This document shows positions 1 to 47,890 of a stretch of DNA of 47,890 nt, one piece after another. The notes beneath the pieces were generated by a model, which saw only the letters and a program-made list of their open reading frames with translations, searched no databases and was not told the origin of the DNA. The position numbers and the translations under genes were made by a program. The stretch comes from an uncultured Candidatus Saccharibacteria bacterium (GTDB lineage Bacteria; Patescibacteriota; Minisyncoccia; Phycocordibacterales; 01-FULL-45-15b). The stretch covers positions 1 through 47,890 of the forward strand of contig CAYJVZ010000002.1 in NCBI GenBank assembly GCA_964373765.1, read 5' to 3'. How positions within the stretch are numbered: the first letter of the stretch is position 1; each line of letters starts with the position of its first letter.

Positions 1-254
1 AAATAACGATCGTGAGGATTAGTATTGTTGGTGTTTTTCTTAATGTCCTTAATGTTTGAATGACAAGCCAGAAAGTGGACGCGGTAAACGCTCGTTGTTA
101 TGATGAGAATAGTAGACTCAAACCTGCGCGACTGCTTTCGCTAAGGAGGAATTCTTGGGCAAAAAGAAGTAGAAACTGCAATGGATACTTCACTACGCCA
201 TCAAACATATTGAGAGCCAAGAATTTCTGATTGCTAGAAGCGTGGGCATTCTTC

Positions 255-292
255 CGGCGGGCAAGTTGTTTCTTGCCCGCCGTTTTTTTTAT
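255..292 (+). terminator. Rho-independent terminator
   Basis: Perfect 11-bp stem CGGCGGGCAAG (255-265) / CTTGCCCGCCG (272-282), 6-nt loop, then T8 (283-290). No ORF of 60 aa or more lies upstream in 1-254. Confidence 0.8.
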
Positions 293-346
293 TTGGCTAA
301 ATCATTTTTTTATGCTAAATTGTCAAAAGAAATAGAAGGGACATTA

Positions 347-658
347 ATGCAAAGGCCTCAAGGCAATTCTCACTCCATACTAAAATATGCTACTTTCGTA
401 GTAATTCTTAGCGCTGTAGCGACTTCATTTTCGATATTAGTCTTTGGATCGATCGGGCTCGTATTGTGCATTATATTTTTTTCAATGTTTGTAGCTCCTA
501 AAATGAAGCTTCGAGCTTTGCAGAACATTTTATTTGCGGCGGTGATCGTGGGCGACGCTACATTAGCGGCAATGGGAGAAAAAATATGGATCTGCTTGGC
601 TTTACTTTTCTACGCGTGCTACGCGTTTTGGTTAAATTATCCTAAAGCAAATGTGTAA
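347..658 (+). CDS. small hydrophobic membrane protein, unknown function (103 aa from ATG 347)
   Basis: ORF track gives 242..658. The first 35 codons overlap the terminator hairpin, so I start at ATG 347, which is preceded by GAAGGGA. At least three hydrophobic segments. No recognised family. Confidence 0.45.
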   Translation: MQRPQGNSHSILKYATFVVILSAVATSFSILVFGSIGLVLCIIFFSMFVAPKMKLRALQNILFAAVIVGDATLAAMGEKIWICLALLFYACYAFWLNYPKANV

Positions 659-695
659 AATCGCTACTCGTCTTCTCGAGAGCGATTTTTATATT
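658..695. terminator. hairpin terminator, probably bidirectional (membrane ORF on +, rpoD on -)
   Basis: AAATCGCT (658-665) pairs with AGCGATTT (681-688), with inner CTCG/CGAG pairing. T-run follows on + (TTTTTAT). On - the stem ends in ATTTT. Confidence 0.55.
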
Positions 696-745
696 GAAGC
701 GATCGTCCATTAAAAAGCACGCAATCAAAAATAGTTCAAAGAGAA

Positions 746-1963
746 TTAGTAATTTTTTAATCTTCCAGCCTTATCGTGCTGACGAATTTTTTCATGGGCC
801 TTAGCCTCGATCTGTCTTATTCTCTCTCTGGTAACCCCGAACATCTGCCCCACTTCTTCCAAGGTATGAGTAATGCCGTCATTTAAGCCGTGTCTCATTT
901 CAAGAATTTTTTTCTCTTTTTCGGACAAGTCGTTTAATATATTTTTAACTTGATCCGAAAGTATTCTCCGGGATGTTTCCTGATCGGGAGATAGTAATTT
1001 ATCGTCAGGCACGAAATCGCCTAGTGTAGATTTGCCGTCATCTCCATCGTCGCCGACCGGACTTTCTAGTGAAACTGTATCTTGGTCAATCTTTTCAATG
1101 CTGTAGATTTTATCCACATCTAATCCCATTTCAACGGCTATTTCCTCCGGCAGAGGATCTCGGCCGAGATCCTGCGACAATCTGCGAACCACTTGCTTGT
1201 ATTTAGCAATGGTTTCCACCATGTGAACTGGCACGCGAATAGTGCGGGATTGATCCGCTAAAGCTCTAGTAATGGCCTGTCTGATCCACCATGTGGCGTA
1301 AGTTGAGAATTTGTAGCCCTTAGTCCAGTCAAATTTGTCCACGGCTTTAAATAGTCCAAGATTGCCTTCTTGAATGAGATCGAGCAATGTCAAATCCGGA
1401 CTTCTTCCTACATATTTTTTGGCGATGGATACCACAAGGCGCAAATTGGCTCTGGCCAGCAGATTCTTGGCCTCCATGTCGCCGGCTTCTATTCTTCTTG
1501 CCAATTCTTTTTCTTCGTGGGCGTGAATTAAAGGATATTGGCCAATTTCCTTTAGATACATCTGTATTGAATCGTAGGAAAGTTGGGATTTTTGAAGCAT
1601 TGCCCCTTTTTTTGGCGTAACTTCGGTCAGATTCAACATTCCGCCTCCTTCAAGGACATCTATCCCCGCTGTGGAGAATCTAGAATATAATTCGTCCAGA
1701 AAGAGAATGTCATCCTCAATAGTTGGGAATTCCTTTAAAATCTCATCGTATGTCACGAAGCCTCGTTCTTTGCCTTTGGCAATCAATCTATCTGATTTCT
1801 TGTTCAGAATCGCAACTTTCTTTGAAATTTTTTTTGAGAAGCCTAATTGGACATTAGACTTTTTCTTCTTTCTTTTTCTTTCAATTTTTTTGACGCGCCG
1901 TCTTTTCTTTGAGAGCCTGCGTGATTTCAATTTTCTTTTTTTATTTTTTTTCTTTCTCTTCAT
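746..1963 (-). CDS. rpoD: RNA polymerase primary sigma factor (sigma70 family) with a very basic N-terminus
   Basis: Region 2 motif YATWWIRQAITRA and region 4.2 motif TLEEVGQMFGVTRERIRQIE. The ORF opens at 2008, but ATG 1961-1963 forms an ATGA overlap with the dnaG stop (1960-1962), so I prefer that start. Confidence 0.9.
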   Translation of the reverse strand: MKRKKKNKKRKLKSRRLSKKRRRVKKIERKRKKKKSNVQLGFSKKISKKVAILNKKSDRLIAKGKERGFVTYDEILKEFPTIEDDILFLDELYSRFSTAGIDVLEGGGMLNLTEVTPKKGAMLQKSQLSYDSIQMYLKEIGQYPLIHAHEEKELARRIEAGDMEAKNLLARANLRLVVSIAKKYVGRSPDLTLLDLIQEGNLGLFKAVDKFDWTKGYKFSTYATWWIRQAITRALADQSRTIRVPVHMVETIAKYKQVVRRLSQDLGRDPLPEEIAVEMGLDVDKIYSIEKIDQDTVSLESPVGDDGDDGKSTLGDFVPDDKLLSPDQETSRRILSDQVKNILNDLSEKEKKILEMRHGLNDGITHTLEEVGQMFGVTRERIRQIEAKAHEKIRQHDKAGRLKNY

Positions 1964-3690
1964 TCGCTTGTTTTTAAACTTATAATATGTTTTGAAATCT
2001 CTCTGCACTGGCTTAGTATTTCTTGAACCGTGGCTTTGTCCTTTTTTTGTTCGGCCACTGACAATTTGACTATTAGAGCTTCGAGATCTTCTCTTAGGCT
2101 AAGCTCAATAAGATTGTCTGTCATTTCTCTAATATGGCTCGCCAGATCGTCGGAGGATCGAAAGGCAATTTCCGCCTGCAATACGAGCTCATTTTTTTTG
2201 CTCTCGGCAATTTTCTCCATCTCTTTAATCTTGTGGCCCATAAAAGCTGATAGCTTGTCGCTGATATCTGAAATATCGATACTTGGTTTTTTTAGAGACT
2301 TTTGCCAGAATATGAATCCAATGACGCTTTCGGAGAGTCTCGCCAAGAAGTGGGTGGACTCTATTTCTTTTGGCGGCACGGAGTTATTTTGGTCAAGAGC
2401 GCGCGTTGAGGCTAACTTTGAAATGTCTTGATTTATGGATAATTCAGAAATGCCCGTTCTCCTTGTCAATTCCTTTACATAGTATTCGCGCTCCATGGCG
2501 CCGGATACTCGAGCAATTAACATCAGGGCTTCCGCGCGTATAAGTTCTATTAAGTTTTTCCTGTCACTGGCCCCACTAATTGCCTTATTGATAGAATAGA
2601 ATATTAGGTTTTCGCTTTTTAAAAGAAGTTCTTTCCATAGTTTGGGATCTGCGCTAATTACATCCGCAGGATCTTTTTTTAGCGGCAAAGAAACGATTTT
2701 CGCGTCCAAGCCGCACTCCAACGCCAAACTAGCGGATTTAATGGCGGCTTTCATTCCCGCGTCATCGGCGTCCGGTGAAAAAGTTATCGTATTTGAAAAT
2801 CGCTTTAGCATGTTAATTTGATCCAATGTGAAAGCTGTTCCAGAAAGGGCAACAGTATTAGAAAATCCCTCCTGATGCGCCAAGATAAGATCTATCTGGC
2901 CTTCTACTATAACAGCGTTATTTTCTCTCAATATCGCCCCCTTGGCCTTATGAAGACCGTAAAATATCTTGCCTTTTTCAAATAGAATGGTTTCCGGACT
3001 ATTGATGTATTTTGCCAAATCGTTTTTATCCGGAAAAATTCTACCAGAAAAACCGATAACCCGATTGGCTGTATCAAATATCGGAAAAATTATTCTTGAG
3101 CGAAAACGATCATAGTATGTTTTGGCTGACTTAATTGATTTAGATGATGTGGTGATGAGACCTGCGTCAATTATGTCCTGATCGTCAAATCCCTTCTTTT
3201 TCAAGAATAAATATAGTGAATCCCACGATTCGAGGGCATAACCCACGTTCCAGTCGCCAATAGTAGATTCCTTTAGGCCTCTTTTCTTTAAATATGCCAT
3301 CGCCCTTAACCCATTTTTTGTTTTATGGAGACAATGTTCAAAATATTTAGTAGAGATTTCCAAACATTTTCTTATATTTTCCTTCCTTGACTTCTGTTCT
3401 GAATTTTCAAAATTGAGCGAAACTCCCGCTTTCTCCGCCAAAATCTTCAGTGCGCCTAGAAAATCAACTTTCTCAAATTCCTGCACGAAACTGAATATAT
3501 CGCCTTTGGCTCCGCATCCAAAACAGTAGTAATTATTTCTCTCCGGAGAGACAAAAAAGGAAGGCGTCCTTTCGTTGTGAAAAGGGCATTTAGCCTTCAA
3601 ATTCACCCCCGCCTTATCAAGCTTGATGTAGGCGCCAACGACGCTTTCTATATTCAGCCGCTCTTTTATTTTTTCCACATGAGAAGCCAT
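1960..3690 (-). CDS. dnaG: DNA primase
   Basis: Zinc-finger CPFHNERTPSFFVSP...YYCFGCGAKGD. TOPRIM segment VIVEGQIDLI ... SPDADDAG. Classic dnaG-rpoD adjacency. Confidence 0.92.
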   Translation of the reverse strand: MASHVEKIKERLNIESVVGAYIKLDKAGVNLKAKCPFHNERTPSFFVSPERNNYYCFGCGAKGDIFSFVQEFEKVDFLGALKILAEKAGVSLNFENSEQKSRKENIRKCLEISTKYFEHCLHKTKNGLRAMAYLKKRGLKESTIGDWNVGYALESWDSLYLFLKKKGFDDQDIIDAGLITTSSKSIKSAKTYYDRFRSRIIFPIFDTANRVIGFSGRIFPDKNDLAKYINSPETILFEKGKIFYGLHKAKGAILRENNAVIVEGQIDLILAHQEGFSNTVALSGTAFTLDQINMLKRFSNTITFSPDADDAGMKAAIKSASLALECGLDAKIVSLPLKKDPADVISADPKLWKELLLKSENLIFYSINKAISGASDRKNLIELIRAEALMLIARVSGAMEREYYVKELTRRTGISELSINQDISKLASTRALDQNNSVPPKEIESTHFLARLSESVIGFIFWQKSLKKPSIDISDISDKLSAFMGHKIKEMEKIAESKKNELVLQAEIAFRSSDDLASHIREMTDNLIELSLREDLEALIVKLSVAEQKKDKATVQEILSQCREISKHIISLKTSE

Positions 3691-3747
3691 ATTTATTTTA
3701 TTAGAAAATATTTCGCCGTCGCCCCGCGCGGCCCCATCAGCCTTGAA

Positions 3748-6700
3748 TCAGTTTTTGCGCTGGCCGTCAAAATCACGCATATCGGGAGTCAATTTAGCTA
3801 TCATTTTATTTTTAGGACTTTCAGGAAAACCGGTACCAGCCGGTATCAATCTGCCTATTATAACATTTTCTTTTAGACCGATTAATCTGTCCTCTATTCC
3901 TCTAACCGCCGCGTTAATTAGCACTCGAGTAGTATGTTGAAATGAGGCTGCTGAAAGGAAACTTCTTCTTGTCAGAGAAACTTCCGTAATGCCCATTACC
4001 ACCGCTTCGGCTTTAGCCTCCTCATTTTTGGATTTTGAATTGACTTCAATCAAGTAGGACTCGCTTACGGTATCGCCCAAAGAGAGATCTGTATCGCCTG
4101 AATCTTTGACCTTTCTTCTTGAAAACATCTGACGAATTATAACCTCAATATGTTTTCTTGAGACAGCCTCTCCTTGAAGTTCATACAACTTGCCAACTTC
4201 GCTGATTATGTAATTTTGAGTCTGTTCCTTGCCTCCATATTTAAATATTTCGTCAATATCGGCGCTTCCATCGGTTATAATGTCGCCTTTCTTTATTTTA
4301 TCGCCAGCTTTTATTAAGGCGGTTCTTTTATAATTAACAAGATATTCTATGGTGTCTTTCTTCTTTGCGGCTTTGGAAGTAAGCTCCGGCATTACCACAA
4401 TTACTTTCTCCCGTCCCATCTCTTTTATTTCAGAAACTACTCCGTCCACTTTGCTGACTATTGCCGGATTCTTTGGATGCCTCTTTTCAAAAACTTCCTC
4501 TACTCTTGGCAATCCTTGAGTAATATCTCCGCCGACACTGGCTGCGCCTCCGGAGTGAAAAGTCCTCATGGTTAGTTGAGTGCCGGGTTCGCCTATAGCT
4601 TGAGCGGCTACCGTGCCAACCGCTTCACCGATGGCCACAAGCTCATTTTTCCCAAGATCATAGCCGTAGCACATGACGCAAATGCCTTTAAGAGATTTGC
4701 ATGAAAGAGGAGATCTGACCAAAACGGATGAAATTCCTGCCTTCTCTATAGCTTCCGCGTCAAATTTGCTAATAAGATGTCCCCTCTCAAACTTCACTTG
4801 GCCGCCTGCTGATTTTAAATCAAGAGACAATACTCGGCCTCTAATATTTTTAGCTATTGATATGTCCATTCCAGAGGCGCTTTCTTTGGTTATAGATATT
4901 CCCTCTTTGGTTTCGCAATCCTCTTCAGTAATGATGGCATCTTGAGCCACATCAAACAGTCTTCTGGTTAAATATCCGGCTCTTGCCGTGTTTAAGGCCG
5001 TATCGGCCAGACCCTTTCTTGATCCATGAGTTGTAATAAAATACTCAATAGGATTTAATCCCAATTTATTTGAGCTAATAATCGGGAACTCAATAGTTTC
5101 TCCGGCTGTATTTTGGATAAGCCCTTTCATGCCGGCCATTTGGGTTATTTGGGCCAATGAACCTCTGGCTCCTGAAAATACCATATCAAAAACTGAACCG
5201 TTTTTATCCAACTCTTTTGGAATTGATTTTTCAACGGCATTTTTGACACCGTGCCAAATTTCTATACTTTTTCTGTATCGCTCGTCTTCAGAGAGAAAAC
5301 CCTGCTCAAACTGCTCGTGAATAAGCTTTATTTCTTTTTTTGCCGCCTCTACCAGACCGCCTTTTTCGCTAGGCTCCTTAATATCGTCTATGCCCCAAGT
5401 AATGCCGGAGTATGTGGCATATTTGAATCCAAAAGTTTTGATTTTATCCAAGATGCCTGAAACGTGATCGATTCCGTATTTTTCAATCAAATCATCCACA
5501 AGTGCGGACATATCCCTTCTTTGTATTTCTTTATTTATATAAGAATAGTCGGCCGGAAGAGCTCCGTTAAATAACAGCCGTCCAACCGTTGTGTCAAATA
5601 CTTTTCCATTATACTCGGCGTATTTTGCGGAATCCGTGCCAAGAACTTTAATTTTTGCCCTGAATGATACTGCCTGAAAATCATGAGCGGTTATAGCGGC
5701 GTTCGGGCTCTGGAAAAATTTACCCTGACCTGTTTCTCCATCGACAGATTTAGTCATCCAATAACATCCTAGAACTATATCCAGTTTCGCGGACACTATG
5801 GGCTCTCCATTTCCGGGCTTCAATATATTTTTATCCGACGCCATTATGTGTTCAGCCTCAAGTTGGGCTTCGTCTCCAAGCGGCACATGGACTGCCATTT
5901 GGTCACCGTCAAAATCCGCGTTAAAAGCCGTGCATACCAGAGGATGCACCTGAATGGCGTTTCCTTCGATAAGAACTGGCTTGAAAGCCTGAATACCGAG
6001 TCGGTGCAAGGTCGGCGCTCGATTTAGAAGAACGTGCTTATTGGCGATTATTTCCTCTAAAATAGCCCAAACCTCGGGTAGCTCCTCGTCAATCAATCGG
6101 CCGGCGCCTCTTATATTGAATGCGTATTCTCTCTTCAATATTTCTGATATGACGAAAGGCCTGAATAATTCAAGAGCCATGTGTTTTGGCAATCCGCATT
6201 GATTTAATTTCAAATCTGGACCGACAACAATTACGGATCTGCCTGAATAATCCACTCGCTTGCCAAGCAAATTTTGCCGGAACAGTCCTCGTTTTCCTTT
6301 AAGATTATCGGACAGAGACTTTAAGGCGCGCCTTTGACTTTGGCCAACCGCGCCTAAATTTGAATTGCCGTGCCTTATGGAATTATCTATAAGCGAATCC
6401 ACCGCTTCTTGCAGTATTCTTTTCTCGTTTCGTAAAATTACGTCCGGAGCGTTTATATCCTTGAGCTTCTTAAGCCTATTATTTCTGTTAATGACGCGCC
6501 TGTATAAATCATTAACATCCGATGTGGCGTATCTGCCGCCATCCAGTGGGACCATCGGCCGAAGAGCTGGCGGAATAACAGGCAGAACATTTAAAAACAT
6601 CCACTCCGGCCTCATGCCTGACGTGTACATGCTTTTTATGACACTTATTCTCCTGTAAAGTTTGTCTTTTTCTATAGTGCTTGCTTTCTCTACGCTTGCC

Positions 6701-7410
6701 TCAAGTCTTAAAAGCAACGCCTCAAGATCAACTCTCTTTAGCAATTCATATATGGCTTCAGCGCCGATCTCCGCCTCAAATAAAGTTCCATATTTCACAG
6801 AGTAACCGTGAAAAGCAACCTCGTCTAAAACCGTGCCTTCGGTAATGCCTTCAATCTCTCTTTTCGTAGCTAGCAGTAATTCCCGCATTGAAAGCTTGGT
6901 TTTTTCATCAGTAAGATTCTTGACTTTTGATTTATACTCCGAATCCAAATCTTTTAATATGCTTTTTTTCTCCTCCGCGCTTACATGGGTAATGATATAT
7001 CCGGCAAAATATATTACTTTTTCCAAATCGGCCGTACTCATTCCAAGAACAATGCCAATTCGGGAAGGCATGCTTCTTAAAAACCAAATGTGACAAACTG
7101 GACTGGCCAATTCTATATGACCCATTCTCTCTCTTCTGACGATTGATCTGGTTATTTCAACTCCGCATTTTTCACAAACGATGCCTTTGTATCTTATTCC
7201 TCTGTATTTTCCGCAGTAACATTCAAAGTCTCTTTCCGGGCCAAAAATTTTCTCGTCAAAGAGGCCGTTTTTTTCGCTCCTTTGAGTTCTGTAATTGATA
7301 GTCTCCGGCTTGATAACTTCTCCGCGGGACCACTCCTTGATCCTCGATGGCGAAGCAATTCTAAGAGTGATGGTGTCAAATGTATTTTTTTCTATGTTTT
7401 TTATCTTCAT
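3748..7410 (-). CDS. rpoC: DNA-directed RNA polymerase subunit beta'
   Basis: Catalytic NADFDGDQMAVH motif. N-terminal Zn-binding CYCGKY...CEKCGVE. 1220 aa. Lies directly downstream of rpoB. Confidence 0.97.
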   Translation of the reverse strand: MKIKNIEKNTFDTITLRIASPSRIKEWSRGEVIKPETINYRTQRSEKNGLFDEKIFGPERDFECYCGKYRGIRYKGIVCEKCGVEITRSIVRRERMGHIELASPVCHIWFLRSMPSRIGIVLGMSTADLEKVIYFAGYIITHVSAEEKKSILKDLDSEYKSKVKNLTDEKTKLSMRELLLATKREIEGITEGTVLDEVAFHGYSVKYGTLFEAEIGAEAIYELLKRVDLEALLLRLEASVEKASTIEKDKLYRRISVIKSMYTSGMRPEWMFLNVLPVIPPALRPMVPLDGGRYATSDVNDLYRRVINRNNRLKKLKDINAPDVILRNEKRILQEAVDSLIDNSIRHGNSNLGAVGQSQRRALKSLSDNLKGKRGLFRQNLLGKRVDYSGRSVIVVGPDLKLNQCGLPKHMALELFRPFVISEILKREYAFNIRGAGRLIDEELPEVWAILEEIIANKHVLLNRAPTLHRLGIQAFKPVLIEGNAIQVHPLVCTAFNADFDGDQMAVHVPLGDEAQLEAEHIMASDKNILKPGNGEPIVSAKLDIVLGCYWMTKSVDGETGQGKFFQSPNAAITAHDFQAVSFRAKIKVLGTDSAKYAEYNGKVFDTTVGRLLFNGALPADYSYINKEIQRRDMSALVDDLIEKYGIDHVSGILDKIKTFGFKYATYSGITWGIDDIKEPSEKGGLVEAAKKEIKLIHEQFEQGFLSEDERYRKSIEIWHGVKNAVEKSIPKELDKNGSVFDMVFSGARGSLAQITQMAGMKGLIQNTAGETIEFPIISSNKLGLNPIEYFITTHGSRKGLADTALNTARAGYLTRRLFDVAQDAIITEEDCETKEGISITKESASGMDISIAKNIRGRVLSLDLKSAGGQVKFERGHLISKFDAEAIEKAGISSVLVRSPLSCKSLKGICVMCYGYDLGKNELVAIGEAVGTVAAQAIGEPGTQLTMRTFHSGGAASVGGDITQGLPRVEEVFEKRHPKNPAIVSKVDGVVSEIKEMGREKVIVVMPELTSKAAKKKDTIEYLVNYKRTALIKAGDKIKKGDIITDGSADIDEIFKYGGKEQTQNYIISEVGKLYELQGEAVSRKHIEVIIRQMFSRRKVKDSGDTDLSLGDTVSESYLIEVNSKSKNEEAKAEAVVMGITEVSLTRRSFLSAASFQHTTRVLINAAVRGIEDRLIGLKENVIIGRLIPAGTGFPESPKNKMIAKLTPDMRDFDGQRKN

Positions 7411-7417
7411 ATAATAT

Positions 7418-10400
7418 TTAAGAAACTTCGCCGCCTAGTTCCGGAGATTTTATATCTACATCAAGCGCCAGACCTCTTAGGTTATTGACTAATACATTGA
7501 ACGAAGCCGGTATATTTGAGAGCTTAACTTTTTCGCCCTTGACAATGGCGTCGAAAGCCGCTGATCTGCCGACAATGTCGTCTGATTTTATGGTCAGCAT
7601 TTCTCTAAGAGTATAAGCCGCGCCATGACCCAAAAGCGCCCAGACTTCCATTTCACCGAAGCGCTGTCCGCCGCCTTGGGCTCTGCCTCCAAGCGGCTGT
7701 TGAGTGATAAGCGAATACGGGCCGATTGATCTCATGTGGACTTTATCTTCAACCATGTGATGAAGCTTCATGATATACATGTAGCCGACCGCAATGTCCT
7801 GATTGAAAGCTTCCCCCGTTCTGCCGTCAAATAATTTCATTTTACCATTTTCGGGATAACCAGCTTTTTTAAGCTCCTCTTTAATTTCGGCATCGGTGGC
7901 GCCGGCAAATGGAGGGGCAATGGCTTGATAGTTCAATGTATTTGCCGCCAAGCCAAGATGAAGCTCGAGTATTTGTCCAAGATTCATCCTAGACGGAACG
8001 CCAAGAGGAGTTAAGATAACATCAATAGGGGTGCCGTCTGCCATGTATGGCATTTCCTCAATTGGCAAAATTCTAGATATAACTCCCTTATTGCCGTGGC
8101 GCCCCGCTAGTTTATCGCCTATTGACACATTCCTGACTTGGGCAATTTCAATGTGTATTCTCTTTATAATTCCCGATTCAAGCTTGTCGCCTCTTTCCCT
8201 TGAAAAAGTTTTGACGCTTATCACTCTGCCTCTCTTTCCGCCCTCCAGTCGCTTTGAAGTATCCTTGACATCTCTTGCTTTTTCCCCAAAAAGCGAACGC
8301 AAAAGCCTCTCCTCTGGAGTAAGCTGGCTCTCCCCTTTCGGAGTAATTTTGCCGACCAAAATGTCGCCTGACCGAACTTCCGCTCCTATCATAACAACAC
8401 CGTCCTCATCCAGATTTTTAAGTTTAGCTTCTCCGACATTTGGTATGTCGTGAGTGGTAATTTCAGGACCTAATTTCGTATCTCTGACGTTGACAAAAAA
8501 TTCCTCCATGTGGATTGACGCAAATTTGCTTTCTCTAACAAGCCTCTCCGACAGGATTATTGCGTCTTCATAGTTCGATCCAGACCAAGACATAAAGGCC
8601 GTCAAAATATTCTGGCCTAGGGCCACTTGGCCATTGTCGGAAGATGAAGCATCAGCGATGACGGCCCCTTTCTTTATCTTATCCGCCACCGAAACACTCG
8701 GCCTTTGGTGAAGGGCCGTAAAACCATTGGTTCTAGAAAAGTTTATTAATTTATATATTTTCTCTTTTGATTTGGCGTTTTTTACGCGTATTTCGGAGGC
8801 TTCGGCCTTAGTCACAATTCCGTCTTCTTCAGCGATAACTAGCCTTCCGCTATTTCTAGCGGCCACTTCTTCAATGCCTGTAGCCACAAGAGGGGCCTCC
8901 GCTATAAGGCACGGCGTGGCTTGTTTCTGCATATTTGTTCCCATCAATGCTCTATTGGCGTCGTCGTGATTTAGGAAAGGTATGGTTGAAGTAGCCACTG
9001 AAAAAGCCTGATTACTGCTTACGTCAATGAAATCAACTTCATTTCTAGGCGACAAATTTGGCTTGCTCCTGTATCTTACTTGAACCTCATCAGAGATAAT
9101 TTTTCCATCGCTGTCTAATTCAGTGGCGCCGTGGGCAATTTTATAATCTTCCTCTTCAAGCGCGTTCAGATACAATATTTTTTTTGTAACTACGCCATTT
9201 TCCACTTTGGCGTATGGCGACTCAATTATGCCAAAATCATTAATTCTAGCGTAAGTGGACAATCTTAAAATAAGTCCGATATTCGGGCCCTCGGGAGTAT
9301 GGATTGGGCAAAGCCTTCCGTAGTGGGACGGGTGCACATCCCTAACCTCAAAACCAGCGCGCTCTCTCGTTAACCCGCCCGGGCCTAGGGCAGATAAAGT
9401 TCTTAAGTGCTCCAATTCATGCAATATATTTTCCTGTTGCATAAATTGCGAAAGCTGGTTTGTCGTATAAAATTCTTTAATCCTGGCTTGGAGAGGCTTG
9501 GGTGAGATAAAAGTAGCGGGCATGGTTACATCCGGATCAATTGTGGACATTCTGTCCTGGATATTTCTTTTTATTTGCGACATTCCGACTCTAATTTTTT
9601 GCTGTATCAATTCTCCAACATAGCGAACTCTTCTTGAGCCAAGATGGTCAATATCATCTGCGGAGGCGTTGGGATTTGAATTGAGAGCGGATATATGAGT
9701 AATTATCAAAACCAAATCTTCCAAATCAATAATCTTTTTTGAAATGTCTTTCTCGCTAACGCCTTTATTGAAGCGCCGATTGAACTTGAATCTGCCGACC
9801 TTCGACAAATCATACCTGTCTTGGCCAAACAGAGAACTGATAAATGATTTGGCATTGTCCACCGTTCCCAAGTCTCCGTCTCTAAGTCTTTTATGGATTT
9901 CAATAAAAGATTCGTCCACTGACTTGGCGGCGTCTTTCTCAAGTGAAGTTTTTATAATATTAAAAAGAGACTTATCGGCAGGCGGGAAAAGATTGAATAT
10001 GGCCTTATCGTCTTTAGCTCCCAATATTCTAAGCAAGGAAGTTGCAGGGAACTTTCTTTTTCTGTCAATCCTGACATAAATGGCGCCGTCAGCCTCGGAT
10101 TCTATTTCTATCCAGACGCCTCTTGAAGGAATAATTTTGGCCCCGAAGTATTTTTTGCCCTTAATTTCCTGCTCCGTAAAAAATATGCCAAATGATCTAG
10201 CTAACTGCGGAACGATAACGCGCTCAATACCGCTTATAATGAAAGTGCCATGACTTGTCATCATTGGGAAATCAGCCATAAACAATTCCTGCTTTTTTAC
10301 AGAGCCAGTCAGTATGTTTTTCAATTCCACCTTTACTTTTAGGGGAGCGTCGTATGTCAGCTTGTTTTCCTTGGCGTAGTGCTCGTCACATTTAATTTCT

Positions 10401-10600
10401 CCAAGTTTAAAATCAACAAATTTAAATTCGAATTTTTTTTCAGAATAATCTTTTATGGATGAGAACTCTGAAAAGACATCGTCGAAGCCTCGATTGATTA
10501 AATCATTAAATGAATTGACTTGGGATTCAACCAAATTCGGGACTTCGGTCAAAGGCTTTTTATATTTGGAGAAATATTTTTTTGTTTTTAAATTATTCAA
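7418..10600 (-). CDS. rpoB: DNA-directed RNA polymerase subunit beta
   Basis: GRHGNKGVIS, NMQKQA and GEMEVWAL motifs. 1060 aa. Confidence 0.97.
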   Translation of the reverse strand: MNNLKTKKYFSKYKKPLTEVPNLVESQVNSFNDLINRGFDDVFSEFSSIKDYSEKKFEFKFVDFKLGEIKCDEHYAKENKLTYDAPLKVKVELKNILTGSVKKQELFMADFPMMTSHGTFIISGIERVIVPQLARSFGIFFTEQEIKGKKYFGAKIIPSRGVWIEIESEADGAIYVRIDRKRKFPATSLLRILGAKDDKAIFNLFPPADKSLFNIIKTSLEKDAAKSVDESFIEIHKRLRDGDLGTVDNAKSFISSLFGQDRYDLSKVGRFKFNRRFNKGVSEKDISKKIIDLEDLVLIITHISALNSNPNASADDIDHLGSRRVRYVGELIQQKIRVGMSQIKRNIQDRMSTIDPDVTMPATFISPKPLQARIKEFYTTNQLSQFMQQENILHELEHLRTLSALGPGGLTRERAGFEVRDVHPSHYGRLCPIHTPEGPNIGLILRLSTYARINDFGIIESPYAKVENGVVTKKILYLNALEEEDYKIAHGATELDSDGKIISDEVQVRYRSKPNLSPRNEVDFIDVSSNQAFSVATSTIPFLNHDDANRALMGTNMQKQATPCLIAEAPLVATGIEEVAARNSGRLVIAEEDGIVTKAEASEIRVKNAKSKEKIYKLINFSRTNGFTALHQRPSVSVADKIKKGAVIADASSSDNGQVALGQNILTAFMSWSGSNYEDAIILSERLVRESKFASIHMEEFFVNVRDTKLGPEITTHDIPNVGEAKLKNLDEDGVVMIGAEVRSGDILVGKITPKGESQLTPEERLLRSLFGEKARDVKDTSKRLEGGKRGRVISVKTFSRERGDKLESGIIKRIHIEIAQVRNVSIGDKLAGRHGNKGVISRILPIEEMPYMADGTPIDVILTPLGVPSRMNLGQILELHLGLAANTLNYQAIAPPFAGATDAEIKEELKKAGYPENGKMKLFDGRTGEAFNQDIAVGYMYIMKLHHMVEDKVHMRSIGPYSLITQQPLGGRAQGGGQRFGEMEVWALLGHGAAYTLREMLTIKSDDIVGRSAAFDAIVKGEKVKLSNIPASFNVLVNNLRGLALDVDIKSPELGGEVS

Positions 10601-10750
10601 AATTTACTATATTTTAGACGCATTTAAAAAGCCACCAAGCTCCATCCGTAGCTAACAAAAAAAATCTAACAACGCCATTTAGTGGTTGTAGGATAAACAG
10701 ATTTAATAATCAATCATCTCCGCCTTAACTCAATCAGGCAATAATTTGTT

Positions 10751-10789
10751 AGCTTAAACTACTCTTTATATTTTGTCAAATGTGGATAA
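10751..10789 (-). promoter_or_regulatory. candidate sigma70 promoter for rpoBC with abutting perfect DnaA box
   Basis: Minus strand reads TTATCCACA-t-TTGACA-17nt-TAAGCT. The -35 is at 10774-10779, the -10 at 10751-10756, and the DnaA-box consensus TTATCCACA at 10781-10789. Confidence 0.4.
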
Positions 10790-10827
10790 CTAACTTTTTT
10801 TAGGGAAATGCTAAGTAGGGCAAGCTG

Positions 10828-11481
10828 CTATTTGATTTTGTTACTTTTTCGCTTTTCAGCTCTCCACTTATCTATTCTAGCCTTATGGCCTGTCAAAAGG
10901 ACTCCAGGCACATTGTAGTTTCTGCCTTGGAAAGTTATTTTTCTTGGCCTTGTATAGACCTCGTCTGATGAAATTCTCGACTCTTCAAGGGATTCTATTT
11001 TTCCTAACACTCCCGCCAATTGTCTTGACACAGTGTCTATAATGCACATTGCCGGAAGCTCGCCTCCGCTTAAAACATAATTGCCTATGGAAACTTTTCG
11101 CGCCTTTAATATTCTTCTGGCTCTTTCATCAATACCTTCATAGCGTCCGCATATAATGACGACATTTTCTTTCCTAGAAATTTTCTTAGCCATTTCTGTT
11201 GAAAATAAACTTCCCGATGGTGAGAGCCAGATAATGTCAGTATTCTTTTTTTTACCGACTGCCTCCTTGGCCGCCTTTACAACTGGCAGAGCTTCAATGA
11301 CCATGCCCGGTCCTCCGCCAAAGGGTTTGTTATCCACTCTTTGGCGCTTAGAAGCAGTGAAGCTCTTTATGTCATAGAACTTCACTTTGATAAGACCGCT
11401 TTTAATAGCTCGTCCCAAAATTGAAGCGCTCAAATATGAGTCAAATGATTTGGGGAAAAGTGTGATTACGTGGAATGTCAT
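10828..11481 (-). CDS. trmD: tRNA (guanine37-N1)-methyltransferase
   Basis: SPOUT/TrmD pattern: MTFHVITLFP..., FGGGPGMV, GRYEGIDERA, SIGNYVLSGGE. Confidence 0.9.
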   Translation of the reverse strand: MTFHVITLFPKSFDSYLSASILGRAIKSGLIKVKFYDIKSFTASKRQRVDNKPFGGGPGMVIEALPVVKAAKEAVGKKKNTDIIWLSPSGSLFSTEMAKKISRKENVVIICGRYEGIDERARRILKARKVSIGNYVLSGGELPAMCIIDTVSRQLAGVLGKIESLEESRISSDEVYTRPRKITFQGRNYNVPGVLLTGHKARIDKWRAEKRKSNKIK

Positions 11482-11527
11482 ATATCAAAAAATCCGTGTT
11501 GTAAAGATAACACGGATTTTTTGATAT
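11482..11527 (-). terminator. perfect 19-bp-stem hairpin (intra-operon terminator/attenuator) abutting the trmD ATG
   Basis: ATATCAAAAAATCCGTGTT (11482-11500), loop gtaaagat, AACACGGATTTTTTGATAT (11509-11527). On the minus strand the T-run and the hairpin foot touch the trmD start codon (11479-11481). Confidence 0.6.
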
Positions 11528-11542
11528 GTCTATTAGAACGTA

Positions 11543-11857
11543 TTAAATTTTCAAATCCTCCATCGCCTGATCAACGGTCTTTGATGATTTTTCTGGGCGA
11601 GTGCTTCCCTCTGGTTCATTAATCTTTAGATTAACTCGAGCGTTGTTCTTCATTCCAACCACTCGAAGCAAAGTTCTAATTGCTTTCGCCGTATTTCCGG
11701 TTCGGCCAATTATCTTGCCCATGTCAGCCGGATTTACCATAAGCGTAAGCAAAACTCCCATTTCATCAACAGTCCTATTTATTTTCACGTCGCTAGGATT
11801 ATCAACTAGCGATTTAACGACGTGATCTAGAAACTGTGCGTCCTGTTCTGTTTGCAT
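11543..11857 (-). CDS. KH-domain RNA-binding protein (YlqC-like)
   Basis: GKIIGRTGNTAKAIRTLL is a GXXG KH motif. It sits between rpsP and trmD, the typical position. Start moved to ATG 11857 (MQTEQ...) by length comparison with about 80-aa homologues. Confidence 0.75.
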   Translation of the reverse strand: MQTEQDAQFLDHVVKSLVDNPSDVKINRTVDEMGVLLTLMVNPADMGKIIGRTGNTAKAIRTLLRVVGMKNNARVNLKINEPEGSTRPEKSSKTVDQAMEDLKI

Positions 11858-11997
11858 AAAATCATTCGTAATTTCTAATCTAGTGAGCACAATGTGTCCC
11901 CACGCAGTAACTCGACCGATCTATCATACTGGTATAAATATACTAGGATATTGCGACCAGAAAGTCCAATGTGACTATTTAGTAGCGCCAAGAGTTA

Positions 11998-12043
11998 CTG
12001 CGTCAACCTGCCACGTTGACGCAGTAGCACGTTGACGCAGTAG
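11998..12043. repeat. REP-like palindromic unit, dispersed copy of the R-repeat hairpin, with 16-nt tandem duplication
   Basis: ctgcgtcaacctgccacgttgacgca (11998-12023) is identical over 26 nt to 19441-19466 and 21641-21666. cacgttgacgcagtag is tandemly repeated at 12012-12027 and 12028-12043. Confidence 0.7.
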
Positions 12044-12138
12044 GGGCTTTTGGAGGAAAAGCCTCCAAAAACTTTAAAGCCTCCGAGGACCTTAAACACT
12101 CGGTTAATCTGCTACGTTGACCGAGTAAAACCGCCAGT

Positions 12139-12642
12139 TTATTTGGGCGCCATTGTCAGCTTTGAATCTGTTTCTTTATTGTCTTCAATTTGCGCGCTAT
12201 CGGTTTTGGAGTCTGGTGACTTCTTGGAATGGTCCGCTTTGCCGATTTCTTGATTTTCAGCTAATTTTTGGCCGACTCCCGTGTCAGTATTTTCAGCGAT
12301 TTTTTCGCCCTTATCCTCCGTGCCCTCTTTAGGAATCCCTTTTGGTTTGCCTTTGTCAGCTACAATCGGACTTTTTTTAGGCAAAACGTTAATCTTCTTT
12401 CCTTTTATCAGAGACTTAGAAACTAGATAGTTGTGCACCGAATCCGTTGGCTTGGCGCCGACAGAGAGCCAATAATCCAGTCTATCCTTTTTTATATCGC
12501 CAGTTAAATTCTTGCGGTAATCAAAATTTCCAAGTACTTCAATGAAGCCCCCGCTCTTAGTGGAATTTCGTGAATCTGTGATAACGATTCTGAAACTTGG
12601 ATCGTTCCTTCTGCCTACTCTTTGCATTCTAATTCTTAACAT
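12139..12642 (-). CDS. rpsP: 30S ribosomal protein S16 with about 85-aa charged C-terminal extension
   Basis: MLRIRMQRVGRRNDPSFRIV... matches the S16 N-terminus. Start set at ATG 12642 rather than the ORF-track 12678. The tail is K/E/D/G-rich. Confidence 0.85.
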   Translation of the reverse strand: MLRIRMQRVGRRNDPSFRIVITDSRNSTKSGGFIEVLGNFDYRKNLTGDIKKDRLDYWLSVGAKPTDSVHNYLVSKSLIKGKKINVLPKKSPIVADKGKPKGIPKEGTEDKGEKIAENTDTGVGQKLAENQEIGKADHSKKSPDSKTDSAQIEDNKETDSKLTMAPK

Positions 12643-12814
12643 GAAAAGCATATTAACAGAGTCTAAGAGGCTGGTCAAATTTGACTGAGGCTAAATTTAA
12701 TATGTATTTGCAAAAATAAAATAAATGTAGGAGATGTCTTCAGACCTTCACATTAATACATAGGCATGTATACTTATCGTCAAATCTGATATCGTTTAGT
12801 TAATAAATACATAA

Positions 12815-14770
12815 GTGAGAAAACGCAGAAAAAAAGGCGAACACGGCAAGGCTGAATATTTTGAGGCTGTCATTGGCGTGTTTAGAAAAGGCTTCGGATA
12901 CGCAATTTGGCCCGAAACAAAAATCCGGTATGAAATTGAGAGCCATAATCTAAACACCGCGCTTGATGGCGATCGGGTTCTTTTCAAAATCCTTGGGCGC
13001 GGCAGAGGAAATCAGGCCTCATACGCCAAAGTCGAGAAGATAATCACAAGATCAAGAGAGACTTTTGTCGGAACATTGGTAAAAGCCGGCAATGGATATG
13101 CCGTTACTCCTGACGATAAAAGAATGTACGCGGACATAGTTGTGGACAAAATTCCTACTGGAGCAGTTGCCGACAAGACCAAAGTCTTAGTCCAAATAAA
13201 AAAGTGGGATATTGGTTCGTTCCCTCAAGGAACAATAAAAGAGATTATTGGTAAAAAAGGCCTAAACGAGACAGAAATGCTTTCTATAGCTCTTGACAAG
13301 GGATTTTCGGCCAATTTCGATGCCGTTGTGGCCGCCGAGGCAAGAAAAATTTACCAGCAGTCTAAAGAGGCAATAGCGTCTGAAGCAAAAAAAAGGAGAG
13401 ATTTCAGGAATACAACCACCTTCACAATTGACCCGGGGAACGCCAAAGATTTTGACGACGCCCTTTCTTTGAAAATTTTGGGAGGCGACAAATTTGAAAT
13501 AGGCATACATATTGCCGATGTTTCTTTTTTTGTTCGGCCAAATACAGCCATAGACAAAGAAGCCTTAAAAAGAGGTTTTTCCGTCTATCTCGTAGACCGC
13601 ACAATTGCCATGTTGCCCGCTGAACTTTCAGACGATTTATGCAGTCTAAATGAAAAGACTGATAAATTGGCCTTTTCCGCAGTCTTTGAAATGAACGGGA
13701 CGGGGCAAATTGAGAAGGAATGGTATGGTAGAACAATTATCCGTTCGGATAAGCGCTTTTCATATGAGGCGGCGCAATCAGCCATAAATAATGGCGGACA
13801 GTTTGCGGACGAGTTGAGGACTTTAAACGTCATATCAAAAAAATTAAGAAAAGAAAGATTTGATAGAGGGGCTGTTGATTTCGAGGGTGAGGAAATCAGC
13901 TTCAAACTCTCTGCCGATGGAAAACCTATTTCTATTTTTAAAAAAGAACGCCTTGATACTCACAAACTTGTTGAGGAATTCATGCTTTTGGCAAACAGAA
14001 AAGTGGCGGCCTTTTTAATTAAGGGACTGAAACAAAAAGGCTTTGCAGAAGGAGAGGCGCTTTATAGGATTCATGACAAACCTGATCCGGAGAAAATTGA
14101 AGATTTGGTGGTTTTTGCCAAGGCCCTCGGTTACGACCTTGAATCTCATGAGGGTCAAGTAACTTCAAAATCATTGCAAAAAATTCTTAGTCAGACAGTG
14201 GGCACTTCATCGGAATATATTTTTAAAACCGCGGCAATCAGATCTATGGCTAAGGCGAAATATTCCACCGATAATATCGGCCACTACGGTTTGGCCTTTT
14301 CTGTTTACACGCATTTTACTTCCCCCATAAGAAGGTATCCTGATCTTGTGGTTCATAGAATTCTGGAAAGTCTGCTTGAAGGCGGAAAGCTAGATTCGTT
14401 CAAGAAGGTAATTCAAATTAGAGCTATCGCCCTAACTATGAGTATGAAAGAAATTCTAGCGGCCGAAGCTGAAAGAGCTTCAATTAAATTTAAGCAAGTT
14501 GAATATATGAGTGAAAGGATTGGACAAGTTTTTGATGGAACTATAAGCGCTGTTACTGATTGGGGCATTTACATTGAGGAGCGGAGCACGAAATGCGAAG
14601 GCTTGATGAGATTTAAGGATATTGGCGGAGATTATTATGAGAAGACAAAGGCGGGATATTCGGCAATTGGCAGAAAATCTGGAAAAAAATATTCTGTTGG
14701 AGATGAGGTAAAATTTAAGGTTGTAGCGGCGGATCTGGAAAGAAGATTTCTAGATTACAATGTTATTTAG
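12815..14770 (+). CDS. rnr: ribonuclease R / RNase II family 3'-5' exoribonuclease
   Basis: RNB domain motifs IDPGNAKDFDDALS and HFTSPIRRYPDLVVHR. C-terminal S1-like GQVFDGTISAVTDWGIYIE. GTG start. Confidence 0.9.
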   Translation: MRKRRKKGEHGKAEYFEAVIGVFRKGFGYAIWPETKIRYEIESHNLNTALDGDRVLFKILGRGRGNQASYAKVEKIITRSRETFVGTLVKAGNGYAVTPDDKRMYADIVVDKIPTGAVADKTKVLVQIKKWDIGSFPQGTIKEIIGKKGLNETEMLSIALDKGFSANFDAVVAAEARKIYQQSKEAIASEAKKRRDFRNTTTFTIDPGNAKDFDDALSLKILGGDKFEIGIHIADVSFFVRPNTAIDKEALKRGFSVYLVDRTIAMLPAELSDDLCSLNEKTDKLAFSAVFEMNGTGQIEKEWYGRTIIRSDKRFSYEAAQSAINNGGQFADELRTLNVISKKLRKERFDRGAVDFEGEEISFKLSADGKPISIFKKERLDTHKLVEEFMLLANRKVAAFLIKGLKQKGFAEGEALYRIHDKPDPEKIEDLVVFAKALGYDLESHEGQVTSKSLQKILSQTVGTSSEYIFKTAAIRSMAKAKYSTDNIGHYGLAFSVYTHFTSPIRRYPDLVVHRILESLLEGGKLDSFKKVIQIRAIALTMSMKEILAAEAERASIKFKQVEYMSERIGQVFDGTISAVTDWGIYIEERSTKCEGLMRFKDIGGDYYEKTKAGYSAIGRKSGKKYSVGDEVKFKVVAADLERRFLDYNVI

Positions 14771-14802
14771 GCGCAGACTTGAGCGAATTTAATCTATGCT
14801 GA

Positions 14803-14846
14803 TTATCCACATTTTTCCTTGACATCTTTCTTGTCTTTGATAGCAT
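14803..14846 (+). promoter_or_regulatory. candidate promoter (TTGACA-16nt-TAGCAT) preceded by perfect DnaA box
   Basis: TTATCCACA at 14803-14811, TTGACA at 14819-14824, TAGCAT at 14841-14846. No protein-coding ORF follows on +. Confidence 0.35.
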
Positions 14847-14852
14847 TAAACA

Positions 14853-14961
14853 AGTTCATCGCTACTATAACGATCCGGAGCCAAGGTCACTGACATATCT
14901 TGGCATGCTTCATAGGTCGGCTCGTTATGGGGCGGCTCACCAAGTGGTGAGCCGTTTTTTT
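14853..14961 (+). ncRNA. candidate about 110-nt small RNA, or structured rnr 3'UTR
   Basis: Bounded by the promoter-like element above and a strong terminator. Internal hairpin GCCAAG...CTTGGC. No match that I can recognise to SRP, 6S, tmRNA or tRNA motifs. Confidence 0.3.
14933..14961 (+). terminator. Rho-independent terminator
   Basis: CGGCTCACC (14933-14941), loop aagt, GGTGAGCCG (14946-14954), then T7. Confidence 0.8.
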
Positions 14962-14990
14962 ATGGCCCGCTCCAATTCTAACCTTAGGCG

Positions 14991-17288
14991 CTATTTGGCA
15001 ATTCTCTCGGCTTCTTCAAGAGAGATAAATAGGACTTTTGAAATTCCGTCTAATCCCATGGTTATGCCGTAGAGGTTGCCAGCCCGAGACATTGTTTCTC
15101 TATTGTGAGTAATTAAAATGAGTTGCGAATGTTTGGAAAGGTTTTCTATCATATCTCCGTATTTTTTTGAATTAGCTTCGTCTAGAGCGGCGTCCGTCTC
15201 GTCAAGAATAATAAAAGGCGGAGGATTGACTTGGGACATGGCAAAAAGGAGAGCAATTGATGTTAATGCCCTCTCGCCTCCCGAGAGCATCACTAAGTCT
15301 TTAATCTTCTTCTTTGGCAAATTTACTGTTATGTCCACTCCCGCGGGACCCCCCTCTTCTTCCTCTACTTCATCAGAAAGCGAACTTAAATCCGCCTCAT
15401 CGAGAAGCAGACTATCCGTATCCTCTTTCTTTTTTCTTTCCTGCTTTATTACGTGAACGCTGGCATTGCCGCCTCCAAACATTAGACCGAAAAAATTGTT
15501 GAACTCTTTGTTGATTTTCTGGACGCCTTCAGTAAATTGATTGTCCAGTTTTTCCTCAAGCTCGCGTATCATTTGATCCAGAGATTGTCTGGATTTATCG
15601 AGATCCTGAAGCTCGCTTTTAAGAAATGTCTCTCTTTCGCTTGTTTCCCTATATTCCTTCATAATATCGTCTCCTGAAAACGCGCCGTATTCCTCAAATC
15701 GAATTTTCATCCTTTCTATTTTTCTCCGCCTTTCCTCCTGAATAGACCGATCTTCCCTTAAAATGTCATTAACGCTTAATCTTTCTCCATTTGCTGATTC
15801 GATCTGGTAATCATCTATATCCAAAATATCTTTACCGCAAAGAATTACCGCCTCTGTCTTCTCCTTCTTGAAGTTTAGGGCGGCCGAATTTAAACTATCA
15901 CGCTTTAATTTTAGGTCATTTATTTTAGCGCCCATATCCTGCCTCGCGGTCATCAAATCAATAATGCGCTTTTCGGACTCAAAGCTATCTGCTTTTTTGC
16001 TTTCTAAAGATTTTTTTAGCAATGCTGATTGACTTTGAAGTTCCGAAAGAGTTTTTTGATTTAGGGTTATTTTATGATCAATTTCTTTTTTATTTTCCTC
16101 CAGCGTCTTCTTTTGAAATTTCAAATTCTCTCCCAAACCGATGGCTTTTTTATCGCCTTTAGTAATCTTCTCCACAAAATTTTTGACTGCCGAACTAATG
16201 CTTGTAATCAGTTCTTTAATCCTGTTTATGTCAGTTTCTCCTTTTGCTATTTCAGTCAGGTTTGTAACGTTTTCTGCCATAGACAGGACTAAATTTCTGT
16301 CAACCGTATTTTCAGCTTCATTCTCTAAAGAACGGCTAATGGCATCTTCAAGAGTTGATAAAGAGCCTTCAATTTTTCCAAGCTCCCTGGATAATTTGCT
16401 TGACTCAAACGATAGCAGGCCAATTTCGCCCTCTAGCTTGATGAGTTTCTTTAAATCATTGGAATGTTGGCCGGAGTCGTCAATTTTTCTTCTAATTTGA
16501 TCAAGATCTCTGTCTAAAGCGGCCATGCTCTGAAGGAGCGGTGAAAGATCAGTCTCAATCTTTTTTTGGCCATGAACTATATAGACAGATTCTCTTTTAA
16601 AAAATTCCTTGTAATGCAGTTTTAATTGATCCCTAATAGATTTTGATTTCTCAATTTTCTCTACCTGTTTCTCCAAAAATTTAAGATGGGGTGTGATTTC
16701 TCTTCGCAGACCTTCAATAGATTTAATATTTTCAATCGTCTTTTCTAACTTTCTTATGGCTTCATTTTTTTTATATTGATAGATCCGCAGTCCAAGAGCG
16801 TCTTCTATCATCGTTCTTCTGACCGAAGCCGTGGCGTTTAATATTCTGTCGGATTCGCCTTGAGAAATAATGTGCTGGCTTGACGAACCTATGTGGGAAG
16901 AGGCTAGAAGTTCCATTATGTCCTTCAACCTTGTGGCAGTTTGATTAATTAGATATTCATTCTGGCCGTCCCTGTGAACAATTCTCTCTATGACCACTTC
17001 GTCAAAATCAATATTCATGGCTCTTTTTGAATTGTCAAAAAAAACTTTGACCGAGGCTCTGTTCATGCGAGCCGTTGTCTTAGAGCCGCCAAAAATCAAG
17101 TCCTCCCCTTTTTTACCTCTTAGGGATTTCATGGATTGCTCGCCGAGAACAAATCTAAAGGCTTCAGCTATATTTGATTTACCAGAGCCATTCGGTCCTA
17201 CAATGGCGCAAATGGGGCTGTCAAACTTAAATAGGCTCTTTTTTGGAAACGACTTAAATCCTGAAAGCTCAAGTGACTTCAAATGCAT
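14991..17288 (-). CDS. smc: SMC-family chromosome segregation ATPase, unusually short (765 aa)
   Basis: N-terminal LELSGFKSF...IVGPNGSGKSN...VLGEQS. C-terminal signature LSGGERALTSIALLFA and Walker B FIILDETDAALD. Coiled-coil-like middle with no hinge motif that I can recognise. Confidence 0.85.
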   Translation of the reverse strand: MHLKSLELSGFKSFPKKSLFKFDSPICAIVGPNGSGKSNIAEAFRFVLGEQSMKSLRGKKGEDLIFGGSKTTARMNRASVKVFFDNSKRAMNIDFDEVVIERIVHRDGQNEYLINQTATRLKDIMELLASSHIGSSSQHIISQGESDRILNATASVRRTMIEDALGLRIYQYKKNEAIRKLEKTIENIKSIEGLRREITPHLKFLEKQVEKIEKSKSIRDQLKLHYKEFFKRESVYIVHGQKKIETDLSPLLQSMAALDRDLDQIRRKIDDSGQHSNDLKKLIKLEGEIGLLSFESSKLSRELGKIEGSLSTLEDAISRSLENEAENTVDRNLVLSMAENVTNLTEIAKGETDINRIKELITSISSAVKNFVEKITKGDKKAIGLGENLKFQKKTLEENKKEIDHKITLNQKTLSELQSQSALLKKSLESKKADSFESEKRIIDLMTARQDMGAKINDLKLKRDSLNSAALNFKKEKTEAVILCGKDILDIDDYQIESANGERLSVNDILREDRSIQEERRRKIERMKIRFEEYGAFSGDDIMKEYRETSERETFLKSELQDLDKSRQSLDQMIRELEEKLDNQFTEGVQKINKEFNNFFGLMFGGGNASVHVIKQERKKKEDTDSLLLDEADLSSLSDEVEEEEGGPAGVDITVNLPKKKIKDLVMLSGGERALTSIALLFAMSQVNPPPFIILDETDAALDEANSKKYGDMIENLSKHSQLILITHNRETMSRAGNLYGITMGLDGISKVLFISLEEAERIAK

Positions 17289-17350
17289 CGGAAAATTATA
17301 ACTTTTTTGTGTTAATAAAAGAAGTTCTGTTTGACAATTTGTTCAAGCCA

Positions 17351-18040
17351 CTAATTCCAGTTTTTTTCCTCTAATGCGTGACGGGCCGCCTCTTGCTCCG
17401 CTTCTTGTTTAGATTTTCCCGAGCCCTCGGCAATTTTAACGTCGTTTAAATAGACCCCAATTTCAAACATTCGGTCGTGGTCAGGGCCGTATGATTTCGT
17501 AACTTCATAAGATGGTGTAACGCCGATCCTCTCTTGGGCGATTTCTTGAAATTTGCTTTTTGCATCAATCCACTGGCCGCTTGATATAATAGAGTCTAGT
17601 TTTGGCATAAGAATTTTTTCAATAAATCGAGTGGCTACATTATAGCCCTGATCTAAATAAATCGCTCCAATCAGAGCTTCAATAGTATTTGCCAAAATAT
17701 ACCTTCTGGCTTTGCCCCTATCTTTAGCCTCGCCTTTAGAAAGAAGAAGGAGTTTGTCCATATTCAATTCTGAAGCCAAATCTGAAAGAGTGTCGGCATT
17801 TACAAGCGCCGACCGAAAAGCCGTTAGATCGCCCTCGTTTTTATTGGGAAATTTCTTGTATAGGTCATCGGTAACAATCATTTCTAAAACGGCGTCGCCC
17901 AAAAACTCCAGCCTTTCATTATGATTGGCTACTTTTGATTTATTTTCATTGATATAAGACCTGTGAACAAAAGCTTGTTTTAAAAGCGTTTTATCATTAA
18001 ATCGGATATCAATTTCTTTTTCAAAATCGCTGTAATTCAC
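17351..18040 (-). CDS. rnc: ribonuclease III
   Basis: Signature ERLEFLGDAVLE. C-terminal dsRBD (...GSGKSKQEAEQEAAR). Confidence 0.93.
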   Translation of the reverse strand: MNYSDFEKEIDIRFNDKTLLKQAFVHRSYINENKSKVANHNERLEFLGDAVLEMIVTDDLYKKFPNKNEGDLTAFRSALVNADTLSDLASELNMDKLLLLSKGEAKDRGKARRYILANTIEALIGAIYLDQGYNVATRFIEKILMPKLDSIISSGQWIDAKSKFQEIAQERIGVTPSYEVTKSYGPDHDRMFEIGVYLNDVKIAEGSGKSKQEAEQEAARHALEEKNWN

Positions 18041-18110
18041 ATTATTAGTAGGGACATCAAACTAGAAACTGATTTATCTGTTACTAGTTTCGTGTCCTTA
18101 GTATTTATTT

Positions 18111-19019
18111 TTATTTCTTATTGCCGCCTCGCGAGACTAATGCTTGAACGGCTTTTGTGACAATCGGCAAAATATCGTTGTAAAAGTTAAGCTCAAGAAT
18201 ATCGCTTAACTTAAACCATCTGGCGTCATCCAATCCTCCCGATTTGGCCAATTTTATATCCTCAAAGCTTGTCTCCGCTAGATAATAACTGACCTGCTTT
18301 CTTATCTTACCTTTTTTGGGGTCGGAAGCAATGTATTCATTTTTGCCAAGTTCGTCTTTAAGTTCAATCTTCAAGCCGATTTCCTCGCCTATTACTCTTT
18401 TTGCGCCGATTATGTCGCTCTCGCCTTCGTTAATATGACCTTTAGAAAGAGTCCAGTGTCCAAAAACATCATGCACCAAAGCCAAATAAATCTCATTGTT
18501 TTTTCTAGCGAAAACCACCGCTCCAGCCAATTTTTCAATAGGCATTTTTTTTCTATCCAACATTTGTCCCTTTTCTCTGGGAGCGCTGTCTTTTCCCGGT
18601 TCCCCAAGCTCTTTGTAAACTGAACCGAGCACGCCATTTATAAATTTTGAACTGTTTTCCCCGCCGAATGTTTTAGCAAGTTCGATCGCCTCATTAATAG
18701 CAACTTTAGCCGGCACTTCATTTCGGTCGGCGTAAATAAGCTCGTATAGGCCGAGCCGCAATATATTCCTGTCAACAATCGATATCTTGTCTAATGGCCA
18801 ATCTGGAGCGGCCTTTTCAATTATCAAGTCAATTTCTTTTTTTTTGCCTAGAATGTTTTTTAAGAGCTGTTTTAGAAAAGTGTCATCGCCAATACCGGGA
18901 GCAAATTCCTTAGTGTTTCGTTTTAATATTTCATCAGTTTTGTTGGGATTGCAGCCGCCAAAATCCCACTCAAAAAGTGACTGAAGAACTGTAGCTCTTG
19001 CAAGGTGCCTATTTGCCAT
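18111..19019 (-). CDS. nusB: NusB antitermination domain fused to a C-terminal Nudix hydrolase domain
   Basis: Residues 1-140 are NusB-like (ARATVLQSLFEWDF..., DRNILRLGLYEL, AINEAIELAK.., FINGVLG). Residues 194-216, GHINEGESDIIGAKRVIGEEIGL, fit the Nudix box GX5EX7REUXEEXGU except E to V at one position. Confidence 0.8.
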   Translation of the reverse strand: MANRHLARATVLQSLFEWDFGGCNPNKTDEILKRNTKEFAPGIGDDTFLKQLLKNILGKKKEIDLIIEKAAPDWPLDKISIVDRNILRLGLYELIYADRNEVPAKVAINEAIELAKTFGGENSSKFINGVLGSVYKELGEPGKDSAPREKGQMLDRKKMPIEKLAGAVVFARKNNEIYLALVHDVFGHWTLSKGHINEGESDIIGAKRVIGEEIGLKIELKDELGKNEYIASDPKKGKIRKQVSYYLAETSFEDIKLAKSGGLDDARWFKLSDILELNFYNDILPIVTKAVQALVSRGGNKK

Positions 19020-19047
19020 TTTCTTATAACAATACTATACACCAATC

Positions 19048-19305
19048 TTATTTTGGTGTCGCCTCCTTTTTTTCCTCAATGCCTAATTGCTTGGCTTTTG
19101 CCTCGGCTCTTTTTTTATTCTTTTCAATTACCGAGACCATATCAATGACCGTTTTGCCTCGATACTTTCCGCATGTGCCACAGACATGGTGCCTCCTGTG
19201 CGCCGAGCCGCAATCTTTGCACAGCGACATTCGCACATCACTAAGCGCGTGGTGGCTTCGCCTGTTCGCTGTATGAGATTTTGTGTGACGCATTCTTACT
19301 ACCAT
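19048..19305 (-). CDS. rpmF: 50S ribosomal protein L32
   Basis: MVVRMRHTKSHTANRRSHHAL... with CKDC...CGTC zinc ribbon. Start at ATG 19303-19305. The ORF-track extension to 19425 runs into the non-coding repeat. Confidence 0.9.
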   Translation of the reverse strand: MVVRMRHTKSHTANRRSHHALSDVRMSLCKDCGSAHRRHHVCGTCGKYRGKTVIDMVSVIEKNKKRAEAKAKQLGIEEKKEATPK

Positions 19306-19311
19306 GGCTAA

Positions 19312-19340
19312 AATATACACTTCATGGCTAAATAATGCAA
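19312..19340 (-). promoter_or_regulatory. candidate rpmF promoter with leaderless geometry
   Basis: Minus strand reads TTGCAT (19335-19340)-17nt-TATATT (19312-19317)-ttagcc-ATG. Only 6 nt lie between the -10 and the start codon, and there is no SD. Confidence 0.45.
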
Positions 19341-19345
19341 ATATA

Positions 19346-19668
19346 TGCATCCGTCCAGCACATCTGAGACCTTTTTCTTGTAATTGTTTGCAAATATGCC
19401 TCAAAGGCGAAATTAAACCAAGCAATCAGTGAGAAACGCCCTGCGTCAACCTGCCACGTTGACGCACTTACGAGGAACGACTTGCGTCAACGTGGCAGGT
19501 TGACGCACTTACGTCTCGTCAAAGTTGAACCTCAACATTTGGTCAGACACATCGAACGCTCACGGTCGTGTTAGTTCGATGTGTGCGAAGTAACATTGTT
19601 CCAAATTTACAGACTGCCCCTTGTAAAAAAACAAAATAAAACCGCGACCATATTTCAGATCGCGGGAA
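19346..19668. repeat. long direct repeat R, copy 1 (non-coding, hairpin-dense)
   Basis: 19351-19630 reads identical to 21551-21830 (280 bp, offset 2,200). Homology continues at roughly 80% to about 19668/21868. No ORF is shared between copies. Confidence 0.9.
19631..19668 (-). terminator. Rho-independent terminator after ORF C (outer part of R copy 1)
   Basis: Minus strand: CCGCGA..TCGCGG stem followed by TTTTATTTTGTTTTTTT. Confidence 0.6.
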
Positions 19669-19782
19669 ATTTTTGTGTGTGTTCATGCCTTGCGGCAGTA
19701 CTTGCTTCTGTTGCCAAGCCTCACAATAGCTCCGTTTGCCCGCTTTCGCGTCAAACTGTTTGCGTCGGTCAGCGTCACCCCT

Positions 19783-20223
19783 TCAAGAATACTTCCGGAG
19801 AATGTCTTCTTGAATTGGATGGACTTTTTCAGCCCATTCGCCCTGGTACTTCGTCATCTCGCGCCATCCAGTCTCCGATAATATCGGCTGGCCAGTATCT
19901 TTCGCGATTTGCTTGGGTACCCGGACTCCAGTAAAAGCGTGCTGTACCACCCGCCACATCCGGTCAACTTCCTTTTGGGAGAGTCGACCGATTTTGCTCG
20001 GGGTGGACTGACTCGCCACATCGTTGGAAATATTACGAACATTCCAACATTGCGTGATCAGTTTTTTGCCTTTACCAGTTTGCGACCGGAACTCCGTCGT
20101 CAGACGCGGCTCGCTGTCCGCGACAATGGGCACGACGCAAGGTCCTTCGGGCCACATCATCGCATAGACGAACTGCACGCCACGGAATTCACGGATCTGA
20201 CCTCTGCGGAGGGAAGTTTTCAT
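19783..20223 (-). CDS. hypothetical protein (ORF C), N-terminal about 100 aa weakly PemK/MazF-like by eye
   Basis: 146-aa ORF in the GC-rich insert. RRGQI..., CVVPIVADSEP..., ...IGRLSQKEVDRMWRVVQHAFTG resemble the MazF strand order (RGD[IV], VxPxT, GxLsxeemxxixxal). Not verified by any search. Confidence 0.55.
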   Translation of the reverse strand: MKTSLRRGQIREFRGVQFVYAMMWPEGPCVVPIVADSEPRLTTEFRSQTGKGKKLITQCWNVRNISNDVASQSTPSKIGRLSQKEVDRMWRVVQHAFTGVRVPKQIAKDTGQPILSETGWREMTKYQGEWAEKVHPIQEDILRKYS

Positions 20224-20280
20224 AACAGTGATGCGGAACTGGTGCTCATCGGCGCACCTAAATAAAGCCGTTTGATTTAA

Positions 20281-20352
20281 AAGAACTGTAGACTCTATGG
20301 ATTCATAACTTCAGTTACGAACCCAATAAAGCGGAGAAATTTAATTTCTCCA
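20281..20352 (-). repeat. intra-island conserved non-coding module M2 (upstream of ORF C)
   Basis: Minus strand: hairpin GGAGAAAT-taa-ATTTCTCC, then GCTTTATTGGG, about 17 nt, then TGAATCCATAGAGTCTACAGTTCTTT. Paralogous to M1. Confidence 0.65.
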
Positions 20353-20433
20353 GCAGTTTCCACTTGCCAAGCGCCAAGGAGCTACCCCTCGGAATTACGT
20401 GCACATTTCGTAGTACAATCACGCAACCGCGAT

Positions 20434-20721
20434 TCAGTTTTGGTCGAAGAGCGGTTCCCACCACACCTGACAACCATAAACCACTTCGCCGTTGTCGAGA
20501 ACAATCTTTGGATTGCCATCGATCTTTTCCAACGTGCCGCCGATTTTCGCAACTTCCTCGTCGGTCGGGCGCGTTTCTGCCAGCTTATTGCTGACTAACG
20601 CACCTCGCGGATGATTGATGACGTAGACAGTCACATCCCCAACATATTGACCGAGGACGGTACCGTTTTCAGTTGCGACTTTCGCTCTGCACGGAATCGG
20701 AATTTGAGATTTAGTATTCAT
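20434..20721 (-). CDS. hypothetical protein (ORF B, 95 aa from ATG 20721)
   Basis: ORF track gives 20434..20763. The first 14 codons lie inside conserved module M1, so I prefer the ATG at 20719-20721. No recognisable family. Confidence 0.45.
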   Translation of the reverse strand: MNTKSQIPIPCRAKVATENGTVLGQYVGDVTVYVINHPRGALVSNKLAETRPTDEEVAKIGGTLEKIDGNPKIVLDNGEVVYGCQVWWEPLFDQN

Positions 20722-20724
20722 AAC

Positions 20725-20805
20725 AAAGAACTGAACTGTTGACTCTGTGGATTCACGACACAACGTTCATGTCCCCAATAAAATGGAGAAATTAGGTTCC
20801 TCCGC
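20725..20805 (-). repeat. intra-island conserved non-coding module M1 (upstream of ORF B)
   Basis: Minus strand: hairpin GGAGGAA-cctaa-TTTCTCC (one G-T pair), ATTTTATTGGGG, about 19 nt, TGAATCCACAGAGTCAACAGTTCAGTTCTTT. Confidence 0.65.
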
Positions 20806-20898
20806 TTCCCGCACTGCATGCGAGGCTCACGCTTCTTTTGAAGGTGACAACAATAGATGCTTCTGTGATGAAGGTGGCATCATCCTTCAGTACCGAGT

Positions 20899-21441
20899 TC
20901 ACTTTGGCACAAGCGCGATAGCATGCTTCCGGCCCGCAAAATTTTTCACCGGTTCAACCTTATGGTTGATGATGAAAAATTTCAGACCTCTCTCCACCAT
21001 GAAATCGACTACTGATTGACTAGGTACAGCAGCAATGAAATGCTCCCGACCACCAGTAAGAATAGTGCCGCCTAATCGGAAAGTGTTCTCATACGAGTAG
21101 ACTTTTCCATTTAGCTGACAGAACTCTTGACCAGGAATCCAATCGTATGTCTCTTTGAGGTGTAAAAGTCTGGCTGCAAGAACCTCCTGTCGAAGTGTTT
21201 CGGTTTGCTGGGTTGTTTTTTCCGTAAGAACGGAACGATGTAACCCTGCTCGACCGATTAGCGCGTATGCCTGGCTCTTTTTCAAACCAGTAAGCGCCAT
21301 CACTCCACAGACTCCATGCTTTCGGTATGTGCGTTCGACTGTGCCATCTTTGATCAAATGATCCCAAATGGCGGAAGATCGGTCACCGGCGTCAAAAGTG
21401 CTTCTTTTAACGACCAGCGTTCTTTCTCGTCTAAAGGGCAC
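20899..21441 (-). CDS. hypothetical HTH-containing protein (ORF A)
   Basis: Segment MALTGLKKSQAYALIGRAGL looks like an AlpA/excisionase/MerR-type HTH. The C-terminal about 100 aa are unknown. Start uncertain: GTG 21441 follows AAGGAAG, whereas the ORF-track GTG at 21471 sits inside a conserved hairpin. Confidence 0.5.
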   Translation of the reverse strand: MPFRRERTLVVKRSTFDAGDRSSAIWDHLIKDGTVERTYRKHGVCGVMALTGLKKSQAYALIGRAGLHRSVLTEKTTQQTETLRQEVLAARLLHLKETYDWIPGQEFCQLNGKVYSYENTFRLGGTILTGGREHFIAAVPSQSVVDFMVERGLKFFIINHKVEPVKNFAGRKHAIALVPK

Positions 21442-21506
21442 TAGCTTCCTTGTTCTGGTGTTCAATGGCACACCTATTTAAAGCCATTTTCAAAGTATCT
21501 GTGAAA

Positions 21507-21535
21507 ATCCTAGCATTTATATACTATTCTGTCAA
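21507..21535 (-). promoter_or_regulatory. candidate promoter of the A-B-C operon
   Basis: Minus strand: TTGACA (21530-21535)-17nt-TAGGAT (21507-21512). It lies 15 nt downstream of the R copy 2 boundary. Confidence 0.5.
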
Positions 21536-21545
21536 GCCCAGCGTA

Positions 21546-21868
21546 ATGCACCGTCCAGCACATCTGAGACCTTTTTCTTGTAATTGTTTGCAAATATGCC
21601 TCAAAGGCGAAATTAAACCAAGCAATCAGTGAGAAACGCCCTGCGTCAACCTGCCACGTTGACGCACTTACGAGGAACGACTTGCGTCAACGTGGCAGGT
21701 TGACGCACTTACGTCTCGTCAAAGTTGAACCTCAACATTTGGTCAGACACATCGAACGCTCACGGTCGTGTTAGTTCGATGTGTGCGAAGTAACATTGTT
21801 CCAAATTTACAGACTGCCCCTTGTAAAAAAGAAAAAAGAAAACCGCGATCATATTTCAGATCGCAGAG
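21546..21868. repeat. long direct repeat R, copy 2
   Basis: See copy 1. 21551-21830 is identical to 19351-19630. Confidence 0.9.
21831..21868 (-). terminator. Rho-independent terminator after ORF D (outer part of R copy 2)
   Basis: Minus strand: GCGATC..GATCGC stem followed by GGTTTTCTTTTTTCTTTTTT. The stem register is shifted relative to copy 1, but a hairpin is retained. Confidence 0.6.
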
Positions 21869-21885
21869 TATAACGTGTCACTTAC

Positions 21886-22185
21886 CTACTTTGGCATGCC
21901 GCACATTCTACACTTGCCAGAGTATAGCTCCACATAAGCAGCACCGTTTTGAAACGGAAGAGATTCTCTGGTTTTGGAATCCTTAGGAATCAAGACATTT
22001 AGACTTATCTCCACACCGCCCGAGTCGAGGAAGCCAGCACAAAACAATAGCATGGACCGGTGATTTTCAAATGGGTCGTACGCTTCAATAGCTTGATCAA
22101 CGTATCCATCCTTCCGCGGCACTAATTTGACCACCTTATCAGCAATGTTCACAACTAATCTAATCTCTCCTATTTTTGAAGTCAT
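21886..22185 (-). CDS. hypothetical protein (ORF D, 99 aa, C-terminal CRMC)
   Basis: ORF with about 45% GC, followed by a terminator and R copy 2. No recognisable family. Confidence 0.45.
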   Translation of the reverse strand: MTSKIGEIRLVVNIADKVVKLVPRKDGYVDQAIEAYDPFENHRSMLLFCAGFLDSGGVEISLNVLIPKDSKTRESLPFQNGAAYVELYSGKCRMCGMPK

Positions 22186-22241
22186 TTTTCTTTACTTTGG
22201 TTGATTGTTCGTACTTTCTGTTAAGGTACTTAGCCTTTATA

Positions 22242-22270
22242 TTATTATTATATAAATATTATTACGTCAA
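22242..22270 (-). promoter_or_regulatory. candidate promoter of ORF D
   Basis: Minus strand: TTGACG (22265-22270)-17nt-TAATAA (22242-22247), in a very AT-rich spacer after rnhB. Confidence 0.4.
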
Positions 22271-22327
22271 ACATTTCTGCGGTACATTCAACATTAAAGT
22301 GCAACACTTTAGGATGATCTGCAACTT

Positions 22328-22930
22328 CTATTTTGAAGTCAGGTGGTCGGTAAATGACTTTCTATGCAAAACGGATATTCCGTATTTTTTTATGGACTGA
22401 ATATGCATTTTCGTGCCATAGCCTTTATTATATTCCAAATGATATTTTGAGTGCTTCTTGCTGTAATTGACCATTACTCTATCTCGCTCAACTTTTGCCA
22501 CAACTGACGCCGCGGAGATAATTTTTATCTTTTGATCGCCTCTAATAATCGTTTTTTGCTCTAAAAATTTAGGTGGAGCTCTTAACGACCCGTCAAGAAG
22601 GATCTTTGAGGAAGTCGGGTCAGCCCTGATTGAGGTCAGAATCCTATCTATAAGCTTGAAAATAATTTTTTGAATTCCCTCTTTATCAATGGATTTGGGC
22701 TCTGCTTTTTTGATACATATATAAATTAGCTTATCTTTCTCCATATTCCGCAATACTTCATACCAATAGAGCCGCTTTGCCGCGCTTAGCAATTTCGAAT
22801 CCCTTATGCCGCTTAATTTTCTGTTAAGAAGGCGGGTATTTGTGCTGTCAGTATATACCGCGCCGACCATGACAGGCCCGGCTAAAGGACCTCTGCCAAC
22901 CTCATCTATTCCAACAATATATTTCGCCAT
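22328..22930 (-). CDS. rnhB: ribonuclease HII
   Basis: GIDEVGRGPLAGPV active-site motif. 200 aa. Confidence 0.9.
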   Translation of the reverse strand: MAKYIVGIDEVGRGPLAGPVMVGAVYTDSTNTRLLNRKLSGIRDSKLLSAAKRLYWYEVLRNMEKDKLIYICIKKAEPKSIDKEGIQKIIFKLIDRILTSIRADPTSSKILLDGSLRAPPKFLEQKTIIRGDQKIKIISAASVVAKVERDRVMVNYSKKHSKYHLEYNKGYGTKMHIQSIKKYGISVLHRKSFTDHLTSK

Positions 22931-22987
22931 TTTTTTTTTGAATTAACATACTCTGCAATATTGGGCGCTATGTATTATAATTCCTCT

Positions 22988-25900
22988 ATGAAATCTAAAT
23001 TTGTGCATTTACACACTCATAGTCATTATAGCCTTCTTTCCGCACTGCCAAAAATAAAAGATTTGGTCAATTGCGCTCAAAAAATGGGCATGGAGGCTTT
23101 GGCTTTAACAGATAACACTAATCTCTACGGCGCCATTGAATTCTACAAAGAGTGTAAAAAGAAAAATATAAAGCCTCTAATCGGCATTGACGCTTATTTG
23201 GCCGTAAGAAAAAGAACCGATAAGCAAGCCGGCATTGATAATAAGCGGAACCGATTGGTTCTAATCGCAAAAAATATAGAAGGCTACAAAAATTTAATTC
23301 AGCTTGTAACTCTTGCTCATCTTGAGGGTTTTTACTATAAGCCAAGAATAGACGACGACTTGCTTTCAAGATTCGGACAAAATTTAATCGCTATTGTTCC
23401 AAGCTTTTCCAGCGCCACGACAAACGGCATTAAAAGGGGCGCCATGGATGACTCAATAAAACAAATAGAAAAGTATAAGAATTTTTTTGAAAAGGACAAT
23501 GTCTATTTAGAAGTTAATCATCACCCAGAGATAGAGGGCCACACCAGTCTGATAGAAAATATTTTTAAACTGTCAGCAAAAACTAGCACACCCACGGTTG
23601 CCACCCATGATGTCTATTATATTGATCCAGAGGATAGAGAAGCGCGAAATACTTTAGTCTCAATTCAAACGAATGCGGATTATAGCGAAATCAGAGATTG
23701 GAATAGCGACGAGGAGGATTTTTCTTTCAGGAGCGGCGAAGAAATTGAACGATTTTTTAAGGATCATAAAGAGTCCGTGGCCGCCACTTTTGAAATTGCA
23801 GATAAGTGCGATTTGGATTTGAGTCTGGGCAAGTGGGTATTTCCGAATTATGTCGTTCGAAGCGGACGATCATACGATCAGGAATTGAAATACCTAGTCC
23901 ATGAAGGATTAAAAAAAAGAGCTTTGAAGGAAACTCCGGAAATAAGAGAAAGGATTGAGCATGAGCTATCGGTCATTTTTAGCAAAGGTTATTCGCCTTA
24001 TTTTCTGGTAGTTTACGATTTGCTTAAATACGCGCATGAAAACGATATATTGACTACTATCAGAGGCTCGGTGGCGGGTTCTATGGTTACTTATTTAGCA
24101 GGCATCACCAACGTAAATCCAATTGAATATAAATTGCCATTTGAACGCTTCCTCAATCCCGACAGGCCGTCCGCGCCGGATATTGATATGGACTTCGCGG
24201 ATAATCGCAGAGAGGAAATGATTGATTATGCTAAAAGAAAATATGGCGCTGATAAAGTGGCGCAGATCGGAACTTTTGGAACTATGATGGCGCGCGGAGC
24301 GGTAAGAGATGTGGCAAGGGCCATGGGTTATGAATACTCAATCGGAGATCGGATCGCCAAAATTATACCGTTCGGCCAACAAGGTTTTCCCATGACTATT
24401 GATAGAGCTTTGGAAATAGTTCCAGAATTTAAGGCGGCTTATAAAAGGGACGCGGACACCAAAAAAATAATTGCTATGGCGAAAAAAATCGAGGGTTGCG
24501 CTCGACACATTTCCGTTCACGCGGCCGGAGTTGTTATTTCACCTACCTCGCTAGTTGATTATGTGCCTTTGCAATTTGATCCTAAGGGCGAGGGAAAAGT
24601 CATAACTCAATACGATATGTATGCCATAGAAGAAGCGGGGTTGTTGAAGTTTGATTTTCTTGGCATTAGAAATCTTTCTATTTTATCCGGCGCGGTTGAT
24701 CTCGTTAAAGCCCTATACAATGCGGATGTGGATATTGAAAAAATCCGCCTCGATGACGAAAAAACTTTTAAATTGCTCGCCTCGGGACAAACGGCGGGAT
24801 TATTTCAATTAAACGGCACCGGTATGACGAACTATTTAAAACAGCTAAAACCGACAAGTATTTTTGACATTAACGCCATGGTTGCGCTTTATCGCCCGGG
24901 ACCAATTGATTTGATACCTACTTATATAGAGCGCAAGCACAATAATAAACTGGTTTGGTATCTTGATCCTAGAATGAAAGATATTCTTGATCAATCCTAC
25001 GGAGTAATCACATATCAAGATGACGTCCTTTTGATAGCGATTAAACTTGGCGGTTTTTCATGGCTTGAAGCCGATAAGCTTAGAAAAGCCATGGGCAAAA
25101 AAATTCCGGAGGAAATGGAGGCGCAAAGAGAGAAGCTTATAAGCGGCTTCATATCAAATGGCATGAGTAAGGAAATAGCTGAAAAACTTTGGAGGCTGAT
25201 TGAGCCTTTTGCGGCGTATGGTTTTAACAAAGCTCACGCCGCAAGTTACGGACGAGTGGCCTATCAGACCGCTTACATGAAAGCGAACTTCCCTACGGCA
25301 TACATGTGCAGCGTTCTCTCGGCTGAATCAGGCGATGTTGAGAAAATAGCGGAAATTATTTCTGAATGCAAAAGAATGAACATACCGGTATTGCCTCCCG
25401 ATATAAATGAAAGTTCCGCGACCTTTACGGTTATAAGAGAAAATAATCCCCCAGAGAAAGTCGGCGGCGAGAAAATCAGATTCGGTCTGACTACAATAAA
25501 GAATTTCGGAGAGGGTATCTCTAACGTAATTATCGACGAAAGAAAAAATGGGAAGTTCGCTTCTTTGGCGGATTTTTTGTCTAGGATTAAGGATCGCAAT
25601 TTAAATCGGAAATCCCTTGAGGCCTTGATCAAGTGCGGCGCTCTGGATCAGTTTTCGGAAAGGGGAAAAATGCTGTCAAATATAGATTTACTGCTGTCAT
25701 TCAACAAACAAAAAAAGTCAGACGCCCCTGACGCTCAAAATTCCTTGTTTGCCGATTTTGCCGGTTCGCTGCCTGCATTAAATTTGGCGGAAGGAAGCCA
25801 GGCAAGTTTTGACGACAAACTTATGTGGGAGCGAGAACTCCTGGGATTATATGTATCCGGCCATCCACTTGAGAAATTTAAAAAATCTCTTTTGAAAGTG

Positions 25901-26188
25901 GATATAACCATTAATGATGCGAGACAGCACATGAAGGAAGGCATGGTAACCGCTGTTTTGGGAATCATAGAAGAGTTAAGAGATATATTAACCAAGAGAG
26001 AGGAGAGAATGATGTTTATGAAGATTGCCGATCTTACGGGTTCAATTGAAGTAGTTGTGTTTCCGAAAATCTACAATCAATATAAAACTTTGCTTGAATT
26101 AAATAAATGCGTCGCGGTCAGAGGACGAATATCCCACAGGAACGGATCTATCAGTCTTGTGGCCGAGAAATTTAAAAGTCTAGCTTAG
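22988..26188 (+). CDS. dnaE: DNA polymerase III alpha subunit
   Basis: PHP domain FVHLHTHSHYSLL. Palm PDIDMDF. C-terminal OB fold. Start ambiguous (TTG 22961, ATG 22970 or ATG 22988); ATG 22988 gives the usual MKSKFVHLH N-terminus. Confidence 0.93.
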   Translation: MKSKFVHLHTHSHYSLLSALPKIKDLVNCAQKMGMEALALTDNTNLYGAIEFYKECKKKNIKPLIGIDAYLAVRKRTDKQAGIDNKRNRLVLIAKNIEGYKNLIQLVTLAHLEGFYYKPRIDDDLLSRFGQNLIAIVPSFSSATTNGIKRGAMDDSIKQIEKYKNFFEKDNVYLEVNHHPEIEGHTSLIENIFKLSAKTSTPTVATHDVYYIDPEDREARNTLVSIQTNADYSEIRDWNSDEEDFSFRSGEEIERFFKDHKESVAATFEIADKCDLDLSLGKWVFPNYVVRSGRSYDQELKYLVHEGLKKRALKETPEIRERIEHELSVIFSKGYSPYFLVVYDLLKYAHENDILTTIRGSVAGSMVTYLAGITNVNPIEYKLPFERFLNPDRPSAPDIDMDFADNRREEMIDYAKRKYGADKVAQIGTFGTMMARGAVRDVARAMGYEYSIGDRIAKIIPFGQQGFPMTIDRALEIVPEFKAAYKRDADTKKIIAMAKKIEGCARHISVHAAGVVISPTSLVDYVPLQFDPKGEGKVITQYDMYAIEEAGLLKFDFLGIRNLSILSGAVDLVKALYNADVDIEKIRLDDEKTFKLLASGQTAGLFQLNGTGMTNYLKQLKPTSIFDINAMVALYRPGPIDLIPTYIERKHNNKLVWYLDPRMKDILDQSYGVITYQDDVLLIAIKLGGFSWLEADKLRKAMGKKIPEEMEAQREKLISGFISNGMSKEIAEKLWRLIEPFAAYGFNKAHAASYGRVAYQTAYMKANFPTAYMCSVLSAESGDVEKIAEIISECKRMNIPVLPPDINESSATFTVIRENNPPEKVGGEKIRFGLTTIKNFGEGISNVIIDERKNGKFASLADFLSRIKDRNLNRKSLEALIKCGALDQFSERGKMLSNIDLLLSFNKQKKSDAPDAQNSLFADFAGSLPALNLAEGSQASFDDKLMWERELLGLYVSGHPLEKFKKSLLKVDITINDARQHMKEGMVTAVLGIIEELRDILTKREERMMFMKIADLTGSIEVVVFPKIYNQYKTLLELNKCVAVRGRISHRNGSISLVAEKFKSLA

Positions 26189-26193
26189 ATTAC

Positions 26194-28893
26194 TTATATA
26201 TCCTTATCATTAATAGATATCCACTCGTCTGGTGCTGCCACATTAGATCTAGACTTATTGACCGCTTTTTCCAAAATAGCCCGAGCTTTCATTTCGCTTT
26301 GATTAGCCATACTCATAATCTTTGATACGGCCGATGAAGAAAGCAATACTTTAGAATCTCTTGCCGCAGTCTCAAGCTTCTCTTCTAGAGCCTCTCTTTC
26401 GTTATTATCCATTTGCCCGCCGTATATTTTTTTTGAGTAGGAATTCCATAATTTACTGCCGTCTTCCACAGCTTCGCCGCTTACTTCATCCAGTATGGAT
26501 TTCTTGATATTGCCATTGGCCGTGTAATGATCTTCTATATTGGAACCAAATAATATTTTATTACCGAAATCGCCCGCCGCCTTTAGATATAAATTTTTGA
26601 TATGGCCATTTTTTCTGTAAGTGAAATATAAAGCTATAGCAAAACTGAAAACTATCATTAACGCGAAATAGATAACCAGCCTTAAGCCGTCATCCTCGCC
26701 GGTATATGGAATTTGGCTTAAATAGACATAAGCGGATGCTTGCGGAATGTCATCGGGCCTGTTTATTTTAGTCAAATAAACATTCGGCGGATTAGTTCCT
26801 CCGCCTCCGCAATTTGAAACACAGCCAATATTTGTTGTGGTTATTTCAATGGCGCAAGTTCTGGTGATAGTTTCATTTCCCGATTTTACTTCTACTGTGG
26901 CGCTTTTAATTCCAGTCAAGTTATAGGCTTTTTTCTCTTCGCTGTTTGTTCCGCTTAGTCCGTCAGTGCCAGTCCACAAATATGTGAAAAAACCAGTTTT
27001 GCCGGAAGCCGTCGCTCTCCAGCTAACGAGTTCATTTATTTTTGCCGAGCTCGGGCTAACCGAACAAGTAACTACAAGCGGACCATCGCATTTTGAACCC
27101 ACGAATGAAATTTCCGGCCCGTTTTCGGCAGTTTTTATGTATCTGACGCGGGCATAATAGGTATTGTTGCCAACGAGTGTCAGCGTTCCACTTGCCCCAT
27201 TTACAGGATTGAAGCCGCTCTCGGAGGAAGTGTTTAGGGCGCCAGTAGGCACATTTTTTCTCCAGTAGCCATTTGTCCAATTACTATCATTATCAATGTG
27301 AACTTCATAGCCAAGATTGCCCCGCTCGGCTTCGGTCCACGAAATATTCACTCTTGATACTAAGCCATCACAAAATGGCTCGACTATAGGCGGAGTTAAA
27401 TTTGGCAGATCAGTGACTGCTACTTCACATGTTCGATTAATAATTTCGGTTCCAGATGTTATTGTGGCTGTAGCTTGTTTTACTCCCGCGGTATTGTAAG
27501 ATTTTGTTATGGTGGGGCCTGATCCGCTTATGCCGTCACTTCCAGTCCAAACATAGCTGTATGAACCGGTTCCGCCGGTTGCCGATGCTGAAAAATTAAA
27601 CACAGTGCCGATTTTCCCAGTTAGAGGACTGACCAAACACACTCCGTTAAATTCTGGAGCATCTATTTGTTCAATTGTTACTTTGCATGTTTTAGTTATG
27701 GAAGCCGTTCCTGAAGTAATAGTTACGATTGCTTCCTTTGTTCCAATAGATGAATATGATTTGGTGAAATTAGCAGTTGACTTATTGAGTCCCTCACTGC
27801 CAGTCCAAGAATAACTATATGGTCCAGTGCCTCCAGAAACTGTAGCTGAAAAATTGAAAATATCGCCAATTTTGCCTTTGGACGGATTGACCTTGCAATT
27901 TCCGGACAACATTGGTGTATCGCAATCATTTGACTTTACTTTCGTATTGACAGTATTGCTCTCTATCCACTTCCAGCCTATCTCGTCTGCGCTAATCCTT
28001 GCTTTGTTTGGTATGTCATAAGAACTGCAGCTTACTTTGGTTACCTTGGCCCACCAAGTAATCTCTCCGCTTTCTCCGGGATTTAAAACTTTTCCATTCC
28101 AAACTAGCACCCTGGTAGCCGAAGTATACAAAGGCGTTAAGTTGTATCCGGCCTCAACATTTGAAGTATGAGTTTCATCTATAAATTGAAGATGGCTGTC
28201 AACTGTGTCCTCAATCTTTACGCCGCCGCCCGTGCAATCGGCCTCTCCTTCATTTTTGAAATTGAGTTTGTAAGTGACAATTTCTCCATCCTTGCTGACA
28301 TTAGTTTTATCTACTGATTTTGAAATGGCCAATTTACATTCCATTTTTGGCGGTGGAGCACAGTTGTCTGATTTAATTTCAGTTCGAACAGTATTGCTTT
28401 TAATCCAGTTCCATCCTAGTTCTTGGGCGGTTATCTCGGCAAAATTAGTAATTTCCTCCATTTGGCAATTCGCGGTGCTTAATCTGGCCGTCCATGTTAC
28501 TTGGCCGGATTCTCCCGGAGTCAAAACTTCGGCATTCCAAGTTAACGTTCTATTTGATGCGTTATAAACAGGAACATATTGAGGCAAACTAGGATAAGGA
28601 TAACCCGGAAGGACATTTCCTGAATGAGTTTCACTGACATATGTTAGCTTAGGACTTGGAATAGTGTCTTGAACTTTAACACCGCTTCCAGTGCAATTTG
28701 CTTGTCCAATGTTTTTAAATTTGATCGTATAGGTAATTAGCTCGCCATCAAGAGCTAGAGATTTATCTACGGACTTTACGATTTCTAGTTTGCAAGAAGT
28801 CGCCTCAACTCCCTCTGCCTGAAGCCGAAAAAAAGGCAGTATTGCTAAAATACCAATTGATGCTAGGACTATTTTTTTATATATTTTATTCAT
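26194..28893 (-). CDS. large modular cell-surface protein with an internal LPXTG-like (IPYTG) sorting signal
   Basis: Signal peptide. Two about 145-aa DUF11-like modules (CKLEIVKSVDK.. and CKLAISKSVDK..). Three about 75-aa Cys-bounded PKD-like modules (..FNFSA..GGTG.YSY.WTGS.G..). An FN3-like segment. IPYTG (residues 728-732), TM helix, RKNGH, then about 140 further residues. Confidence 0.85.
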   Translation of the reverse strand: MNKIYKKIVLASIGILAILPFFRLQAEGVEATSCKLEIVKSVDKSLALDGELITYTIKFKNIGQANCTGSGVKVQDTIPSPKLTYVSETHSGNVLPGYPYPSLPQYVPVYNASNRTLTWNAEVLTPGESGQVTWTARLSTANCQMEEITNFAEITAQELGWNWIKSNTVRTEIKSDNCAPPPKMECKLAISKSVDKTNVSKDGEIVTYKLNFKNEGEADCTGGGVKIEDTVDSHLQFIDETHTSNVEAGYNLTPLYTSATRVLVWNGKVLNPGESGEITWWAKVTKVSCSSYDIPNKARISADEIGWKWIESNTVNTKVKSNDCDTPMLSGNCKVNPSKGKIGDIFNFSATVSGGTGPYSYSWTGSEGLNKSTANFTKSYSSIGTKEAIVTITSGTASITKTCKVTIEQIDAPEFNGVCLVSPLTGKIGTVFNFSASATGGTGSYSYVWTGSDGISGSGPTITKSYNTAGVKQATATITSGTEIINRTCEVAVTDLPNLTPPIVEPFCDGLVSRVNISWTEAERGNLGYEVHIDNDSNWTNGYWRKNVPTGALNTSSESGFNPVNGASGTLTLVGNNTYYARVRYIKTAENGPEISFVGSKCDGPLVVTCSVSPSSAKINELVSWRATASGKTGFFTYLWTGTDGLSGTNSEEKKAYNLTGIKSATVEVKSGNETITRTCAIEITTTNIGCVSNCGGGGTNPPNVYLTKINRPDDIPQASAYVYLSQIPYTGEDDGLRLVIYFALMIVFSFAIALYFTYRKNGHIKNLYLKAAGDFGNKILFGSNIEDHYTANGNIKKSILDEVSGEAVEDGSKLWNSYSKKIYGGQMDNNEREALEEKLETAARDSKVLLSSSAVSKIMSMANQSEMKARAILEKAVNKSRSNVAAPDEWISINDKDI

Positions 28894-28917
28894 TTTATTT
28901 CGTAAATTAATAAATAT

Positions 28918-29544
28918 TTATTGCAATCTCTGACTGTAGGCGAAATCAGCCGTAACTACAAATCGTTCCTGCTTCCTGCCAAACGTGTTGCAGGTTGAGA
29001 GAGTTAATACTTTTCTTCCTGTTTCAAATTTAACAAGGGCTTCTTCCGCGTTCACTTTTTTTACCTCCCTTACTTTGTAAACATAAGCGTGAGTATCAGA
29101 ATTAACTCCGATCAAGTCGCCCGTCGCTAGTTCATTTATTTTGTTAAATGTTTTATAGGCTTCATTTCTGACAACCTTATAACCGGTGCTGTGGCCGAAT
29201 AAAAGAATATTGGCGTTTTCTCCAAGCAATGCCGATCCGGGATATCTGACGGCTCCCTTTTTAAGCTCTTCGTCAAGAATTGAAATTTCAGCGCTCCTCG
29301 GATTGTTGATGACACTATCAACGCCAATTTTGCCGATAATTATTCTTGATGGATACTGATAGCTTCTTGGCGAAACAGTCTCAACTAATATCCTATCCTT
29401 GCTTGAATCGTTGGCTCTCGGGGTATTTTGTCCGTAGCTTAAAGTGCCTGCGTAAGATAGGACGGCTATAACAGCAAAGTATAAAATAACACCGCTTACG
29501 CTGGCGCCAAACCAATATTTTCTTAATAGCCCTAATTTGCTCAT
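28918..29544 (-). CDS. sortase family transpeptidase
   Basis: N-terminal TM anchor, catalytic His (LLFGHSTG), TLSTCN (TLxTC) Cys motif and a downstream Arg (QERFVV). Confidence 0.85.
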   Translation of the reverse strand: MSKLGLLRKYWFGASVSGVILYFAVIAVLSYAGTLSYGQNTPRANDSSKDRILVETVSPRSYQYPSRIIIGKIGVDSVINNPRSAEISILDEELKKGAVRYPGSALLGENANILLFGHSTGYKVVRNEAYKTFNKINELATGDLIGVNSDTHAYVYKVREVKKVNAEEALVKFETGRKVLTLSTCNTFGRKQERFVVTADFAYSQRLQ

Positions 29545-29636
29545 CTTGCTAGTTTGTTATTCCTTTTTTTTGACAGATAAATTATCCTCCTCCAGTCGCA
29601 TACTGCATTTTTTATGATTATTCGTCAATGTTAAAT

Positions 29637-29665
29637 ATAGTAGCTTATTAAGTAATGTTTGTCAA
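29637..29665 (-). promoter_or_regulatory. candidate promoter for the sortase/surface-protein operon
   Basis: Minus strand: TTGACA (29660-29665)-17nt-TACTAT (29637-29642). Confidence 0.45.
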
Positions 29666-29892
29666 TGTTTTGAAGAGGTTTACTGACACAAGATAGACAC
29701 TAAGAACAAAGAAATTTTTTTAACCTTTCCGAATAAACAGAGGCGAGACCTTTGTGCCGTTTGAAATCCTTGATCCCTGCGTATTTGCAATGGATTTTAA
29801 TTTTGCGCCCATTTAATTAATGAGTGCAATATGTATCTGACCTTATGCACGCAGAAGGTATTGAAACATTACCCCAAAGCGCGTGTTCTAAC

Positions 29893-29921
29893 TTGACAAG
29901 TTAATAGTTCCCTATTATAAT
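29893..29921 (+). promoter_or_regulatory. consensus sigma70 promoter
   Basis: TTGACA (29893-29898)-17nt-TATAAT (29916-29921), about 60 nt upstream of ATG 29986. Confidence 0.65.
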
Positions 29922-29985
29922 AGCAAGCACGCATTATTATCTGATAGATTAAGATGCAAATGTAAATTTAATAAGAATTATAAAT

Positions 29986-31044
29986 ATGGAGGAAAATTCA
30001 ACACAAAATAAAGAGCAGGATAAAAAAGCAATAGTTAAGGATAACTTCATCCGAGCTTTGGCGGTAATAGGCCTTATTGTCGGATTGTATTTTGGCACGG
30101 TATTTATGATAAAGTATTCGCCAACAGTTTTTGAGAAGGTTATCGCGAACGTGGTTTCTATCACTTCAAAATTATTCAGTCGCGATAGGGATATTATTGA
30201 GGTCTACTCTGATAAATATAATGTTCGATCAGCTGAAGCTTTCACTATAAACTGGGAGAACAAAAAGAAAGGCGACGATTCCTATTTCATCAGTTATCCA
30301 TGCATTCAGGATTTGCATATTGAAATAATTACGATTGATTCAGATAACGTTGTCGTTTGCAATGAAAGAGAGGAGCTAAACATCTCAAGCAACCAGTTGA
30401 CGCTCGCCGCTTTTTCAAATAGCGAGTTTGACATTGATTTGCCAATAAGCATTTCATATGGCAAGGATGAGACTTCGGCGCTTAGAGGAGAAGTCTTGGT
30501 TACGGTCGGAAATAAAGTTTCTTCAGTTGATGACTCGCTTTCTGAATCTACCGCTGTCACTTCAAATAATCCTATCGCTGGAGCGACCACAGTTAACAGG
30601 CAACCCGGCAAGAAGACAGAGAATTTATTTGAAATAAAGGTTGATCCCATCAAGCCGCCAAATAAAGTAGGTCCTGTTGATCTAGCTCCAAGAATCATTG
30701 CGACTGGATTTATCTCTACCACAACCAATGAATTTACTTCATCTTCCAAAGTTAATCCTAAGGAGAGAATTGCGGTAAAGTTTGAAGTGGAGAATATCGG
30801 GGACGCAGTCTCCCCAGAATGGACCTTTAACGCTGTCTTGCCGACATTCCCTTCGCACATCTATCACAGCCCAAGTCAGATTGCTCTTGCTCCGGGTGAT
30901 AGGATTGAGTATGTAATCGGTTTTGACTCCGTGCTTTTGCAAAGCCAAGTTGAGGCTATAATTAACGTTGACCCGATATCAAGCGTCCGTGAGTCAAATG
31001 AAACTAATAACATCGTTAAAGCTAAAATAATTTTGGATCTTTAA
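29986..31044 (+). CDS. membrane-anchored protein with C-terminal CARDB-like domain
   Basis: N-terminal TM segment (ALAVIGLIVGLYFGTVFMI). C-terminal VKFEVENIGDAVSPEW...GDRIEYVIGFD...ESNETNN resembles CARDB adhesion-related domains. Confidence 0.6.
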   Translation: MEENSTQNKEQDKKAIVKDNFIRALAVIGLIVGLYFGTVFMIKYSPTVFEKVIANVVSITSKLFSRDRDIIEVYSDKYNVRSAEAFTINWENKKKGDDSYFISYPCIQDLHIEIITIDSDNVVVCNEREELNISSNQLTLAAFSNSEFDIDLPISISYGKDETSALRGEVLVTVGNKVSSVDDSLSESTAVTSNNPIAGATTVNRQPGKKTENLFEIKVDPIKPPNKVGPVDLAPRIIATGFISTTTNEFTSSSKVNPKERIAVKFEVENIGDAVSPEWTFNAVLPTFPSHIYHSPSQIALAPGDRIEYVIGFDSVLLQSQVEAIINVDPISSVRESNETNNIVKAKIILDL

Positions 31045-31105
31045 TCAGTCTTCTATCTCTATCTCCATTGGCAACTTGTAAAAAATATATCTAAAAAAAA
31101 ATAGC

Positions 31106-33205
31106 TTATATATCAATAGTGGCGTCCTTGGCGTTAGACTGTATAAAAGATTTTCTGGCGGGAACATCTGTTCCCATCAGCATGTCAAATATTTTGTCAG
31201 CATCTTCCGCGTCTTCTATAGTGACCTTTTTTAGGGTTCTTTTAGACGGGTCCATCGTGGTCTCCCATAATTCGTCGGCATTCATCTCACCAAGACCTTT
31301 ATATCTTTGAACTGAAATTTTGGGATTTTTCGCTTCCGATTTTAGCTCTTTGCTTTGATCGTCCTCTTCGTCCCTAGCGTTTTCGTCTTCGTTCTCATTT
31401 ATTTCATCGGTATCCGCCATCACTGGCTCATTAGCCTCCTTACCAATATATTTATTTTTTTCAGCGTCTGAATAGATGTACTTTATCTCTTTACCCTTTT
31501 TAATTTTATAAAGAGGAGGTTCGGCAATATATATGTATCCGCTCTCAATTAGAGGCTTGAAATGTCTGTAAAAAAGCGTCAAAAGAAGCGTTCTTATGTG
31601 CGCTCCATCAACATCCGCGTCACTGGCGATAATGATCTTATGATATCTCAATTTCAAAATATCAAAGGTGTCGCCAATAGCTGTTCCAAGCGCCACCACA
31701 AGATTTTTTATTTGCTCCGAGGCGAGCATTTTGTCCAGTCTGGCTCTTTCAATATTTAAAATTTTCCCTCGAAGTGGCAATATGGCTTGTGTTCTTCTGT
31801 CCCTGCCAGTTTTTGCCGTTCCTCCGGCTGAATCTCCCTCAACAATAAACAGTTCTGATTCAGAGGCCTCTTTAGTCTGGCAGTCGGCCAACTTTCCGGG
31901 CAAAGTCATGCCCTCAAGAGCGCCCTTCCTTAAAACGCTATCCTTAGCGGCCCTCGCCGCCTTTCTGGCTCTAAGCGCCAGATTGACCTTATTGACAATC
32001 AGTCTCGCGTCATCGGGACTTTCCTCAAGAAAGGCCGAGAAGCTTTCCGAAAATGCGTTGGCAACCATGCTTTGGGCTTCCACAGAACCGAGCTTTGCCT
32101 TGGTCTGGCCTTCAAATTGAATCTCGCGCAATTTGATCGAAATAACCGCGGTCAATCCTTCTAAAACATCCTCACCCGTAAAGTTATCCTCATTCTCTTT
32201 CACTAAATTATTTTTTCTGGCATAACTGTTTATAGTTCTAGTGAGCGCAGTTTTAAAGCCAGTTATATGCGTGCCGCCCTCTTGGTTATAAGTATTGTTG
32301 GCAAAGGCCGTTATTTTTGATTGGATGTCATCCGTGTATTGAAGAGCAATCTCCACACCCTCTATGTCGTTCTCACTTTTTTTGCAATAAAAAATACCTT
32401 TATGAACAGGTTTGAGCAATCGGTTGTGAAATTTCACCAAGGACTTCAATCCGCCTTCAAAATAAAAAGTCTCTGAAGGCACGTCAAGCAATAAATTCTC
32501 AATGTAAAACATGTCGTCGTAATCAAGATCACCTTCGTATTTACGGGCGTCAAAAATTCTTATTTTAAGCTTTTCAACTAGATAAGCCTGTTGCCTCATA
32601 TGAGAGATAATTTTATGCCAGTCGAAATTAATCTCCTTGAAGATTTCAGGATCAGGCTCAAACATTGTCACTGTGCCATGAAGCTTAGAACTTCCAACTT
32701 TTTTTACATTTGCCTTTTTTTCACCCTTCTTATACTCTTGCGCGTATTTGCCTCCGTCTCTATGAACTTCCACTCTGCAAAAAATGGAGAGCGCGTTTAC
32801 AACTGACGCGCCAACCCCGTGAAGTCCGCCAGAAACTTTATAGCCCTCTCCGCCAAATTTTCCGCCAGCGTGAAGTGTGGTCATTATGGTTTCAAGCGCC
32901 GATACTTTCGTCTGCTTATGCAAATCAACGGGTATGCCTCTGCCATTATCAACCACTCTTACGGCATTGTCTGGAAGGAGGGTTATTTCAATGTGATCGG
33001 CAAATCCGCCCATTGCTTCATCTCTGCCATTATCAAAAATTTCCCAAATAAGCTGGTGAAGTCCGTCCGATCCGGTCGTGCCGATATACATGCCCGGTCT
33101 TTTCCTGACAGGTTCAAGTCCCTCCAAAACGGTAATGGACGAGGCGTCATAATGATGACTGACGACCTTCTTTTTCTCTTCTTTAGCTTTTTTGACTTTG
33201 GCCAT
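31106..33205 (-). CDS. gyrB: DNA gyrase subunit B
   Basis: GHKL ATPase (GLHQLIWEIFDNGRDE), TOPRIM (EGDSAGG), PLRGKILNIE. Acidic insert near the C-terminus. Confidence 0.95.
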   Translation of the reverse strand: MAKVKKAKEEKKKVVSHHYDASSITVLEGLEPVRKRPGMYIGTTGSDGLHQLIWEIFDNGRDEAMGGFADHIEITLLPDNAVRVVDNGRGIPVDLHKQTKVSALETIMTTLHAGGKFGGEGYKVSGGLHGVGASVVNALSIFCRVEVHRDGGKYAQEYKKGEKKANVKKVGSSKLHGTVTMFEPDPEIFKEINFDWHKIISHMRQQAYLVEKLKIRIFDARKYEGDLDYDDMFYIENLLLDVPSETFYFEGGLKSLVKFHNRLLKPVHKGIFYCKKSENDIEGVEIALQYTDDIQSKITAFANNTYNQEGGTHITGFKTALTRTINSYARKNNLVKENEDNFTGEDVLEGLTAVISIKLREIQFEGQTKAKLGSVEAQSMVANAFSESFSAFLEESPDDARLIVNKVNLALRARKAARAAKDSVLRKGALEGMTLPGKLADCQTKEASESELFIVEGDSAGGTAKTGRDRRTQAILPLRGKILNIERARLDKMLASEQIKNLVVALGTAIGDTFDILKLRYHKIIIASDADVDGAHIRTLLLTLFYRHFKPLIESGYIYIAEPPLYKIKKGKEIKYIYSDAEKNKYIGKEANEPVMADTDEINENEDENARDEEDDQSKELKSEAKNPKISVQRYKGLGEMNADELWETTMDPSKRTLKKVTIEDAEDADKIFDMLMGTDVPARKSFIQSNAKDATIDI

Positions 33206-33417
33206 AAAATAAAAAGCCCACGGCTTTACGTGTTAAATTATAGCAAATATATAGCTAAAAATAAAGGCCTGAAAACATTTTAGTGGATAAATATATGGCT
33301 TAAAATATAGCTAGTTTGAGATTTTCCGCTCTTAGATTTTAAGAATGACTGCTGTTTGAAAATTAAGTTTGTTAAGACAATAAATGCGCCAAATTCGAGG
33401 CTTGAGATAATACTTTT

Positions 33418-35322
33418 TTACCTGACTTGCCACTGCCTCTTTTTGGCCGCCTCGCTGATTTTGTCCATGACAACATTGACTTCGTCATCAGTCAGAGTTC
33501 TTTGATCCGACTGAAAAATGAGCCTATGAGCGTAAGAGGTCATTTTCGATCCATCTTTTGAATCTTTTTCAAATGTATCAAACAACGTGACCCTCCGGAG
33601 CAGTTTGCCGCCATTTCTCTCAATCAATTCAGACAATTCCGCGCTGGTAACGCCAGCAGGAACAAATATAGCTATGTCGCGGGCAATAAAGGGATAGACG
33701 GAAATTTTTTTGAATTTAACATTCTGACTATTAGGTTCTTTTATATCCCACCTCGGCGGCTCGCTGACTTTGTCAAAAATAGAATCAATTTGGACTTCCA
33801 TTATCCCTTCGTTAATATTACTTTTGTCCCACTTCACTTCGCCAATGAATTTCGATAGCTCGTCCTCGATTTTACTTAACTCAATCTCGTCATGTTTAGT
33901 ATTATTCAAAAGGCGGCCCCGAACGCCAACGGCCAGTGACAAGCTTTCACCGTCCTTATTAAAAATCTTTCCAATCTCAAATATTTTAATCTCTTGAAGG
34001 CCGAGTAAATCCGCGTTCAATAAATTTTTCCTTAGCGAATCTTTCATTTTTATTTTAAGCGTCGATCGAAGAAATCTTTTATCGCTAGCTAAAGGATTTT
34101 CTATCTCGCGGTAATCATCGTTTGAGAAGGACGATGTTAGAATTTCAGAAAAACCAAAGTCGTTTAATACATCCTTAATTTTCTCCACGTAATAAAATTG
34201 CTTATTTATTGAAATGCCTTGCGTCATTTCGGGAAAATTAGCTTTGATTGCTTGATACCCCATCAGTCGAGCTACTTCTTCGGCAATATCTTGATCAATT
34301 TTTAGGTCGAGTCTGAATTTTGGTATTGTCAGTCGAAAATTTTCCCCCTCAACCCTCACATCTATTTCAAGTCGCCTAAGATAGTCTTTGATGGCTTCCT
34401 TAGAAACTTCAAGCCCGAGGACGCTAGATATTTTAGAGGGATTGACCGTTATATCAACTGGCAAAAGAGGCTTTTGATATATATCAATTGTCTTTGAAAT
34501 AGAGCAGCCTTTCATTGTTGATTTAAGCAAGGCGTCAAAACGCTTCAAGGCGGTGTCCGCAAACGATTGCGGTAAATTATTTTCAAACCTTTTGGAGGCT
34601 GCCGTTATTATACTTAATCTTTTTGAAGTCCCTCTTATATTTGAAGGTTCAAAATTCGCGACTTCAAGTAAAATTCGGCGGGTTTTTTCGTCAACTTCAG
34701 TTCTTTTACCGCCCTTTATTCCAGCAATGGCGATTGGCCCAGCACTATCGGCTATAACCAGCGTCTCGCTGTCTAGGGCTATTTTTTTGTCATCCAATGT
34801 AAGTATTTCTTCGCCAGATTTTGATTTACGAACTCTAATTTCTCCATTTATTTTATCAAGATCAAAGGCGTGTATGGGCTGTCCGACGTCAAACATGACA
34901 TAATTTGCTAAATCAACCACATTGTTGATAGACTTCTCGCCTATTGATAAAAGGCTGTCTTTAATCAAACCGCTTGATTTCTCGACTCTAATATTTTCAA
35001 CAACTTGCGCCATGTACCTCCTACAGGCTCCATCCTCAACTAGAATATTCGGCTCTCCATCATACTTAAAATCAACTTCTTCTAAGTCTGGTATTTTCTT
35101 TTTTTTCTGGATAATTGCGGCTAAGTCATACGCTATGCCTTCATGACTTAAGGCGTAGTGAGCTCGGTCCGGCAGAACTTTGATGTCATAAATAGTGTTA
35201 TCGCTTTTCTTTTCAACATTTTCCACTTCATAAGCGTGAAAAGTAATGAGCCTTCTAAGTTCGTCGTCGTCCGGCAAGGCGTCGTTGAAATATCTCTGCA
35301 GCCATTTTTTGGAAATAAGCAT
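33418..35322 (-). CDS. pheT: phenylalanine--tRNA ligase beta subunit (short form, 634 aa)
   Basis: N-terminal ISKKWLQRYF, B3/4 and B5 regions, C-terminal FDX-ACB-like end. Adjacent to pheS. The OB-fold tRNA-binding insert seems absent. Confidence 0.88.
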   Translation of the reverse strand: MLISKKWLQRYFNDALPDDDELRRLITFHAYEVENVEKKSDNTIYDIKVLPDRAHYALSHEGIAYDLAAIIQKKKKIPDLEEVDFKYDGEPNILVEDGACRRYMAQVVENIRVEKSSGLIKDSLLSIGEKSINNVVDLANYVMFDVGQPIHAFDLDKINGEIRVRKSKSGEEILTLDDKKIALDSETLVIADSAGPIAIAGIKGGKRTEVDEKTRRILLEVANFEPSNIRGTSKRLSIITAASKRFENNLPQSFADTALKRFDALLKSTMKGCSISKTIDIYQKPLLPVDITVNPSKISSVLGLEVSKEAIKDYLRRLEIDVRVEGENFRLTIPKFRLDLKIDQDIAEEVARLMGYQAIKANFPEMTQGISINKQFYYVEKIKDVLNDFGFSEILTSSFSNDDYREIENPLASDKRFLRSTLKIKMKDSLRKNLLNADLLGLQEIKIFEIGKIFNKDGESLSLAVGVRGRLLNNTKHDEIELSKIEDELSKFIGEVKWDKSNINEGIMEVQIDSIFDKVSEPPRWDIKEPNSQNVKFKKISVYPFIARDIAIFVPAGVTSAELSELIERNGGKLLRRVTLFDTFEKDSKDGSKMTSYAHRLIFQSDQRTLTDDEVNVVMDKISEAAKKRQWQVR

Positions 35323-35323
35323 A

Positions 35324-36055
35324 TTAAAATTGATTAGTTAAATGAAGATCGCCCCAATAAAATTGCCGGACGTCCTCAATGCCATATTTCAGCATTATCA
35401 GCCTGTCTACTCCACCGCCAAAGGCGAAGCCCTGTGAGGTCTCGTCAACTCCGGCCGCTTTAAAAACATTCGGATGCACCATACCGGCTCCAAATACTTC
35501 AATCCAACCTGACTCTTTGCAGATATTACAGCCTTCGCCTTTGCATTTATAACAAGATATATCAACCTCGACCGATGGCTCGGTGAACGGAAAATAGCTC
35601 GGTCTGAATCTTACTTCTATGTCCTCGCCAAAAAATTCTCTAAAAAAGAAAGTCAAAGTGCCCTTTAGATCGGAAAGTGATACATTTTTTCCTACCGATA
35701 ATCCTTCAACTTGGTAAAATTGCGCCTCGTGAGTGGCGTCTGTCGCTTCGTTCCTAAAGGTTTTTCCGGGCACTATGATTTTTAGAGGGGGTTTGTTCTT
35801 TTCCATATAGCGCACTTGGACAGGCGATGTGTGGGTCCTTAAAAGCGTCCTTTCGGAGCCTTGACTGTCAGATTTTAGCCAAAAAGTGTCGTGCATGTCT
35901 CTTGAAGGATGATCTTTGGGAAAATTTAATGCGTCAAAATTGTAAAACTCTGTTTCGATTTCCGGACCTAGAGCTATGCTAAAACCTATTTTAGAGAAAA
36001 TGCGCCTTATGTCGCGGAGAGCCACAGTTATCGGATGAAGATGTCCTTTTGGCAT
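35324..36055 (-). CDS. pheS: phenylalanine--tRNA ligase alpha subunit (catalytic core only, about 243 aa)
   Basis: GHLHPIT, FPKDHPSRDMHDTF, YFPFTEPSVEVD and GAGMVHPNV. ATG at 36053-36055 preferred over TTG 36064. No N-terminal coiled-coil arm. Confidence 0.9.
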   Translation of the reverse strand: MPKGHLHPITVALRDIRRIFSKIGFSIALGPEIETEFYNFDALNFPKDHPSRDMHDTFWLKSDSQGSERTLLRTHTSPVQVRYMEKNKPPLKIIVPGKTFRNEATDATHEAQFYQVEGLSVGKNVSLSDLKGTLTFFFREFFGEDIEVRFRPSYFPFTEPSVEVDISCYKCKGEGCNICKESGWIEVFGAGMVHPNVFKAAGVDETSQGFAFGGGVDRLIMLKYGIEDVRQFYWGDLHLTNQF

Positions 36056-36067
36056 ATTAATCAACTA

Positions 36068-36590
36068 CCCCGCAGCAGAGCTGCGAGGTATGCGTGGTTA
36101 CTCGATACCCTGAAACAAGGACAGCGTCCCACGATGTATCTGTTGGTAACTTCGACCTTGATTTTTGACATATTCGCTGATGATTTTTTCATTGCCATAG
36201 TATCCGACCGTGTTTATATAGTACCCACTTGTCCAAAACTTTCCACCCCACAACATTCGTTTGACTTCAGGGCACTGTTTGAAGATTTCCTTTGCTACTA
36301 TACTTTTCGTAATCTGGACAATGCTTGCTGGCAGTATCGAGAGCACACTTTGCGTAAGGAAATGCACATGATCTTCATCAGCACCAATCTCTATATACCC
36401 TAGTTATCGTTTCTCAATTTCTAAACAAATTCCCTTCAGCACCTTCTCCACTTCTTCGGTCAGTACCCTTCTTCTGTACTTTATTGGACAAACAATGTGG
36501 TAGAGCATCAAATTCTTATTGTGACGTTTGATAACGTGGTCTGACATGTATCAATTGTACCACCCGCGCCCCCGTAGCAGAGCTGCGAGG
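36068..36590 (-). mobile_element. compact IS200/IS605-family element (tnpA only) bounded by 21-bp direct hairpin repeats
   Basis: ccccgcagcagagctgcgagg (36068-36088) and ccccgtagcagagctgcgagg (36570-36590) lie in the same orientation. Each forms CGCAGC-aga-GCTGCG. They flank a Y1 (HUH) transposase reading frame. Confidence 0.7.
36098..36547 (-). pseudogene. tnpA: IS200-type Y1 transposase tnpA interrupted by one in-frame TAA
   Basis: MSDHVIKRHNKNLMLYHIVCPIKYRRRVLTEEVEKVLKGICLEIEKR-TAA(36404-36406)-LGYIEIGADEDHVHFL...KFWTSGYYINTVG. The HUH motif (HVH) and catalytic Tyr region are intact. Total 149 codons if read through. Confidence 0.8.
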
Positions 36591-36724
36591 AAATCTTTTC
36601 TATTATATATAGAACGGGGCTTTATTTCCACTGATATAGAGACTGTCCTTTATATTTGCCTTCCAGCAAATAATTTATATGCATTGGACAGATGACAGAT
36701 GAAATTTTGCCGATTGAACATCTC

Positions 36725-37660
36725 TTAGTAGCTTCCTGAATATTCATTAACAGCCTTGACTAATTTTTTTACATCGCTAAAGCGCTCCTCTTGTCCCGAA
36801 CCAAGAATCGAAATAACCACGGGGCTGCCAAAAGCCGGATCAAAGGCAACAACAACGTTCCCACCCGCAATGTCCGTATATCCGGTTTTCGATCCTATCA
36901 AACCCGGAATATCCTCAATTATTTCATTTGTATTCTTGAATTGGTGATTGCGGTTGCTTAATGAATCAAGAGTAATACTGGCGTATCTTGTGCCTTCTAT
37001 GATCGTCGAATCAGTTTTAATGATATAGGAAAAAAGGCGAGCAATATCTTCGGCAGTGCCGTAACTTCCGCTTATAAAAGCATTCCGGTCTAGCCCAGTT
37101 TCGTTCAGAAAAAAAGTCTGCTCCAAATCAAGCTCATCTGATTTTTCGTTCATGTAGATAATAAAACTGTCTCTTGGACTGACAGATTGGATGTTGGATC
37201 CTAGCAATTTTTTTCCAGCGGCGCTTGCAAGAGCGACAGCGCCGTCATTGGAGGAAGAAAGTAAAGTAAGATCAATAAGGTCGCCCAAATTCCATAATTC
37301 GCCCACGTAAAGGCCGCTGTCTCCTTCGCTTGAGATACTCTCCCTACTTATCTCTATCCGATCATCGCTGTTTAAAATTTCATTTGCCGCCGCCGCGACC
37401 ATTATTTTGGCCACGGAAGCCAATGGATGCTTCTGCTTTGAATTTTTCTCGTATAAAACCCTGCCGGAATTTACTTCATAAACATATGCAGATGTTGCAA
37501 CTAATTCAATGCCGTCAAAAGGGTTTTTCTCTTTGACTAAGGTGTCGGTCATTAAATCTTCAGTTTTGTTTAAAAATAAATGGCCGCCGCTAAAGAAACC
37601 AAAGGTGATAATGGCGCTAAAGAGAAGTATGGTGAGAATCTCTAATTTACTTATTTTCAT
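36725..37660 (-). CDS. D-alanyl-D-alanine carboxypeptidase (PBP5/S11-like)
   Basis: SxxK (SVAKI), SxN (SSSND) and KTG (SKTGYT) motifs. N-terminal membrane anchor. Confidence 0.8.
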   Translation of the reverse strand: MKISKLEILTILLFSAIITFGFFSGGHLFLNKTEDLMTDTLVKEKNPFDGIELVATSAYVYEVNSGRVLYEKNSKQKHPLASVAKIMVAAAANEILNSDDRIEISRESISSEGDSGLYVGELWNLGDLIDLTLLSSSNDGAVALASAAGKKLLGSNIQSVSPRDSFIIYMNEKSDELDLEQTFFLNETGLDRNAFISGSYGTAEDIARLFSYIIKTDSTIIEGTRYASITLDSLSNRNHQFKNTNEIIEDIPGLIGSKTGYTDIAGGNVVVAFDPAFGSPVVISILGSGQEERFSDVKKLVKAVNEYSGSY

Positions 37661-37668
37661 TTCAAAAT

Positions 37669-38256
37669 TTAATTCTGATTGGATGCGTCTTTGGAGTGAT
37701 TAGCGTCGCCTGGGCTTTCCTCACTGGCGTTTTGTCTGCCGCTAAAATCGGCCAGCTCATTTTTTACTTTATGGAATTCAGGCAATTGATCCACTTTTGA
37801 TAGACCGAGATGGCTCAATAAATCAATGCTTGAGCTGTAAAGAAAAGTCCGACTGTCTTCGCTGCTTTGAGACCTTTCCACAAGACCTCTAATCATAAGA
37901 TTCCTGATTATAAAAGTTGAATTTACTCCTCGAATATAATCAATATCTCTTCTTGAAACCGGGCCTTTATATAAAATTATAGAAAGTGTTTCAGTGGCTG
38001 CTTTTCCAAGATCGCGGCTTAATTCCTCTTTTTTAATCTTGGCAATTAACTGGGAATTTTCTGGGGCAGTGCCCAAAGCCACTTTATCTCCCGCTCTTTG
38101 AAGGGTTATACCCCTCGTTACGAGACTCGTCTCAAGTAAATCTAGAGCTTTTATTATATTTTCTTGATTCTCGCCAATCGCATTTGAGAGAAAATCTATC
38201 GTCACTGGCTCCCCTTTCCAAAAAAGTATTGATTCAATTTTACTTTCTAAAGTCAT
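37669..38256 (-). CDS. scpB: segregation and condensation protein B
   Basis: IESILFWKGEPVT... and winged-helix repeats typical of ScpB. Downstream of scpA. Confidence 0.82.
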   Translation of the reverse strand: MTLESKIESILFWKGEPVTIDFLSNAIGENQENIIKALDLLETSLVTRGITLQRAGDKVALGTAPENSQLIAKIKKEELSRDLGKAATETLSIILYKGPVSRRDIDYIRGVNSTFIIRNLMIRGLVERSQSSEDSRTFLYSSSIDLLSHLGLSKVDQLPEFHKVKNELADFSGRQNASEESPGDANHSKDASNQN

Positions 38257-38267
38257 GTTTAATATGT

Positions 38268-38996
38268 TTAATAATTGGGCACGTTAATCTCGTCAGTCTC
38301 CATCACTATGTCATGCGATATATGCTCTTGTTTAACTCTTATCACTCCTTGCTTTACAAGCTCAAGCATAGCAAGAAAACTCACAATTATTTCAATCCTT
38401 TCGCCCTTTGCCACTTTTGCAAAATCTCTAAATGACAATTTCATGTGAGTTTTAATCCTTTTCGTCAAATTTGATATTACTTCTTCAAGACTTATGACTT
38501 TCCTCACAATGGCTTTAGGCAATTCAACAACCTTAGGCAAGCTTTGCAAAAGATCTCTCACGCTTTTTTCAATACTAAATAGAGAAAGCGATTTATATGG
38601 CGCGAAAACCACTTCTTCGTCATTATTTTCGCCTCTTAGATAAATCGGATTGAGATTGAATAAATTCTTAACGTGCCTTGATAAATCCCTAAATTTCTTA
38701 TATATGGAAAGCCTCAATTCTAAATCGTGGATGCTTGACTGTTCATCTTCGGAAAGATCAAGCGTCGGCAGAAGCGACTTAGATTTTATAAGTAAAAGTA
38801 TGGAAGAAATCAGAATAAAATTAGAGGCTTCGGCCAGCGGATACTTTTCAAAAGAGCGAATGTGGCTTATAAAATCGTCAGTGATTTTAGCCAAAGAAAT
38901 ATCGTTTATCAAAAGCTTCCTGCTTTCCACCAGATCCAGCAAAACTTCAAGAGGCCCCTTGAAGACTTCGGTTTTAACTTCAAATGTCATAGCCAT
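38268..38996 (-). CDS. scpA: segregation and condensation protein A
   Basis: FKGPLEVLLDLVESRKLLINDISLAKITDDF N-terminus. C-terminal winged helix with LAMLELVK. Confidence 0.82.
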   Translation of the reverse strand: MAMTFEVKTEVFKGPLEVLLDLVESRKLLINDISLAKITDDFISHIRSFEKYPLAEASNFILISSILLLIKSKSLLPTLDLSEDEQSSIHDLELRLSIYKKFRDLSRHVKNLFNLNPIYLRGENNDEEVVFAPYKSLSLFSIEKSVRDLLQSLPKVVELPKAIVRKVISLEEVISNLTKRIKTHMKLSFRDFAKVAKGERIEIIVSFLAMLELVKQGVIRVKQEHISHDIVMETDEINVPNY

Positions 38997-39033
38997 GGGT
39001 TGTGTCTTTTTTTTGCCTCCACAAGATATTTAT

Positions 39034-40425
39034 CTAGCCTTTGTTAATTTTTATTCCAAGCTCTTTTAGCTGGTCATCGTCTATTTTGGCCGGTGATTTC
39101 ATCATCGGGTCTCTTCCCTCTCCCGTTTTCGGAAAAGCAATGACTTCCCTTATGTTCGGCTCGTCAAGCAAAATGGAAATCAGCCGGTCAAGCCCCCAAG
39201 CAATTCCGCCATGAGGAGGAGTGCCAGAATTGAGAGCATCAATCATATGCTGAAAATTATCAACAACGGCTTGTTTGTCATATCCTATGATATCCATCAC
39301 TTTTTCAAAAACACTTGCTTGGTGAGCGCGAATACTGCCACCGCCGATTTCTAGGCCGTTTAGAACAATGTCATACTGGGCCGCTATAATATTTTGAATA
39401 TCATCGCCGGCCAAAAGCAAATCCTTATGCTCATCTTTTGGCGCCGAAAAAGGGTTGTGAGTGAAAGTCCATTTGCCATCGGCCGTTTTTTCAAAAAATG
39501 GAAAATCAACAATCCAGACAAAAGCCAGCTCATTTTTATCATTCTTATCAAGCCGTAAATCAGGGCGATCAGTTTTGTATTTTTCCTGCGCTTCTTTGTA
39601 AGCCATTATGGGAAAAGGTTTTTTCTGGATCTTTTTTTCCGGCAATATTTTTTCAACTAAAGTTATCAACAATTCTTCATTCAATGCCATGACCGCCTCT
39701 TTTGAAGTAAAGCTCATTTCCATATCAAGTTGTGTGAATTCCGGCTGCCTGTCGCCGCGGGTATCCTCATCTCTCATACACCTTGCAATTTGGAAATATT
39801 TCTCCAGTCCGGATGTCATCAGAAGCTGTTTATATTGTTGGGGAGATTGGGGCAGAGCGTAAAATTTGCCCTTATCTACCCTCGAAGGAACAACGTAGTC
39901 CCTCGCTCCCTCTGGAGTTGATTTCGTCAAAATGGGCGTTTCTACTTCAATAAAATTCCTTTGGCTAAGAAAATCTCTGATAAATTTGATAATTAGGTGG
40001 CGAGACTTGATATTTTTTTTAAGCCTATCTCTTTTCAAATCCGCATATCGGTATTTCAGTCTTACTTCCTCGTCAATTTCCTTGCCGTCCGAAGATATGT
40101 TAAACGGCATAGTCACTGACTGATTGAGAATAATTATTTGAGTAAGCTCAAGCTCAACACCTCCGTTTGGGACAGCGGTTTTCATTTTTTCCGGTCTTTC
40201 ATTTACTTTGCCCGAAGCCTCAATCACCCATTCTGGCCTTAATCTATTGGCTTTTTCGTGAGCCTCCTTGTGATTCGGCAATGCTACCGCCTGAACTTTT
40301 CCGCTCTCGTCTCTAATGTCTAAAAAAATAAGCTTGCCGTGACCTCGTCTGACATCTACCCAACCTGATATGGAAACTCCTTTTCCAACTAGATTCTTAA
40401 GCTCGCATATATGGGTTCTTTTCAT
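39034..40425 (-). CDS. aspS: aspartate--tRNA ligase, short form without the GAD insertion (463 aa)
   Basis: N-terminal OB fold, QSPQQYKQLLM, FTQLDMEMSF, GGGSIR, GLDRL. Confidence 0.9.
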   Translation of the reverse strand: MKRTHICELKNLVGKGVSISGWVDVRRGHGKLIFLDIRDESGKVQAVALPNHKEAHEKANRLRPEWVIEASGKVNERPEKMKTAVPNGGVELELTQIIILNQSVTMPFNISSDGKEIDEEVRLKYRYADLKRDRLKKNIKSRHLIIKFIRDFLSQRNFIEVETPILTKSTPEGARDYVVPSRVDKGKFYALPQSPQQYKQLLMTSGLEKYFQIARCMRDEDTRGDRQPEFTQLDMEMSFTSKEAVMALNEELLITLVEKILPEKKIQKKPFPIMAYKEAQEKYKTDRPDLRLDKNDKNELAFVWIVDFPFFEKTADGKWTFTHNPFSAPKDEHKDLLLAGDDIQNIIAAQYDIVLNGLEIGGGSIRAHQASVFEKVMDIIGYDKQAVVDNFQHMIDALNSGTPPHGGIAWGLDRLISILLDEPNIREVIAFPKTGEGRDPMMKSPAKIDDDQLKELGIKINKG

Positions 40426-40454
40426 GTCGCAATTCTAGCAAATATATTTAATAT

Positions 40455-40493
40455 AAAAAAGCCCTTTTACGGACTTTGGGAAATGAAAGGCTT
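40455..40493 (-). terminator. candidate terminator upstream of aspS
   Basis: Minus strand: AAGCCTTT...AAAGGGCTT (one bulged G) followed by TTTTTAT. Confidence 0.4.
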
Positions 40494-40591
40494 ATAGGGT
40501 TATTAGCGCAATTTGTACGCGGGGTTAGCCAATCAACAAGTTATATTTACGCAATCTTCTTCTGATAAGCGCCCAGATCATTAAATCCATT

Positions 40592-40621
40592 TATTCAAGT
40601 ATTCAATTGAATACTTGAATA
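40592..40621. repeat. 30-bp perfect palindrome
   Basis: TATTCAAGTATTCAATTGAATACTTGAATA equals its own reverse complement. Confidence 0.9.
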
Positions 40622-40762
40622 GATATTTGAATTTACATTTGCATTTTCATTTGCGTTTGGGTTTGTGATTGAAGTTGTGTTTATGCTTATATTTGTGATT
40701 ATTTGAGTTTGTTCTACTATTTACATTTGTATATATATTTGCACTTGTATTTGTATTTGTGA
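40622..40762. repeat. degenerate hexanucleotide-periodic tract (ATTTGN-like units, about 23 units)
   Basis: atttga atttac atttgc attttc atttgc gtttgg gtttgt gattga ... ttgtat ttgtat ttgtga. Read on the minus strand it yields the T/N/K/H dipeptide-like tail of ORF 40647..40832. Confidence 0.7.
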
Positions 40763-40849
40763 AATGATAATGACGTCCTCCCCACACTTTCGTCTGAAGT
40801 TCCCTAGGACAACAAAGGCTCTGCTGAAACATGGTGTCCTATGTTTAGT

Positions 40850-42661
40850 TTAATCATGAAGACCGATCTGAAGATCGTAAAGTCTCTTATATTCTCCAGA
40901 TTTCGAGATCAGTTCTTGATGATTGCCGAATTCAATTATTCTTCCGTCTTTGAAAACAAATATCTTATCGGCTTTTCTCACGGTAGAAAACCGATGAGCA
41001 ATGATAAATGTCGTCTTTCCCTTCATCAGCTTTTCTAATGATCTGGATATTTCAGCTTCGGTTGAGGCGTCAAGCGCGGACGTCGGCTCGTCTAGAATCA
41101 AAATCCTCGGTTTCCTCAAAAGAGCCCGCGCTATTGCCACTCTCTGTTTTTGACCGACAGAAAGTTTGACGCCTCTTTCCCCAACTCGTTGGTCCCATTT
41201 GTCTGGAAATGAATTGATAAATTTGTCCGCGTGAGCTTCCGTGGCTGCTTGCCGCACCTCTTTGTCGCTGGCCTCGAAGGAGCCATACTTAATGTTGTAA
41301 AAAATGGTGTCGTTGAAGAGAGCCACTTCCTGCGGGACAGTTCCTATATTTTTTCGAAGCAGGTTAAGATTGATTCTCTCTATTGGAATATCGTCAATCA
41401 AAATCCTCCCTTTTTTTGCAAACTGAAAGCCCGATACAAGTTGGATTAGAGTTGATTTTCCCACTCCAGATTCGCCGACAAGAGCGACGACTTCGCCTGA
41501 TTTAATCTCAAATGAAATATCGCGCAATATGGGCCTCTTTTGATCGTAATAGAAATCGACGTTTTCAAATGTTACGTCTCCTTTTATTTTTTTTATTGGA
41601 GCTTCATTTTCCGGCCGATATTTTTCTATCGGCGTAGCCAATATCTTTTCGGCCTCTTCAAGTTGGATTATGCCATTTTGGATGACTTGCCAATTCCTTC
41701 CTACTATCACAAATGGCCCGAAAACCATCGTGGCATACGCGTTGAAAGCCAGAAGTTCGCCCAATGTCATTTCGCCTTGATTAATGAATACTATAGATGA
41801 CGTGAAGATAATTATTTGAGTGGTCAAAATTATAATTCTTTGGGAGAGAGTCAAGTTGCTCCAAACTCTATTTAGCTTATTCCACAGATTTATAACGGGG
41901 CCAAACAGCACTCCAGACATTCTTTGTTTCTCAAAAATTTCCGCATTGGCCTGCTTGACCGTGTCAATGTTGCCGATCAATTCATAGCTGTCTCCGAAAA
42001 CAGCAAAAAGATGCTTGTGGTATTCTCTTTGAATGCCGGCTAGCGGAGCAACCGAGCGCATCATGATGATAGAATAAAGGCAAACGCCGACAATAAGCAT
42101 TGTCGCTAAAAAAGGCTTAATGAAAAAGCCAATGGAAATTGCAATGATGATCGAAAGAAATTGGGGCGTCAAATCAATTATGATTCGGCCGACAATAGTC
42201 TCAAGCGATGAAGCGGCTCTGCTGATTTTTTCTCCGACTTCGCCGATTTTTCTCTCCTTATGAAAACTAACCGGTAACAAAAGAAGATGTCCTACGCCTT
42301 CGGCCCAGTAGTCTATCCATACTCTGTTTGAGAAATTTTCGCTTTTTATATTAATCTGCCAGTCAACCAAATAGATTATAACTTGCAAGATTGACCAGGC
42401 TATTAAAAGCCAAGCGTATAACGGGAGCGTTTGTGAGAGAAATTCATATTGCGTGGGTGTGATGATTGAGTCAAAAAATCGGCCGGCTATGTATGGAATG
42501 AAGCCGTTGCCGATGGCCGAGACGATTCCGAGGCCCGAAAGAGCCATAGTTTCGGGGCTATATTTTCTGAGATAACGCCAAAGCACAAAGAGGCCTCTTT
42601 TTAAATTGGCCAAATTTACTTTGTCCGCTTTTCCATCTTTACTTGCGGCGAGGTGTCGCAT
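40850..42661 (-). CDS. ABC exporter, fused permease/ATPase (MsbA/multidrug type)
   Basis: Six-TM N-terminal half. Walker A GESGVGKST, signature LSVGQKQRVAIARALL, Walker B ILILDEPTSALD. Confidence 0.88.
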   Translation of the reverse strand: MRHLAASKDGKADKVNLANLKRGLFVLWRYLRKYSPETMALSGLGIVSAIGNGFIPYIAGRFFDSIITPTQYEFLSQTLPLYAWLLIAWSILQVIIYLVDWQINIKSENFSNRVWIDYWAEGVGHLLLLPVSFHKERKIGEVGEKISRAASSLETIVGRIIIDLTPQFLSIIIAISIGFFIKPFLATMLIVGVCLYSIIMMRSVAPLAGIQREYHKHLFAVFGDSYELIGNIDTVKQANAEIFEKQRMSGVLFGPVINLWNKLNRVWSNLTLSQRIIILTTQIIIFTSSIVFINQGEMTLGELLAFNAYATMVFGPFVIVGRNWQVIQNGIIQLEEAEKILATPIEKYRPENEAPIKKIKGDVTFENVDFYYDQKRPILRDISFEIKSGEVVALVGESGVGKSTLIQLVSGFQFAKKGRILIDDIPIERINLNLLRKNIGTVPQEVALFNDTIFYNIKYGSFEASDKEVRQAATEAHADKFINSFPDKWDQRVGERGVKLSVGQKQRVAIARALLRKPRILILDEPTSALDASTEAEISRSLEKLMKGKTTFIIAHRFSTVRKADKIFVFKDGRIIEFGNHQELISKSGEYKRLYDLQIGLHD

Positions 42662-42664
42662 GAA

Positions 42665-43648
42665 TTAACGTATCGTAACTCCGATTTTTTTTCTGACTTC
42701 TTTCATTTTGGCCTCGGCAATTTCTTTGGCCACTTCTCCACCTTCTTTTAGGATTTTAAATATTTTTTCTTTGTCGCGGGCGATATTCACCCTTTTTTCT
42801 CTTAGCGGAGTTATGAATCGATCGATATTGTTGATTAGCATTTCCTTTGATTCTTTGTAGCCTATTTTTCCTTTTTCGTATCTTTCTTTCAATCCATTAA
42901 GATCTTCGGGTAAAGCGAATAATTTGTGCAAAGCAAAAACATTGCACTTGCGAGCGTCTTTCGGCTCATCCACGCCTTTAGAATCAGTCGGTATACTCAT
43001 TACCTTTTTTTCAATCTCTAGCCTTTCAGCGAATAATCCTATTGTGTTGCCGTAGCTTTTGCTCATTTTTCGCCGATCAATGCCGGGCACAACTGCCACA
43101 TCTTCTAGAATTAGCGGCTTTGGCAATTTAAATGTCTCTCCAAACAATCGGTTAAATTTTTCGGCCGTGTCTCTTGTGATTTCTAAATGCTGTTTTTGAT
43201 CTTGTCCGATAGGAACCGCGTCCGCGTCATAAAGAAGAATATCCGCGGCCATGAGCATTGGATAATTAAAAGTGCCGACGCTGATTTCTTTATTTTTGGC
43301 CTCGGCGTCCTTAAAGACGTGCGAGCGCATCAAGTAAGGCATAGTGGTAATGCTTTCAAATATAAACGCAAGCTCGGTGTGAACGCTTATATCTGACTGT
43401 TTGAATAGAACGATTTTCTTTGGATCAAGCCCGATTGCCAAATAATCTGTGGCGACATCTAGAATATTCTGACTAAGTTCCTCCGGATTATGCAATGTAG
43501 TCAAAGCGTGCATGTCAGCAATAAATATAAAAGCCTCGTACTTATCCTGTAAATCAACAAACTGACGCATAGCGCCAAAATAGTTGCCAATATGTGGCCG
43601 TCCCGTGGGCTTAACGCCAGAAACCAATATTTGCCTGTCTTCTTGCAT
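42665..43648 (-). CDS. trpS: tryptophan--tRNA ligase
   Basis: HIGNYFGA (HIGH) and KMSKS motifs. 327 aa. Confidence 0.92.
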   Translation of the reverse strand: MQEDRQILVSGVKPTGRPHIGNYFGAMRQFVDLQDKYEAFIFIADMHALTTLHNPEELSQNILDVATDYLAIGLDPKKIVLFKQSDISVHTELAFIFESITTMPYLMRSHVFKDAEAKNKEISVGTFNYPMLMAADILLYDADAVPIGQDQKQHLEITRDTAEKFNRLFGETFKLPKPLILEDVAVVPGIDRRKMSKSYGNTIGLFAERLEIEKKVMSIPTDSKGVDEPKDARKCNVFALHKLFALPEDLNGLKERYEKGKIGYKESKEMLINNIDRFITPLREKRVNIARDKEKIFKILKEGGEVAKEIAEAKMKEVRKKIGVTIR

Positions 43649-43835
43649 AGATGAAATAATATCAGATAATTAGATTTATTTAAACTTATTATGAAAAATC
43701 AAGAATTTATTGCACACGTCATAATAAATCAAGCAAATCTGCCCATATAAAATGACTTAATGAGTACAGTGGTTAAAGTCAGCACTCTCTGGGTTAATAA
43801 ATTTAAATATGATGCAATTTGAGCAATTTATTCAC

Positions 43836-43922
43836 TTATTCGCTTATTCGTACGAATGGTACAATACAAGTGCAATAGTGATACAATAGTAGCGCGATAG
43901 TATGAGAGAATTCGAAATAATT
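43836..43922 (+). repeat. direct repeat copy A: ArsR-type promoter/operator plus first 7 codons
   Basis: 43836-43922 matches 47804-47890 with 1 mismatch (offset 3,968; the repeat runs to the window end). Contains the 12-bp palindrome ATTCGTACGAAT and an extended -10, TGgTACAAT (43857-43865). Confidence 0.85.
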
Positions 43923-44045
43923 TTAAAGGCTTTGGCTAACAGTCGCAGACTGGCGATTCTAAAAAAACTGAAGTCAAAAAAAGAACTGACTGTGGGTGAT
44001 ATATTTTTCATGTCTATATCTGCAGTTTTCTTGACCCACAATTGA
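43902..44045 (+). pseudogene. truncated ArsR/SmtB-family HTH regulator (47 codons)
   Basis: MREFEIILKALANSRRLAILKKLKSKKELTVGDIFFMSISAVFLTHN-stop. LKALAN.RRL.IL and ELTVGDI match the ArsR N-terminus, but the frame stops in the recognition helix at roughly half normal length. Confidence 0.6.
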
Positions 44046-44081
44046 TATTTTTCTGAACTTATCTATTTTATCTATATGAAA

Positions 44082-46397
44082 TTACCTTAATAGGCGGAGA
44101 ACAGTAAATAAAATTGATGTGTCAATTGCCTTAAAGACTTCGTATTTGCCTTTACCTTCTTTTATTTTATCAATAAATTTATTTACTTCTTTTGTGACTT
44201 TATCAGCCTTAGACTTATTTATATGCTTAATCAATTCATTAAGTTTTTTTATGAAGTGGCTGGCGAGTTTATCATCAAAGCCAAATGATATGATTTCACT
44301 CTTTGCTCTCTCCAGCAATCTTAGAGAATCGATCTCTCCATCCGGAAACATGATCGTATCAATAATTCCATCGCCCTCATCATCAAGTTCAATGATAGGA
44401 ATATCATTTGTGCTCCCAAGAATGACTCTGGCGGTTGTGGAAGCGTTCACTGGCAGATTGCTAAATATATAAGAATTGTCAATTTCATCTCCGGATGTAT
44501 GGGCCACTTCAAGAGTAAACAGTCCCTCATCTTCGCCCTGAAGCACGATTTGATACGATCCATTGCTGTCAATATTCACGTATTTGCTTTCGCCAATAAG
44601 CAAAAATGAACTGTTTGGTATGTCCTCGTCAATTATCGGAAAATCAACATCAAAATCAGTGGTAGTGGAAATTCCGACATGATTGCCAAATTCGTCGTAG
44701 ACATCAATTGATACTGGCGAGTGAACGGATAGTTCTGTCCACTTTAACTGCTTTTCGTCTCGAATGCTCGGCACAGAATCAAATATGTGTTCAGGCAGAA
44801 TATCAACGCCTGTTAGAATATTTTCTAATAGAGACTGCACTGATTTAATCTCCAGTATTGAGCTGTGTTTTCTGTTCTCGTCGCGCTTAACGTTACTAGA
44901 ATTAATATCAATGTAATAAGTTTTATCAGCTATATGATTAGCACTCGGTGAGACTACCTTCTCGTCTCCGCCAACTCTAAACACTGGTTGATGATCTAAT
45001 TCTGCTCCCTCTCTAAGATATTTTATCTGGCTGACTGTTTTCAAACCCCATCCAACAATTTGAATAGTGTAAGTTGTGCTTGCCTCTGACCAGTTTTCAT
45101 GAACGGCATGCGAAGATGTGGCCATGTCAATAAAATTTCTGCCAAGAACATTTGGCGTTGTGACATCTCTTTCCTCTGGCTCAAGCCTGCTTCCAAATTC
45201 TCCCGTTAGAAAACTAAATAGGCTTGTGGACGAGGTGATGGCGGGCTCATAGTTTGCAGCCGCTGGAAAAATACTTTTAGCGCTTGGCTCAAATGAGATT
45301 ACTGGGGTGGCAACTTTATCGAAATATCCTTTAAGAGGAATAAGCTCATAGGCGCTAGGCATGTTTTCGGCAAGTCCGCGAATAATATTTCTTTTGTCTA
45401 ATGAATCGTTACGTAAAAGATCTCCGTGAAGCAAAGCTAAAAGAGAATCAGGTGTGCCCAATTGCGGCACGGCTACTAAAATCACTCTGTCAATAAGGCT
45501 TGCTCTGCCTGTTTCCTCCAGATATCGCATTAATTCCTTCGCTACTAGTCCGCCGTAACTGTGGGCGAATATCGTCACTTTTCCCGTATTAGATGTCGTC
45601 GCTAATCTTTCCACTTCTTCATCCAAGTAAACAGTCCTATCTCTAAGTCTAGCTCCAGCAAAATCTTCTGATGGCGGCTCTTCAAACACGTTGTTGTAAT
45701 ATAATTGAAACCTTGCTCCGATCTCAATATCTACAATGTCTCCTAGCACGCGGATTCTAAAACTATCGCTCGCTGTTCCGCCGGGGCCAGAACAGGTCAA
45801 GGTGTAGGTTTGGCTTGAAGAAAGAGGTCCGATTCGCAGAAATCCAGATGTTGGTTTATCTCCGCTCCATCCCCCGCTCGCCACGCAGGAATCCGCGTTC
45901 GTTGATGACCAAAAAAGATTATTGAAGCCTCCTCTAAAAACAGTGTGACGGCTTGCAATGATATCAACTGTCGGCGCCGGCGCTTCTCTTTGACGCACAA
46001 TATCCTCGATGCCATATCGCCAGTCATAAGGAAAAGCTGACCATTCGTTAATTATTCCATCGCTTACAATCCTTTTCATAAAAGTGGAAAATCCTTTGTA
46101 AATTTCAAAACTTGAAGTTTCATCTATGATATCTCTAGTGTAAATATTCTGCTCAATACTGTTTCCATCGTTATCTAGAAATAACTGTCTTACATCATTT
46201 CTTCTATTAGGAACCCATAATTCATTCTCTGACAATAAACCTTCTTTATAGAGTCTGCTTCCCATAAGTCCGGGGATAAATAGCACATTAGAAGCAAGAG
46301 TTTGAGCTTCGGCTGTCTCCAAAATGCCAGATGGCCCTATAAATATAGAGAGCGTAATGCTAGCTATTAGAAACAAACTAATGGTTTTGTTTTTCAT
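44082..46397 (-). CDS. secreted LCAT/PGAP1-like alpha/beta-hydrolase (lipase/acyltransferase) with inserted Ig-like domain
   Basis: Signal peptide, IPGLMGSRL, PYDWRYG and nucleophile elbow FAHSYGG. About 120-aa insert with SGGWSGDKPTSG...TYTLTCSGPGG between YDWR and the elbow. About 480-aa C-terminal region of unknown function. Confidence 0.65.
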   Translation of the reverse strand: MKNKTISLFLIASITLSIFIGPSGILETAEAQTLASNVLFIPGLMGSRLYKEGLLSENELWVPNRRNDVRQLFLDNDGNSIEQNIYTRDIIDETSSFEIYKGFSTFMKRIVSDGIINEWSAFPYDWRYGIEDIVRQREAPAPTVDIIASRHTVFRGGFNNLFWSSTNADSCVASGGWSGDKPTSGFLRIGPLSSSQTYTLTCSGPGGTASDSFRIRVLGDIVDIEIGARFQLYYNNVFEEPPSEDFAGARLRDRTVYLDEEVERLATTSNTGKVTIFAHSYGGLVAKELMRYLEETGRASLIDRVILVAVPQLGTPDSLLALLHGDLLRNDSLDKRNIIRGLAENMPSAYELIPLKGYFDKVATPVISFEPSAKSIFPAAANYEPAITSSTSLFSFLTGEFGSRLEPEERDVTTPNVLGRNFIDMATSSHAVHENWSEASTTYTIQIVGWGLKTVSQIKYLREGAELDHQPVFRVGGDEKVVSPSANHIADKTYYIDINSSNVKRDENRKHSSILEIKSVQSLLENILTGVDILPEHIFDSVPSIRDEKQLKWTELSVHSPVSIDVYDEFGNHVGISTTTDFDVDFPIIDEDIPNSSFLLIGESKYVNIDSNGSYQIVLQGEDEGLFTLEVAHTSGDEIDNSYIFSNLPVNASTTARVILGSTNDIPIIELDDEGDGIIDTIMFPDGEIDSLRLLERAKSEIISFGFDDKLASHFIKKLNELIKHINKSKADKVTKEVNKFIDKIKEGKGKYEVFKAIDTSILFTVLRLLR

Positions 46398-46436
46398 CTT
46401 TCAATACTACACAGATTTACAAATGAGACAACTTTA

Positions 46437-46871
46437 TTATAAATAAATCTTTTTCTTCTTGTCTCTGATGTATTTCCACATAATGATCGCAGATTTAACT
46501 AAAATGATAATTGTGAAGATTATTCCATACAGACTAGTGAGTAGCCTAAGTATAGCTATTCTGCCTTCATCAAAAATTGTTGCTAGTCCAAATCCAAAAA
46601 TCCCCCCACCCCAACCATAAGGATCAGTCATAGCGATCCAAATTGCCGCAATGGGTATGTACCAAATGGCAAAATCCTTCCAAGCCTTATAGAAACTATT
46701 TGGTAAAAACACCAAAATTAAAAAAGTGATGAGTAGCGCGCTTCCCCCAAAAAATAGCGGGCCACCTATGCCGCCATGATAAACATCCGTTATTTCCGAA
46801 TATATATAACCAAAGACCGCAATAAGCAGGGCAATTCCAGCGATGATCAACATTTTCTTCCTATGATTCAT
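46437..46871 (-). CDS. small 4-TM membrane protein, paralogue 1
   Basis: 144 aa. Shares FLPxxFYKxWKxFxxWxIP...DPYGxGG with the neighbouring ORF. Confidence 0.6.
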   Translation of the reverse strand: MNHRKKMLIIAGIALLIAVFGYIYSEITDVYHGGIGGPLFFGGSALLITFLILVFLPNSFYKAWKDFAIWYIPIAAIWIAMTDPYGWGGGIFGFGLATIFDEGRIAILRLLTSLYGIIFTIIILVKSAIIMWKYIRDKKKKIYL

Positions 46872-46877
46872 ATATAT

Positions 46878-46907
46878 ATTATCTCGCGATATTTATAGTC
46901 CTGTAAA
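46878..46907 (-). promoter_or_regulatory. candidate leaderless-type promoter
   Basis: Minus strand: TTTACA (46902-46907)-18nt-GATAAT (46878-46883)-atatat-ATG. Confidence 0.4.
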
Positions 46908-46921
46908 CACCTCTGTTACTA

Positions 46922-47332
46922 TTAACTCCCGCCATGTGATTTTCGCCAGCGAGGCCAAATGGACTTAAAAATAATCAGGAGTGCCGTTATAATACTGTAA
47001 AGAATCGCCGAACCAAATGCTATATCTTCTCGAGTATCAAAGACGCCAAGTTCAAAACCGCCTCGACCATACGGATCTGCCGCGATTGTCAGAATTATTA
47101 TAAGAGGTATAAACCAGAGGGTAAATTTCTTCCATGATTTATAGAAGTGATCCGGCAAAAAATAAAAGACCATAAATATTATCGGCAATGGCAGGCTTAA
47201 GAGAAATAGCGGAATCCATATAATAGAGTCATAATATTGACTATAAGAGGGTCTCATATAAATCCCGAATACTACGACGGTGATGGCAAGCGATACTTGG
47301 GCAAGTCTGGCCATCTTTTTTTTATGCGTCAT
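46922..47332 (-). CDS. small 4-TM membrane protein, paralogue 2
   Basis: 136 aa. Same motif set as 46437..46871. Confidence 0.6.
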   Translation of the reverse strand: MTHKKKMARLAQVSLAITVVVFGIYMRPSYSQYYDSIIWIPLFLLSLPLPIIFMVFYFLPDHFYKSWKKFTLWFIPLIIILTIAADPYGRGGFELGVFDTREDIAFGSAILYSIITALLIIFKSIWPRWRKSHGGS

Positions 47333-47338
47333 GGTTAT

Positions 47339-47367
47339 ATTATCTCGCAGTAAGATTGGTATTGCAA
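47339..47367 (-). promoter_or_regulatory. candidate leaderless-type promoter
   Basis: Minus strand: TTGCAA (47362-47367)-17nt-GATAAT (47339-47344)-ataacc-ATG. GCGAGATAATATA is shared with the paralogue 1 upstream region. Confidence 0.4.
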
Positions 47368-47803
47368 TGATTTATTTGAGGAGCAGTGCTTAACCAATTG
47401 CAAGAAATAGCCCTAATTTACAAAGCCTATTCGAGATTTCTCGCAGAATGCTGGCTGACCACATTTCCATACATGATCTCATTTCCACGATTCTATTTTC
47501 CATTTCTCCATTTTTTTTTGAATAAGCCGATAAAGTGCCTTAACTTGCACAGCTCTTCAAAATAGAATATGCCATTGGACTGGCGCCGTAAATCAAACAG
47601 GAATCTCATGCGTGACGCCCATCTTCCTCAAACTTACAGCACTATTGGTGCCAAAACTGCATTTGTTTCTGTTTACACGCCTGATAATCCAGCTACGCCA
47701 GCCATAGATCCGGTTTTAGCCGGCGTTGCTAGTCAACAGCCCCAGACTTACAAATAGAAGCCTTACGCTTACAAATAAACCCCCGCCCGCCTACCTTCCC
47801 TCT

Positions 47804-47890
47804 TTATTCGCTTATTCGTACGAATGGTACAATATAAGTGCAATAGTGATACAATAGTAGCGCGATAGTATGAGAGAATTCGAAATAATT
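47804..47890 (+). repeat. direct repeat copy B (ArsR-type promoter/operator and 5' end), truncated by the window edge
   Basis: See copy A. Confidence 0.85.
47870..47890 (+). CDS. ArsR/SmtB-family regulator, 5' end only (partial at window edge)
   Basis: ATG AGA GAA TTC GAA ATA ATT is identical to the first 7 codons of 43902..44045. Confidence 0.5.

Follow-up and report, generated by a model that had tools for sequence, protein, structure and literature searches.

Two identical, hairpin-rich non-coding repeats bracket a three-gene block between rpmF and rnhB in a patescibacterial contig

How does a spacer between two housekeeping genes come to hold two identical copies of a non-coding sequence, with three genes between them? 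The question is raised by the window analysed here, a stretch of 47,890 nucleotides from a tiny-genome member of the Patescibacteria of the Paceibacteria type, in which the host genes rpmF (L32; 19048-19305, minus strand) and rnhB (22328-22930, minus strand) lie on opposite sides of a 3-kb insertion. A hairpin-rich sequence, here called R, stands in this insertion in two identical copies that bracket a 1.9-kb block of three genes, ORFs A, B and C. The best explanation, to which I would give somewhat less than even confidence, is that R is a common module by which a cassette of R and A-B-C recombined with a resident terminator-R module, leaving the flanking repeats behind.

The repeat, its edges and its neighbours

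A direct extension test bears out the 280-bp identity 2,200 bp apart that a reading of the sequence alone had claimed: 19351-19630 (R1, the rpmF-proximal copy, immediately upstream of that gene) equals 21551-21830 (R2, which precedes the ORF A promoter). A repeat search of the window returns the pair as a direct repeat of 291 nt (19351-19641 and 21551-21841, 99%, spacing 2200). The low-side edge is abrupt, at GGACGG/(A)TGCAT. At the high side homology runs beyond the exact core, as had also been proposed, through a terminator hairpin to about 19668 and 21868, at an identity of about 87%. This flank of about 46 nt aligns with some 6 differences besides one 1-nt indel, so that the terminator parts are spaced 2201 apart. 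At the divergence rate of the flank, 0 differences in 280 nt would have a chance of about 1e-17, and the sharp edge of the identity is therefore real. Outside a 26-nt palindromic unit, the other ~250 nt of R have no further occurrence in the 48 kb.

On the minus strand both copies stand in the contexts that the sequence-only reading had described, and its layout of gene(s), terminator and R, twice over, is correct. For R2 the order is the stop of ORF D, terminator and T-tract, R2, 15 nt, -35 hexamer and ORF A; for R1 it is the stop of ORF C, 114 nt, terminator and T-tract, R1, 9 nt, -35 hexamer and rpmF. Intrinsic terminator 1 (19642-19665, minus strand; an 8-bp stem with TTTTATTTTGTTTTTTT) follows ORF C and immediately precedes R1 on that strand, and terminator 2 (21843-21866, minus strand) takes the same position between ORF D and R2. 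The two are homologous and about 13% different in the alignment, and the changes between them leave the stem paired. The ORF A promoter, TTGACA-17-TAGGAT (21507-21535, minus strand), has a TG before its -10 hexamer and is conserved in L008, at the locus of the ORF A homologue; rpmF is preceded by a promoter-like site, TTTGCA-18-TATATT (19312-19341, minus strand). Exact identity over 280 nt beside diverged, stem-preserving terminators is as expected of a recent crossover or conversion tract in an older homologous module, and upholds the recent recombination or gene conversion that had been suspected.

A compositionally foreign block in a variable spacer

The insert with its A-B-C block is compositionally foreign: its GC content is 46-53%, whereas most host spacers have 20-33% and host genes about 40%. 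The spacer in which it lies is a variable spot throughout the lineage, as the distance between rnhB and rpmF is as short as 30 nt and as long as 6.7 kb among 46 related Paceibacteria loci, often with deviant GC. Neither R, nor its palindrome, nor any of ORFs A-D occurs in this gap in the relatives (0 of 46), and since R is missing from all of them it is not a native rpmF leader.

ORFs A-C are near-ORFans. ORF A (20899-21471, minus strand; 190 aa as listed, 180 aa from 21441 as called in the Logan data described below) carries a helical, HTH-like segment at its N terminus and has a single homologue (66%). A profile search gives it a weak HTH-like signal (Phage_AlpA, E = 0.19) and its predicted structure has a pLDDT of 48, so that a DNA-binding role would be a guess. 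ORF B (20434-20763, minus strand; 109 aa, probably 95 aa from an ATG) is a small protein with homologues on related element contigs and on phage-like contigs, the more distant ones in the latter. ORF C (19783-20223, minus strand; 146 aa) has a predicted MazF-like fold (MazF/Kid/CcdB) with C-terminal helices and is a member of a rare family in which a QCWNxR motif is invariant; its weaker Foldseek matches include CptN and ToxN. ORF D (21886-22185, minus strand; 99 aa), an ORFan, has a promoter to itself (22270-22241) and leads into terminator 2 and R2.

ORFs A, B and C, together with two leader motifs, are held in common with a rare family of elements (L008, L009, L116 and L117). The type-1 leader motif, GGCTTTAAATAGGTG (21471-21485, minus strand), is common to L008, L116 and L117, and a second copy in the window, upstream of ORF C (20255-20269), extends through GAGCACCAG at 20239-20247. 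The type-2 leader (20283-20304, minus strand) consists of a hairpin and GAATCCAYAGAGTCWACAGTTC; it has a second copy at 20733-20754 and at least 7 copies in L116. Elements of this family carry repeated structured intergenic modules between nearly all genes, among them 25-28-bp hairpins and type III hammerhead ribozymes on the coding strand, with several of the latter in L116, L009 and L117. By sequence, the A-B-C block is thus linked to what appears to be a rare phage-like mobile-element family, whose style of genome would be prone to module-mediated shuffling.

Homology between the window and L008 spans ORF A, its leader and its promoter, and ends within ~10 nt of the R2 boundary; at the position of R2, L008 has a different repeat-rich non-coding region with iteron-like ATGGGAC/ATGAGAC repeats. 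This suggests that R acts as an exchangeable module just upstream of the -35 hexamer, and its native role would most likely be that of an upstream control region of ORF A. No related copy of R is present in the public data searched. The search of related genomes and Rfam that had been proposed was run and returned neither a homologue nor a family match, and R has no homologue in the loci of 80 relatives in the genome collection, in GenBank phages or in PLSDB plasmids. A search with the palindrome pattern only, in JGI metagenomes and IMG/VR, found nothing except chance palindromes with other spacers. Both R and its palindrome are absent from the recovered relatives of the A-B-C block, while the palindrome recurs in another host spacer (see below), so R may be the host's rather than the cassette's; any function of R is putative.

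Junctions and a proposed route of insertion

The contigs of two Logan read-set assemblies, which have low coverage and break every 2-4 kb, provide independent data. Whether R is approached from ORF C or from ORF D, the contigs of both stop exactly k-1 = 30 nt within its high end, which means that two different contexts truly enter R. In both, R passes unbroken, and without a branch at its low end, into rpmF. Three of the four junctions (ORF D-R, ORF C-R and R-rpmF) are thus directly supported, and the junction of R2 to ORF A is on no contig of either assembly, so that a free circle or a mis-threaded assembly may apply.

In the case of a mis-threaded assembly or a mixed population, the chromosome would contain a single R (rnhB-ORF D-terminator 2-R-rpmF), and A-B-C-terminator 1-R would exist separately, as a 2.2-kb circle, as part of a larger element or in a sub-population only; the assembler would have walked the repeat node twice and written X-R-Z-R-Y. 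I regard this as rather unlikely, though it has to be taken seriously. A graph with the edges X to R, Z to R, R to Y and R to Z fits an integrated copy and a circle plus empty site equally well, and the path from R to rpmF is the unbranched one in the Logan data. One Logan contig (L002) starts at 21485, at the type-1 leader, with a base that differs from the window (a against t at 21486), and another (L007) has a 27-nt tandem duplication within R, which shows R to be polymorphic. The window contig itself ends inside another repeat that the assembly failed to resolve (47804-47890 = 43836-43922), so repeats did trouble this assembly. Because an assembler that passes through a single repeat node two times puts out the same letters each time, the 100% identity may mask a few collapsed differences. 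However, the k-mers that join R2 to the ORF A promoter must have been present in the source reads, as an assembler cannot invent them, and the R-to-ORF A DNA is therefore real. The flow in the Logan graph, with two paths in and one out, indicates that an exit edge was simply lost, in assemblies of low coverage and frequent breaks. Even if mis-threading occurred, the chromosome keeps a terminator 2-R homologous to the terminator 1-R of the cassette, and the conclusion of recombination through R is barely altered.

According to the preferred reading, recombination of a cassette at R, ORF D-terminator 2-R would already have been resident in the rnhB-rpmF spacer. A cassette of R, promoter, ORF A, ORF B, ORF C and terminator 1, which measures 2,200 bp as a circle, would then have entered through one crossover within R, by homologous recombination or by a site-specific event at the palindromes, giving X-terminator 2-R-A-B-C-terminator 1-R-rpmF. 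With such a crossover the two copies of R would be direct repeats on either side of a segment recently inserted by recombination, and would let the 2.2-kb circle loop out again with a single R remaining. Alternatively, two cassettes of promoter, gene(s), terminator and R could have arrived in tandem, followed by gene conversion of R, with the same picture as a result. Entry of a circular R plus A-B-C unit at R had been among the first suggestions for this locus, and fits best with the foreign composition, the variable spot and the element family; its strict att-like form is doubtful, as an identity of 280 bp is far longer than an att core and no recombinase, Rep or transposase is recognisable among the larger ORFs scanned in the window. 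ORFs A-D match no recombinase in Pfam, PHROG, NCBIfam or PADLOC. Besides this, the absence of R from the A-B-C relatives and an identity that is perhaps partly an assembly effect count against the cassette reading. Four points go beyond what the sequence-only reading had noticed: a third locus with the palindrome of R, at 11999-12023 (see below), the link of ORFs A-C to mobile elements, the MazF-like fold of ORF C, and the ambiguity that any X-R-Z-R-Y graph brings to an assembly.

Palindromes of R and comparison with known systems

R contains no convincing ORF, in accordance with the claim that its copies share none, and is packed with hairpins as had been noted, the fold z-score being about -7.4 for RNA of either strand and -7.3 for DNA. 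The core of R1 is a double palindrome (19442-19507) of two 25-nt units, TGCGTCAAC-N7-GTTGACGCA (9-7-9), in inverted orientation and 16 nt apart; its twin in R2, found by the repeat and inverted-repeat search, lies at 21642-21707. The arms are 100% complementary, and CTTACG follows each unit. A third hairpin (19547-19584; twin at 21747-21784) has an 11-bp perfect stem, ACACATCGAAC/GTTCGATGTGT. The identical 25-nt palindrome is also found outside R, at 11999-12023 (26 nt exact, same 7-nt spacer), in the rpsP-khpA spacer, which is unusually GC-rich (47%) and packed with hairpins, and where there is also an extra GTTGACGCA half-site (12031) and, at about 12100-12128, a degenerate copy. This brings the exact units to five at three loci, four of them inside R, as counted within the 48 kb, and the asymmetric 7-nt spacer is kept exactly in all five. 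The palindromes would most likely be protein-binding sites in the DNA, be it an operator, an origin or a recombination site, rather than an RNA gene.

The copy in the rpsP-khpA spacer, with its half-site and degenerate relative, raises the alternative that R is a mosaic of genome-specific dispersed palindromes, REP/REPIN/BIME-like or MITE-like, in spacers downstream of genes; A-B-C would then lie between two copies, or have been duplicated with one, and R would have no specific tie to the cassette. As in REP, REPIN and BIME elements, the palindromes are extragenic, follow gene 3' ends at both copies of R, form an inverted doublet that makes one long hairpin, the layout of a REPIN, and occur in mosaic clusters with a further copy elsewhere; that they are missing from the relatives of the cassette fits as well. 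I nevertheless consider this explanation unlikely. Only the 26-nt unit is shared, most of R being unrepeated in the window, and just one of the five units in 48 kb lies outside R. There is no RAYT (TnpA_REP) gene or Y1 transposase in the window, inspection by eye reveals no terminal inverted repeats or target duplications at the ends of R, and the homologous terminators beside both copies would be left unexplained.

The 9-7-9 geometry is that of lambda-Int-type core sites. The 25-nt units could thus be core sites of a tyrosine recombinase, with 9-bp inverted arms and a 7-bp overlap, and R the attachment region of an integrase-less mini-element that, like IMEX or pdif modules, relies on a recombinase of its host; site-specific instead of homologous recombination would then have produced the direct repeats. 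The exact conservation of the asymmetric spacer is what strand exchange would need, and the sites at 19442 and 21642 are in direct orientation, so that a recombinase joining the two would cut out exactly 2,200 bp. However, the window is without a recombinase, the identity covers 280 nt and not a short core, and the pattern is missing in relatives and metagenomes apart from the chance palindromes mentioned, which makes this reading distinctly improbable. IMEX and the pdif modules of Acinetobacter resemble the present layout in that small gene modules, often toxin-antitoxin, lie between short palindromic recombinase sites, which alternate in orientation and are mobilised by a host recombinase. 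In contrast, the sites of R are 9-7-9, not the 11-6-11 of XerC/XerD, and their arms, TGCGTCAAC and GTTGACGCA, are perfectly symmetric, unlike the known dif consensus. The 48-kb window contains no recognisable dif-like sequence, nor an Xer gene, and flanking 28-bp XerC-6-XerD sites are absent, which speaks against an IMEX/pdif module. A lambda-type element with attL and attR was rejected, with no integrase among ORFs A-D and with 280 nt of identity plus about 46 nt of diverged homology in place of a short core.

Should R instead be an operator, enhancer or insulator that binds protein and controls the ORF A and rpmF promoters together, the position of both copies, ending 9-15 nt upstream of a -35 hexamer, would be accounted for, as would the four 9-nt half-sites per copy; the weak Phage_AlpA signal of ORF A and the different repeat cluster at the equivalent place in its homologue point the same way. 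Yet the spacing to the -35 is unequal between the copies, relatives have rpmF without any such element, and the perfect 280-nt identity is left unexplained, as is the duplicated terminator. Moreover, half-sites with a centre-to-centre distance of 16 bp, as in R, are atypical for dimeric HTH operators. Of the readings weighed, this one I hold to be extremely improbable as an account of the whole of R, although the palindromes by themselves may serve as an operator or insulator.

A structured RNA had also been proposed and appears very unlikely; it might act as an sRNA, be processed by RNase III, or cleave itself as a module that takes the place of the hammerheads in related elements. The fold is very stable, the related elements have hammerheads and long hairpins between their genes, and R flanks a short gene block as hammerheads do in prophages (PMC3088659). 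Against this, R has no Rfam match at any threshold, lax filters yielding only spurious miRNA-hairpin matches far below threshold, and the whole window gives 0 matches at the gathering score. Each copy has immediately upstream of it a strong intrinsic terminator, the T-rich tract of which measures 17 nt, no promoter was found within R and none is shared by both copies, the main stems are perfect Watson-Crick palindromes that are equally stable on both strands and as DNA, and no R homologues were found; the proposal thus gained no positive support. Blocks flanked by hammerheads in prophages (Perreault et al. 2011, PMC3088659) do share with this locus a short gene block between copies of a structured element, but the insert in the window has no hammerhead or other known ribozyme in Rfam, and R is placed behind a terminator.

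With type III toxin-antitoxin systems (ToxIN, CptIN) the locus has in common the predicted MazF/ToxN-type barrel fold of ORF C and, in R, two direct repeats of a hairpin unit, 41-nt-spaced, next to a terminator. The order in those systems is promoter, tandem RNA repeats, terminator and toxin, while here R is downstream of ORF C and upstream of ORF A; this candidate was rejected, as the leader hairpins upstream of ORF C are without tandem repeats and there is no Pfam match to ToxN, CptN or TenpN. Also rejected were a retron, as no RT domain was found, and an IS or MITE, as there is no transposase and no convincing TIR or TSD at the ends of R or of the block. Integron cassettes and attC arrays, including CALINs, likewise combine gene(s) and a structured repeat with dyad symmetry, in an array of one orientation, have toxin-like genes with their own promoters, and pass through a circular cassette intermediate, which is postulated here. 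They differ in that the ORFs scanned in the window include no IntI, nor is there an attI, although a CALIN requires neither. Also, the palindrome of R is a perfect 25-bp stem without the extrahelical bases or unpaired central spacer of a folded attC, its candidates for the R''/R' boxes (RYYYAAC/GTTRRRY), GTTGACG and CGTCAAC, fit at only 5 of 7 positions when read directly, and R measures 280 nt behind a terminator, with three genes and their promoters in one cassette. An integron or CALIN array was rejected on these features.

A documented precedent is provided by the PeSLs (promoter-early stem-loops) of T4-type phages, terminator-plus-promoter cassettes that flank ORFans and recombine to mini-circles without a dedicated recombinase (Arbiol et al. 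2010, PMC2839356). Both PeSL and R are repeated intergenic modules that join a terminator stem-loop to a promoter-proximal region and flank ORFans in variable regions; in the window, each copy shows a terminator, R, and a promoter 9-15 nt downstream, flanked by an ORFan or near-ORFans. PeSLs are short, include a conserved promoter and occur in many copies in phage genomes (PMC2839356), whereas R has 280 nt with a double palindrome, lies in a bacterial chromosome with differing promoters outside it, and is known in two copies. When flanking PeSL copies recombine, genes are gained or lost and small circles arise, with no recombinase dedicated to the process (PMC2839356). The same is proposed for R, the layout of which resembles what a small cassette would leave behind if it had entered by recombination and were able to loop out again.

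Gene order at the rnhB-rpmF locus

All genes at the locus are on the minus strand. In that direction rnhB (22930-22328) comes first, followed by a promoter and ORF D (22185-21886), terminator 2 with its T-tract, and the repeat copy R2; a TTGACA-17-TAGGAT promoter 15 nt after R2 then leads into ORF A (21471-20899), ORF B (20763-20434) and ORF C (20223-19783). Terminator 1, with a 17-nt T-rich tract, is located 114 nt past ORF C and is followed by R1, and 9 nt further by a TTTGCA-18-TATATT promoter, rpmF (19305-19048), the nusB-NUDIX gene, rnc and smc. Each R copy is directly preceded by a strong terminator, and the sequence-only reading was right in placing both copies in the same minus-strand context (gene stop, terminator, R, promoter); from R to the -35 hexamer there are 9 and 15 nt. 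At rpmF, the motif TTTAGCCATG is present twice, 20 nt apart, upstream of and at the start of the gene (19306-19345), the first copy opening a 5-codon mini-ORF; the pair may be a small duplication that arose with the insertion of the upstream DNA. The NusB protein (18111-19019) carries a NUDIX hydrolase domain fused to its C-terminus, and every one of the 80 related genomes retrieved has this fusion. Near 22,950 the GC skew appears to switch, but this merely tracks the switch of gene strand at rnhB/dnaE.

The host is a Paceibacteria/Parcubacteria-type member of the Patescibacteria. With its NusB-NUDIX protein as query, 80 genome loci were obtained (best identity 69%), and the order dnaE (minus strand), rnhB, rpmF, nusB, rnc is conserved among these related loci. 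In the 46 loci with both genes, the rnhB and rpmF matches are separated by anything between 30 nt and 6.7 kb, with 88 nt or less in 13 loci, and the gaps are often deviant in GC; the rnhB-rpmF spacer (19306-22327 in the window) is a lineage-wide variable insertion spot across the Paceibacteria. No direct repeats flank the larger gaps in these 46 loci. Homologues of ORFs A-D were absent from the 80 loci, and so were R and its palindrome (blastn, nhmmer, and a motif search allowing 2 mismatches). As all of these are absent from 80 of 80 loci, R is not a conserved rpmF leader, and the whole 3-kb rnhB-rpmF content of the window is specific to its lineage. This content is GC-rich, with 46-53% vs. 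about 40%.

The repeat R and its two junctions

A repeat search of the window yields 19351-19641 and 21551-21841 as a 291-nt pair (99%, spacing 2,200 bp), and a direct extension test shows that 19351-19630 and 21551-21830 share exactly 280 identical bases, which confirms the repeat pair as first read. Beyond these 280 nt, the homology on the high-coordinate side spans an intrinsic terminator; over about 46 nt the copies differ about 6 times, one of these being a 1-nt indel, and pairwise alignment of both contexts ends the homology at about 19668/21868, again as had been read; on the low side it ends abruptly, between GGACGG and (A)TGCAT. Two stem differences between the terminators leave the stem paired (C-G to U-G and U-G to U-A, minus strand). 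Given the roughly 13% divergence between terminators 1 and 2, finding 0 differences in 280 nt has P ~1e-17, so there is a sharp boundary of conversion or crossover, unless minor differences were collapsed during assembly. The claim of recent recombination or conversion is supported as far as this identity boundary goes, but such a collapse may account for part of the perfect identity.

That R is packed with hairpins holds as well, as it folds far more stably than shuffled sequences (z ~ -7.3 to -7.5, on either strand and as DNA). Its core consists of two 25-nt units separated by 16 nt: one reads TGCGTCAAC-CTGCCAC-GTTGACGCA, the other is the exact reverse complement of the first. Each is a 9-7-9 palindrome with CTTACG after it, and both together are able to form a perfect 25-bp stem. 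R further contains two hairpins, one of 11 bp and perfect (19547-19584), the other of 5 bp, and a tail, richer in AT, adjoining the downstream promoter. The main hairpin stems are purely Watson-Crick, and a promoter scan of both strands found none inside R. In Rfam, the region, and R alone with lax filters, gave only spurious miRNA-type hairpin matches, and the whole window gave 0 matches at the gathering score, so the earlier idea of a structured RNA found no family to lean on. That R is a structured or self-processing RNA, by analogy with the hammerheads of related elements, I regard as very improbable, considering the terminator upstream of R, the lack of a promoter, and the symmetric stems without Rfam match. 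ARAGORN detects neither a tRNA nor a tmRNA in the window, which excludes R as an integration target of the tRNA type.

The palindrome has a third exact copy in the rpsP-khpA spacer, at 11999-12023 (26 nt exact, with the same 7-nt spacer). This intergenic region (11891-12138) also holds a GTTGACGCA half-site at 12031, a degenerate palindrome copy at about 12100-12128 and two further strong hairpins, and its GC content of 47% is close to the 46% of R, against 20-33% in most other host spacers. Hairpin material related to R seems to have been inserted here a second time. The asymmetric 7-nt spacer is exactly kept in all five palindrome copies of the window. One may therefore ask whether R is a genome-specific palindromic mosaic of the REP/REPIN/BIME type, without relation to the cassette, which would be consistent with this third locus and with the absence of the palindrome from all cassette relatives; however, only 26 nt of R recur elsewhere in the window, and I consider this explanation quite unlikely. 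Outside the genome, the palindrome pattern had 26 matches in the JGI metagenomes, all of them single palindromes arising by chance, with loops unlike that of R and without R around them, and 1 chance match in IMG/VR, while GenBank phages and PLSDB plasmids contained no relatives of R.

The same organism is found at ~100% identity in the Logan assemblies of two independent runs (ERR3478686 and ERR4904390). Contigs from the ORF C side (L002, L003) end at 19601, those from the ORF D side (L004, L005) end at 21801, and two others (L006, L007) start at 19630/21830. The overlaps at R are exactly 30 nt (k-1), as is characteristic where two paths run together in a single repeat node, and hence the ORF C-R and ORF D-R junctions are both real. 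L006 and L007 pass through R into rpmF, unbroken at the low end of R. In neither assembly does a contig join R to the ORF A promoter: L002 starts at 21485, the first base of a conserved leader, preceded by 'a' where the window has 't', and the 60-aa ORF spanning the R2-ORF A junction, looked up for other contigs, is not on record. This missing link, together with the unbroken passage from R to rpmF, speaks for a mis-threaded assembly or a free circle. However, the source assembler is unable to invent junction k-mers, so R-to-ORF A DNA exists, and the flow balance in the Logan graphs points to a lost exit edge; I rate mis-threading or a free circle as unlikely, though to be taken seriously. The Logan assemblies are fragmentary, with breaks every 2-4 kb. 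In L007 (from ERR4904390), the first palindrome region of R carries a 27-nt tandem duplication (CGAGACGTAAGTGCGTCAACCTGCCAC twice, L007 130-156, corresponding to window ~19480-19510), which implies that R is polymorphic in nature, or that the copies differ and were collapsed in the window assembly.

The data cannot distinguish between an integrated copy, a 2.2-kb circle next to a single-R chromosome, and a mixture of both; my own estimate leans, with some reserve, towards the integrated form. In each of these cases, the cassette's terminator-R module has a homologue on the chromosome. The window, a whole contig of 47,890 bp, ends inside another repeat, an 87-nt direct repeat (47804-47890 and 43836-43922, 99%), probably because this was unresolved; it is another repeated intergenic element of the host genome.

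The cassette genes and a related element family

None of ORFs A-D gave a significant match in Pfam, PHROGs, PADLOC or NCBIfam, a PDB sequence search with ORFs A and B returned nothing, and tblastn of ORFs A-C against GenBank phages found no match; ORF D is an ORFan. ORF A has one homologue among 5.8 billion proteins (P0002, 66%), encoded on the JGI contig L008. Its structure model is too poor for use (pLDDT 48), and profile search adds no more than a weak hint of an HTH. Common to the window and L008 are the ORF A coding region, the leader motif GGCTTTAAATAGGTG...GAGCACCAG and the promoter, and the homology ends within ~10 nt of the R2 boundary. In place of R, L008 has a non-coding stretch, over 500 nt long, with iteron-like ATGGGAC(A)/ATGAGAC(A) repeats, both closely spaced direct ones and an inverted pair (L008 100-420); it has no sequence kinship to R, but the same position relative to the conserved promoter. 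A leader of the form GGCTTTAWWTAGGTGYGCC..TGARCACCAG precedes ORF A (21441-21485), ORF C (20210-20269) and the ORF A homologue of L008 (599-660). The one before ORF C contains a mini-ORF of 9 codons (MSTSSASLL), and the stop of this mini-ORF overlaps the start of ORF C (TTATGA); L008 has a similar mini-ORF, its stop overlapping the TTG start; as read from the sequence, these overlaps suggest translational coupling or a hairpin hiding the Shine-Dalgarno sequence.

ORF B has a dozen relatives, the closest on L116 (13 kb) and L117, the more distant ones on tightly packed phage-like contigs with RtcB, NUDIX, Pyr_excise, DUF3310 and GP17. The family of ORF C (19783-20223) is very small, with ~4 relatives among 1.8 billion representative proteins, 36-38% identity and an invariant QCWNxR. 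With the AlphaFold (AF2) model of ORF C (pLDDT 81), Foldseek retrieves MazF/Kid/CcdB toxins (probability 1.0, TM ~0.5-0.6), and ORF C is predicted to be a divergent protein of this fold with extra C-terminal helices. On contig L009, a homologue of ORF C follows 14 nt after a 69-aa ORF, an apparently toxin-antitoxin-like layout.

Two leader motifs are common to L116, L117, L009 and the block in the window, where both are restricted to 20239-21485. The three contigs have repeated structured intergenic modules, and those with the closest ORF B/C relatives contain conserved 25-28-bp hairpins and a 73-nt repeated structured unit. Between their small genes, on the coding strand, there are 8 matches to the type III hammerhead ribozyme (31.8-46.2 bits, E 2e-7 to 3e-3), all of which fall below the gathering score of 48.5: five in L116 (5662-5716, 6509-6562, 9851-9904, 10474-10527, 11543-11596), two in L009 (1095-1175, 1576-1630) and one in L117 (1476-1554). 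In the window block, Rfam detects no hammerhead. L116 4280-4620 is AT-rich and non-coding; it contains numerous TTGTCA(T/A) repeats as well as an inverted pair of 40 nt, and has the appearance of an origin, or of a regulatory region, in the related element. Searches with the leader motifs in IMG/VR gave chance-level or zero matches, and tblastn against GenBank phages found no match to the family. From prophages, hammerheads are known to flank short blocks of genes or single ones (PMC3088659). The hammerhead-rich element family of the three contigs is undescribed.

Proposed recombination through R and known systems

The most economical account of the locus is a crossover of a circle into R. A terminator-R module would already have been present at the hotspot, behind ORF D, and a circular unit (R-promoter-A-B-C-terminator) would have recombined with it inside R. 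The outcome would be two copies of R, identical over the exchanged or converted tract; the neighbouring terminators would keep their older divergence. Three features agree with this account: R has its boundary just upstream of the -35 hexamer, where the homology with L008 stops; the related elements are built as mosaics punctuated by repeats; and there is the ORFan content. Alternatively, two [promoter-gene(s)-terminator-R] cassettes could have arrived in tandem, with R converted later, which would leave the same picture.

As to the function of R, I favour DNA sites that are bound by a protein and have a link to ORF A, be it as operator, origin or recombination site, as may be inferred from the repeat-rich non-coding regions, differing in sequence, before ORF A in the window and L008, and from the perfect DNA palindromes formed by the stems of R. 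That R acts as an operator or insulator for both promoters, on the other hand, seems most improbable. The 9-7-9 geometry and the kept asymmetric spacer would presumably suit the core site of a tyrosine recombinase, as in lambda-type cores. IMEX/pdif-like site-specific recombination at the palindromes by a host recombinase is nevertheless distinctly improbable, no recombinase being in view in the window. A bolder possibility, to which I give little credence, is that R is the attachment module of undescribed, integrase-less mini-cassettes of Patescibacteria, travelling as ~2-kb circles and joined by a host recombinase at the 9-7-9 palindromes. Units of [promoter-gene(s)-terminator-R] would then pile up head-to-tail at the rnhB-rpmF hotspot, the ORF D cassette first and the A-B-C cassette thereafter, resembling an integron- or pdif-like system, but with a different site and in a minimal-genome symbiont. 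Still more speculative, and by analogy only, is the variant in which R would be a new self-processing RNA, in the place that hammerhead ribozymes have in the related elements.

The genomes of Patescibacteria (CPR) are tiny and streamlined, and little is known about the routes by which these bacteria gain genes. If real, the arrangement gives a concrete route, namely recombination via a shared non-coding module beside an essential ribosomal-protein gene, as well as a conserved insertion hotspot between rnhB and rpmF, and a link to a rare, ribozyme-rich, phage-like element family. If it reflects only the threading of a small circle, it would point to a 2.2-kb replicon sharing a recombination module with the host chromosome, which would also be unusual for the phylum. 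The repeat pair is a ready-made test system (loop-out circle vs. single-R site), readable from existing read sets.

The sequence-only reading could match the layout to none of retron, integron, CRISPR, type III TA and IS architectures, and after each was considered, this stands. Integron attC is rejected, as the stem of R is perfect, without extrahelical bases, and there is no IntI. So is a lambda-type att pair, given an identity of 280 nt and the lack of an integrase. For a type III TA locus the order is wrong, and no ToxN-family match is present. R is not dif-like, and dif/IMEX in the strict sense is dismissed as well. Retrons, CRISPR, IS/MITE, known RNAs, protelomerase sites, RCR origin nick motifs and a DnaA-box origin were likewise rejected; of all the classes named, several were rejected by reading of the sequence alone. 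I rate the locus as a mobile-element cassette that lies between repeats in a CPR chromosome; its junction module is an orphan, palindromic and of unusual length, and ordinary recombination is the default explanation. In T4-type phages, recombination between flanking copies of the PeSL terminator-promoter cassettes gives rise to mini-circles and shuffles ORFans, with no dedicated recombinase involved (PMC2839356). These cassettes parallel the locus in the boundary near the -35 hexamer, the mosaic style and the ORFan content; functionally, R comes closest to such recombination-prone regulatory cassettes and, more loosely, to cassette arrays.

Follow-up and report, generated by a model that had tools for sequence, protein, structure and literature searches.

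A three-gene insert with conserved RNA motifs in its spacers, related to hammerhead-bearing arrays of small orphan genes

Introduction

Only about ten classes of self-cleaving ribozyme are known from nature. The early genes of phage T7 have RNase III hairpins between cistrons, where the cut leaves a stabilising 3' hairpin on the upstream mRNA, and retrozymes are eukaryotic hammerhead-bearing elements with long direct terminal repeats. Several hammerheads have been reported to lie around individual genes or short runs of genes in prophages (Perreault et al. 2011, PMC3088659); pieces of ~2 kb were cut from the polycistronic RNAs by them in vitro, and they were suggested to take part in the processing of transcripts. 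Gene neighbourhoods associated with ribozymes led to the discovery of twister, twister-sister, pistol and hatchet (PMC4604425, PMC6765202). The latest bacterial ribozyme classes were found by positional logic, in which an unknown conserved RNA stands in the place of a known ribozyme. Why self-cleaving ribozymes are associated with particular small genes is an open question (PMC6765202).

The locus described here lies in a window of 47,890 nt (the whole stretch of DNA that was analysed) and offers a compact and testable case of such positional logic. As a defined unit of three genes, in a chromosome that is apparently of CPR type, it could also serve to address the question of the ribozyme-gene association. 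The clustered hammerheads of prophages (PMC3088659) resemble the family to which it is related in that same-strand ribozymes punctuate variable, mostly hypothetical genes, and the fit is direct for three related loci (L003, L004 and L078) with type III hammerheads. Unlike the prophage clusters, the window has no hammerhead and carries four other motifs (S1, S2, S3 and m1), the hosts are apparently of CPR type, and the unit comprises three genes only, with long direct repeats and no nearby prophage genes or integrase.

The insert and its genes

The insert adjoins rpmF and covers 1,887 nt (19664-21550), with a GC content of 0.484 compared with 0.409 for the whole window. In 300-nt windows, GC is 0.44-0.54 at 19200-22200 and 0.33-0.42 in the flanks, and GC at third codon positions is 0.44, 0.54 and 0.59 in ORFs A, B and C, respectively, compared with 0.36-0.43 in host genes. 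The first-pass annotation had described a GC-rich segment in DNA of about 37% GC; the insert is indeed richer than its surroundings, but the contrast is milder, as the flanking housekeeping genes have a GC content of 0.39-0.43. The ORFs of the 10.8-33.2 kb region all encode housekeeping or surface proteins, including trmD, khpA, rpsP, RNase R, SMC, rnc, nusB-NUDIX, rpmF, rnhB, dnaE and gyrB, as well as a DUF11 protein, a sortase and a CARDB-domain protein (29986-31044). No integrase, transposase or recombinase was found among the ORFs checked in this region, which bears out an earlier remark on the lack of an integrase or transposase. The foreign or mobile origin proposed for the segment is supported by its composition, its own promoter and terminator, the long direct repeats and the rare, patchy protein families.

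Read on the minus strand, the order of elements is promoter, m1 leader, A, S2, S1, B, S3, S1, m1, C and terminator; within 1.3 kb, S1 and the m1 leader each occur twice, and S2 (a pseudoknot) and S3 once. The promoter and terminator that had been claimed for the unit were both located on this strand (21535-21507 and 19665-19642). The promoter (21507-21535) is of sigma-70 type, TTGACA-17-TAGGAT with an extended -10 TG; when compared by eye (not in a computed alignment), the promoters upstream of the A homologue in L002 (TTGACA-17-TATTAT) and of the array in L078 (TTGACA-17-TATGAT) keep the same register. The intrinsic terminator (19642-19665) is formed by CCGCGAUC..GGUCGCGG and a U run, and is a diverged twin of the terminator that follows ORF D (21843-21866).

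The three minus-strand ORFs, as previously proposed, are real genes. Their differences from homologues are concentrated at codon position 3 (positions 1/2/3: A 48/31/93, C 32/23/69 and B 17/8/54), and A, B and C are under purifying selection and evolving as proteins. Their families show a rare and patchy distribution, and no meaningful match was found for any of the three in Pfam, NCBIfam, PADLOC or PHROG. ORF A (20899-21441, minus strand, 180 aa; most likely start GTG at 21441) belongs to an orphan family with 18 representatives in 1.84 billion proteins, all 18 without a Pfam or PHROG hit. In its AF2 model (pLDDT 91), a helical, HTH-like part at the N-terminus is followed by a long helix and by a beta domain at the C-terminus; the model has no structural match in PDB or BFVD. 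The AlpA-like HTH suggested for this protein was not recovered, since PF05930 gave 12.1 bits (E 0.19) over 16 residues against a Pfam gathering cut-off of 21. ORF B (20434-20721, minus strand, 95 aa) most likely starts at ATG 20721 and not at TTG 20763; the spacer between A and B is therefore 177 nt, which corrects the 135 nt given earlier. The product is a small all-beta protein (AF2 pLDDT 90) of a conserved orphan family with the motif NPKIVLDxGxVVYGCQVWWEP (55 homologues); in structure it resembles only hybrid Tudor domains, and those weakly (E 0.013, TM 0.35). Relatives of B occur in MAGs of Saccharibacteria (two), Parcubacteria (one) and Bacteriovoracaceae (one). ORF C (19783-20223, minus strand, 146 aa) is an orphan with one known homologue, of 72% identity, in L005. 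The upstream neighbour ORF D (21886-22185, minus strand, 99 aa) is also an orphan and probably lies outside the inserted unit, though it too is somewhat GC-rich (0.44).

Conserved RNA motifs in the spacers

The spacers had been described as structured, which is clear for B-C, where folding is better than in shuffles (z -3.5), but only marginal for A-B (z -1.9). The spacers hold conserved RNA motifs, namely S1, S2, S3 and m1, which recur in other loci and are absent from Rfam; among 4227 Rfam models, S1, S2 and S3 were unmatched even at E values up to 10.

S1 is present in two copies on the minus strand, one at 20713-20817 (model R1, 61.2 bits, E 5e-9), which runs up to the start codon of B, and the other at 20268-20366 (model R1, 72.9 bits, E 2.6e-11). 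Its layout comprises a P1 hairpin, the junction AUUUUAUUG, a P2 hairpin with an internal loop, ACAGAGU and the tail CAGUUCUUU, and the conserved bases lie in the junctions, with the consensus ACUUYAUUG and AYAGAGU. Nineteen matches were found in 494 kb, 18 of them on the sense strand, and these were confined to the window (two), L003, L004 and L005; a variant is present in L074. The covariation support for S1 is strong, with 95.6% of cells paired and double changes in 17 of 19 pairs, a result that 0 of 500 shuffles equalled (slid controls: ~40%). Many of the pairs are G-U, and these are compatible with sense-strand RNA only.

S2 (20792-20899, minus strand; model R2, 92 bits) lies directly 3' of the stop codon of A and recurs only in L002 and L003 (three). 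It folds into an H-type pseudoknot (GAAGG/CCUUC with the loop pairing GAUGC/GCAUC), followed by two hairpins, the second of which has a UGCAG loop. Its pairs are 96% paired, and the pseudoknot is supported by compensatory changes, in that eight pairs show double changes and three of these are in the pseudoknot helix, a thin sample of five sequences. S3 (20330-20436, minus strand; model R3, 109 bits) lies directly 3' of the stop codon of B, has the core CGUAAUUC..GGGGUAGCUCC..GGCGCUUGG..GGAAAC, and shares its last hairpin with the next S1, where it forms P1. It recurs only in L003 (4266-4372) and L004 (1371-1482), and compensatory changes were seen in 8 of 28 predicted pairs, here too in a thin sample, of three sequences. 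The m1 leader motif occurs in the 5' UTR of A (21455-21485, minus strand; GGCUUUAAAUAGGUGUGCCAUUGAACACCAG) and in that of C (20239-20269, minus strand; GGCUUUAUUUAGGUGCGCCGAUGAGCACCAG), and again before the A homologue of L002 and after the array promoter of L078. It has one covarying stem pair, which is U-A in two and C-G in two of only four sequences.

No hammerhead or other Rfam ribozyme was found in the window itself. S1 was also considered as a type III hammerhead (RF00008) and rejected, with no match in 19000-22400 even at E<=10 and with the junctions ACUUYAUUG and AYAGAGU. Similarly, twister, twister-sister, pistol, hatchet, HDV-like and hairpin ribozymes gave no match in the window region (E<=10) or in L001-L005 (E<=1).

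Sister arrays and their hammerheads

The closest relatives of B (L003, L004 and L074), the relative of C (L005) and the relatives of A (L002 and L078-81) are found in same-strand arrays of small orphan ORFs, with spacers of 70-370 nt and longer. These sister arrays lie on metagenomic contigs and in MAGs, apparently of CPR bacteria of the Saccharibacteria/Parcubacteria type, and in them long conserved structured RNAs stand between each gene and the next. Hammerheads (RF00008) were detected in L003 (five) and L004 (one), at 32-46 bits and E values of 2e-7 to 2.5e-3, and in L078, where one is solid (36 bits, E 2e-5) and one, directly upstream of the A homologue, is a marginal candidate (23.5 bits, E 0.065); all of these matches are on the sense strand and all are below the Rfam gathering score of 48.5 bits.

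The window and the hammerhead-bearing arrays have homologous genes and have S2, S3 and the tail in common. With its counterparts in L003 and L004, B shares 76-81% identity, and A is 40% identical to its homologue in L078. The slot that a hammerhead occupies in the sister arrays holds S1 in the window: B-S3-S1 in the window (20436-20268) corresponds to B-S3-hammerhead in L004 (1371-1554) and to ORF-S3-hammerhead in L003 (4266-4420). Likewise, the element after S2 is S1 in the window and at L003 3685 but a hammerhead at L003 8452 and 10096, and GUUCUUUAAAU-like tails follow S1 and hammerheads alike.

Most B homologues (L006-L068, L073 and L075-77) are located outside such arrays and without S1, S2 or S3, so the link between the gene family and the RNA motifs is not obligatory. 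In six B-homologue loci that were scanned (L006-L008, L014, L022 and L034), no Rfam ribozyme was found.

Possible roles of the spacers and of the unit

On balance, and with moderate confidence, the insert may be regarded as a horizontally acquired, self-contained member of a rare group of ribozyme-punctuated small-gene arrays, which was acquired by recombination and whose transcript would be cut or stabilised at the spacers. Support for this comes from the repeats, the constrained genes, the recurrence and covariation of the motifs, and the hammerheads in equivalent slots of the sister arrays. We infer the cleavage or processing and the roles of S2, S3 and m1 from these features. The operon would be transcribed as a single RNA and cut at or beside S1, by the RNA itself or by a host RNase for which S1 is the recognition site, giving single-gene mRNAs. 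In such products, S2 or S3 would form the structured 3' end of the upstream mRNA, and the GUUCUUU tail or m1 would form the 5' leader of the downstream one. The genes act like independent, shuffled cassettes rather than a three-part machine.

That S1, and possibly S2 or S3, represents a new class of self-cleaving ribozyme, which stands in for the type III hammerhead of ribozyme-punctuated small-gene arrays in CPR bacteria, is a proposal of rather low probability. As in the neighbourhoods of twister, twister-sister, pistol and hatchet, unrelated RNA structures take equivalent positions near the same kinds of genes, and the same argument applies to S1 as a candidate ribozyme; S1, S2 and S3 match none of those classes. 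If S1 does cleave itself, it would constitute a new ribozyme class, and the arrays could hold several catalytic or processing RNAs that have yet to be described. With regard to processing by a host enzyme, S1 resembles the RNase III hairpins of T7 in its place between cistrons of a single transcript and in P2, an extended hairpin whose internal loop is asymmetric. It differs from them in its short helix (4 + 10 bp), its strongly conserved single-stranded bases and its second hairpin, features not typical of RNase III sites, and no RNase III site is known to alternate with hammerheads.

The spacers might act in other ways. A weak intrinsic terminator is also predicted at P1 of S1 together with the CUUUAUU behind it, so S1 could end transcripts instead of cutting them. 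Each gene would then be followed by a leaky terminator or attenuator, made up of P1 and the U-rich 3' side, and the operon would be regulated gene by gene with no RNA cutting; P2, m1 and the tail, as leader structures, would tune the translation of the next gene, and S2 and S3 would stabilise 3' ends or bind proteins. Both P1 hairpins are flagged as terminator-like (20352-20332 and 20803-20785), S1 ends 0-17 nt 5' of start codons that often have no Shine-Dalgarno sequence, and m1 is placed between the promoter and the first start codon. We nevertheless consider such a purely regulatory role unlikely, because the P1 stems are rich in AT and are followed by an interrupted U-tract (ACUUUAUUG), conserved bases and a covarying P2 helix lie downstream of the supposed terminator, and the orthologous slot is occupied by a hammerhead, which is an RNA cutter with no terminator function. 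In addition, no conserved promoter follows S1: the -35-like and -10-like elements are 23-24 nt apart (two instances, by eye), and this distance should vary further with P2 length. Still less probable, and only a slim chance in our judgement, is that the spacers are DNA-level recombination sites similar to integron attC, which fold in single-stranded DNA and capture single-gene cassettes site-specifically. In the arrays, small orphan genes without promoters of their own do follow one another on one strand, a shared structured element marks every boundary and gene content differs from array to array; homology between arrays also breaks at motif borders, with L004 matching the window at 20723-20350 only. 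Integron cassette arrays and CALINs share these promoter-less single-gene cassettes, the folded boundary element and the shuffled content. The arrays described here differ from them in having no integrase, in the sense-strand, RNA-type pairing and in the hammerheads of the boundary slot. No integron integrase or any other recombinase was found within ~10 kb or in the gene calls of L003, L004 and L078, and no R''/R' consensus (RYYYAAC / GTTRRRY) was seen by eye. In attC sites, it is the bottom strand that folds; the helices here are rich in G-U pairs that exist on the sense strand only, and the hammerheads of the same slot are RNA-level devices.

The first-pass annotation had favoured a toxin-antitoxin, addiction or defence module, in which C would be a MazF-like toxin, A an HTH regulator or antitoxin and B an accessory protein. 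Such a module would agree with a compact, foreign and self-promoted operon within a housekeeping region, with the HTH-like helical N-terminus of A and with the N-terminus of C (RGQI...PCVVPIV), which by eye is reminiscent of MazF. However, the resemblance of C to MazF/PemK was not borne out: nothing was found in Pfam (E<=1), PADLOC or NCBIfam, matches to PDB sequences (phmmer) were noise with nothing relevant among them, and a BLASTP comparison with a sequence taken to be that of E. coli MazF gave an E value of 19. No antitoxin family was matched either, and A, B, C and D had no match at E<=1 among the defence profiles of PADLOC-DB 2.0. The co-occurrence expected of a three-gene module was also lacking, as homologues of A, B and C never occur together in the 81 fetched loci, save in L001, which is the same element. 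Instead, each is found amid different small orphan genes (L002, L003, L004, L005, L074 and L078, of which L002 and L005 are short contigs), and a three-gene module is therefore unsupported. The earlier observation that the spacing is unlike that of toxin-antitoxin pairs holds with the corrected A-B spacer: 177 nt (A-B) and 210 nt (B-C) are filled by conserved structured RNA elements, and translational coupling is absent. Type II modules such as MazEF and PemIK are likewise small, foreign, self-promoted operons of small proteins amid housekeeping genes, but the operon here has no family match, gene coupling or conserved pairing, and has long structured spacers. A toxin-antitoxin or anti-phage function is thus highly improbable, and an RNA-processed mobile gene array is more likely.

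Direct repeats and topology of the unit

A direct repeat of ~313 nt (R), absent from the earlier description, brackets the insert at 19351-19663 and 21551-21864, with a spacing of 2200 nt. Positions 21551-21830 are 100% identical to 19351-19630 (280 nt); over the last ~33 nt, identity falls to ~90% and there is an indel. When the copies are aligned, identity stops at ...GCTGGACGG, just 5' of two differing promoters. The right copy (21551-21864) lies between ORF D and the promoter of A, and contains, besides the terminator hairpin of D, a hairpin of 18 bp and two 25-nt sequences that are perfect inverted repeats of each other (TGCGTCAACCTGCCACGTTGACGCA); the left copy (19351-19663) separates the end of the A-B-C operon from the rpmF promoter and contains the operon terminator.

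A site-specifically integrated prophage or genomic island was considered and rejected, as no integrase was found in the 10.8-33.2 kb region, no tRNA in the window, and the direct repeats are ~313 nt long, which fits homologous rather than site-specific recombination. The unit may have arrived at this site, or may shuttle in and out, by homologous recombination through R, a route that we infer from the repeats and that would need no integrase and leave direct repeats behind. In this way, a gene island could enter a housekeeping locus with no recombinase of its own, through 313 nt of homology. Retrozymes offer a partial parallel, with a short unit, direct repeats of ~300 nt and a family tied to type III hammerheads; they differ in that R has no hammerhead and that the unit here is protein-coding, has a bacterial host and shows no sign of reverse transcription.

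A different topology, compatible with the other readings, is possible but rather doubtful: a free circle of ~2.2 kb (R with A-B-C) could share R with the chromosome and have been threaded into it by the assembler, or both forms could coexist. Contigs from two independent samples end at 21801 (L069), 19601 (L001) and 19630 (L070 and L071), and the assembly graph drawn from these ends, in which R can be entered from D or C and left towards rpmF or A, fits an integrated and a circular form alike. The junction from R to A (21486-21550) is seen in the window assembly alone and is spanned by no independent contig, with L001 beginning at 21485, and L070 runs unbroken from R into rpmF. In principle, the palindromes of R could act as an origin, and A has an HTH-like domain. 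On the other hand, A has no similarity to any Rep family or to plasmid and phage proteins in the phage collection, and the window assembly joins D-R-A and C-R-rpmF. The perfect identity over 280 nt with a diverged 33-nt end is the trace expected of a Campbell-type crossover. On both strands, the folding of the left copy (19345-19670) is much better than that of shuffled sequences (z -6.6 and -7.9).

Overview of the element

For the GC-rich three-gene segment (genes A, B and C, all on the minus strand), the most valuable outcome of the analysis is a short list of candidate structured RNAs, among which the spacer motif S1 is the best supported.

Composition and neighbours of the segment

The GC-rich operon described in the first-pass annotation proved to be real, and only part of it had been described. 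In sliding 300-nt windows, the GC content was 0.44-0.54 at approximately 19200-22200 and 0.33-0.42 outside, a milder contrast than the one originally described. The unique segment (19664-21550) contains 48.4% GC, compared with 40.9% for the whole window and 39-43% for the adjoining housekeeping genes. Codon usage, which had been proposed as a check, also deviated, as GC3 was 0.44 (A), 0.54 (B) and 0.59 (C) versus 0.36-0.43 in host genes. By using a consensus scan, the operon's own promoter (TTGACA-17-TAGGAT with a TG extension, 21535-21507, minus strand) and its own terminator (19665-19642, minus strand) were both recovered. The possibility that the whole GC-rich block is a single large non-coding RNA was ruled out by the codon-position pattern.

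From 10.8 to 33.2 kb, the segment has trmD, khpA, rpsP, RNase R, SMC, rnc, a NusB-NUDIX fusion and rpmF on one side, and orphan D, rnhB, dnaE, surface proteins, a sortase and gyrB on the other. As noticed at first reading, no integrase or transposase is present among the ORFs of this range.

Several observations concern these neighbours. NusB and a NUDIX hydrolase domain lie in a single 302-aa ORF (18111-19019, minus strand), and an identical protein, in which Pfam recognizes both domains, is encoded in two metagenomic contigs (L070 and L071). For rpmF, the longest ORF (125 aa) and the Logan gene call (100 aa) both run upstream into the direct repeat described below (19294-19425, minus strand); since the L32 Pfam match begins at residue 46, the true start is probably the ATG at 19293. 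D (21886-22185, minus strand) is an orphan of 99 aa with a C-terminal CxxC and a slightly raised GC content (0.44), directly upstream of rpmF. It would thus occupy the usual place of yceD/DUF177; this identity is supported by no profile.

A long direct repeat and the possible route of arrival

A long direct repeat around the segment had been overlooked. The repeat R (about 313 nt) is found at 19351-19663 and, 2200 nt away, at 21551-21864, and the span of 19670-21550 first assigned to the operon therefore corresponds almost exactly to the unique DNA between the two copies. A stretch of 280 nt is identical base for base (19351-19630 and 21551-21830), and the last ~33 nt are about 90% identical with one indel; this diverged end corresponds to the terminator hairpin that follows C and, in the other copy, to its twin downstream of D. 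Identity ends at ...GCUGGACGG, right before two different promoters, those of A and rpmF. A boundary of the element at 21485, where L001 (a contig of the same element) begins and homology to L002 (a locus with an A homologue) starts, was also considered and rejected, because a by-eye comparison places the L002 promoter in register with that of the window on the upstream side of this position.

R carries two perfect inverted repeats of 25 nt, both also palindromic in themselves (TGCGTCAAC-N7-GTTGACGCA), which explains why it folds strongly on both strands (z of -6.6 and -7.9 against shuffles). An Rfam search of 19000-22400 at E<=10 returned nothing beyond hairpin noise from this palindrome. The 25-nt palindrome (TGCGTCAACCTGCCACGTTGACGCA) recurs at 11999-12023 in the khpA-rpsP spacer, where the copy has an extra half-site (11999-12038), and the window contains 28 copies of the heptamer TTGACGC versus 4.9 expected, a count reached by 0 of 100 shuffles. 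R therefore appears native to the genome, at least in this part, and TTGACGC may represent a genome-wide operator, a REP-like or an uptake-like sequence. A 27-nt tandem duplication (CGAGACGTAAGTGCGTCAACCTGCCAC) was observed inside R in L071 (113-139, sample ERR4904390; window ~19519), reflecting strain variation or, alternatively, an assembly slip at the palindrome.

Based on the 280 identical nt, the diverged end and the lack of a recombinase, the segment may have arrived by a Campbell-type crossover between a chromosomal R and an R on a circle of roughly 2.2 kb. In two samples, the ends of independent Logan contigs coincide exactly with the points at which a k=31 graph has to branch: L069 (ERR4904390) ends at 21801 after entering R from D, L001 (ERR3478686) ends at 19601 after entering R from C, and L070 (ERR3478686) and L071 (ERR4904390) start at 19630 and continue from R into rpmF. 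ERR4904390 shows the D-to-R entry and the R-to-rpmF continuation, and the C-to-R entry is seen in ERR3478686 only. A chromosome with D-R-rpmF plus a free R-A-B-C circle fits this contig graph equally well, and the R-to-A junction (21486-21550) is covered by the window assembly alone; the unit may be integrated, episomal or both.

Proteins encoded by the segment

A, B and C are genuine protein genes, since their differences from the nearest homologues concentrate at codon position 3 (positions 1/2/3: 48/31/93 for A versus L002, 17/8/54 for B versus L003, and 32/23/69 for C versus L005), and synonymous changes account for about half or more of the altered codons. A likely starts at GTG 21441 (180 aa), as in P0001, and B likely starts at ATG 20721 (95 aa); with a TTG start, the longer B would be translated across a conserved RNA motif.

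No meaningful match to A, B, C or D was found in Pfam, NCBIfam, PADLOC or PHROGs, and profile scans of every A-family and B-family member gave no match. The AlpA-like HTH suggested for A was sub-threshold (E 0.19), and the idea of a MazF-like C received no support from profile and sequence searches. A PHROG "HNH" family hit to C (E 0.0014) was dropped, as a His/Cys motif of this type is absent from C. The families are small: for A, word-indexed search detected 2 relatives and there are 18 representatives in 1.84 billion proteins, whereas B has 55 relatives and C one. AlphaFold models of A and B were confident (pLDDT 91 and 90). Fold search with A gave no match in PDB and BFVD, and B showed only a faint likeness to interdigitated (hybrid) Tudor domains in PDB (E 0.013, TM 0.35). 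Neither protein matched INPHARED phages by tblastn.

Structured RNA motifs in the spacers

Single-sequence folding gave a z of -3.5 for the B-C spacer and only -1.9 for the A-B spacer, and the evidence that counts for the spacers is comparative. Four motifs (S1, S2, S3 and m1) were defined in the spacers and leaders, none of which matched an Rfam model. S1 is present at 20817-20713 and 20366-20268 and consists of a P1 hairpin, an ACUUYAUUG junction, an extended P2 hairpin with a YAUU/AYA internal loop closed by ACUU/GAGU, and a CAGUUCUUUAAAU-like tail. A covariance model of 11 instances, searched against 494 kb, yielded 19 matches limited to the window, L003, L004 and L005, 18 of them on the sense strand; L003 contains 13, including one weak antisense match. 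A variant with an inserted hairpin was found in L074. In a 19-sequence alignment fitted to the model, 95.6% of cells pair and both sides change in 17 of the 19 pairs; 0 of 500 shuffles were as good, and slid controls paired at ~40%. An independent MAFFT/RNAalifold analysis identified compensatory changes in 12 of 19 pairs. G-U pairs are frequent and compatible with sense-strand RNA alone. S1 was also considered as a sigma-70 promoter, which was rejected on the spacing of its -35-like and -10-like elements (23-24 nt in instances measured by eye).

S2 (20899-20792) starts directly downstream of A's stop codon and comprises an H-type pseudoknot with two hairpins behind it. Matches of its model were confined to the window, L002 and three L003 sites; among these five sequences, 96% of cells pair, and double changes affect three of the six pairs in the pseudoknot. 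S3 (20436-20330) immediately follows the B stop codon, and its matches were limited to the window, L003 and L004 (103-118 bits). The short leader m1 (21485-21455 and 20269-20239) recurs after the promoters of L002 and L078, with covariation in one stem pair. The models of S1, S2 and S3 (R1, R2 and R3) had no match in 60-odd more distant B loci or in the spacers of L078-L081. Scans of IMG/VR for S1, S3 and hammerhead-plus-tail patterns returned a single match, which failed the S1 model and is taken as chance.

Hammerhead ribozymes in the equivalent position

Hammerhead cores were recognized on reading the spacers of L003 and L004, and Rfam confirmed six type III hammerheads there, each in sense orientation and under the gathering score of 48.5 (32-46 bits, E 2e-7 to 2.5e-3). 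In L078, one further hit is solid (36 bits, E 2e-5) and another is marginal (23.5 bits, E 0.065), directly upstream of the A homologue. Rfam found no match in the whole window at the gathering score and no hammerhead in 19000-22400 at E<=10; six other B loci likewise gave no ribozymes. Nothing relevant was found in the literature on hammerheads in CPR bacteria.

The L003 array follows the order of ORF, S2 or S3, hammerhead or S1, GUUCUUUAAAU tail and next ORF. The clearest case, an orthologous one, is B-S3-S1 in the window (20436-20268) versus B-S3-hammerhead in L004 (1371-1554): nucleotide homology runs through B and S3 and ends at 20350, where S1 replaces the hammerhead. Another ORF of L003 is also followed by S3 and a hammerhead (4266-4420). 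Similarly, the motif downstream of S2 is S1 in the window and at L003 3685 but a hammerhead at L003 8452 and 10096. A called 195-aa ORF in L003 (10178-10765) overlaps a hammerhead (10247-10300) and the end of S2, and its start is therefore probably over-called.

The job of a hammerhead is to cut RNA. Because S1 and the hammerheads have unrelated structures, similar size, the same place and the same downstream tail, it is argued that they do the same job. From the detected promoter at 21535, a single transcript would run through A, B and C to the detected terminator at 19665 and might be cleaved at S1 or next to it, either autocatalytically or through a host RNase. Cutting would release single-gene mRNAs, with S2 or S3 as the structured 3' end of the upstream product and the tail or m1 as the 5' leader of each downstream product. 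Several downstream ORFs begin 10-17 nt past the tail without a Shine-Dalgarno sequence. The main rival explanation, that P1 and the U-rich tail form a weak terminator and the rest of S1 a translational leader, is rated below cleavage, since the hammerheads that occupy this slot elsewhere are not terminators and since P1 precedes the portion of S1 that is conserved and covaries. S1 itself is rather unlikely to be a new class of self-cleaving ribozyme, which would be a notable discovery if true.

Relatives and comparison with known systems

The nearest relatives of A, B and C sit in same-strand arrays of small orphan ORFs with long spacers: L003 and L004 (76-81% identical) and L074 for B, L005 for C, and L002 and L078-L081 (40%) for A, the latter including an NCBI MAG contig. 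Among species-representative genomes, relatives of B were found in two Candidatus Saccharibacteria, one Parcubacteria and one Bacteriovoracaceae MAG. The proposed A-B-C module was not borne out, as the three genes co-occur only in L001, the same element in sample ERR3478686, a result limited by the shortness of the L002 and L005 contigs. Within this limit, A, B and C behave as independent cassettes.

The element may work like the gene clusters punctuated by hammerheads that Perreault et al. (2011) described (PMC3088659) and like the "ribozyme-associated gene" neighbourhoods through which twister-sister, pistol and hatchet were subsequently discovered (PMC4604425, PMC6765202), and its relatives are members of these groups. 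Transcript processing has been proposed for clustered prophage hammerheads, which cut ~2-kb fragments of polycistronic RNAs in vitro (PMC3088659); what ties ribozymes of this kind to particular genes has yet to be explained (PMC6765202). The element differs from these systems in its four motifs outside Rfam, an apparently CPR-type host range, the absence of phage genes and the long bracketing repeats. Tests for a toxin-antitoxin module and known defence systems, both suggested earlier, were negative, as were those for integron cassettes (no integrase) and site-specific islands.

More distant B homologues occupy other settings. One lies within a densely packed phage-like genome (L073), and in L075-L077 (about 1070-2930) B-family genes are immediately upstream of Prok-JAB and ThiF (E1-like) genes and a cpYpsA gene, a setting that hints at a ubiquitin-like conjugation context for some homologues. 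The arrays adjoin TrmB-family regulator genes in L003 (1804-3484) and L078 (4196-7215) and HU genes in L004 (2511-3349, with CsrA also near) and L078, which suggests a preferred chromosomal neighbourhood. In L002, 600 nt of non-coding DNA with iteron-like repeats (1-590; TGGGACAC / AUGAGACA) precede the promoter of the A homologue, and a similarly repeat-rich region with TTGTCA-type repeats lies ahead of the array promoter in L003 (2590-3484). Moreover, the leader AACAAUCAAC(A)AAAGGA was observed before several array ORFs (L003 7500-7554, 7936-8021 and 11438-11555; L005 ~1360-1396), and possibly represents a translation-initiation region common to them, different from the starts after S1 that lack a Shine-Dalgarno sequence.
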